NCBI RefSeq assembly: GCF_001598795.1
Contig: NZ_BCZP01000005.1
Location: 240,001 to 272,000, forward strand
Source of the DNA: Delftia acidovorans NBRC 14950
GTDB taxonomy: Bacteria > Pseudomonadota > Gammaproteobacteria > Burkholderiales > Burkholderiaceae_C
Reading direction: 5' to 3'
DNA: 32,000 nt
The translations under genes were made by a program, and so were the position numbers. Below, piece after piece: positions 1 through 32,000 of this stretch; position 1 is the first letter of the stretch, and every line of letters starts with the position of its first letter. Below the pieces are notes generated by a model. It worked only from the letters and a program-made list of their open reading frames with translations, made no database searches and was not told the origin of the DNA.

Positions 1-1
1 G

Positions 2-181
2 ACCAAGACCGTGCTGCTGCCCTTCACGCTGGACGGCAAGCGCCTGGATGTGCGCCTGTCGCCGCCGCGCCTGGGCGAGCACAGCCTGGAGATCCTCACC
101 GCCCTGGGCTACAGCAGCGAGCAGGCCCTGGCCCTGGCCCGGGGCGACGCCACCGACAGCCACGCCAAGGCTTCCCACTGA
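2..181 (+). CDS. 3' end of a family III CoA-transferase (CaiB/BaiF/Frc-like) gene, truncated by the window edge
   Basis: The frame is open from the left edge and translates to TKTVLLPFTLDGKRLDVRLSPPRLGEHSLEILTALGYSSEQALALARGDATDSHAKASH, ending at TGA 179-181. The block P-x-LGEH-x-x-EIL-x-x-LGY near the C-terminus is typical of family III CoA-transferases. The ORF is absent from the track because it has no start inside the window. Confidence 0.55.
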   Translation, partial: TKTVLLPFTLDGKRLDVRLSPPRLGEHSLEILTALGYSSEQALALARGDATDSHAKASH

Positions 182-318
182 AGCCAGGCTGAGCCACTGA
201 AGGCGCCGCCGTCCACCCGGCGCGCGGCGCCCTTCCATCCCATCCACCCCTTACCGGACGACGCTTGCCACGCGCCCGGCGGGGAGGCCTTTTCCCAAAA
301 ATTCCCGGAGACAACACC

Positions 319-1380
319 ATGCCCGCCATCCACCGCAACCCGGCCGCCCAAAAACAGATACAGACACTGACACAGACCCAGGCCCGCCCTTGCTCCGCCC
401 CGCGCCGCCAGTTGCTGCTGTGCGCCCTGCCCGCATTGGCTGCCGCCCTGCTCCCGCTGGCGGCCCAGGCCCAGCCTGACCACTGGCCCTCACGCGCCGT
501 GCGCATGGTCGTGCCCTACACGCCGGGCGGCGGCACGGACGCGGTCGCGCGCCAGATCAGCGAGCGCGTGGGCACGCTGAACAAATGGACCGTGGTCGTG
601 GACAACAAGCCCGGCGCGGGCGGCAACATCGGCCTGGATGCAGTGGCCAAGTCCGCGCCGGATGGCTATACCTTCGGCATGGGCCAGACCGCCAACCTCG
701 CCATCAACCCCGCCCTGCTGCCCAGCATGCCCTTCAACCCGCGCACCGACCTGATCCCCGTGGCCCTGGTCGCTGCCCAGCCCACGGTGCTGGTCGTGCC
801 GCAGGAATCGCCATGGAAGTCCGTGCAGGACCTGGTCAAGGCCGCCAAGGCCGACCCGGGCGGCATCCGCCAGGGACTGGCATCGACGGGCACGGTAGGC
901 CACCTGGCCGGCGAGATGCTGGCCTTCAAGGCCGGCATCCAGGTGCTGAACGTGCCCTACAAGGGCGCAGCGCCGGCCGTGACCGACCTGCTGGGCAAGC
1001 AGACGCACTACATGTTCGGCACGCCCCAGGCCGTCTATCCGCTGCTCAAGGGCGGCAAGCTGCGCGCCCTGGCCGTGACCTCGGCCAAGCGCCTGCCCAT
1101 CCTGCCCGAGGTGCCCACCGTGGCCGAATCGGGCTATGCAGGCTTCGAGGCCGTGGACTGGAAGCTCATCGTCGCGCCCAAGGGCACGCCGGCTGCCATC
1201 GTGCAGAAGATGAACACCGCCGTGAACGCGGCCCTGCAGCAGCCCGCCGTGCAGCAGCAACTGCAGGCCGAGGGCAGCACGGCCCTGGGCGGCAGCATCC
1301 AGGACGCGGCCCAATACCTGCTCAAGGAACAGACGGACTGGGCCGCGCTGATCCGCGACGCAAAGATACGCCTGGAGTGA
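319..1380 (+). CDS. Bug/TctC-family tripartite tricarboxylate transporter substrate-binding protein (periplasmic)
   Basis: ATG 319 lies 8 nt after GGAG (307-310); the track ORF starts earlier at a TTG (265). There is a signal/Tat-like N-terminus (RRQLLLCALPALAAALLPLAAQA). The blocks VVPYTPGGGTDAVAR and VVVDNKPGAGGNIG...APDGYTF are hallmark Bug-family motifs. Confidence 0.85.
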   Translation: MPAIHRNPAAQKQIQTLTQTQARPCSAPRRQLLLCALPALAAALLPLAAQAQPDHWPSRAVRMVVPYTPGGGTDAVARQISERVGTLNKWTVVVDNKPGAGGNIGLDAVAKSAPDGYTFGMGQTANLAINPALLPSMPFNPRTDLIPVALVAAQPTVLVVPQESPWKSVQDLVKAAKADPGGIRQGLASTGTVGHLAGEMLAFKAGIQVLNVPYKGAAPAVTDLLGKQTHYMFGTPQAVYPLLKGGKLRALAVTSAKRLPILPEVPTVAESGYAGFEAVDWKLIVAPKGTPAAIVQKMNTAVNAALQQPAVQQQLQAEGSTALGGSIQDAAQYLLKEQTDWAALIRDAKIRLE

Positions 1381-1412
1381 CCACGGAATAACGACGCCGC
1401 AGCGGCGCAATG

Positions 1413-1452
1413 AAAAAGGCGCGGAGCCCCTTTCGGGACCCGCGCCTTTTTT
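1413..1452. terminator. Bidirectional rho-independent terminator between convergent genes
   Basis: The stem GGCGCGG (1418-1424) pairs with CCGCGCC (1440-1446). It is flanked by an A-run (1413-1417) and a T-run (1447-1452). It sits between the Bug gene stop and the decarboxylase stop. Confidence 0.65.
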
Positions 1453-1476
1453 ATGGGCCGTCAGCCGGCCCGGCGA

Positions 1477-4080
1477 TCAGATCGTGCGGCCGAAGGGACC
1501 ATCGTCCCCCACCTGCACCATCTTGCGGCCGCGCGCAGGCTTGGCTGCGGTGCCGACTTCAGGCGCGGCGGGCTGCGCCTTGCGCGCTGCGGGGCGCTTG
1601 GCAGGCGCCTTGACCCCGGCGGCCTTGGCAACCTTGGCGGCCGGCTTGGCTGCCGGTTTCGCGGCTGCCTTGGCAACTGTCTTGGCCGCTGCCTTGGCCG
1701 CAGGCTTGGCTGCAGTCTTCACGGCCTTCTTCGCAGCAGGCTTGCCACCTGCCGGCGTCTTGCGGGCCGGCGCGGTCCCGGCCACGCAGTCGGCGTAGTA
1801 GCGCACTTCGCCATCTTCGCTTTGCAGTTCCACCAGGCCGTGGATGTCGGTCTCGAAGCCTGGGCACTCCTTGGCGAACTCGCGCGCAAACAGCAGGTAG
1901 TCCACGATCTTGCGGTTGAACACTTCGCCGGGAATCAGCAGCGGAATGCCGGGCGGGTACGGCGTGACCAGGCCCACGGTGATGCGGCCTTCCAGGTGGT
2001 CGATCTCCACGCGCTCGGTCTTGCGCTGCGCGATGTGGGCGTAGGCATCGGTGGGCTTCATGGCGGGCTGCAGGTCCGACAGGTACATCTCGGTCGTCAG
2101 GCGGGCGATGTCGTACTTGGCGTACAGCTGGTGCACGTGCTGGCACAGGTCGCGCAGGCCCATGCGCTCGTAGCGGCGGTGCTGCTGGCAGAACTCGGGC
2201 AGGATGCGCGCCAGCGGCTGGTTGCGGTCGTAGTCGTCCTTGAACTGCTGCAGCGCCGTCAGCATGGTGTTCCAGCGGCCCTTGGTGATGCCGATGGTGA
2301 ACATGATGAAGAACGAGTACAGGCCCGTCTTCTCCACCACCACGCCGTGCTCGGCCAGGTACTTGGTCACGATGGAGGCGGGGATGCCCGTGTCCGAGAA
2401 ATCGCCGTCCAGGTCCAGGCCCGGCGTCACGATGGTGGACTTGATCGGGTCCAGCATGTTGAAGCCGTCGGCCAGCTCGCCGAAGCCGTGCCAGTTGTCG
2501 AACTCCTTGCCGTTCTTGGCCTTGGAGCGCTTGGGCGCCGCGTCATGGCCGCGGATGATCCAGTCCTGGGCCGAGCCCACGCCTTCATCGGCCAGCTTCT
2601 CGGGACCCCAGACCTCGAACCACCAGTCGTCGTCGCCGAACTCGTCCTCCACCTTGCGCATGGCGCGGCGGAAGTCCAGCGCTTCCAGAATGGACTCCTC
2701 CACCAGGGCCGTGCCGCCGGGCGGCTCCATCATCGCGGCGGCCACGTCGCAGCTGGCGATGATGCTGTACTGCGGGCTGGTCGAGGTGTGCATCAGGTAC
2801 GCCTCGTTGAACAGGTGGTGGTCCAGCTTTTCGGTCTGGCTATCCTGCACCAGCACATGCGAGGCCTGGCTGATGCCGGCCAGCAGCTTGTGGATGGACT
2901 GCGTGGCATACACCACCGAGTGCTTGGGGCGCGCGCGCTTCTTGCCCATGGCGTGGTAGCTGCCATAGAACGGGTGGAAGGCAGCGTGCGGTAGCCAGGC
3001 CTCATCGAAGTGCAGGTTGGCCACATAGCCGTCCAGCATGCTCTTGATGGTCTCGGTGTTGTAGAGCACGCCGTCGTAGGTGGACTGCGTCAGCGTCAGC
3101 ACGCGCGGCTTGACAGTCTTGGCATCCACGCCCTTGAGCAGCGGATTGGCCGCGATCTTGGCCTGGATGGACTCCACCGAGAACTCGCTTTGCGGGATCG
3201 GGCCGATGATGCCGAAGTGGTTGCGCGTGGGCTTGAGGAACACCGGAATCGCACCCGTCATGATGATGGAGTGCAGGATGGACTTGTGGCAGTTGCGGTC
3301 CACCACGACCACGTCGCCGGGCGCCACGGCGTGGTGCCACACGATCTTGTTCGACGTGGACGTGCCGTTGGTCACGAAGTAGCAATGGTCGGCATTGAAG
3401 ATGCGGGCGGCATTGCGCTCGCTCTCGCCGATGGCGCCGTTGTGGTCCAGCAGCTGGCCCAGCTCCTCCACCGCGTTGCACACGTCGGCGCGCAGCATGT
3501 TCTCGCCGTAGAACTGGTGGTACATCTGGCCCACGGGGCTTTTCAGGAAGGCCACGCCGCCCGAGTGTCCGGGGCAGTGCCAGCTGTAGGAGCCGTCTTC
3601 CGCATAGTCCAGCAGCGCCTTGAAGAACGGTGGCTGCACGCCTTCCAGGTAGCTCTTGGCTTCGCGGATGATGTGCTTGGCCACGAACTCCGGCGTATCC
3701 TCGAACATGTGGATGAAGCCGTGCAGCTCGCGCAGGATGTCGTTGGGCAGGTGACGGCTGGTCTTGGTCTCGCCGTAGATGTAGATCGGCACATCGGCGT
3801 TCTTGCGGCGCACTTCGCCAATGAAGCTGCGCAGGCTGTGGATCACGGGATCGGTTCCGCCATCGCCCAGCGAGAACTCCTCGTCATCGATGGACAGAAT
3901 GAAGGCACTGGCCCGGCTTTGCTGCTGCGCGAATTGCGACAGGTCGCCGTAGCTGGTCACGCCCAGCACCTCGAAACCTTCTTCCTCGATGGCCTGGGCC
4001 AGGGCGCGGATGCCCAGGCCCGAGGTGTTCTCGGAGCGGTAGTCCTCGTCGATGATGACGATGGGAAAGCGAAACTTCAT
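1477..4080 (-). CDS. Large PLP-dependent Orn/Lys/Arg decarboxylase (LdcC/CadA/SpeC fold family) with a ~99-aa C-terminal Ala-Lys-Pro-rich histone-H1-like tail
   Basis: 867-aa ORF. The ATG at 4080 lies 8 nt after GGAGG (complement of 4089-4093). The N-terminus has a CheY-like wing (MKFRFPIVIIDEDYRSE...). The PLP-lysine block QSIHKLLAGISQASHVLV matches the S-x-HK motif of LdcI/LdcC-type enzymes. The length and domain order fit this family up to about residue 768. Confidence 0.9.
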   Translation of the reverse strand: MKFRFPIVIIDEDYRSENTSGLGIRALAQAIEEEGFEVLGVTSYGDLSQFAQQQSRASAFILSIDDEEFSLGDGGTDPVIHSLRSFIGEVRRKNADVPIYIYGETKTSRHLPNDILRELHGFIHMFEDTPEFVAKHIIREAKSYLEGVQPPFFKALLDYAEDGSYSWHCPGHSGGVAFLKSPVGQMYHQFYGENMLRADVCNAVEELGQLLDHNGAIGESERNAARIFNADHCYFVTNGTSTSNKIVWHHAVAPGDVVVVDRNCHKSILHSIIMTGAIPVFLKPTRNHFGIIGPIPQSEFSVESIQAKIAANPLLKGVDAKTVKPRVLTLTQSTYDGVLYNTETIKSMLDGYVANLHFDEAWLPHAAFHPFYGSYHAMGKKRARPKHSVVYATQSIHKLLAGISQASHVLVQDSQTEKLDHHLFNEAYLMHTSTSPQYSIIASCDVAAAMMEPPGGTALVEESILEALDFRRAMRKVEDEFGDDDWWFEVWGPEKLADEGVGSAQDWIIRGHDAAPKRSKAKNGKEFDNWHGFGELADGFNMLDPIKSTIVTPGLDLDGDFSDTGIPASIVTKYLAEHGVVVEKTGLYSFFIMFTIGITKGRWNTMLTALQQFKDDYDRNQPLARILPEFCQQHRRYERMGLRDLCQHVHQLYAKYDIARLTTEMYLSDLQPAMKPTDAYAHIAQRKTERVEIDHLEGRITVGLVTPYPPGIPLLIPGEVFNRKIVDYLLFAREFAKECPGFETDIHGLVELQSEDGEVRYYADCVAGTAPARKTPAGGKPAAKKAVKTAAKPAAKAAAKTVAKAAAKPAAKPAAKVAKAAGVKAPAKRPAARKAQPAAPEVGTAAKPARGRKMVQVGDDGPFGRTI

Positions 4081-4229
4081 GGGGGCAGCCTCCGTAACCT
4101 GAGCGGGCCAAAAAACGAAACAGGCGCGAAGTGTAAGGAATATCCTTATTGCGCCTTTGAAGCGTGCGGATTTTCACCCAGAATGTGCTGCACTAAACAC
4201 AAGCAACTGTCACAAAGGGAGTCTCACGC

Positions 4230-4655
4230 ATGGAATATTCCACCATCTGGTGGCTAGTCGCCGGCGCCTTGGTCATCGCCGAGCTGCTGACCGGCAGCTT
4301 CTATCTGCTGATGCTGGCGCTGGGCGCCATCATCGGCGCGCTGTGCGCGCATGCGGGCCTGGCGCCCATTGCACAGATCATCATCGCCGCCGCGCTGGGC
4401 AGCGCCTTCGTGCTGGCCTGCTATCTGGTGCGCCGCCGCCAGCCCAGCCGCCAGCCGGCATCGAGCAACCGCGATGTCAATCTCGACATAGGCGAGTCCG
4501 TCATGGTCGAGCAATGGAATTCCGACGGCACGGCCCAGGTCCGCTACCGTGGCGCCCAATGGACCGTGATCGGCCGCCCGGGCAACCTGCCCTCGGCCGG
4601 CATGCACCGCGTGGCCGAGGTCGTCGGCAACCGGCTGCTCGTGGACAAGCTCTGA
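4230..4655 (+). CDS. NfeD-family membrane protein (partner of the SPFH protein)
   Basis: ATG 4230 is preceded by AGGGAG (4216-4221). The N-terminal half has two or three hydrophobic helices. The C-terminal soluble beta-domain motif (VMVEQWNSDGTAQVRYRGAQWTV) is typical of the NfeD OB-fold. The gene lies immediately upstream of an SPFH gene, which is the classical pairing. Confidence 0.8.
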   Translation: MEYSTIWWLVAGALVIAELLTGSFYLLMLALGAIIGALCAHAGLAPIAQIIIAAALGSAFVLACYLVRRRQPSRQPASSNRDVNLDIGESVMVEQWNSDGTAQVRYRGAQWTVIGRPGNLPSAGMHRVAEVVGNRLLVDKL

Positions 4656-4755
4656 GCCACCGCTGCACCTCTTGCGCACACCTGGGGATGCAGTCCTCGC
4701 GCCCCTTCGCCTCACCCTCTTGTTTCACTGAATGCCCTCCGGGCTTGGAGACACC

Positions 4756-5673
4756 ATGGAAATCGCCATCGTCATCGCCGTCATCGCGGCCATCTTCATC
4801 GCACGCTCCGTCAAGGTCGTGCCCCAGCAGCACGCCTGGGTCAAGGAACGCCTTGGCAAGTACGCCGGCACGCTCACGCCGGGCCTGAACTTCCTCGTGC
4901 CCTTCGTGGACCGCGTGGCCTACAAGCACAGCCTCAAGGAAATCCCGCTGGATGTGCCCAGCCAGGTCTGCATCACGCGCGACAACACCCAGCTGCAGGT
5001 GGACGGCATCCTCTACTTCCAGGTCACCGATCCCATGCGCGCCAGCTACGGCTCGTCCAACTACATCATGGCCGTCACCCAACTGGCCCAGACCTCGCTG
5101 CGCAGCGTGATCGGCAAGCTCGAACTGGACAAGACCTTCGAGGAGCGCGACATGATCAACGCCCAGATCGTCTCGGCCATCGACGAGGCCGCGCTCAACT
5201 GGGGCGTGAAGGTGCTGCGCTATGAAATCAAGGACCTGACGCCGCCGGCTGAAATCCTGCGCTCCATGCAGGCCCAGATCACGGCCGAGCGCGAAAAGCG
5301 CGCCCTGATCGCCGCCTCCGAAGGCCGCCGCCAGGAACAGATCAACATCGCCACCGGCGAGCGCGAAGCCTTCATCGCACGCTCCGAAGGCGAGAAGCAG
5401 GCCGTCATCAACAAGGCCCAGGGCGAGGCCGAATCCATCAAGGCCGTGGCTGACGCCACCGCCCAGGCCATCGAACGCGTGGCCACCGCCATCCGCCAGC
5501 CCGGCGGCGAACAGGCCGTGCAGCTCAAGGTGGCCGAAAAGGCCGTCGAGGCCTACAGCCAGGTGGCATCGGACGCCACCACCACCTTGATCGTTCCCAG
5601 CAACATGACCGAGGTATCGAGCCTGATCACCTCGGCCATGAAGATGATCCAGACCGGACAGCGCACCAGCTGA
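4756..5673 (+). CDS. SPFH/band-7 (stomatin/QmcA-like) membrane protein
   Basis: ATG 4756 is preceded by GGAG (4747-4750); the track ORF begins at 4732. There is an N-terminal TM helix (MEIAIVIAVIAAIFIA). The blocks VVPQQHAWVKERLGKY...LNFLVPFVDRV...QVCITRDNTQLQVDGILYFQVTDP are classical SPFH motifs, followed by a coiled-coil EA-rich tail. Confidence 0.9.
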   Translation: MEIAIVIAVIAAIFIARSVKVVPQQHAWVKERLGKYAGTLTPGLNFLVPFVDRVAYKHSLKEIPLDVPSQVCITRDNTQLQVDGILYFQVTDPMRASYGSSNYIMAVTQLAQTSLRSVIGKLELDKTFEERDMINAQIVSAIDEAALNWGVKVLRYEIKDLTPPAEILRSMQAQITAEREKRALIAASEGRRQEQINIATGEREAFIARSEGEKQAVINKAQGEAESIKAVADATAQAIERVATAIRQPGGEQAVQLKVAEKAVEAYSQVASDATTTLIVPSNMTEVSSLITSAMKMIQTGQRTS

Positions 5674-5693
5674 GATCCGCCGGACCCCCACGA

Positions 5694-5720
5694 AGAACGG
5701 GCCATCGCGGCCCGTTTTTC
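5694..5720. terminator. Probable bidirectional terminator between the SPFH and tautomerase genes
   Basis: Hairpin gaacgggcc-atcgc-ggcccgtt followed by a T-run (tttttc), located between convergent stop codons. Confidence 0.55.
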
Positions 5721-6123
5721 ATTGCGCGCCGGTCTGCTGCACCAGTGCCATGGCGAAGCGCCCATGGCCCACGGACCAGTCCGAGTAGTCGTTCTCATGC
5801 ATGAAGATGAACACATCGGCCGGCGCAACCCCGGCCCCCTCGTGCAGGTTGCGCGCAATGGCCGCATACAAGGCCTTCTTCATCGCGTCGCTGCGTCCGC
5901 GCCGCATGGTGATCTCGACCACCACCACCGCATCCGAACGCGCCACCCCGTTGAAACTGCGGCTGAACGCGAACTGCCCGGGAGCGTACGGGTGCACCAT
6001 GTTGAACAGCTCGTCCTCGGGCATGCCAATGCCTTGCACCAGCGCCTGGTGGATGCCCTGCACGACGGCATCGCGCTGGGAAGTGGAGGTGGACTGGGGC
6101 AGATAGGTGTGGACGAAGGGCAT
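5719..6123 (-). CDS. Tautomerase-superfamily enzyme (4-OT/Tautomerase_2-like, Pro-1)
   Basis: 134-aa ORF starting MPFVHTYL..., so proline follows the initiator Met, which is the catalytic hallmark. The size and the beta-alpha-beta-like repeat pattern fit the long tautomerase family. It is divergent from a LysR regulator. Confidence 0.65.
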   Translation of the reverse strand: MPFVHTYLPQSTSTSQRDAVVQGIHQALVQGIGMPEDELFNMVHPYAPGQFAFSRSFNGVARSDAVVVVEITMRRGRSDAMKKALYAAIARNLHEGAGVAPADVFIFMHENDYSDWSVGHGRFAMALVQQTGAQ

Positions 6124-6248
6124 GGTGCTATGTGCTTTGGGATCGAATGGAGAGGGAGAGTCCGGCCAGAATCCACGCAGGAATTGCCGGCCGAAGCGGC
6201 AAATCTATCCACCGGCCCATTGCCTGAAAAGCGATGATTCGGCCGGTT

Positions 6249-6271
6249 CTATGTACCTGAAACTCACATAG
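6249..6271. promoter_or_regulatory. LysR-type T-N11-A operator candidate in the divergent tautomerase/LysR intergenic region
   Basis: Perfect inverted repeat CTATGT (6249-6254) - N11 - ACATAG (6266-6271). It lies upstream of the LysR start and 126 nt from the tautomerase start. Confidence 0.45.
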
Positions 6272-6309
6272 CCTCCACCCGCCCCGTGACACGACTCATG
6301 ACCCGACCC

Positions 6310-7281
6310 ATGACCCGCCACCTGCCCCCGCTGGCCGCCCTGCGCGCCTTTGAAGCTGCCGCACGCCTGGGCCGCATGACGGCGGCGGCAGACGAGCTGT
6401 GCGTCTCGCCCGGCGCCGTCAGCCGCCAGGTACGGCAGCTGGAGCAGCACCTGGGCCTGGCGCTGTTCGCGGGCACCAAGGCCCGCCCCACGCTCACCGC
6501 AGCGGCGCGCACCCTGCAGCCCGCGCTCACCCAGGCCTTCCAGCAGATCCAGGAGGCGGTGCGCAGCCTGGGCGACGCCCACGAAGGCCCGCTGGACGTG
6601 GCCTGCTTCAGCACCTTCACCGTCAAATGGCTGATCCCCCGGCTGTTCGACTTCCACGCGCACCATCCCGGCATCGAGGTGCGCCTGCGCACCACGGACA
6701 CCGGCACCGACGCTGCACGCGAAGGCTGCGACCTGCTCATCACGGCCATCCCCACCGACAGCAGCGGCAACAGCGGCCAGGCCATTGCAGACGACGAGTT
6801 GGCCCTGCCGCTTTTCGACGAATACCTGGGCCCCGTGATGTCCCCCGCAATGGCCGGGCCTGTCGCGCGGCCCCAGGACCTGGCCAGCCTCCCCTTGCTG
6901 CACACGCGCGGCCGGCGCGATGCCTGGGACCTGTGGGCCGCCTCCATGGACATGGCCCCGCCCGCAGCAGCCGGCCCCGTCTACGAGCACTACTACTTCA
7001 CGCTGGAAGCGGCGCTGCGCGGCCTGGGTGCAGCCGTCGCCCCCTGGCACCTGGTGATGGACGACGTGCAGGCCGGCCGCCTGCTGGCGCCCTTCGGCTT
7101 CAGGGCCTCCGGCTACCGCTACCTAGCACTGCGCCGCAGCACCGCCGCGCCTGCCCGGCTCGACACCCTGTGCACGTGGCTGCAGGCGCAGGTGCGGGCC
7201 ATGCCGCAAGTGCCAGCCGTCCAAGGCATGCCGATCACGCAGGCAGGCAACTTCGCCGCCACCCCCAAAAATCGATGCTAG
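6310..7281 (+). CDS. LysR-family transcriptional regulator (GcvA-like)
   Basis: The N-terminus MTRHLPPLAALRAFEAAARLGRMTAAADELCVSPGAVSRQV mirrors the GcvA-type wHTH (M-x-x-x-LPPLxALRxFxAAAR). Alternative in-frame starts are GTG 6286 and ATG 6298, inside a triple 12-nt repeat. The TAG stop is at 7279-7281. Confidence 0.85.
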   Translation: MTRHLPPLAALRAFEAAARLGRMTAAADELCVSPGAVSRQVRQLEQHLGLALFAGTKARPTLTAAARTLQPALTQAFQQIQEAVRSLGDAHEGPLDVACFSTFTVKWLIPRLFDFHAHHPGIEVRLRTTDTGTDAAREGCDLLITAIPTDSSGNSGQAIADDELALPLFDEYLGPVMSPAMAGPVARPQDLASLPLLHTRGRRDAWDLWAASMDMAPPAAAGPVYEHYYFTLEAALRGLGAAVAPWHLVMDDVQAGRLLAPFGFRASGYRYLALRRSTAAPARLDTLCTWLQAQVRAMPQVPAVQGMPITQAGNFAATPKNRC

Positions 7282-7284
7282 AAT
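7276..7284 (+). promoter_or_regulatory. Extended -10 element (TGcTAGAAT) of tRNA-Ser copy 1
   Basis: TGCTAGAAT ends 10 nt before the mature tRNA 5' end. The same geometry and near-identical sequence occur at copy 2. I see no good -35 element. Confidence 0.4.
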
Positions 7285-7294
7285 CGCGGTCTTC

Positions 7295-7385
<91 letters not shown>

Positions 7386-7393
7386 AATGATCT

Positions 7394-7430
7394 AAGCCCT
7401 TGATTGATTCAATCAAGGGCTTTTTTCTTT
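7394..7430. terminator. Rho-independent terminator after tRNA-Ser copy 1
   Basis: Perfect 13-bp stem AAGCCCTTGATTG/CAATCAAGGGCTT with a 3-nt loop, followed by TTTTTCTTT. Confidence 0.8.
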
Positions 7431-7509
7431 GCGCAGCGTGACCACACGGCAGGCATCAGGCGAGCCCGCTCCTGATCGCAGCGGGTTCGATTCAGGCCTG
7501 CCGCCCGGG

Positions 7510-8577
7510 CTACCTGAGCCGTGGCTGCACGATGATCTTCACCGCCGATTCGTTGTTGTGAATCAGCGTGTCAAAGCCCTGCGCCACCAGGTCATCGAGC
7601 TGGATGCGCTGGGTGATGAAGGGCTCGAGGTTGATCTTGCCCTCCTCGACCAGCTTGATGGTTTCCTGGTGGTCGTTGCAGTAGGCAATGGTGCCGCGCA
7701 CGTCCAGCTCCTTCATGACCACGCTGTGCACGTTGATGGTGGCCGGATGGCTCCAGATGGACACGATCACCACCACGCCCGTGGCCTTCGTCACGGCCAC
7801 CAGCGTGTCCAGCACCTTGTTCACGCTGGAGCATTCGAACGACACATCCACGCCCTTGCCGCCGGTGAGCTTCATCACCTCGGCCACCACGTCCACTTCG
7901 GAGGGGTCCAGGATGTGATCGGCCACGCCCGATTCGCGCGCCTTCTGCTTGCGCTTGGCGCTCAGTTCGGTGATGACCACCGTCAGGCCCTTGGCCTTCA
8001 GGATGGCGGACAGCAGCAGGCCGATGGGGCCTGCGCCGCCGACCAGCGCCACATCGCCCGCCTTCGCTCCGCTGCGGGTATAGGCATGGTGGCCCACGGA
8101 CAGCGGCTCGATCAGCGCGGCCTGGTCCAGTGGAATGGCATTGGAGATCGGGTGCACCCAGCGGCGCTTGACCGCAATCCGCTCGGACAGCCCGCCGCCG
8201 CGCCCGCCCAGGCCGATGAAATTCATGTCCTTGGACAGGTGGTAGTGGTCGCCCGGCCCCGTGGGCACGTCGTCGGCCACGATGTAGGGCTCCACCACGA
8301 CGTGCTGACCGACCTTGATATCGTCGACGCCCGCGCCCACGGCGTACACCACGCCGGAGAACTCGTGCCCCATGGTGATGGGTGCGGACTCGCCCGAGAT
8401 GGGATGCGGATGGCCGCAGGGCGGAATGAAGATCGGCCCTTCCATGAACTCATGCAAATCCGTGCCGCAGATACCGCACCAGGCCACCTCGATGCCCACG
8501 GTGCCGGGCTCCACCACGGGTTCGGGGATGTCTTCGATGCGGATGTCGCCCCGGTCGTAGAAACGTGCTGCTTTCAT
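7510..8577 (-). CDS. bdhA: Zn-dependent medium-chain dehydrogenase, (R,R)-2,3-butanediol dehydrogenase-like
   Basis: From ATG 8577: MKAARFYDRGDIRIEDIPEPVVEPGTVGIEVAWCGICGTDLHEFMEGPIFIP...MGHEFSG. This is near-collinear with the BdhA/BudC-type MDR butanediol dehydrogenases I remember (MKAARWH..DIRIE.I.EP...WCGICGSDLHEY..GPIFIP). The Rossmann motif GGAGPIGL is present. The track ORF extends to 8619, but the extra residues are not family-like. Confidence 0.85.
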   Translation of the reverse strand: MKAARFYDRGDIRIEDIPEPVVEPGTVGIEVAWCGICGTDLHEFMEGPIFIPPCGHPHPISGESAPITMGHEFSGVVYAVGAGVDDIKVGQHVVVEPYIVADDVPTGPGDHYHLSKDMNFIGLGGRGGGLSERIAVKRRWVHPISNAIPLDQAALIEPLSVGHHAYTRSGAKAGDVALVGGAGPIGLLLSAILKAKGLTVVITELSAKRKQKARESGVADHILDPSEVDVVAEVMKLTGGKGVDVSFECSSVNKVLDTLVAVTKATGVVVIVSIWSHPATINVHSVVMKELDVRGTIAYCNDHQETIKLVEEGKINLEPFITQRIQLDDLVAQGFDTLIHNNESAVKIIVQPRLR

Positions 8578-8645
8578 GATTGAACTTTCTGTTTGCAAGG
8601 CTGGGTTGGCGGGCGGCACAGCCGCCCCATGGCGATTATTCGGCC

Positions 8646-10448
8646 TTACCGCAGGTGATGAACTTGCTGCAGGTCATAGACACGCACTGGCAGGCCTTCC
8701 TGTCGCGCCTTGAGCTGCAGCGCCAGGTACAGCGAATAGTGGCGCGACTGGTGCAGGTTGCCGCCGTGGAACCACAGCGCCTCTTGCTGCGTGGGCTTCC
8801 ACATGTTGCGCTGCTCACCCTCCCACGGTCCCGGGTCCTTGGTGGTGTCCGAGCCCAGGCCCCAGACCTTGCCCACCTTGTCCGCCACCTCCTGGCTGAT
8901 CAGGTCGGCCACCCAGCCGTTCATGGAGCCATAGCCGGTCGCGTAGACCACCAGGTCGGCCGGCAGCTCGGTGCCATCGGCCAGCACCACCGCGTTTTCC
9001 GACAGGTGGCTGATCTGCTTGCCCGCCTGCAGCTTGATGCTGCCGTCGATCACCAGATCGCAGGCCCCCACGTCGATGTAGTAGCCCGAGGCGCGGCGCA
9101 GGTACTTCATGAAAAGGCCGGAGTCGTCATCACCGAAGTCCAGCATGAAGCCGGTCGCCTCTAGCTTGCGGTAGAAGTCCGCGTCGCGCTCGCGGATGCG
9201 GTTGTACACCGGCACCTGGAAGTCGGCCATGATGCGGTAGGGCAGCGAGGCGAAGATCAGGTCCGCCTTCCTGGTCGTCACGCCGCTGGCCACGGCGCGC
9301 TCCGAGTACAGGTCGCCCAGGCCGATGTCCATCAGCGAATCGGAGCGCACGATGTGCGTGGACGAGCGCTGCACCATGGTCACATCGGCGCCGTGCTCCC
9401 ACAGGGCCGCGCAGATGTCATGCGCTGAATTGTTGGCACCGATCACCACCACCTTCTTGCCGGCGTAGGCGTCCGGTCCATGGTGCTGGGACGAGTGCTG
9501 CTGCTCGCCCTTGAAGACGTCCTGCCCCTTGATCTTGGGCACATTCGCCTTGCCCGACATGCCGGTGGCGAACACCACATGCCTGGGACGCAGCACCTGC
9601 GTCTCGCCATTGCGCTCCACGGTGACTTCCCATTCCTGTCTGTCCTCATCGAAGCGGGCGTTCAGGCAATCGGTGGAGGGCCAGTAGTTGACCTCCATCA
9701 CCTTGGTGTACATCTCCAGCCAGTCGCCGATCTTGTCCTTGGGCGCGAACACGGGCCAGTTGTCCGGGAAAGGCATGTACGGCAGGTGGTCGTACCAGAC
9801 CGGGTCGTGCAGGCACAGCGATTTATAGCGGTTGCGCCACTGGTCGCCGGGGCGCGCCTGGCGGTCGATGACGATGTGCGATACCCCCAGCTGGCGCAGC
9901 CGCGCGCCCAGCGCAATGCCGCCCTGGCCGCCGCCGATGACGAGCACGAAAGGCTGCTTGTCACGGCCCAGCTCCTGGGCCTCCTGCTGGCGGCGCTCCA
10001 GCCAGGTCTGGCGGCCACGCCGGATGCCGTGCTCGGCCCCCATCGGGCGGCGCGTGCCCATGGGTTCTTCATGGCCCTTGAGCTCCTGGGCGGCCGTCAG
10101 CAGCGTCCAGATGCGCCCGTCCCTGATGCGGACATGGCCGCCGCCGCGCGCATGGCGCGTGTCGATCACGATCCAGGCGGACACCACGCCATCGGCCTCC
10201 TCCACCGCCTCACGCTCGTCCAGCGAAAAGCGCACGGGCGCCGCGGCGTCCAGCTGCGCAGCCAGCATGTCGGCGATCTGGCTGCGCCCTTCCATGGTCT
10301 TGATGTTCCAGGTCAGCAGCACCAGGTCGCGCCAATAGCATTCATCGGCGAACAGGCGGCTGGCGGCCGCGAAGTCGCGGTCTCCCAGGGCATGGTTGAG
10401 TTGGTCAAGCAGCGCCTTGGCGCGGGCGTTGGGCGTCGTATCGGTCAT
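8646..10448 (-). CDS. Class B flavin-containing monooxygenase (FMO/BVMO-like) with an N-terminal NTF2/SnoaL-like domain
   Basis: ATG 10448 lies 6 nt after AAGGAG. The track ORF extends to 10724, but that extension is Arg/Cys-rich junk that would cover the promoter. Motifs seen: FAD GxGxxG (VIGGGQGGIALG), fingerprint FKGEQQHSSQH (FxGxxxHxxx[W/Y/H]), second dinucleotide site VVVIGANNSAHD, and the WRNRYKSLCLHDPVWYDHLPYMPFP block. Confidence 0.85.
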   Translation of the reverse strand: MTDTTPNARAKALLDQLNHALGDRDFAAASRLFADECYWRDLVLLTWNIKTMEGRSQIADMLAAQLDAAAPVRFSLDEREAVEEADGVVSAWIVIDTRHARGGGHVRIRDGRIWTLLTAAQELKGHEEPMGTRRPMGAEHGIRRGRQTWLERRQQEAQELGRDKQPFVLVIGGGQGGIALGARLRQLGVSHIVIDRQARPGDQWRNRYKSLCLHDPVWYDHLPYMPFPDNWPVFAPKDKIGDWLEMYTKVMEVNYWPSTDCLNARFDEDRQEWEVTVERNGETQVLRPRHVVFATGMSGKANVPKIKGQDVFKGEQQHSSQHHGPDAYAGKKVVVIGANNSAHDICAALWEHGADVTMVQRSSTHIVRSDSLMDIGLGDLYSERAVASGVTTRKADLIFASLPYRIMADFQVPVYNRIRERDADFYRKLEATGFMLDFGDDDSGLFMKYLRRASGYYIDVGACDLVIDGSIKLQAGKQISHLSENAVVLADGTELPADLVVYATGYGSMNGWVADLISQEVADKVGKVWGLGSDTTKDPGPWEGEQRNMWKPTQQEALWFHGGNLHQSRHYSLYLALQLKARQEGLPVRVYDLQQVHHLR

Positions 10449-10505
10449 GGTTGTCTCCTTGATGCGGTCATGCCCGCTGGTTTTTCTTCGGGCAGGCGCT
10501 CTTAC

Positions 10506-10520
10506 GCAATCACCATGCCA
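10506..10520 (-). promoter_or_regulatory. Sigma-54 (-24/-12) promoter of the monooxygenase/dehydrogenase operon
   Basis: The minus strand reads TGGCATGGTGATTGC. This matches the consensus TGGCAC-N5-TTGC with correct GG/GC spacing. It lies about 58-72 nt upstream of ATG 10448 and is divergent from a sigma-54 enhancer-binding protein gene. Confidence 0.7.
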
Positions 10521-10622
10521 GGCAGGCCCGGCGGCAGGATGCGCCAGGCAAATCAAGGGGTTGCCTGCGCGCCTCCGGTACAAACCCTGCGCCTTGCACC
10601 CCGCTGCCCGGAGTTGCCGCCC

Positions 10623-10656
10623 GCGACAGGTGGGGCAGCCCTGCGACACCTGTCGC
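10623..10656. promoter_or_regulatory. Candidate upstream activator sequence (inverted repeat) for the AcoR-type activator
   Basis: Perfect 10-bp inverted repeat GCGACAGGTG (10623-10632) / CACCTGTCGC (10647-10656). It lies about 100-150 bp upstream of the -24/-12 element, the usual enhancer distance. Confidence 0.45.
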
Positions 10657-10768
10657 ACAAGACGTGCTGCAGCGCAGCAGGAGCAGTGGGTAAATCTCCA
10701 TTGGCGTAGCCAGGTGCGGGGCACAGAATCGTCTGCGGCACGTTCAAAGCCCGCATCGACTCAACGCC

Positions 10769-12718
10769 ATGCCCCTGCAGTCCTACGCCTCGCACATCCA
10801 GGAAATCGAAGCCTTCGGCCTGGGCTACTCCAACCGCGGCCAAGAGCGCGACCGCGCCGTGCTGCGCAGCTGGCGCCGTTGCATCGACTCCCACCGGCTT
10901 GACCCGGCGCATACCAGCGAAGCCCACATCGTGACCGACGGCCAGCTGCGCGCGCACCGCGAGGAATCCGAGCCGCTGATCCACATCGCCCGCCATGCGC
11001 TGGAGCGGCTGTACCAGCAGCTCAAGGGCCTGGACTACGTGCTGCTGCTGGCAGACCGGCACGGCGTGGCCGTGGACTTCCTCGGGCACGAGGCCGACGC
11101 TGGCGACCTGCGCCGCGCAGGCCTGTACCTGGGCGCGCAATGGCGTGAGGACCACTCGGGCACCTCGGCCGTGGGCGCCTGCCTGGAAACGGGCGAGGCG
11201 CTGACCGTGCACCAGAGCGACCATTTCGACTTCACCCACACCGGCCTGTCCTGCACGGCCGCGCCCATCTACGACATGCACGGCGAACTCGCTGCGGTGC
11301 TGGACCTGTCGCTGCTGCGCTCACCCGCCGAGCGGGCCAGCCAGAACCTGGCGCTCAACCTCGTCGTGGCCGCCGCGCGGCGCGTGGAGCAGGCCAACCT
11401 GATGGCCCAGTCCGGCCAGGACTGGGTGGTGCGCCTGGCGCAGTCGCCCGATTTCCTGGACGTCGATCCTGACGCCTCCATCAGCGTGGACGCACGGGGC
11501 CGCATCCGCGCCATGACCCACGCGGGCGCCCGCCTGCTGGTGGCCGCCGCGCAGCTGGACTGGCGCCAGCGCCACAAGCTCATCGGCCAGCCGCTGGAGC
11601 GCTTCTTCGATGTGGACCTGCGCCACCTGCCCGAGCTGCGCCGCCATCGCCCGGCGCAGGAGCGCATCATCCGCGCCCGCGACGGCAGCATCCTTTTCGC
11701 CCATGCCATGGAGCCGCAGCGTCCGACACGCCGCCTGCGCGCGCAGGCAATGCCGGCGCAGCCCCCGCTGCCGGCAGCGCTGCAGGCGCTGGACACGGGC
11801 GATGCCAAGCTGCAGACGCTGCTGCGCAAGGCCGCACGGCTCGCGCCGCAAACGCTGCCCATCCTGGTGCAGGGGGAGACCGGCGCAGGCAAGGAATACC
11901 TGGCCCGCGCGCTGCATGCCAGCAGCGGCCGCAGCGGCGCCTTCGTCGCCATCAACTGCGCGGCCATTCCCGAGGCGCTGCTGGAAAGCGAGCTGTTCGG
12001 CTACCTGCCCGGCACCTGGACCGGCGGCGCCAGCAAGGGCCGCGAGGGCCTGATCGCCGCGGCGCACGAAGGCACGCTGTTCCTCGACGAGATCGGCGAT
12101 ATGCCACTGGCCCTGCAAGCCAAGCTGCTGCGTGTCCTGTCCGAATCCGAAATCACCCCGCTGGGCGCCCGCGCGCCACGGGCGGTGTCCGTTCGCGTCA
12201 TCTCGGCCTCACACCGGCCGCTGGCCGAATTGGTGCGGCGCGGCAGCTTCCGCGAAGACCTGCTTTACCGCCTCAATGCCGCCGAGCTGCAACTGCCCGC
12301 GCTGCGCCAGCGCAGCGACCTGCAGGCGATTGCCGACCAGATGCTGGCCACGCTGGGCAGCCATCTGCACCTGGGCGACGCGGCCCGCGCGCTGCTCACC
12401 GCGCACGCCTGGCCCGGCAACCTGCGCGAGCTGCACAACGCGCTGCGCTACGCCGCAGCCCTGTGCGGGAACGATGGCGACGGCAGCATCGAACCCGACC
12501 ACCTGCCCGACGCGCTGCACGGCAACCCGCCCTGCACCGCCGCCCTGGCCAGCAACACCAGCGAGCCCGCCGCACAGGCGCTGGAGCAACTGCTTGCCCA
12601 ATGCCAGGGCAACGTCTCCGAGGCGGCGCGCCAGCTCGGCGTCAGCCGCTCCACCATCCACCGCCGCATCCAGCAGCTGCAGCTTGGCGTGCGGCATGCC
12701 CAATGGCGCGGGCCATAG
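10769..12718 (+). CDS. Sigma-54-dependent transcriptional activator, AcoR/AcxR family (GAF-like sensor, AAA+, Fis-type HTH)
   Basis: 649 aa. The N-terminal block RSWRRCIDSHRLDP...GTSAVGACLETGEALTVHQSDHF is AcoR-like. AAA+ motifs seen: Walker A GETGAGKEYLARALH, ESELFGY, LFLDEIGDM. The C-terminal HTH is NVSEAARQLGVSRSTIHRRIQQL. Confidence 0.9.
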   Translation: MPLQSYASHIQEIEAFGLGYSNRGQERDRAVLRSWRRCIDSHRLDPAHTSEAHIVTDGQLRAHREESEPLIHIARHALERLYQQLKGLDYVLLLADRHGVAVDFLGHEADAGDLRRAGLYLGAQWREDHSGTSAVGACLETGEALTVHQSDHFDFTHTGLSCTAAPIYDMHGELAAVLDLSLLRSPAERASQNLALNLVVAAARRVEQANLMAQSGQDWVVRLAQSPDFLDVDPDASISVDARGRIRAMTHAGARLLVAAAQLDWRQRHKLIGQPLERFFDVDLRHLPELRRHRPAQERIIRARDGSILFAHAMEPQRPTRRLRAQAMPAQPPLPAALQALDTGDAKLQTLLRKAARLAPQTLPILVQGETGAGKEYLARALHASSGRSGAFVAINCAAIPEALLESELFGYLPGTWTGGASKGREGLIAAAHEGTLFLDEIGDMPLALQAKLLRVLSESEITPLGARAPRAVSVRVISASHRPLAELVRRGSFREDLLYRLNAAELQLPALRQRSDLQAIADQMLATLGSHLHLGDAARALLTAHAWPGNLRELHNALRYAAALCGNDGDGSIEPDHLPDALHGNPPCTAALASNTSEPAAQALEQLLAQCQGNVSEAARQLGVSRSTIHRRIQQLQLGVRHAQWRGP

Positions 12719-12826
12719 GGCCGAGCGGCAACCGGCAATCCCGAAGCGTCGCTGACACGGTGTTACAGGAGCTACGGCGTTCACCAGTAGATTGGCGCGT
12801 TTCGTCCATTGCAGCCCCAAAAAAAG

Positions 12827-12949
12827 ATGAAACCCAAGATCAACTTCATTGAACGCGAGCGCCTGTTCCGGCGGGAACTGAAACGGCGAAAGGTCAGGTT
12901 CCTGCCCATGCAGGTATTGCGCCGGCTGTTCGAGAAGGCAGGTGTCTGA
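12827..12949 (+). CDS. Possible 40-aa highly basic small protein (hypothetical)
   Basis: The ORF from ATG to TGA encodes MKPKINFIERERLFRRELKRRKVRFLPMQVLRRLFEKAGV. It lies in a lower-GC intergenic stretch and is too short for the supplied track. I see no convincing SD (an A-run precedes the ATG) and no recognisable family. Confidence 0.2.
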   Translation: MKPKINFIERERLFRRELKRRKVRFLPMQVLRRLFEKAGV

Positions 12950-13135
12950 GCCAGACAGATCGCCGCGCCGGACATGCGCGGCACCGTTGCCTTGACCCGT
13001 GCACGGCATCACGGCAGTTCGCACGACACTAGAATCGCAACAGACCAGCGTGGGCGGGGCGCCGATTACCCAGCCCGCGCGCCCCAAGACCCCCAGGCCC
13101 CTCACGCAGGCGCACACACAAGCCAGAGGAGCTGA

Positions 13136-14281
13136 ATGCCCCATCTTGACCTTCGCTCCCTGGCCGTCATGGCGGGAATGATCGGCATGGTCATGGGTGT
13201 TGTACTCCTGGGTCTGCGCCGGACCTACCCGCCATCGATAAGAGGCATGGGCCTTTGGGGTGCGGCACCCTTGCTGTGCGCGGCCTCCACCCTCTTCTAC
13301 GGCCTGGACGGCGTGCTGCCGACCGCCCTGGTGGCTTCTGTCGGCAACGGGCTGCTGCTGGCTGGCGTCACCCTCTTCTTGCTTGGAAGCGAGCGTTCGC
13401 TGGGCCGCCCCTCTTCGGCACGCAAATGGACTGCGGTGATTGCCGGGGTCCTGGTGCTGCTGGCCCTGCTCACCCATGTCTACCCGGACTACCGCATGCG
13501 CGTGCTGATTTTCAGCGGTTGCCTGGCCACCATCGTCATCGAGCATGCACGCCTGCTGGGGCAGCATGGCAAGGGATTCGCCAGCCGCTTCACCGCCGCA
13601 GTGCTGTGGGCGCAGGCGCTGGTGCTGATCGGCCGGGCCGTTTCCACGCTTTGGCTGGATCAGGCGGATACCCACAGGTTTGCGCAGTCCACGGTCCAGA
13701 CCCTCTACATTGCCACTTTCAGCTTCTCGGTCCTGCTGGTGAGCATCGGCGCCTTGCTGATGGCCGGTGAACGGGTGCGCGCCGAGTTCGAGTACCTGGC
13801 CACTCACGACGCACTGACAGGTGCGCAGACGCGTCGATCGACACTGGCGGCCTGCTCCGACGAACTGGCCCGATGGAACCGCTATGGCAAGCCGTTTTCG
13901 CTGTTGATGCTCGACATCGACCACTTCAAGCGCATCAACGACGGACATGGGCATTTGACGGGAGACCGCGTTCTGTCCCATTTCGTCAGACTCATGCAAT
14001 CGCAACTGCGATCGGCGGACCGGCTCGGGCGTTACGGCGGGGAGGAATTCATCGTGCTGCTTCCCGAGACCGATGCCGAGGGCGCCCTTACCCTGGCAGA
14101 ACGCATGCGGGCCGCGCTGGACGCATCGCCCGCGTCCGCAGATTTGCCGCATTGCACCGTCAGCATCGGAGTGACCACCATCCAGCCCGGCGACACCACG
14201 GTCGATGAACTGATATCGCAGGCGGATGCGGCTCTGTACACCGCCAAGGCGCAGGGTCGCAACCGGGTTCATATCGGCTGA
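13136..14281 (+). CDS. Membrane-anchored diguanylate cyclase (GGDEF domain, GGEEF active site, RxxD I-site)
   Basis: ATG 13136 follows GAGGAG (13126-13131). The N-terminal half has about 6 hydrophobic helices. The C-terminal half reads ATHDALTGAQTR...LLMLDIDHFKRINDGHGHLTGD...RSADRLGRYGGEEFIVLL, with the RxxD motif five residues before GGEEF. Confidence 0.9.
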   Translation: MPHLDLRSLAVMAGMIGMVMGVVLLGLRRTYPPSIRGMGLWGAAPLLCAASTLFYGLDGVLPTALVASVGNGLLLAGVTLFLLGSERSLGRPSSARKWTAVIAGVLVLLALLTHVYPDYRMRVLIFSGCLATIVIEHARLLGQHGKGFASRFTAAVLWAQALVLIGRAVSTLWLDQADTHRFAQSTVQTLYIATFSFSVLLVSIGALLMAGERVRAEFEYLATHDALTGAQTRRSTLAACSDELARWNRYGKPFSLLMLDIDHFKRINDGHGHLTGDRVLSHFVRLMQSQLRSADRLGRYGGEEFIVLLPETDAEGALTLAERMRAALDASPASADLPHCTVSIGVTTIQPGDTTVDELISQADAALYTAKAQGRNRVHIG

Positions 14282-14285
14282 AGGC

Positions 14286-16226
14286 TCACGCCCTCACCAA
14301 CTGATGCAGCAACTGGCTCAGATCCTCCTGCGAATACGGCTTGGCCAGCCGCGTCATTCCAGGCGGCAGCGCCGGGATGTCTGCAAAGCCGCTGGCCAGG
14401 ATGAAATTCAAGCCCGGATACCGCTGCGCAATGTGTTCGGCCAGCTCGACGCCGTTCATGCCCGGCATGGCGTAGTCGGAGATGACCACGTCAAAGCGTG
14501 CCTGGCGCGCCAGCAGGTCGATGGCCTCCTGCCCGGCGCCGAGGGCCGTGACACGGTGGCCCAGGTCCTCCAGCAGGGCCGAGGCGTTGGCCAGCACCAG
14601 CGGGTCGTCGTCCACCAGCAGCACGTCCATGGGTCCCACGTCCTGCGTGCGCTGGGCGCCCAGGTGGCAGGCCGTGCTCTCGTCCTTGGAGATGGGCATC
14701 CACATCTCCACCGTGGTGCCGTTGCCCGGTGTGCTGTGCAGCACGAGCTTGCCGCCGGATTGGGCCACCAGCCCGTCCACCATGGCCAGGCCCAGGCCGG
14801 TGCCCTTGCCCACGCCCTTGGTGGTGAAGAAGGGCTCGACCACGCGGGACAGCGTCTGCTCGTCCATGCCCTCGCCGGTATCCTTCACGCGCACGCAGAC
14901 ATAAGAGCCTGCGGCAAGGCCTGCAAGCTGGCGCGGCAGCGTCGTTTCCACGGCCGCCGCGATCTTGATGACGCCGCCGCCCGGCATGGCATCGCGCGAG
15001 TTGGCGACAAGGTTGAGCATGCTGCTCTCGAACTGGCTGGGGTCGGTGAGGATGCGCGGCAGGTTGGCGGCCAGGGCCATCTTGAGAAAGATATGCGGGC
15101 CGGCCGCCTGCTGCAGCAGATCTTGCAGGCCCGACAGCAGCACCGCCACGTCCACCGCCTGCGTCTTCAATTCCTGCTGCCGCGCAAAGGCCATCATGCG
15201 CTGGGTCAGCGAGGCGCCACGCTGGGCGCCGCGCGTGGCGGTCTCCACCAGCGCGCGCAGCCGCTCGTCGGGCGGCATGCGCTTGCGCAGCAGCTCCAGG
15301 CTGCTGAGCACGGCCATCAGCAGGTTGTTGAAGTCATGGGCCACGCCGCCCGTGAAGCGGCCGATGGCCTCCATCTTCAAGGCCTGGCGCAGCTGGGATT
15401 CGGCGGCCTTGCGCTCGGTCACATCGCGGGTGACCTTGGCAAAGCCGATCAGCCGGCCGTCATCGTAGATGGCATCGATGACCACCGAGGCCCAAAAGCG
15501 CGAGCCATCCTTGCGCACGCGCAGGCCTTCGGCCTCCATGCGGCCCGTGCTGACCGCCGTGCGCAGCCCCGCCTGCGGCAGCCCGGCCTGCTGGTCTTCG
15601 GGCGTGTAAAAGCGCGAGAAATGGGTGTTGAGGACCTCCTCCTCCTCATAGCCCTTGATGCGCTTGGCGCCCAGGTTCCAGCTCACGATGCGGCCTTCTG
15701 GGTCGAGCATGTAGATCGCATAGTCGGTCACGCTTTGCACCAGCAAGGCAAAGCTGCGCTCGGCGCTGGAAAGCGGGCTGGACAGGGGCGGGGGCGCGGA
15801 CGGCGGCGCTGCAGGCGAGTGCGCATCGGCCTCGCGCACGCACAGCAGCAACGCCGGGCTGCCGTCCAGCAGCCGTATGCGCGATGTGCTCGAAGCCACG
15901 GGCCGCTCGCGCCCTGAACAGGTCAGCAGCGGCCAGCAGCTGGCCTGACGGGGCTGTGCGGCCTGGGCAGGCTCCCATTGGCGGCTTGCCCAGCCTGAAC
16001 GCGCAGCCTGGGCCACGAAACGCTCTTCGAAAACGCTGCCCTCCAGCGCATCTCCGGAGTGGTCCAGCAGGCTGCGGGCCTGGCGGTTGCAGTGGGCCAG
16101 ACGGCCGTCGAGTCCAACGACAAAGACGGCGTCGGGAAACGCATCCAGAACGGCGTGGCCCGGGTCAAGGGGCAAGAGAGCGTCGGAGCCTGGAGAGGCC
16201 GACGCCAGACCATTCGAGGTCAGCAT
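14286..16226 (-). CDS. Hybrid sensor histidine kinase/response regulator (2x PAS, HisKA, HATPase_c, REC)
   Basis: ATG 16226 has GGAG about 9 nt upstream. Motifs seen: PAS blocks (ILDAFPDAVFVV..., IYMLDPEGRIVSWN), H-box FTGGVAHDFNNLL, G-box GTGLGLAMV, and a C-terminal receiver (VLLVDDDPLV...VISDYAMPGMNG). Confidence 0.9.
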   Translation of the reverse strand: MLTSNGLASASPGSDALLPLDPGHAVLDAFPDAVFVVGLDGRLAHCNRQARSLLDHSGDALEGSVFEERFVAQAARSGWASRQWEPAQAAQPRQASCWPLLTCSGRERPVASSTSRIRLLDGSPALLLCVREADAHSPAAPPSAPPPLSSPLSSAERSFALLVQSVTDYAIYMLDPEGRIVSWNLGAKRIKGYEEEEVLNTHFSRFYTPEDQQAGLPQAGLRTAVSTGRMEAEGLRVRKDGSRFWASVVIDAIYDDGRLIGFAKVTRDVTERKAAESQLRQALKMEAIGRFTGGVAHDFNNLLMAVLSSLELLRKRMPPDERLRALVETATRGAQRGASLTQRMMAFARQQELKTQAVDVAVLLSGLQDLLQQAAGPHIFLKMALAANLPRILTDPSQFESSMLNLVANSRDAMPGGGVIKIAAAVETTLPRQLAGLAAGSYVCVRVKDTGEGMDEQTLSRVVEPFFTTKGVGKGTGLGLAMVDGLVAQSGGKLVLHSTPGNGTTVEMWMPISKDESTACHLGAQRTQDVGPMDVLLVDDDPLVLANASALLEDLGHRVTALGAGQEAIDLLARQARFDVVISDYAMPGMNGVELAEHIAQRYPGLNFILASGFADIPALPPGMTRLAKPYSQEDLSQLLHQLVRA

Positions 16227-16312
16227 GTGAGCGACTCCGTAGGCAAATGGGTTGAATGCGCCGCGAAAATTGTAAGCAGCACGGATTCATCGCAAGCGGT
16301 TGCATCACAGGA

Positions 16313-16606
16313 TCAGGGACGCGCTTCCTGCTCGTGCTCGGAAGCCACCGGGGCAGGCACGGCGCCCAGGTCGGGTTCGGAATGCAAGGCCTCGCTGAGC
16401 TGGTCCACCACCAGCGCCCAGGTCGCATCGGCATGCCACTGCTGCGAGAACAGGGCGCGTTGCGCATCGGTCCAGAACGGAGCGTCCACCAGCAGCGTGT
16501 TTTTCTCCAGGCGGTGCGAAAGAATGAACTGACGGATGCCCTCCGGGCTGGAGTCCAGTCCCAGCTGATCGAAGAGGTTGGTCATGGTGGGTTCGGCTGT
16601 GATCAT
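16313..16606 (-). CDS. DUF2789-family small protein
   Basis: The segment NLFDQLGLDSSPEGIRQFILSHRL...DAPFWTDAQRALF...DATWALVVDQL matches my memory of the DUF2789 consensus (LF.QLGL...I..FI..H.L.....L..A.FW...Q..FL....DA.WA.VVD.L). ATG 16606 has an AAGGA-type SD. Confidence 0.7.
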   Translation of the reverse strand: MITAEPTMTNLFDQLGLDSSPEGIRQFILSHRLEKNTLLVDAPFWTDAQRALFSQQWHADATWALVVDQLSEALHSEPDLGAVPAPVASEHEQEARP

Positions 16607-16812
16607 GGTGTGTCCTTCTTGGGTGTGGCGGGGGTTGGTCCAAGGCTAGAAGCTCGGCCGGCTGCCCCATGTCGGACACCGAAGCAAGCTACCGTCGGAA
16701 GCCCTTCTGCGCTTGGGCCGCAGTGCCCGCGCACAGCACAGCCCTGCTCCTACAAGGCAGCACCAGCGCACTGGCGCACCATGCAGCCACCTCATCACAG
16801 GACATCTATTCC

Positions 16813-17076
16813 ATGAAAAAACTGCTGCTTGCCACCGCCATTTCCCTTGCCTTCGCCGCAGGCCTGTCGACCGCCCACGCCCAGGTGGGGAAGGCCGCCT
16901 CCGAGGCCGCCGACGCCGCAGACCACAAGGTGAAGGAAAAGCAGGCCGACGCCAAGGCCAAGGACAGCGGGCCGGTCGGCAAGGCCGTGAACAACGTCAA
17001 GTCGGACTACCACAAGAAGCGCTCCAAGCAGTCGGCAGACAACGCCAAGGAATCGCTGAAGAAGGCGACCGAGTAA
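16813..17076 (+). CDS. Small secreted Lys/Ala-rich protein (hypothetical, 87 aa)
   Basis: ATG 16813 opens MKKLLLATAISLAFAAGLSTAHA|Q, a canonical Sec signal with an AxA site. The mature part is charged and low in complexity. A strong terminator follows. Confidence 0.6.
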   Translation: MKKLLLATAISLAFAAGLSTAHAQVGKAASEAADAADHKVKEKQADAKAKDSGPVGKAVNNVKSDYHKKRSKQSADNAKESLKKATE

Positions 17077-17096
17077 ACGGCACTGCCCAAATGGAC

Positions 17097-17127
17097 AAAG
17101 GCCCACTTGCGTGGGCCTTTGTCTTTT
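17097..17127. terminator. Bidirectional rho-independent terminator
   Basis: Hairpin AAAGGCCCAC-ttgc-GTGGGCCTTT followed by gtcttttg, between convergent stops (17076 on the plus strand, 17155 on the minus strand). Confidence 0.75.
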
Positions 17128-17154
17128 GCAGAGGCCGGCGCTGCCGGCGCGGCC

Positions 17155-19533
17155 TCAGAAGCTGTGCCGCAGCGTCACCATCACATTGCGCGGCGCACCG
17201 GGCAGGTTCAGGTTGGGGCTGGTGCCGTGGGCCGAGACGATATAGCGGCGGTCGAACAGGTTGCGCAGGTTCAGCTGCACCGTGGTGGCACGGCCGATGC
17301 GGTACTGGGCCATGGCATCCACCACCGTGTAGGCAGGCAGCGTGACGGTGTTGCCGGGGTTGGCAAAGCGGTCGCCCACGTAGTTGAGGCCGCCGCCCAC
17401 GGTCCAGGCATCGCCCAGGCGCTGGGTGAGCCAGACAGACAGGGAGTTCCTGGGCGTGATGGTGGCGCGCTTGCCCTGCACGGGCTGGCCGGCGTCCACG
17501 GTGGTGGATTCGGTGACCACGGCATCCAGGTAGGCGTAGCTGAAGGTGGCCTGGGTGCCGGGGCGCAGTTCGCCGGACAGCGACAGCTCCAGGCCGCGCG
17601 TGCGCTGCGTGCCGATGGGAATCAGTTGGGTGGGCTGGGCCGGGTTGGTGGTCTTGATGTCGGTGCGTTCCAGCTGGAACAGCGATGCCGTCGCCATGGC
17701 CTTGCCGTCCATCAGGTCCCATTTGCCGCCCACTTCATAGTTGGTGGTGCTTTCCGGCTTGATGGCGGCATTGGTGGCCGACAGCGCAAACATCTCGGCC
17801 GAAGGCTGGTAGGAGCGGCTGACCGACAGGTAATAGGACTGCACGGCATCGGGCTGCCACACCAGTCCGGCGCGCGGGCTCCAGGTGGAGTCCGTGCGGC
17901 TGAAGTCGCTCTGGCCGGCCAGGCGGTTGTCGGTTTCCTGGCCGAAGCGGTCATAGCGCAGGCCCACCAGCAGCTTCCACTGCGGCGACAGCGTGACCTG
18001 GTCCTGCAGGTACAGGGCCCGCGTGAGGTAGCGGTTGAGCGTGCTGCCGCTCAGGGTGCCGCCGCCGTTGAGCGGGGCCACGGGCAGCACGGGGTTCCAG
18101 AGGTTCACGTTGGCCAGGGTGCCGCCGCTGTAGGACAGCGCATCCTTGTTCTGCTGGCCCAGCTCCAGGCCGTAGAGCACTTCATGCTGCACGCTGCCGG
18201 TGCTGAAATTCTGGATCAGCTCGGTCTGGTTGAAGATGCCGTGCTCGTTGCGGTCCACGCCCGAGCGGGTCAGCGCCACGGTGCCGGCCGCCTCGTTGGT
18301 GGTGCCGGCCGGCAAGGTGTTCTGGCGGTCCAGCTCGTAGTGGTAGTAGCGCAGCGCGTTGCGCACGCGCAGCGTGTCCGAGAAGCGGTGGTTGAAGGTG
18401 GCGGTGAAGGAGCCCACGGTGGATTCGGAGGTGTCCGCATCGCGCGCATTGGCCGAGCCGTAGTAGGTGCCGGGCGCCACATCCACGGGGCGGCCGCGGT
18501 AGGCGGGAATGCCGAAGTCGGTGACGCGCTTGTCGCGCAGCAGCTCGGCCTGCAGCGTCAGCGAGGTGTTGCCGTCCGGCTTCCACATGACGGAGGGGGC
18601 GATGGTCTCGCGCTTGAGGAACTGCTGGCTGCGGTAGCTGTTGGCGTCTTCGGCGGCGCCGGTGACGCGCCAGGACCAGTCGCTGCCCTCGGGCGCGCGG
18701 CCTACGTCGAATTCGGCACGCTTGTCGGCCCAGCTTCCCACGCTGACGGCCACGTCGGAGACATTGACGCCCGGCTTCTTGGTCACGCGGTTGACCAGGC
18801 CGCCCGAGGAACCCCGGCCATAGAGCACGGCGGCCGGGCCCTTGACGACTTCCACGCGCTCGATGTTGGAGAGGTCGCGGAAATACAGCGCATCGTCGCG
18901 GAAGCCATCCACGAACTGGTCGCCGATGCTGGTGAAGCCGCGGATGCTGACCTGGTCGCGCTGGCCGTCGCCGTGCGACAGGCCGATGCCGGCCACGTTG
19001 CGCAGCGTGTCCTGCAGCGAGGTGGCGGCCTGGTCGCGCATGACCTGCTGGGGGATCACATTGATGGTCTGGGGCACGTCGCGCAGCGACGCCTCGGTCT
19101 TGGTGCCGCTGGCGGCCGAGGGGGCGTAGTAGGCAGTGTCCTCCGCGCGCGAGGCCAGCACGCGCACTTCTGCCATGACGGCGCCTGCCGCGCCGGAGCT
19201 GGCAGCCGGGCCGCCGCTGCGCTCCACGGTGAAGGTACGCTCATCCTGCGCACGCACCTGCAGGCCGCTGCCGGCCAGCAGGCGCTGCAGGGCCTCGCGC
19301 ACTTCCAGCGTGCCGCGCAGCGCGGGCGCCTGCAGGCCCTGGGCCACATCGGTGAGGAAGATGATCTGGGCGCCGCTTTGGCGCGCCAGCGCGTTCAGCG
19401 ACTGGGCCAGCGGCTGGGCCGGCAGGTCCACGGCCAGGGGCTGGGCATGGGCCAGGCCGGCAATGCACAGTGCGGCGGCCAGGGCCGCGATGCGAAAGCG
19501 CGGCAGGCCGGCGACGGTAGGGGAAGGGTTCAT
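17155..19533 (-). CDS. TonB-dependent siderophore receptor/transducer with N-terminal STN signalling domain (FecA/FpvA/FhuE type)
   Basis: ATG 19533 has AGGAGAG upstream; the track ORF extends to 19674 without support. Seen in order: signal peptide (...CIAGLAHA|Q), signalling domain (LAQSLNALARQSGAQIIFL...LRGTLEVREALQRLLAGSGL), plug (VPQTINVIPQQVMRDQ), a long beta-barrel with Y/G-rich strands, and a terminal Phe (RHSF). Confidence 0.9.
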   Translation of the reverse strand: MNPSPTVAGLPRFRIAALAAALCIAGLAHAQPLAVDLPAQPLAQSLNALARQSGAQIIFLTDVAQGLQAPALRGTLEVREALQRLLAGSGLQVRAQDERTFTVERSGGPAASSGAAGAVMAEVRVLASRAEDTAYYAPSAASGTKTEASLRDVPQTINVIPQQVMRDQAATSLQDTLRNVAGIGLSHGDGQRDQVSIRGFTSIGDQFVDGFRDDALYFRDLSNIERVEVVKGPAAVLYGRGSSGGLVNRVTKKPGVNVSDVAVSVGSWADKRAEFDVGRAPEGSDWSWRVTGAAEDANSYRSQQFLKRETIAPSVMWKPDGNTSLTLQAELLRDKRVTDFGIPAYRGRPVDVAPGTYYGSANARDADTSESTVGSFTATFNHRFSDTLRVRNALRYYHYELDRQNTLPAGTTNEAAGTVALTRSGVDRNEHGIFNQTELIQNFSTGSVQHEVLYGLELGQQNKDALSYSGGTLANVNLWNPVLPVAPLNGGGTLSGSTLNRYLTRALYLQDQVTLSPQWKLLVGLRYDRFGQETDNRLAGQSDFSRTDSTWSPRAGLVWQPDAVQSYYLSVSRSYQPSAEMFALSATNAAIKPESTTNYEVGGKWDLMDGKAMATASLFQLERTDIKTTNPAQPTQLIPIGTQRTRGLELSLSGELRPGTQATFSYAYLDAVVTESTTVDAGQPVQGKRATITPRNSLSVWLTQRLGDAWTVGGGLNYVGDRFANPGNTVTLPAYTVVDAMAQYRIGRATTVQLNLRNLFDRRYIVSAHGTSPNLNLPGAPRNVMVTLRHSF

Positions 19534-19556
19534 GGCGACATCTCTCCTGAGGCGTT

Positions 19557-19585
19557 GGGTACGGGATACGGGATAGGGGATACGG
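19557..19585. repeat. Four tandem 6-7-nt units GGG(A)TA(C/G) in the 5' leader of the TonB receptor gene
   Basis: The plus strand reads gggtac gggatac gggatag gggatac. On the coding (minus) strand this is GTATCCC CTATCCC GTATCCC GTACCC, 24-52 nt upstream of ATG 19533. Confidence 0.8.
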
Positions 19586-19742
19586 CTTTTGCGGCAAGCC
19601 CCTCCAGGGCCAGCTCGGCCCCGGGCGCGATGCCGGTCTGCCTGTAAGCCGCTGCAGCGCGCAGGTTTGTACACATGGCCACGGAAAATTTCTGGATCAG
19701 GCCAGCGGCTGCAGGGACAACTGCCGGGCGGCCTACCTGTGC

Positions 19743-20702
19743 CTACCTGTGGCGCGTGGAGATCAGCACGCGGCCGTCGTCCTCATGCCGCACCTGCACG
19801 GGGGCAAGGCGGGGCAGCAGGTCCAGCAGCTGGTCGATGCGGTCCAGGTCGAACTGCCCCGAGATGCGCAGCTGCGCCGCATGCCGGTCGGCCAGCACGA
19901 TGGGTGCGCTGCGGTAGCGCTGCATCTGCGCCACGGCCTCGGACAGCGGCGTGCCGTCCAGCACCAGGCGGCCCTCCCGCCAGGCCAGGGCGGCCAGGGC
20001 AGCGGCGCCGTCGCCCGCCTCTGCCGGCACGAACTGCGGCAGCGGCCGGCCGGCGCGCGTGCGCAGGTGCTGGCCGGTGGACAGCTCCATGGGTGCGCCG
20101 CCACCCTCCATGGAATGCACGCGCACCCTGCCCTGCAGCACGGTGATGTCGGCACCATCCTCATGGCGGTGCACGCCGAACACGGTGCCGATGTCCTGCA
20201 CCACCACGCCGCCGGCCTGCACGGTGAAGGGCCGCTGCAGCCAGGGCACCCAGCCGTGCCAGAAGGCATGGGATACCTCGAAGGACGCCTCCCCCTGGTC
20301 CAGCACCAGGCGGCGCGAGCGCAGGTGCTGCGCCACTTGCACGCGCGAGCCGGTGTTCAGCCGCACCTCGCTGCCATCGGCCAGTTGCCAGCTCTGGCGC
20401 TGGCCCACGGCGGTCGCCAGGGTCTGGCGCTGCAGCGCGGGGTCGGCCCAGAGCAGCAGCGCCAGCGCCGCCAGGGCCGCAGCCGTGCCTGCGCGCAGCG
20501 CCCTGCGCTGGCGCAGCTTCTGGCGCTGGGCGGCGGCCTGCTCGATTTCCTCGGGCGTGGGCAGGTGCCGGCGCAGCATGTCGGCAAAGGGGGCCAGGGC
20601 GTCATCGACGGGCAGATGGGCGCTGCGCCCCGAAGACTGCGCAGAAGCACCCTGGCGCGCGCTGCGCGTGCCGCCTGTGCTGCGCGTGATCTCAGGCGGC
20701 AT
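19743..20702 (-). CDS. FecR-type anti-sigma factor/sigma regulator (transmembrane sensor)
   Basis: The start at ATG 20702 overlaps the sigma-factor stop by 11 nt; other in-frame starts exist up to 20741. There is a single TM helix (ALRAGTAAALAALALLLWA). The FecR-domain blocks are SWQLADGSEVRLNTGSRV and FTVQAGGVVVQDIGTVFGV. The gene sits between an ECF sigma gene and an STN-type receptor gene. Confidence 0.85.
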   Translation of the reverse strand: MPPEITRSTGGTRSARQGASAQSSGRSAHLPVDDALAPFADMLRRHLPTPEEIEQAAAQRQKLRQRRALRAGTAAALAALALLLWADPALQRQTLATAVGQRQSWQLADGSEVRLNTGSRVQVAQHLRSRRLVLDQGEASFEVSHAFWHGWVPWLQRPFTVQAGGVVVQDIGTVFGVHRHEDGADITVLQGRVRVHSMEGGGAPMELSTGQHLRTRAGRPLPQFVPAEAGDGAAALAALAWREGRLVLDGTPLSEAVAQMQRYRSAPIVLADRHAAQLRISGQFDLDRIDQLLDLLPRLAPVQVRHEDDGRVLISTRHR

Positions 20703-21240
20703 GGTCGGCCGTGAGCACGGGCTGCACATCGCGCAGCGCACGCGCCAGATGGCGGGCCACCATGCCGCGCGAGATGCCCATGCGCTGTGCGGCCTCTTCC
20801 TGCGGCATGCCGTAGAGCTTGGTGAGGATGAAGGCCTCGCGGCTGGCCTGGGGCAGCTGCTCTATCGCCACCAGCAGCGCGCGCTGGCGCTGGGCGGCGG
20901 CCACGGCCAGCTCGGGCGGGGACAGCGGCATGGCTGCGGCGGGGGCAAGGCGCTCTTCCAGCTCGGCGCCATCGAAGGGCGTTTCGGGCCGGCGCGCCTG
21001 GGCCCGGTGGCGGTCTATGGCCAGGTCACGCGCCAGATGCCGCAGAAAGGCCAGCGGGTTGGCAATGCCCTGGGGAACGGGCCGCTCCATCAACCGCAGG
21101 CACAGCTCGTTGACGATTTCGCGGGGCTGGCATTCGTCGCCGAAGCGGTGGCGCAGGAAACCGACCAGTTCGTCATAGTGCTGCACCAGCTGGGCCAGCA
21201 GGGGCTCGGCGGGCGGTTGTAGCGTGGAGGGGGACGGCAT
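20692..21240 (-). CDS. ECF sigma-70 family factor, FecI/iron-starvation type
   Basis: 182 aa with region 2 (ELVGFLRHRFGD...EIVNELCLRL) and region 4 HTH (REAFILTKLYGMPQEEAAQRMGISRGMVARHLARAL). The genomic context is FecI-FecR-FecA. Confidence 0.9.
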   Translation of the reverse strand: MPSPSTLQPPAEPLLAQLVQHYDELVGFLRHRFGDECQPREIVNELCLRLMERPVPQGIANPLAFLRHLARDLAIDRHRAQARRPETPFDGAELEERLAPAAAMPLSPPELAVAAAQRQRALLVAIEQLPQASREAFILTKLYGMPQEEAAQRMGISRGMVARHLARALRDVQPVLTADHAA

Positions 21241-21268
21241 GGAGGAAAAGCCAATCGCGAAGAAGATC

Positions 21269-21287
21269 GCAAATGATTCTTATTATC
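21269..21287 (-). promoter_or_regulatory. Fur box upstream of the ECF sigma gene
   Basis: The minus strand reads GATAATAAGAATCATTTGC. This matches 15 of 19 positions of the consensus GATAATGATAATCATTATC. It ends 28 nt upstream of ATG 21240. Confidence 0.6.
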
Positions 21288-21360
21288 CTATGCAGTTGCC
21301 ATGCTTACCGTTGGCAAACCGGGCGGTGACGCGCCGCCGCAACAGCGGCGGGCGAACGGC

Positions 21361-22317
21361 TCAGGGCAGCGGCGCGCGCATTCCCGTGAGTCCCGGCATG
21401 ACCTCCCGCATGGCCGCGATGAAGGCACGCAGGCGCGCCGGCTGGTGGCGCGCCGGCGGATACACCAGGTGCACGGGCAGCGGCGCGGCCTGCCAGTCCG
21501 GGGCCAGGTGCACCAGGCGGCCCGCCTCCAGATCGTCGCGCACGATCCAGGCCGAGGCCAGGGCCGCACCCAGCCCGCCCAGGGCGGCGTTGCGCAGCGC
21601 ATAAAGGCTGTCGGTGCTGAGCCGGGGCTCGAACTGCAGGCGCCAGGATTTGCACACCCGCTCATCGCCCACGCGGTGCAGTTCCAGCTCGCGCTGGTAG
21701 AAGGTGCGCAGCGCAATCCAGGGCAGCCCCTGCAGCTCGCGCGGGTGCTGGGGCACGCTGCCCTGCCCCAGCAAGGCAGGCGCGGCCACGGCAATGCGCG
21801 GCACCTCGGCCACGCGCAGCGCGACCACCGATGGATCGACCACGGCGCCCACCTGCACGGCGCAGTCGATGCCCTCGGCAATGAAGTCCGGCTGGCGGTC
21901 ATGCAGCAGCCACTCGACCTTGACGGCCGGATGGCGGCCCAGGAACTGCAGCAGCGGCGCCATGAGCTGGTCCTGGCCGAATGCGTGGGGCGCGACCACG
22001 CGCAGCAGGCCGCGCGGCGTGTCCTGGGCGCCGCGCAGGTCGGACTCCAGCGCCCGCCATGTATCGAGCAGTTCGCGCGCATGGGCCAGGCAGCGCTCTC
22101 CGTCGTCGGTCAGCGCCATGGCGTGGGTGGAGCGCCGCAGCAGGCGCAGGCCCAGCGCGCGCTCCAGCGTCTGCAGACGCCGGCTGACCGTGGGCTGGGT
22201 GGTGGACATCTGCTGCGCGGCGGCCGAGAGGCTGCCGCTTTCGACGATGCGCACAAAGGTCTGCAGCAGTTCGATGCGGTCTGCGCCCGAAGGCAGGGAG
22301 AGGTCGGCGATGGTCAT
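21361..22317 (-). CDS. LysR-family transcriptional regulator
   Basis: From ATG 22317: MTIADLSLPSGADRIELLQTFVRIVESGSLSAAAQQMSTTQPTVSRRLQTLERALGLRLLRRS, a typical LysR wHTH. The substrate-binding domain follows. It is divergent from an MFS gene. Confidence 0.85.
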   Translation of the reverse strand: MTIADLSLPSGADRIELLQTFVRIVESGSLSAAAQQMSTTQPTVSRRLQTLERALGLRLLRRSTHAMALTDDGERCLAHARELLDTWRALESDLRGAQDTPRGLLRVVAPHAFGQDQLMAPLLQFLGRHPAVKVEWLLHDRQPDFIAEGIDCAVQVGAVVDPSVVALRVAEVPRIAVAAPALLGQGSVPQHPRELQGLPWIALRTFYQRELELHRVGDERVCKSWRLQFEPRLSTDSLYALRNAALGGLGAALASAWIVRDDLEAGRLVHLAPDWQAAPLPVHLVYPPARHQPARLRAFIAAMREVMPGLTGMRAPLP

Positions 22318-22423
22318 ACGCCAAGCGTATATCGATTCTGCGGACGCAGCCACTACCGTGGGTTGCTGCATCGCACCACACTACGGCCATCGTTTCTCAA
22401 ACACGCCGTATCGGCGGATCAAC

Positions 22424-23641
22424 ATGTCTTGCATTCAATCTACGCATAACCAAGCGGCCACCAGCGAAAAGGCATCCGGCGTGCCCCGGTCGCTGGTGCT
22501 GCTGATGGCGACCACGGCGGGCGTGGGCGTGGCCTCGCTCTACTACAGCCAGCCCATGCTGGGCGTGCTCGGCCCCGACCTGGGCGCGGGCGAGCGCGCC
22601 GTGGGCTTTGTGCCCACGCTGACCCAGCTGGGCTATGCGCTGGGCATTTTGCTGCTGGCCCCGCTGGGCGACCGTATGGACCGCCGGCGCATCATCCTGG
22701 CCAAGACCGCCGCGCTGATGCTGGCCCTGCTGGCCAGCGGGCTGGCCCCGGGCCTGGCGCCGCTGCTGGCCGCCAGCCTGGCCGTGGGCCTGGCCGCCAC
22801 CCTGGCGCAGGATGTGGTGCCGGCCGCCGCCACGCTGGCGCCCGAGCACCAGCGTGGCAAGGTGGTGGGCACGGTGATGACGGGGCTGCTGCTGGGCATT
22901 TTGCTGTCGCGCGTGGTCAGCGGGCTGCTGGCCGAGCATGGCGGCTGGCGCAGCGTCTACCTGCTGGCCGCAGCTGCCATGGCACTGCTGGGGGTGGCCC
23001 TGTGGCGCGGGCTGCCCAGTTTCAGGCCCACCACGCAACTGGGCTATGGCGCGCTGCTGGGCTCCATGGTGCAGCTGTGGCGCAGCCAGCCCGCGCTGCG
23101 CCGTGCGGCCCTGGCCCAGGGCCTGCTGTCGGTGGCCTTCAGTGCCTTCTGGTCCACGCTGGCCGTCATGCTGCACCAGCAGTTCCACATGGGTAGCGCC
23201 GCAGCCGGCGCCCTGGGCCTGGCGGGCGCCGCCGGTGCGCTGGCCGCGCCGCTGGCAGGCCGGCTGGCCGACCGCAGCGGCCCGCAGCGCGTGACCTGCC
23301 TGGGTGCGGGCCTGGCCCTGGCGTCGTTTGCCGTGCTGGCACTGTCGCCCTGGCTGCCGGCTGCGGCCCGGCTGCCGCTGCTGGTGGCCAGCGCCATCGG
23401 TTTCGACTTCGGCATCCAGGCGACGCTGGTGGCGCACCAGACCCTGGTGTATGGCCTGGACCCCGCTGCACGCAGCCGGCTCAATGCGCTGCTGTTCACG
23501 GGCGTGTTCATCGGCATGGCCTCGGGCTCGGCGCTGGGCGCCCTGGCCCTGGCGCAATGGGGCTGGAGCGGCGTGGTGGCCCTGGCCTGTGCGGCTTCGG
23601 CGGCGGCATTGGCCGTACGGCTGGCGGGCCGCAACCGCTGA
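22424..23641 (+). CDS. MFS transporter (12-TM type)
   Basis: ATG 22424; the long upstream extension in the track (from 21704) is antisense to the LysR gene. Hydrophobic helices run throughout. The MFS loop motif is LAPLGDRMDRRRIIL (G-x-x-x-D-R-x-G-R-R-like). Confidence 0.85.
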   Translation: MSCIQSTHNQAATSEKASGVPRSLVLLMATTAGVGVASLYYSQPMLGVLGPDLGAGERAVGFVPTLTQLGYALGILLLAPLGDRMDRRRIILAKTAALMLALLASGLAPGLAPLLAASLAVGLAATLAQDVVPAAATLAPEHQRGKVVGTVMTGLLLGILLSRVVSGLLAEHGGWRSVYLLAAAAMALLGVALWRGLPSFRPTTQLGYGALLGSMVQLWRSQPALRRAALAQGLLSVAFSAFWSTLAVMLHQQFHMGSAAAGALGLAGAAGALAAPLAGRLADRSGPQRVTCLGAGLALASFAVLALSPWLPAAARLPLLVASAIGFDFGIQATLVAHQTLVYGLDPAARSRLNALLFTGVFIGMASGSALGALALAQWGWSGVVALACAASAAALAVRLAGRNR

Positions 23642-23664
23642 ACTTCTGCAGGCTGCCGGCAGGC

Positions 23665-25536
23665 TTATGCCCCGCCCTGCAGCCGTGCCGCGCGCTGGGC
23701 CAGCCGCTGCTGCTCCGAGGCGCGCAGGGCAGCGATCTGCGCCAGGATCTGCTGCTGCTTTTCCATCAGGCGCTGCGTGTGCACGCCATGCGCATCCCCC
23801 GCCAGGCCCTGGGCAATGCAGGCCAGCGCGCGCGCCGGGTCGCCGCGCTGTTGCCAGGTGTAGGCCAGGTTGAGCTGGGTGCGCGCATCGCGCGGGTCTA
23901 TGCCTTCGGCCTGCAGGTAGGCCTCATGCGCGGCCGCGAACTGCTCCTGGCAGAACAGGCAGTCGCCCAGCACATTCCACAACCAGGTACTGAGCCAGGG
24001 ATTGAGGTCCAGCGCGCTGCGCGCCAGCTCGATGCCGGCGGCAAAGTCCCGCAGCTGCAGGCCCACGAATTCGGCCACCTCGCCCAGCAGCCGCCAGTCG
24101 CGCGGGCTGCGGGTGATGGCCTGGCGGTAGCTTTCCAAAGCGGCGTCCTGGCGGCCCGACTCCAGGTGCGTGCGAGCCTCATGGGCCGGGGCCTCGAAGA
24201 ACTGCTGCGCGTCGGCGCTGAAGCGGTTGAGAAAGGCGGCCGCCGTGCGCTCGCATCCCTCGCCGATCAGCAGCCGCGCATGGATGGCCCTTTGCGCATC
24301 GCCCGAAGGCGCCAGCACCTGCCAGCCCTCGCGCCCGAACAATTGCGCCAGCAGCGGAAAGTTCAGGCCGATGGCGCTGGTGCGGCCAAAGCGCTGGGAG
24401 GCGCCCGCTTGGGCCGCCGCCTCGGGCGTGCAGGCGCCGTAGTCGTTGATGAGCACCAGCCCCTTGGGCGCCAGCCGCTTGTGCAGCGTCTGCAGCGCGC
24501 CAAAGGCGCCGTGGTTGACCAGCAGGCGTGGTGCCGCCTCGCTGACGGACAAGGCGGCATCCACCCAGGGCGACAGCGCTGTCTGGTCGCAGTCGAAGAA
24601 GCCCACCTCCTGCTCGAACAGGCCCACCAGGGGCAGCAGGCGCGCACGCTGGGCCGCATCCGCATGGTCCACCAGGGCACGGATCTCGCCCGGCGACAGC
24701 GCGGTGTACTGGCGCACGAGCTGGGCGTCATCGGTGAGGCGGGTGCGTATGCGCAATTCCTGCACCGGCCCATCGCCCTGCCGCCGCACGACGGTGGCAG
24801 GCAGTACGTCCAGCACGTAGTTGCAGAACACGGCGTGCAGCAGCGGCAGGGGCACCGTGCTGCCGTCCGGCAGCTGCATGGCCTCGGGCCGCATGGCGTC
24901 GCAGCAGCCGGCCACGACCTGGCCGCCGAACTCGGCAAACAGGGCGCGCTCCTGCCATTGCGCGACCGTGCGGGGAGAGCCGTCGGTGACGTAGTAGACC
25001 AGCCGCTGGTCGAAATCACGCCCTTCCTGCTGGCACAGGTGCCGGAAGGCCTGCAGGAACATGCGCGCAAACAGGCCGCAGCCGGCACCCAATTCCAGCA
25101 CGGCAATGGCGCCTTGCGGCGCGGTGTCCGCGCAGTGGTGGAACAGCAGGGCCGCCGCATCCTCCGAGAGGCGGCCGCTGTTGTTGACCACGTAGGGCAC
25201 TTCGTTCTCGGCAAAGGTCAGCAGGCCGGCCTGCGCCCAGTGCAGGTGACCCAGCTCCCACTCGATGCTTTCGGTGATGGGGCGAAAGTCCTGCAGCAGC
25301 TGCGAGGCAACGCGCACGCCCGAAAGAACGTCCTGCGGGGCGCGGATGGCAGGCGGCCCGCACGGCGCTGCGTCAGCGTCCATGGCGGGAAGGGACGCCG
25401 AAAGGGACGCGGACAGGGACACAGGCAGGGGCAGCGAAAGGGACAGTGGCGCGCGCAGGGCGGCCTCGCCCGTCGAAGGGTCGATTCTCAAGATGCTCTC
25501 TCCGGAAGATGCGATGGGAGTGACGCCTGCCTGCAC
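23665..25536 (-). CDS. SAM-dependent methyltransferase (Methyltransf_28 / MidA-NDUFAF7-like) fused to C-terminal TPR-like repeats; gene C of the unassigned module
   Basis: Motif I is VLELGAGCGLFARMF. The blocks YYVTDGSPRTVAQWQ and AVFCNYVLDVLPATVV...ELRI resemble the lvE.Sp.l...Q and aNEffDAlPv...w.E..V blocks of the DUF185/MidA family. The C-terminal ~170 aa have TPR-like A/L/Y/W periodicity (ALESYRQAI..., AHEAYLQAEGIDPRDARTQLNLAYTWQQRGDPARAL). The start is uncertain: GTG 25536 or ATG 25383. Confidence 0.7.
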   Translation of the reverse strand: MQAGVTPIASSGESILRIDPSTGEAALRAPLSLSLPLPVSLSASLSASLPAMDADAAPCGPPAIRAPQDVLSGVRVASQLLQDFRPITESIEWELGHLHWAQAGLLTFAENEVPYVVNNSGRLSEDAAALLFHHCADTAPQGAIAVLELGAGCGLFARMFLQAFRHLCQQEGRDFDQRLVYYVTDGSPRTVAQWQERALFAEFGGQVVAGCCDAMRPEAMQLPDGSTVPLPLLHAVFCNYVLDVLPATVVRRQGDGPVQELRIRTRLTDDAQLVRQYTALSPGEIRALVDHADAAQRARLLPLVGLFEQEVGFFDCDQTALSPWVDAALSVSEAAPRLLVNHGAFGALQTLHKRLAPKGLVLINDYGACTPEAAAQAGASQRFGRTSAIGLNFPLLAQLFGREGWQVLAPSGDAQRAIHARLLIGEGCERTAAAFLNRFSADAQQFFEAPAHEARTHLESGRQDAALESYRQAITRSPRDWRLLGEVAEFVGLQLRDFAAGIELARSALDLNPWLSTWLWNVLGDCLFCQEQFAAAHEAYLQAEGIDPRDARTQLNLAYTWQQRGDPARALACIAQGLAGDAHGVHTQRLMEKQQQILAQIAALRASEQQRLAQRAARLQGGA

Positions 25537-25555
25537 GGCAGGCGTCCGGCCAGGC

Positions 25556-26656
25556 TCAGGGCACGGGCGCCCACTTGGACCAGTTCAGGTCGGCCTGCTC
25601 GAAATCGGCCTTGAGCATGCGGCGCATGGCGTCCACCTCGTTCTGGGTGATCTGCGCTTCCTTGACCTGCTTGCCGGTGGCCGCCGTGCGGGCCTTGGCA
25701 AGATCGGCCTTGGTCACGGAGGCTGTTCCAGCCCAGATGGACTTGGCGGACCCCACATTCACCCAATGCTTGCCCTGGGACTGCAGGTCGGCCTGGTAGG
25801 CGGATTTCCAGCCCATGTTGTTCTGCGACACGGCGTTGAGCAGCTTGGCCAGCGAGCGCTGGTTGCTCACCCCCTGCTGGGCGAATGCCTGCAGGTGAAC
25901 GCGCTCGAACTTCAGCGGCAGCAGGCCCTGCTTGGCCGCCAGGCTGTCGCGCTCATTCCACCAGCGCGATGCATCGGCGGACTTGACGGCCTCCAGCTGG
26001 TTGAGCCAGTCGGCATCGGTGACGATGCTGCCGTCGCCCTTGACCCACTGGAAGCGCTTGAAGCCGATGTCGGCCGCGCGGCCGAAGTTGTGGTTGCTCT
26101 CGCCCGGGCCGGCCTTGGTCTGGGTCTCGGCGGCCTGCTGGGCAAAGGTGCGCCGGCGCCCCGTGGGCGTGATCCACAGCGCGATCTTGTGCGTGTCATA
26201 CATCTGCTGCACCAGGCTGGCCAGCTTGGCGCGGAAGGTGGGCTCGTACTCCGCATCGTTGGCAATGGCGGCCTTGCTGGTGGCCACGTCCTGGGCCTTG
26301 GCCTCCAGGTACACCGTCTTGGAGTTCTGCGCGGCGCGCATGCCCTGGTGCGAGGCCGGCAGCATGCCGCTGAGCTTGGCCACCGTGGCCCCTCCGGCTG
26401 CCGCCAGGCCCAGCGCCTCCTTGGCACCCCCGGCCTGCGGCTGGCCCGGCGCGGCCTTGGCGGCGGCCAGCTTGTGGTCGTTCTGGAAACGCTCCAGCGC
26501 GGCGCGCGTCTGCGCGCCGTAGCTGCCGTCGTAGTCCACGCCCAGATACGGCGCGTTCTTGGCGTCCTTGACCACGCGCAGCATGGCCTGCAGCAGGGCC
26601 ACGTCATGCACCTGGTTGCTGCCGCCCTCGCCTACGCTGTCCTTGATGTCAGGCAT
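25556..26656 (-). CDS. Peptidoglycan-binding-domain protein with M15/VanY-type (LAS) zinc peptidase signature, no signal peptide; gene B of the module
   Basis: ATG 26656 is preceded by GAGGGGAG. The PG_binding_1-like segment is VHDVALLQAMLRVV...LGVDYDGSYGAQTRAALERFQ. The catalytic blocks are GRRRTFAQQ...AGPGESNHNFGRAADI (SxHxxGxAxD) and FERVH (ExxH). The N-terminus MPDIKDSVGEGGSNQ is hydrophilic. Confidence 0.7.
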   Translation of the reverse strand: MPDIKDSVGEGGSNQVHDVALLQAMLRVVKDAKNAPYLGVDYDGSYGAQTRAALERFQNDHKLAAAKAAPGQPQAGGAKEALGLAAAGGATVAKLSGMLPASHQGMRAAQNSKTVYLEAKAQDVATSKAAIANDAEYEPTFRAKLASLVQQMYDTHKIALWITPTGRRRTFAQQAAETQTKAGPGESNHNFGRAADIGFKRFQWVKGDGSIVTDADWLNQLEAVKSADASRWWNERDSLAAKQGLLPLKFERVHLQAFAQQGVSNQRSLAKLLNAVSQNNMGWKSAYQADLQSQGKHWVNVGSAKSIWAGTASVTKADLAKARTAATGKQVKEAQITQNEVDAMRRMLKADFEQADLNWSKWAPVP

Positions 26657-26701
26657 GTTTCTCCCCTCTTTGTGGTTGTCGATATGGCCCGCAGCACCGG
26701 C

Positions 26702-27748
26702 TCAGCGGGCGGGCTCGGGTTTGCGGTCGGGTTTGCGGTCGGGTTTGTTGCCGGGCTTCAGGCCGGCATCCGGCAGCAGGTGCACCAATGGCACGGTGCG
26801 CGGCTGCAGGCTGGCCGAACAGGCACGCAGCCGCAGCGATTCGGCATGCGCCTGCGCCATGTCCGCCGCCACCTGCACCAGAGCGTGATGGGGCGCGGCG
26901 CCTGCGGGACGTGTGCGCACGACGGAATAGGCGCCCAGGCATTCAGCCTGCTGCGCGCGCGCGGCACGCGCTGCCGCCACGCTGGCATAGCGCGCCGCCA
27001 CCACGGCCTGCACGGCGGCCGGTGGTGCCGAGGCCTGCTCGGCAAACGCCTGCCGGCCCTTGTTCCAGCGCAGGCTGCGGGTCTCGATCTGGTCGGGCGC
27101 ATCGTCCTGCGGTGATGCATAGCGCACCAGCAGCACCGGAATCCGGCCCGTGGGCGCCAGCACCCAGCTTTGGTAGTTGCCCTGGGGCTCGTCGTACTGC
27201 CAGGCCAGGTGCGGGCCCTGGGCGGTGGCGACATACAGCGCATGGCGGCGCTTGGGATGCTCAAAGCCCCCCATCTGCGTGACCAGCAGCGCACGCGAGC
27301 CGCCCTGCACACCGGGCAGGCGCAAGCTGCGCACGGCAGCGGTGACGGTGTCTTCCTCCTCGCCAGTCGTCCACACGCGCTCGAGGTGCTGGAGCCCTGC
27401 TGCCGCAGACAGCGGATCGCCCACGCCGTACAGCGGATCGGGCTGCGCCAATTGCGCCGGCCCCCTGGACGCAGGCCAGGACAGCGCCGCTGGCTGGCCC
27501 TGCTGCACACCGGCACGCACCAGCCGCAACTCAAAGGGACAAGGCGCCGCCGTGCAGGCAGGCAGCGACAACTCATAGGCAGGCGCCCCCTTGGCCGTGC
27601 CGGACGGCAGGCTTTCCAGCACCTGCCGCTGCGGCCCGGCAGCGAGCGCCGCCCCGGCACCCAGCACCGCCGCAAGGCTCAAGGCCAGTGCCCGCCATGG
27701 CAGCGCCCCGCCACAGTAAAAATCGGAGCGCATTGAATGGTGAGCCAT
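26702..27748 (-). CDS. Secreted hypothetical protein with C-terminal KPDR repeats; gene A of the module
   Basis: 348-aa ORF with codon usage like its neighbours. The signal-peptide-like segment is WRALALSLAAVLGAGAALAAG. I recognise no family motif. Both candidate starts (ATG 27748 and ATG 27733) lack a good SD. Confidence 0.55.
   Translation of the reverse strand: MAHHSMRSDFYCGGALPWRALALSLAAVLGAGAALAAGPQRQVLESLPSGTAKGAPAYELSLPACTAAPCPFELRLVRAGVQQGQPAALSWPASRGPAQLAQPDPLYGVGDPLSAAAGLQHLERVWTTGEEEDTVTAAVRSLRLPGVQGGSRALLVTQMGGFEHPKRRHALYVATAQGPHLAWQYDEPQGNYQSWVLAPTGRIPVLLVRYASPQDDAPDQIETRSLRWNKGRQAFAEQASAPPAAVQAVVAARYASVAAARAARAQQAECLGAYSVVRTRPAGAAPHHALVQVAADMAQAHAESLRLRACSASLQPRTVPLVHLLPDAGLKPGNKPDRKPDRKPEPAR
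26715..26750. repeat. Three tandem 12-nt units (tcgggtttgcgg x2 plus one variant) encoding the KPDR-KPDR-KPGN tail of gene A
   Basis: Direct reading: 26715-26726 and 26727-26738 are identical. 26739-26750 differs from them at 2 positions. Confidence 0.85.
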
Positions 27749-27893
27749 GGTGATAGCGGGTTTCTATGATTGGCCTGGGCTGTCGATACGCCGCAATACA
27801 GGAGGAATCTGCCGCAATGGGCTTGAAACAGGCATTTCAAGGCCCGGCGCCGCAGGCATTGTCTACAAGCTGGCATGCGGCGTCTGTTGCAAA

Positions 27894-27948
27894 ATGCATC
27901 CGGCGCTTGAGAATTGCATTCAACATTTGCAATTCATCCAGGATGCAT
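27894..27948. repeat. Nested inverted repeats in the A+T-rich intergenic region (candidate operator or RNA structure)
   Basis: The outer arms are ATGCATCC (27894-27901) and GGATGCAT (27941-27948). The inner arms are GAATTGCA (27911-27918) and TGCAATTC (27928-27935). TGCA-core motifs recur in the flanks. Confidence 0.6.
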
Positions 27949-28330
27949 TCTGGAACCGTTCAAACCAGATAAATTTCATTTGCACAAAAATCAACAATAT
28001 CAATGACTTACATGAAATTCACCCCAATTTCACAAAGCAAGGAAAATACCTTCTTGTATACATGACAACTCCCGACATCTGCCTCCATCGAATGCAAGGG
28101 CTGAGGAAAGCCTGAATCAATGCGGATACGCCATGACTTGCCCACTGCAAATAGTGCGCACCGAGGATTCCCTTGATGGACCCGCATCACAAGTTCGCCG
28201 GATTTCACGATACTGCAACCATTCACCATCCCAAATGGCTTGCGGCTGAACGACCGGGGCTGCCTTGCCGGTTGTACCTGCAAGGTGCAGCGGGGCGCAC
28301 CTGCATCGCTGCCGGTTCCAGCTTCTTACC

Positions 28331-28357
28331 TTGACCACCCGAAATCACTGCTACAAT
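28331..28357 (+). promoter_or_regulatory. Sigma-70 promoter of tRNA-Ser copy 2 (TTGACC -35, extended -10 TGcTACAAT)
   Basis: TTGACC lies at 28331-28336, followed by a 15-nt spacer and TACAAT at 28352-28357, which is preceded by TGc. The -10 element ends 10 nt before the tRNA 5' end, as at copy 1. Confidence 0.5.
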
Positions 28358-28367
28358 CGCTGGCTTC

Positions 28368-28457
<90 letters not shown>

Positions 28458-28467
28458 TACACCCAGC

Positions 28468-28500
28468 AAAACGGGCCCCTACACGGGGCCCGTTTTCGTT
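28468..28500 (+). terminator. Rho-independent terminator after tRNA-Ser copy 2
   Basis: The stem ACGGGCCCC (28471-28479) pairs with GGGGCCCGT (28485-28493) across a 5-nt loop, followed by TTTCGTTT. Confidence 0.8.
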
Positions 28501-28832
28501 TCCGGGCCGGCTTGTGGCAAGGTTCATGCCCAGGTTTGCGCCCGCCGTGCCCGCCCCTGCCCCGGCCCCGCGCACCGGCCGCACATCAGGGAAAGCGACA
28601 GCACGGACACCCCCTCCAAGCCTTGCGCAGACGCGCCCCAGGGCTTGCAATAGGCAGCAGCTGGCAGCAATAGGCAAGCGTCTGACAAGCACATCCTTGT
28701 TTCGGTGATGTACTAGCTGCAACAAAGCCCCCAGGCGCGCAGCTTTATGCAACAGCACCCCTGGCGCGAACGTGCATCCAGCCCCATGGCGCGCATGGCT
28801 TGCGGCGCTTGAGATTCGACGGAGGTTCCCCA

Positions 28833-28997
28833 ATGGAAAGCAAGGTCATCAAGCTCCCTCAAGTCCTCTTAACTTCCGTCAATTTCCCTCAATTGACGAT
28901 AGTTTTCAATCGAATCGGAGCAATCGATCGAAAATTCCAAAAACCCGCCGTATATTCCACACCGCTTTGCAGCCTGCCCGGCCCGTCTTCGGGCTGA
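28833..28997 (+). CDS. Possible 54-aa upstream ORF/leader peptide in the low-GC leader of wecB (hypothetical)
   Basis: ATG 28833 lies 7 nt after a perfect GGAGG. It encodes MESKVIKLPQVLLTSVNFPQLTIVFNRIGAIDRKFQKPAVYSTPLCSLPGPSSG. Its codon usage (TTA, ATA, CGA, AAT) is unlike the host genes. The stop lies inside a 7-bp hairpin. I recognise no family. Confidence 0.25.
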   Translation: MESKVIKLPQVLLTSVNFPQLTIVFNRIGAIDRKFQKPAVYSTPLCSLPGPSSG

Positions 28998-29078
28998 GAC
29001 GGGTCCTGCCCCTGCCGGGTACAGCGCAGCACAAGAACGCACAAGCGAAGAGCACAGGAAAACGCAAAAGGGGTTGGC

Positions 29079-30281
29079 ATGAAGATTCTTTCGTTTTTCG
29101 GGACCCGTCCCGAGGCCATCAAGATGGCGCCACTGGTCACGGCCCTGTCGCAGACGCGGGGCATCGAGAGCGTGGTGTGCGTCACCGGCCAGCACCGGCA
29201 GATGCTGGACCAGGTGATGGATCTGTTCGGCCTGCAGGCGCAGCACGATCTCGCCGTCATGCAACCCAACCAGACGCTCAACGGCCTGTTCTCCCGCGTG
29301 GTGGCAGGTGCCGATGGCGTGCTCGAGCAGGAAAAGCCCGACTACGTACTGGTGCACGGCGACACCAGCACGGCCACGGCCTGCGCGCTGGCGGCGTTTC
29401 ACCGCCGCATTCCGGTGGGCCACGTGGAAGCCGGCCTGCGCACCGGCGATCTGGCCCAGCCCTTTCCCGAAGAGATGAACCGCCGCGTGGTCGATGTGGT
29501 CAGCCAGTGGATGTTTGCGCCCACGCCCACGTCGCGCGCCAACCTGCTGGGCGAGAACCTGCAGGGCCGCATCGCCGTGACGGGCAACACCGTCATCGAT
29601 GCGCTGGCCACGCTGTGCGACCGGCTCGATGCCCAGCCCGAGCTGGCCCGTGCCATTGCCCAGCGCCATCCCTGGGTGGATGCGCAGCGCCCGCTGCTGC
29701 TGGTCACGGGACACCGGCGCGAGAATTTCGGCGAAGGCTTCCAGAACATCTGCGCTGCGCTGGCCGAGCTGGCGCAGCGCCATCCGGACCTGCTCATCGT
29801 CTACCCCGTGCACTTCAACCCCGCCGTGCGCGAAGTGGTCATGCGCACGCTGGGCGGCATGGACAACATCCGCCTCATCGATCCGCTGGACTATGTGGAC
29901 TTCGTCTGGTTCATGCAGCGCGCCCACATCATCCTGACCGACTCCGGCGGCGTGCAGGAAGAGGCGCCCTACCTGGGCAAGCCCGTGCTGGTGATGCGCG
30001 AGGTGACCGAGCGGCCCGAGGCCGTATCGGCCGGCACCGTGCTGCTGGTGGGCACGCAGCGCGCGCGCATCGTGGCCGAGGTCAACCGGCTGCTGGCCGA
30101 CGAGGGGCACCACGCCTCGTTTGCGCGCCGCATCAATCCCTATGGCGATGGCCAGGCCTCGCAGCGCATCGTGCGCGCCCTGCTGGGACAGCCCTTCGAC
30201 GAGTTTGCCGCCGGACACACAGGCGGCGCGGCCGTCCCGGGCATCACGGCCGCCGTGACCAAGGGCATGGCGCCGGCCTGA
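29079..30281 (+). CDS. wecB: UDP-N-acetylglucosamine 2-epimerase (non-hydrolysing)
   Basis: MKILSFFGTRPEAIKMAPLV...VCVTGQHRQMLDQV...DYVLVHGDTSTA...HVEAGLRT...PFPEEMNRR...ILTDSGGVQEEAP.LGKPVLVMR..TERPE are all canonical WecB/MnaA blocks. Confidence 0.9.
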   Translation: MKILSFFGTRPEAIKMAPLVTALSQTRGIESVVCVTGQHRQMLDQVMDLFGLQAQHDLAVMQPNQTLNGLFSRVVAGADGVLEQEKPDYVLVHGDTSTATACALAAFHRRIPVGHVEAGLRTGDLAQPFPEEMNRRVVDVVSQWMFAPTPTSRANLLGENLQGRIAVTGNTVIDALATLCDRLDAQPELARAIAQRHPWVDAQRPLLLVTGHRRENFGEGFQNICAALAELAQRHPDLLIVYPVHFNPAVREVVMRTLGGMDNIRLIDPLDYVDFVWFMQRAHIILTDSGGVQEEAPYLGKPVLVMREVTERPEAVSAGTVLLVGTQRARIVAEVNRLLADEGHHASFARRINPYGDGQASQRIVRALLGQPFDEFAAGHTGGAAVPGITAAVTKGMAPA

Positions 30282-30359
30282 ACCACGCACGCACCACCCG
30301 CGCACCACGTCCACGAAGCGCATTACGAATCGAGCACCGAAGTGAGAAAAGAGGCCCCC

Positions 30360-32000
30360 ATGCAACCGACCATCCGCCAATCGCTTTCCCGCACCGGTGC
30401 CCGCTGGGCGCTGGGTTCGCTGCTGGGCCTGGGCGCCCTGTTCGCGCAGACGGCCTCGGCCTCGGCGCTGGGTGACGCCATACGCCAGCTGGGCGCCAGC
30501 GACGGGCTGCAGCGCAGCGTCACGCTCAAGGAGCTGGGCATCGTCGATCCCGTGGTGCTGGCCGGCACGGCCACCCAGGACTTCTACCTGCCCGTGCCGC
30601 GCGGCCTGCCGCTGGGCGATGCCAGCATTGCCTTCGACAGCCGCTACCTCAAGGGCGAGCCCGGCGTCTCGACCGTGGTGATCTCGCTCAACGGCACGCC
30701 CGCCGTGTCGCAGACCGTGCCCGATGGTGACGGCATGCTGCAGCGCACGCTGCCCGTCGCCCAGCAGGCCCGCGCCAGCGATTTCGTGCGGCTGGGCGTG
30801 AACTGGCGCAGCCGCAACGGCCAGGTGCGATGCGATGACAACCATTCCCTGGCCAACTCCCTGACCATCTCGCCGCAGACACGGCTGAGCTACCGCGTGG
30901 ACCCGCGCGATGTGCGCAGCATCGAAGATGTCTGGAACACCCTGCCCGTGCGCACCACCGTGCTGGTGGCGGGCAGGCAGCTGGAGCAGGCCTCGTTCGA
31001 CAGTGCCTGGCGCATTGGCGCCAGCCTGCAGCGCAACAACAGGCGCATGACGGTGAACGCATTGCCCGCCGTGGGGGAGACGCTCGACCTGCGAGGCCTG
31101 GAGGTTCCCGCCGCCCTGGCCGGCGTGCCCGCCTTTGCCGCACTGCGCGGCGCCGAGCCCCAGCACAAGCTGGCCAGTGACGCCGAACTGGGCGCGCTGC
31201 TCATGCTGGGGGCCGCCCAGGTCAGCGGAGACATCGTGGTGGCCGACAAGGCACTGCAGCAGCGCCTGACCGCCGCCTTCGCGGCCCTGCAGGCCCAGCT
31301 GGCGGCCGACCCCGATGCGGGACAGGCCCTGCAGCAATGGCGCGCCCGGCGCGCACCGCTGGCCAACGAGGCGCTGGCCTCGCAGCAGTTGCGCGCCCTG
31401 CCCATGGGCCGCCAGATGGTGCTGGCCGTGGCCGCCGACGCGGGTGCGCGCGTGGCCGGCCTGCAAGAGGCCGCCCTGCAGCGCCTGCTGGTCAGCGACA
31501 ACGTGACCGTGGCCGCGGCCCAGCCCCCGCAATGGGACGAGGCCAAGGGCATACGCCTGTCCAGCCTGGGCGGCAGTCCCGACAGCTTCGACGTGCTGTC
31601 GCGCGGCGACTGGACGATGAACTTCCCGCTGAGCGCCGTGGCCTCGCAGGGCCAGATGCCGGGCGAGATCACGCTGTACGTGGCCGCCGCCCCCGGCGCC
31701 TCGGCCACGCGCCCCGTGGCCACGCTGTTCTGGAACGGCATGCTGCTGTCGGCCCGCCAGCTGGAGGCCAACGGCCAGCCCGAACGCCTGCGCGCCCGTG
31801 TGCCCGGCTATGCGCTGGGCATCAACAACACCTTGCGGGTGTCCGTGCAGCGCCAGCCCTACTCGGCCGACTGCAACGAGATTCCCCAGCCCTACCCCGC
31901 CAGCGTGCTGCCGGCCATCAGCTACGTGACGCCCGGCAAGGCCGAGGCCAACGGCAGCTTCATCGGCCTGCTGCCGCTGCTGGGCGCCAAGTCGCAGTTC
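30360..32000 (+). CDS. BcsB-like (cellulose-synthase regulatory subunit family) periplasmic protein, 5' part; continues beyond the window
   Basis: ATG 30360 is preceded by AAGAGG (30349-30354). The frame stays open for 547 codons to the window end, so it is missing from the track. The signal peptide is ALGSLLGLGALFAQTASASA. The pattern FYLPVPRGLPLGDASIAFDSRYLKGEPGVSTVVISLNGTPAV...VRCDDNHSLANSLTISPQTRLSYRV is collinear with E. coli BcsB (...LNLEYTPSPSLLPVQSQLKVYLND...DVCENPASTTLWLDVGRSSGLDLTY). A second similar repeat appears at WTMNFPLS...LFWNGMLL. Confidence 0.7.
   Translation, partial: MQPTIRQSLSRTGARWALGSLLGLGALFAQTASASALGDAIRQLGASDGLQRSVTLKELGIVDPVVLAGTATQDFYLPVPRGLPLGDASIAFDSRYLKGEPGVSTVVISLNGTPAVSQTVPDGDGMLQRTLPVAQQARASDFVRLGVNWRSRNGQVRCDDNHSLANSLTISPQTRLSYRVDPRDVRSIEDVWNTLPVRTTVLVAGRQLEQASFDSAWRIGASLQRNNRRMTVNALPAVGETLDLRGLEVPAALAGVPAFAALRGAEPQHKLASDAELGALLMLGAAQVSGDIVVADKALQQRLTAAFAALQAQLAADPDAGQALQQWRARRAPLANEALASQQLRALPMGRQMVLAVAADAGARVAGLQEAALQRLLVSDNVTVAAAQPPQWDEAKGIRLSSLGGSPDSFDVLSRGDWTMNFPLSAVASQGQMPGEITLYVAAAPGASATRPVATLFWNGMLLSARQLEANGQPERLRARVPGYALGINNTLRVSVQRQPYSADCNEIPQPYPASVLPAISYVTPGKAEANGSFIGLLPLLGAKSQF

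Follow-up and report, generated by a model that had tools for sequence, protein, structure and literature searches.

Layout of the three genes

Three minus-strand genes, referred to here as A (348 aa), B (366 aa) and C (623 aa), lie side by side in the window, the 32,000-nucleotide stretch of Delftia acidovorans DNA that was analyzed (Table 1). A preliminary description of this DNA had reported three co-directional reading frames at the same coordinates, and these were present, as were the motifs quoted from their translations (VHDVALLQAMLRVV, GRRRTFAQQ, AGPGESNHNFGRAADI, FERVH, VLELGAGCGLF, FCNYVLDVLP, and the KPDR tail). The intergenic gaps had been given as 45 nt and 19 nt. The A-B gap was 45 nt, and B is preceded by a strong SD sequence (GAGGGGAG), whereas the B-C gap of 19 nt did not hold, since it rests on a GTG start of C that lacks homologue support. 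An alternative start of C is a TTG at 25491 with GGAGAG ahead of it, which widens the gap to about 64 nt. The same start is used by the 99%-identical protein P0121, and from the sequence this TTG is likely the true start of C.

Table 1. Genes and features of the module and its upstream region
Feature	Coordinates	Strand	Basis
Gene A, secreted protein, 348 aa, Sec signal	26702..27748	-	ORF; homologues upstream of B
Signal-peptide region of A, aa 1-37 (MAHHSMRSDFYCGGALPWRALALSLAAVLGAGAALAA/GPQ)	27638..27748	-	read from translation
KPDR-repeat low-complexity C-terminal tail of A	26705..26764	-	translation; alignments
Gene B, PG_binding_1 + LAS (VanY/Ply500-like) zinc peptidase + helical C-terminal domain, 366 aa	25556..26656	-	
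PG_binding_1-like three-helix domain of B, aa ~5-65	26462..26644	-	Pfam, homologues
LAS catalytic core of B, aa ~120-260 (GRRRTFAQQ, GPGESNHNFGRAADI, FERVHLQ)	25877..26299	-	invariant columns; fold
C-terminal domain of B, aa ~262-366	25559..25873	-	helices, pLDDT >90
Gene C, cytoplasmic Methyltransf_28-like class I SAM methyltransferase + TPR fusion	23665..25536	-	
Methyltransferase region of C, aa ~66-440	24217..25341	-	Pfam PF02636; motifs
TPR region of C, aa ~450-585	23782..24189	-	Pfam TPR families
A+T-richer non-coding stretch, upstream of A	27749..28367	.	~57% G+C vs ~70%

The three genes had also been proposed to form a single transcript. In agreement with this, no minus-strand terminator was found between them; however, no sigma-70-like promoter site was detected in the non-coding stretch upstream of A. 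A common transcript is plausible from the sequence, and the A+T-richer stretch is presumed to be the promoter or leader region of the module. No Rfam family was matched there except the neighbouring tRNA. The G+C content of the module equals that of the genome, and there were no phage genes in the window.

Properties of the gene products

The product of B had been read as a PG_binding_1 domain joined to a VanY/M15-type LAS peptidase. This assignment was upheld by its catalytic residues and fold, with Pfam scores that fell just below the cutoffs for PG_binding_1 (22.8 bits, cutoff 23) and below the cutoff of 25 for VanY (16.7 bits) and Peptidase_M15_4 (15.0 bits). PF01471 is precomputed for many B homologues. 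The weak Pfam M15 call is backed by residues invariant across the family and by the fold. R169, Q174, S187, H189, D196, and H254 were invariant in 29 close homologues and in 65 loci; H189, D196, and H254 are the predicted zinc ligands, and E251 is the predicted acid. A PDB profile search with B retrieved LysB4 and Ply500 (E 2e-3 to 3e-3). The AF2 model (pLDDT 93.7, pTM 0.87) showed a LAS fold when compared with Foldseek, as the preliminary description had suggested doing, with Ply500 (E 3.7e-5) and LysB4 (E 1.1e-4; probability 1.00 for both) nearest, followed by VanX and LdcB. Judged by sequence and model, it is credible that B is an active peptidoglycan (PG) peptidase.

The C-terminal domain of B has conserved residues (W283, Y287, G302, W308, and W362), and no relative of it was found, with the PDB and BFVD matches ending at the catalytic core. 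It accompanies the core in the fusion proteins P0416, P0419, P0398, and P0405. In P0419 (1442 aa) and P0416 (766 aa), core and C-terminal domain form the end of long, unrelated N-terminal regions, a layout as in polymorphic toxins, and the PG-binding module is triplicated in P0416. As previously noted, B has no signal peptide, and leaders are missing throughout its family, which forms about 150 clusters when grouped at 50% identity. The N-terminus MPDIKDSVGEGG is kept in 29 of 29 sequences, profile position 1 corresponds to residue 1 in nearly all full-length members, and nearly all of the 152 representatives at E<1e-30 align from residue 1. The PG_binding_1-like domain starts practically at residue 1, so there is no space for a signal peptide.

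The A family is undescribed. A had been characterized as a protein with a signal peptide, no recognised motif, and a KPDR tail, which agrees with its translation and with the lack of matches to Pfam, NCBIfam, PHROG, and PADLOC. Homologues have equivalent hydrophobic N-termini, with a lipobox in acidobacterial members and a lipobox LSGC in locus L001, and a Pseudomonas homologue is named 'Secreted protein' in UniProt. The KPDR tail is specific to Delftia and missing from the homologues in two alignments (A2 and A4). The AF2 model of A (pLDDT 79.5, below 50 for aa 329-343) has a beta-rich domain at aa ~42-240, followed toward the C-terminus by a beta-alpha-beta-beta-alpha-beta unit at aa 247-320. 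A PDB fold search with this model gave no significant match. The C-terminal unit resembled the CwlC SPOR domain (probability 0.90, TMt 0.64), a weak and ambiguous match, as PII- and BMC-like folds score alike. C65, C70, C270, C310, TGEEE (128-132), and Q158/G161/H164/R167/H169 are invariant in A homologues, and the polar motifs TGEEE and QxxGFEHxKRRH could be part of a catalytic or ligand-binding site instead of a surface for inhibition.

For C, the proposed combination of a Methyltransf_28-like methyltransferase with TPRs was confirmed. C scored 30.0 bits against PF02636 (gathering score 23.3), which is precomputed on most of 120 homologues, and the motifs LELGAGCGLF (motif I), YYVTDGS, NYVLDVLP, INDYG, and QRFG are invariant. 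Neither the single sequence nor the family profile matched a PDB sequence; by its sequence, C is a very divergent Methyltransf_28 member. TPR_1, TPR_2, TPR_8, TPR_11, and TPR_19 were above the Pfam cutoff, and the TPR region matched consensus-TPR structures (E 1.7e-40).

Distribution and genomic context

The conserved core is a two-gene unit, in which a secreted partner is followed by B. A signal-peptide protein is encoded 4-45 nt upstream of B on the same strand in about 84% of 68 loci (57 of the ~68 with upstream sequence). The partner is of A type in 25 loci and belongs to an unrelated family (fam2, ~170 aa) in 32, while a third kind follows the P0416 fusion, and partner type cleanly divides the B clusters. 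A homologues upstream of B in other phyla were 33% identical (E 1e-24). Mean pairwise identity was 0.35 for A against 0.57 for B and 0.54 for C, so A diverges faster. C is an accessory of the A-type subclade only: it lies beside A-B in all 20 complete A-type metagenome loci and in 13 genome loci, in three gene orders. Most B-family members have no C, and in most relatives C is oriented convergently to A and B instead of being co-transcribed with them. Synteny of the genes, which the preliminary description had proposed to check, was seen in genomes of other phyla, but not as a fixed A-B-C trio: the partner can be fam2 and C is confined to one subclade.

Several loci depart from this arrangement. 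L021 carries a tandem A-A-B, L075 has an intact A beside a decayed 141-aa B, and orphan A genes exist where B is absent; such patterns are typical of immunity genes. About 11 loci encode a B whose active site is intact but which lacks a recognisable partner. An Rtc/RtcB/Ro60 RNA-repair operon in Pseudomonas and Metapseudomonas stably includes A without B, which hints at a B-independent role of A. B of Delftia shares 61% identity with a Solibacteraceae (acidobacterial) B and 59% with those of other Burkholderiales, and the flanking genes differ in every lineage. These sequence comparisons suggest that the cassette is widespread and has spread horizontally across several bacterial phyla. Within Delftia the module is chromosomal and genus-wide (137- and 201-member clusters on many contigs).

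No match was obtained by tblastn in 50,697 phage records and 72,556 plasmids, and the only match among 2.9 million viral contigs lay at a contig edge without phage hallmark genes. A PHROG endolysin matched the PG-binding part of B, and BFVD contained endolysin matches; the viral fold matches span only a core of 130-170 residues. Around the B loci there was no conserved candidate for a holin or spanin, and a small multi-TM ORF was nearby in only 3 of 73. The candidate of an ordinary prophage endolysin was rejected on the empty phage and plasmid searches, the single edge match among the viral contigs, and the restriction of viral fold matches to the core. No secretion-system gene, delivery-marker domain, or holin occurred near about 100 loci, and no MIX, FIX, PAAR, VgrG, or XVIPCD domain in the Pfam search. 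The neighbourhoods contained ribosomal, metabolic, transporter, and gyrA genes. They were not defence islands, and no phage, plasmid, holin, or T6SS context was seen; the neighbours that the preliminary description had proposed looking for (T6SS/vgrG/PAAR or defence-island genes) were not found. Sporadic defence-like neighbours were an R.HinP1I endonuclease in L040 and a nucleotidyltransferase in L071. The PADLOC check returned nothing for A, B, or C in PADLOC-DB, and literature searches gave no description of the A-B-C combination, in line with the claim that no described system has this composition.

Possible functions and comparison with known systems

By analogy, the module looks most like a toxin/antidote-type pair. 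We tentatively favor a leaderless PG peptidase whose activity is restrained in the periplasm by a cognate inhibitor or immunity protein, while C serves as an accessory in the cytoplasm, and regard this as possible rather than probable. What the analysis itself showed is the identity of the domains, an intact active site, a leaderless family, operon-like pairing with a secreted protein, co-diversification of this partner with the enzyme, and the conserved adjacency of C. B, with its PG-binding domain, LAS zinc site, and family-specific C-terminal domain, would be made in the cytoplasm, and its substrate would be the peptide stem of peptidoglycan, outside the cytoplasm. It would be toxic by cleaving a bond in the periplasmic cell wall, either of a neighbour or of the producer after leakage or release, and we infer that Sec-exported A binds and neutralises it there. 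The TPR array of C may bind another protein, in the simplest case B prior to its export, which the MidA-like methyltransferase domain would modify as its substrate, a speculative role without precedent in such pairs. No secretion-system gene, delivery marker, or holin near the ~100 loci points to a path of B to the cell wall; T6SS cargo would be the most plausible, if speculative, delivery route in Delftia. An exported toxin with periplasmic immunity was among the earlier proposals and fits best, but the missing delivery system counts against it and the partner-less intact B loci are awkward for an obligate pair. A is also large and two-domain, and could be an enzyme or ligand-binding protein rather than an inhibitor; its B-free copies in the RNA-repair operon and the partner-first gene order speak against this reading as well.

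It seems unlikely that the module is a regulated autolysin or envelope-remodelling unit, in which B would reach the producer's periplasm by an unrecognised leaderless route and trim peptide stems, A would regulate or assist B in the periplasm, perhaps by binding PG with its SPOR-like unit, and C would tune B in the cytoplasm. Chromosomal, genus-wide conservation in Delftia with genome-like G+C, the possible SPOR-like unit and enzyme-like motifs of A, and partner-less B copies with intact sites fit this explanation, and ChiX sets a precedent, being a chromosomally encoded LAS endopeptidase without a leader that acts on the wall of its own producer (PMC5778951). However, no export device was seen, small multi-TM ORFs were rare near the loci, the SPOR match is ambiguous, and patchy cross-phylum spread, unrelated partner swapping, and a fast-evolving partner would be unusual for housekeeping. 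Rather doubtful is a cytoplasmic enzyme of VanX/DdpX or LdcA recycling type whose substrates would be soluble peptides containing D-amino acids, either PG precursors or recycled muropeptides, and equally doubtful that the PG_binding_1-like domain is a ligand-binding or pro-domain and the secreted neighbour only loosely related. The absence of any leader, the cytoplasmic C, the partner-less copies, the presence of VanX, a cytoplasmic LAS dipeptidase, among the fold matches, and an E-x-x-H acid motif of B like that of VanX and VanY agree with it. Yet endolysin domains that act on the wall match the fold best, and VanX is a much weaker match (E 3.6e-2, TMt 0.37); a PG-binding module that can be triplicated is ill-suited to soluble substrates, and the tight pairing with signal-peptide proteins is left unexplained.

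TPR-enzyme fusions are a common sensor architecture in defence systems. This precedent and the sporadic defence-like neighbours speak for abortive infection or programmed lysis, in which stored cytoplasmic B would lyse the cell upon an inner-membrane breach (phage holin, toxin) or a C trigger, with periplasmic A mopping up leakage. Such a scheme would explain a leaderless enzyme without a holin and with a periplasmic neutraliser; however, the empty PADLOC-DB search, the ordinary neighbourhoods, and the absence of C from most of the family make it very improbable. A domesticated phage lysis cassette or a holin-dependent 'type 10' secretion unit of the ChiWXYZ kind is largely refuted and has hardly any likelihood left. 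B has an N-terminal PG_binding_1 followed by a catalytic domain, and an M15 fold, as is typical for endolysins, and ChiX, a leaderless LAS L-Ala-D-Glu endopeptidase, also has Ply500 as its nearest structure, but the phage, plasmid, and viral-contig searches, the restriction of viral fold matches to the core, and the lack of a conserved holin or spanin and of phage genes all oppose it.

Under the favored peptidase-inhibitor explanation, the closest counterparts are stand-alone PG-hydrolase effector/periplasmic immunity pairs that serve interbacterial antagonism, reportedly including the T6SS pairs Tse1-Tsi1 and Tse3-Tsi3 of P. aeruginosa and the T4SS pairs X-Tfe/X-Tfi of Xanthomonadales. As in these, a leaderless wall-degrading enzyme is encoded beside a partner exported by Sec or as a lipoprotein, the partners of different enzyme clades are unrelated and diverge fast, and stand-alone bicistrons occur in variable contexts with orphan or duplicated partners and enzyme domains fused to long N-termini. 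In contrast to them, B lacks secretion-system linkage and a known delivery domain, some loci are partner-less, and the partner gene comes first, which is the less common order for effector/immunity pairs. To our knowledge, neither a VanY/Ply500-like LAS domain with an N-terminal PG_binding_1 and a novel C-terminal domain nor a methyltransferase-TPR third gene occurs in any described pair.

Similar to ChiX of Serratia marcescens (chiWXYZ), B is a chromosomal, non-prophage, leaderless LAS zinc peptidase nearest in structure to Ply500. However, ChiX consists of one domain of 134 residues and requires the holin ChiW encoded next to it (PMC4259817, PMC5778951), whereas B has PG-binding and C-terminal domains, an acid in an E/D-x-x-H motif, holin-free loci, and no recognised secreted cargo. 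B shares its fold, the S-x-H-x-x-G-x-A-x-D and (E/D)-x-x-H motifs, and the R and Q substrate residues with the L-Ala-D-Glu endopeptidases Ply500, LysB4, and CwlK and the carboxypeptidases VanY and LdcB (MEROPS M15), but sequence identity is only 16-18% over ~158 columns, with sub-cutoff Pfam scores for VanY and Peptidase_M15_4, and B differs in its flanking domains and lack of phage context. MidA/NDUFAF7 is a complex I assembly protein-arginine methyltransferase of Methyltransf_28 (PMC3829151). C resembles it in passing the PF02636 gathering score and in having class I SAM motif I and an NxxxDxxP-like block; its match, however, covers only model positions 15-193 of 249, no solved structure is reached by sequence, and it is fused to TPRs and adjoins a PG peptidase instead of respiratory genes. 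Taken together, the combination of a leaderless peptidase with a fast-evolving secreted partner, joined by a methyltransferase-TPR protein in one branch, is a cassette present across several phyla and undescribed in the literature searched.

Genes A, B and C in the Delftia window

Three minus-strand ORFs, coding for a secreted protein (A), a protein combining a PG_binding_1-like segment with an LAS zinc peptidase (B), and a Methyltransf_28-like methyltransferase-TPR protein (C), were found exactly where the preliminary description had placed an unassigned module, and all the motifs quoted there were present in the translations.

ORFs of the A-B-C module in the window
Gene	Position	Strand	Feature
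A	26702-27748	minus	ORF
B	25556-26656	minus	ORF
C	23665-25536	minus	ORF

The gap of 45 nt between A and B was confirmed, and B has a strong Shine-Dalgarno sequence. The 19-nt gap described between B and C has to be revised, as it needs a GTG start of C that the homologues do not back; the first ~60 residues of C lack conservation in the homologue alignment. An alternative TTG start at 25491, preceded by GGAGAG and identical to the start of the 99%-identical C homologue P0121, gives a B-C gap of ~64 nt. No minus-strand terminator was found between A, B and C in the window, nor was a sigma-70-type promoter detected there, and a single transcript of the three genes is plausible.

The neighbours in the window code for a TonB receptor, FecR, an ECF sigma factor, LysR, an MFS transporter, tRNA-Ser and wecB. 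The stretch 27500-29000 has a G+C content of ~57%, compared with ~70% for the window, and is non-coding on both sides of the second tRNA-Ser, with no convincing ORF in the ~620 bp before this tRNA or the ~620 bp after it (to wecB, 29079). A regulatory RNA in the A+T-rich leader was rejected, since Rfam matched only the tRNA and the sX4 score was far below threshold. The two tRNA-Ser(GGA) copies (7261-7384 and 28334-28457, plus strand) are complete, identical and 21 kb apart, and the second lies just upstream of A. They have ~34 nt upstream in common (a 124-nt repeat, 94% identity) and otherwise unrelated flanks, and look like a paralogous tRNA duplication, not an att-site repeat bounding an island. 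A genomic island between them was also discarded, given the unrelated flanks, the ordinary G+C content and the housekeeping-type genes of the interval.

The assignment of B to the LAS/M15 peptidases, made at first from motifs, was secured by invariant residues, the family profile and the AF2 fold match. R169, Q174, S187, H189, D196 and H254 were invariant and position 251 was E or D (29 homologues, 65 loci), and the zinc-site pattern H-x(6)-D plus a distal H with an E/D-x-x-H acid fits LAS/MEROPS M15 (VanY-type). The family profile matched the L-Ala-D-Glu endopeptidases LysB4 and Ply500. The AF2 model of B (pLDDT 93.7, pTM 0.87) retrieved Ply500 (E 3.7e-5) and LysB4 (1.1e-4) from the PDB with Foldseek, followed by VanX and LdcB, with probabilities of at least 0.97, and the structure search in BFVD returned M15 endolysins. 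Because the fold matches span L-Ala-D-Glu endopeptidases, D,D-/L,D-carboxypeptidases and a dipeptidase, the bond cleaved by B could not be inferred from them. In the Pfam scan, VanY (PF02557, 16.7 bits) and Peptidase_M15_4 (PF13539, 15.0 bits) both stayed below the cutoff of 25, so that by score B is a divergent branch and not a member of either family; one homologue, P0093, carries PF02557. The N-terminal PG_binding_1 segment (PF01471) scored 22.8 bits against a cutoff of 23, is precomputed on many homologues, and was modelled as three helices (pLDDT 95-98). The last ~105 residues make up a conserved helical domain, for which neither the PDB nor BFVD yielded a relative.

B is 94-98% identical to proteins of D. 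tsuruhatensis and D. acidovorans. Its PG_binding_1-like domain starts near residue 5, and 29 of 29 aligned homologues keep the N-terminus MPDIKDSVGEGG. An exhaustive HMM search with the B profile against 1.84 billion representatives gave 1525 relatives (404 at E<1e-10, 152 at E<1e-30), and profile position 1 corresponded to residue 1 in nearly all full-length ones. Judged from these alignments, the B family is leaderless, and the lack of a signal peptide first noted in Delftia extends to the family as a whole.

No match for A was obtained in Pfam, NCBIfam, PHROGs or PADLOC, in keeping with the initial failure to recognise a motif in it. Its model (pLDDT 79.5) comprises a beta-rich domain and a C-terminal beta-alpha-beta-beta-alpha-beta unit, and the fold search gave nothing significant: the CwlC SPOR domain reached a probability of 0.90, and PII- and BMC-like folds scored similarly. 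Four Cys residues, TGEEE and QxxGFEHxKRRH are invariant in the A family. In C, both proposed domains exceeded Pfam gathering thresholds, namely Methyltransf_28 (PF02636; aa 139-370, 30.0 bits against 23.3, E 4.7e-7) and several TPR families, and PF02636 is precomputed on most of 120 C homologues. The family-invariant blocks of C are SAM motif I (G85/G87/G89), an acidic residue (D120), NYVLDVLP (N174-Y-x-L-D-x-L-P181), INDYG (D300-Y-G) and QRFG (Q316-R-F-G; alignment A5). A link of the methyltransferase domain to a solved structure was sought with phmmer and the family profile against all PDB chains, with no match. C is, on these sequence criteria, a very divergent Methyltransf_28 member. To our knowledge, the sole characterised member of Methyltransf_28 is a mitochondrial complex I assembly factor. 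In public annotation, A is "hypothetical" or "secreted protein", B is "peptidoglycan-binding protein" or "M15 family metallopeptidase", and C is "SAM-dependent methyltransferase".

Distribution and evolution of B, its partners and C

Searching species-representative genomes with the B profile yielded 69 loci. The carriers are Delftia, other Burkholderiales, Competibacteraceae, Sphingomonas, Novosphingobium, Mesorhizobium, Myxococcales, many Acidobacteriota, Rokubacteria, Gemmatimonadota and Planctomycetota. A secreted partner lies beside B in ~84% of loci. This partner was A, immediately upstream of B, at 25 loci (HMM and clustering); a B clade further removed has fam2 in that slot, at 32 loci. 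This is a ~170-aa signal-peptide protein with two conserved Cys and a C-terminal F-x-C-x-E, for which no match was found in Pfam or the PDB. The idea that fam2 is a truncated A was dismissed (hhalign probability 0.9%). B sequences cluster strictly by partner type.

Homologues of all three genes co-occur in other genomes with different flanks, as the preliminary description had proposed to check. In three acidobacterial/Bryobacterales contigs, whose flanks are wholly different, a 302-313-aa protein without a Pfam match, homologous to A (33% identity, E 1e-24), is followed by B and then by convergent C. In a metagenome scan starting from A, B followed A at all but two of the loci with room for it, and C adjoined at 20/20 complete A loci, where the trio was ordered in one of three ways: as co-directional A-B-C (Delftia), as A-B with C convergent to it, or as C-A-B (L109). 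In the last (L109:1981-5927), all three genes are co-directional. Because the adjacency survives this shuffling of gene order, it argues for a functional link of C to A and B. C is confined to an A-type subclade, and most relatives do not have it in one transcript with A and B. Loci without C offer no third conserved gene, those downstream being unrelated (amylase, arylsulfotransferase, DUF6351, transposase, arginine decarboxylase). No B residue was found to track the presence of C, E/D251 being only loosely correlated. Other recurring neighbours of B (gyrA, kinases) reflect lineage-specific synteny only. At one acidobacterial locus (L002:3285-8451), RtcB lies ~5 kb and a 79-aa Terminase_2 fragment ~0.5 kb upstream of A-B-C; this is probably coincidental, and is mentioned in view of the Rtc surroundings of A in Pseudomonas.

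Across the same 13 loci, the mean pairwise identity was 0.35 for A, compared with 0.57 for B and 0.54 for C, so that A diverges much faster. In a gammaproteobacterial MAG (JACQBC010000011.1, L021:7693-9995), two A genes stand in tandem upstream of B, with C convergent. At L075:7988-9726, A and C are kept and B is cut down to a 141-aa remnant, and at L076:6001-7725 a C homologue occurs with neither A nor B, beside a PQQ-repeat protein and an 1118-aa ORF. About 11 loci have B without a recognisable partner, with the catalytic residues retained in all. Two Bryobacterales MAGs (L020:41-2531 and L022:7210-10993) have B without a secreted partner, and the B start overlaps the 3' end of a Phosphoesterase-family gene (PF04185, phospholipase C/acid phosphatase-like), whose product may be a different operon partner of B.

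A homologues were also found away from B. One, which is 55% identical and has kept the signal peptide and all four Cys, belongs to an Rtc RNA-repair operon of Metapseudomonas/Pseudomonas without B or C. The operon reads RtcR/Peptidase_C92/Ro60-vWA/RtcB/192-aa/RlaP/[A]/HEAT-repeat 459-aa/287-aa/RtcA; the example is from Metapseudomonas otitidis GCA_029835315.1 (L074:8001-8912), with further clusters from P. solani, P. tohonis and P. alcaligenes. On a soil metagenome contig (Ga0065704_10071665, L095:4767-8045), an A homologue stands as an orphan, with B missing; after it come a small ORF that looks secreted and, on the opposite strand, one of 404 aa. A segment of the latter, '...RRFLPFAQSGAGDLYCLV...WHDDD', may resemble SMI1/KNR4 (SUKH) immunity proteins; a SUKH-like immunity gene was suspected there, and no PDB sequence matched.

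The catalytic region and C-terminal domain of B are also found at the end of long proteins, behind N-terminal regions that carry no annotation. These include fusions of 1442 aa (P0419, L077:402-4730) and 766 aa (P0416, L078:779-3079); the latter contains PG_binding_1 in three repeats, and a 159-aa lipobox protein is encoded after it. In P0398 and P0405 the N-terminus is a different one, short and bearing the motif FEF..K.FR.TS.TLQ.C. The N-terminal regions of P0419 and P0416 yielded no delivery clue, with no match in Pfam, NCBIfam, PHROG or the PDB and with contigs of insufficient length to reveal a delivery system.

Possible functions and comparison with known systems

The preliminary description had named an ordinary prophage endolysin as the identity of B that would undo its proposal, and neither phage context nor phage homologues were found. 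A tblastn search with B gave no match, either in 50,697 records of phages or in 72,556 of plasmids. Among the 2.9 million viral contigs of IMG/VR there was one match, which we regard as dubious: it is a fam2-B pair located at the edge of its contig, where eight ORFs were scanned and no phage hallmark was found. Viral structure matches extend over no more than the 130-170-residue core of B, and the flanks of B loci are cellular genes. The endolysin explanation was rejected on the lack of phage and plasmid homologues, the dubious match and the limited fold coverage. A true precedent is ChiX, a chromosomal, leaderless LAS endopeptidase of Serratia, which depends on the adjacent holin ChiW (PMC4259817, PMC5778951). 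B resembles ChiX in being a leaderless, chromosomal LAS peptidase whose nearest structure is Ply500; unlike ChiX with its holin, B of the window has no small multi-TM ORF within 1.2 kb, and only 3 of 73 loci do (crude hydropathy scan of 40-170-aa ORFs for at least two hydrophobic segments). A holin-dependent, ChiX-like system was rejected for want of a conserved small membrane protein near B, and a domesticated phage or type-10 secretion unit is very improbable.

The genes recurring within 6 kb of B (73 loci) and those of the window include no vgrG, hcp, PAAR or adaptor gene; the T6SS neighbourhood asked about initially was not borne out, and B has no known delivery domain in a Pfam scan at E up to 1. 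The PADLOC-DB search proposed earlier was run and, with E values up to 1 admitted, matched none of the three proteins; a known anti-phage defence system was dropped. There is a slim chance that the module is an abortive-infection or programmed-lysis switch. The claim that no described system has this composition held: full-text literature searches gave no description of the A/B/C combination, nor did the libraries searched. The interpretation offered at the outset was partly supported, and the observation behind it is real and more general than was first seen.

A leaderless enzyme with an adjacent periplasmic partner, as in effector-immunity pairs, is what B and its partner present. We tentatively favour a reading in which B would be a leaderless peptidoglycan peptidase neutralised in the periplasm by its cognate A, and C a cytoplasmic accessory whose TPRs would bind, and which would possibly methylate, B or another partner; all of this together is possible. 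B and its partner might instead be a self-directed, regulated autolysin or remodelling unit, which we consider unlikely. With its lack of a leader, B could also work as a peptidase in the cytoplasm, on precursors or recycled peptides, a doubtful proposal beside the secreted partner found at most loci. We give a small chance to a new kind of system, in which a lytic LAS peptidase stockpiled in the cytoplasm would need no holin for its release or licensing. Wall hydrolases that are folded and leaderless would leave by an export route not yet described, or the system would be a trigger-controlled suicide/defence switch, in which C would sense a signal and methylate B, for example in the invariant GRRR active-site loop, arming or disarming it, while the periplasmic partner would set the threshold. 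Release that needs no holin, or a wall hydrolase controlled by methylation, would be categorically new, and there is a minority chance of it.

If the effector/immunity reading is true, the module would represent a family of peptidoglycan-targeting effector/inhibitor pairs that is both new and phylogenetically broad, spanning Acidobacteriota, four proteobacterial classes, Planctomycetota, Gemmatimonadota and Rokubacteria. It would comprise new wall-lytic enzymes and new proteinaceous LAS-peptidase inhibitors, with at least two or three unrelated cognate inhibitors, and would raise the question of how a folded leaderless hydrolase exits the cell in phyla with poorly studied secretion. With a methylation switch, a MidA/NDUFAF7-type protein methyltransferase would for the first time have a role in bacteria, and a peptidoglycan hydrolase under methylation control would likewise be the first of its kind. 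The steady adjacency of C offers a tractable entry to the bacterial function of Methyltransf_28. A housekeeping remodelling unit would be of modest interest only.

The counter-evidence to the effector/immunity reading is substantial. Near the B loci neither delivery machinery nor a marker domain was found, some intact B copies lack a partner, and the invariant motifs of A are enzyme-like, while an RNA-repair operon houses it independently of B; we know of no precedent for a C-like protein in such pairs. The effector/immunity reading is nevertheless favoured because the combination of features resembles the logic of peptidoglycan-hydrolase effectors and their immunity proteins. B appears to target the wall yet to be unable to export itself, and is tightly paired with a secreted partner. 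Different B clades have unrelated partners, and the partner evolves fast, is duplicated or orphaned, or is retained beside a decayed B. Similarly, the B module is reused in long fusion proteins, and its spread across phyla is scattered, with the Delftia and Solibacteraceae B proteins being 61% identical.
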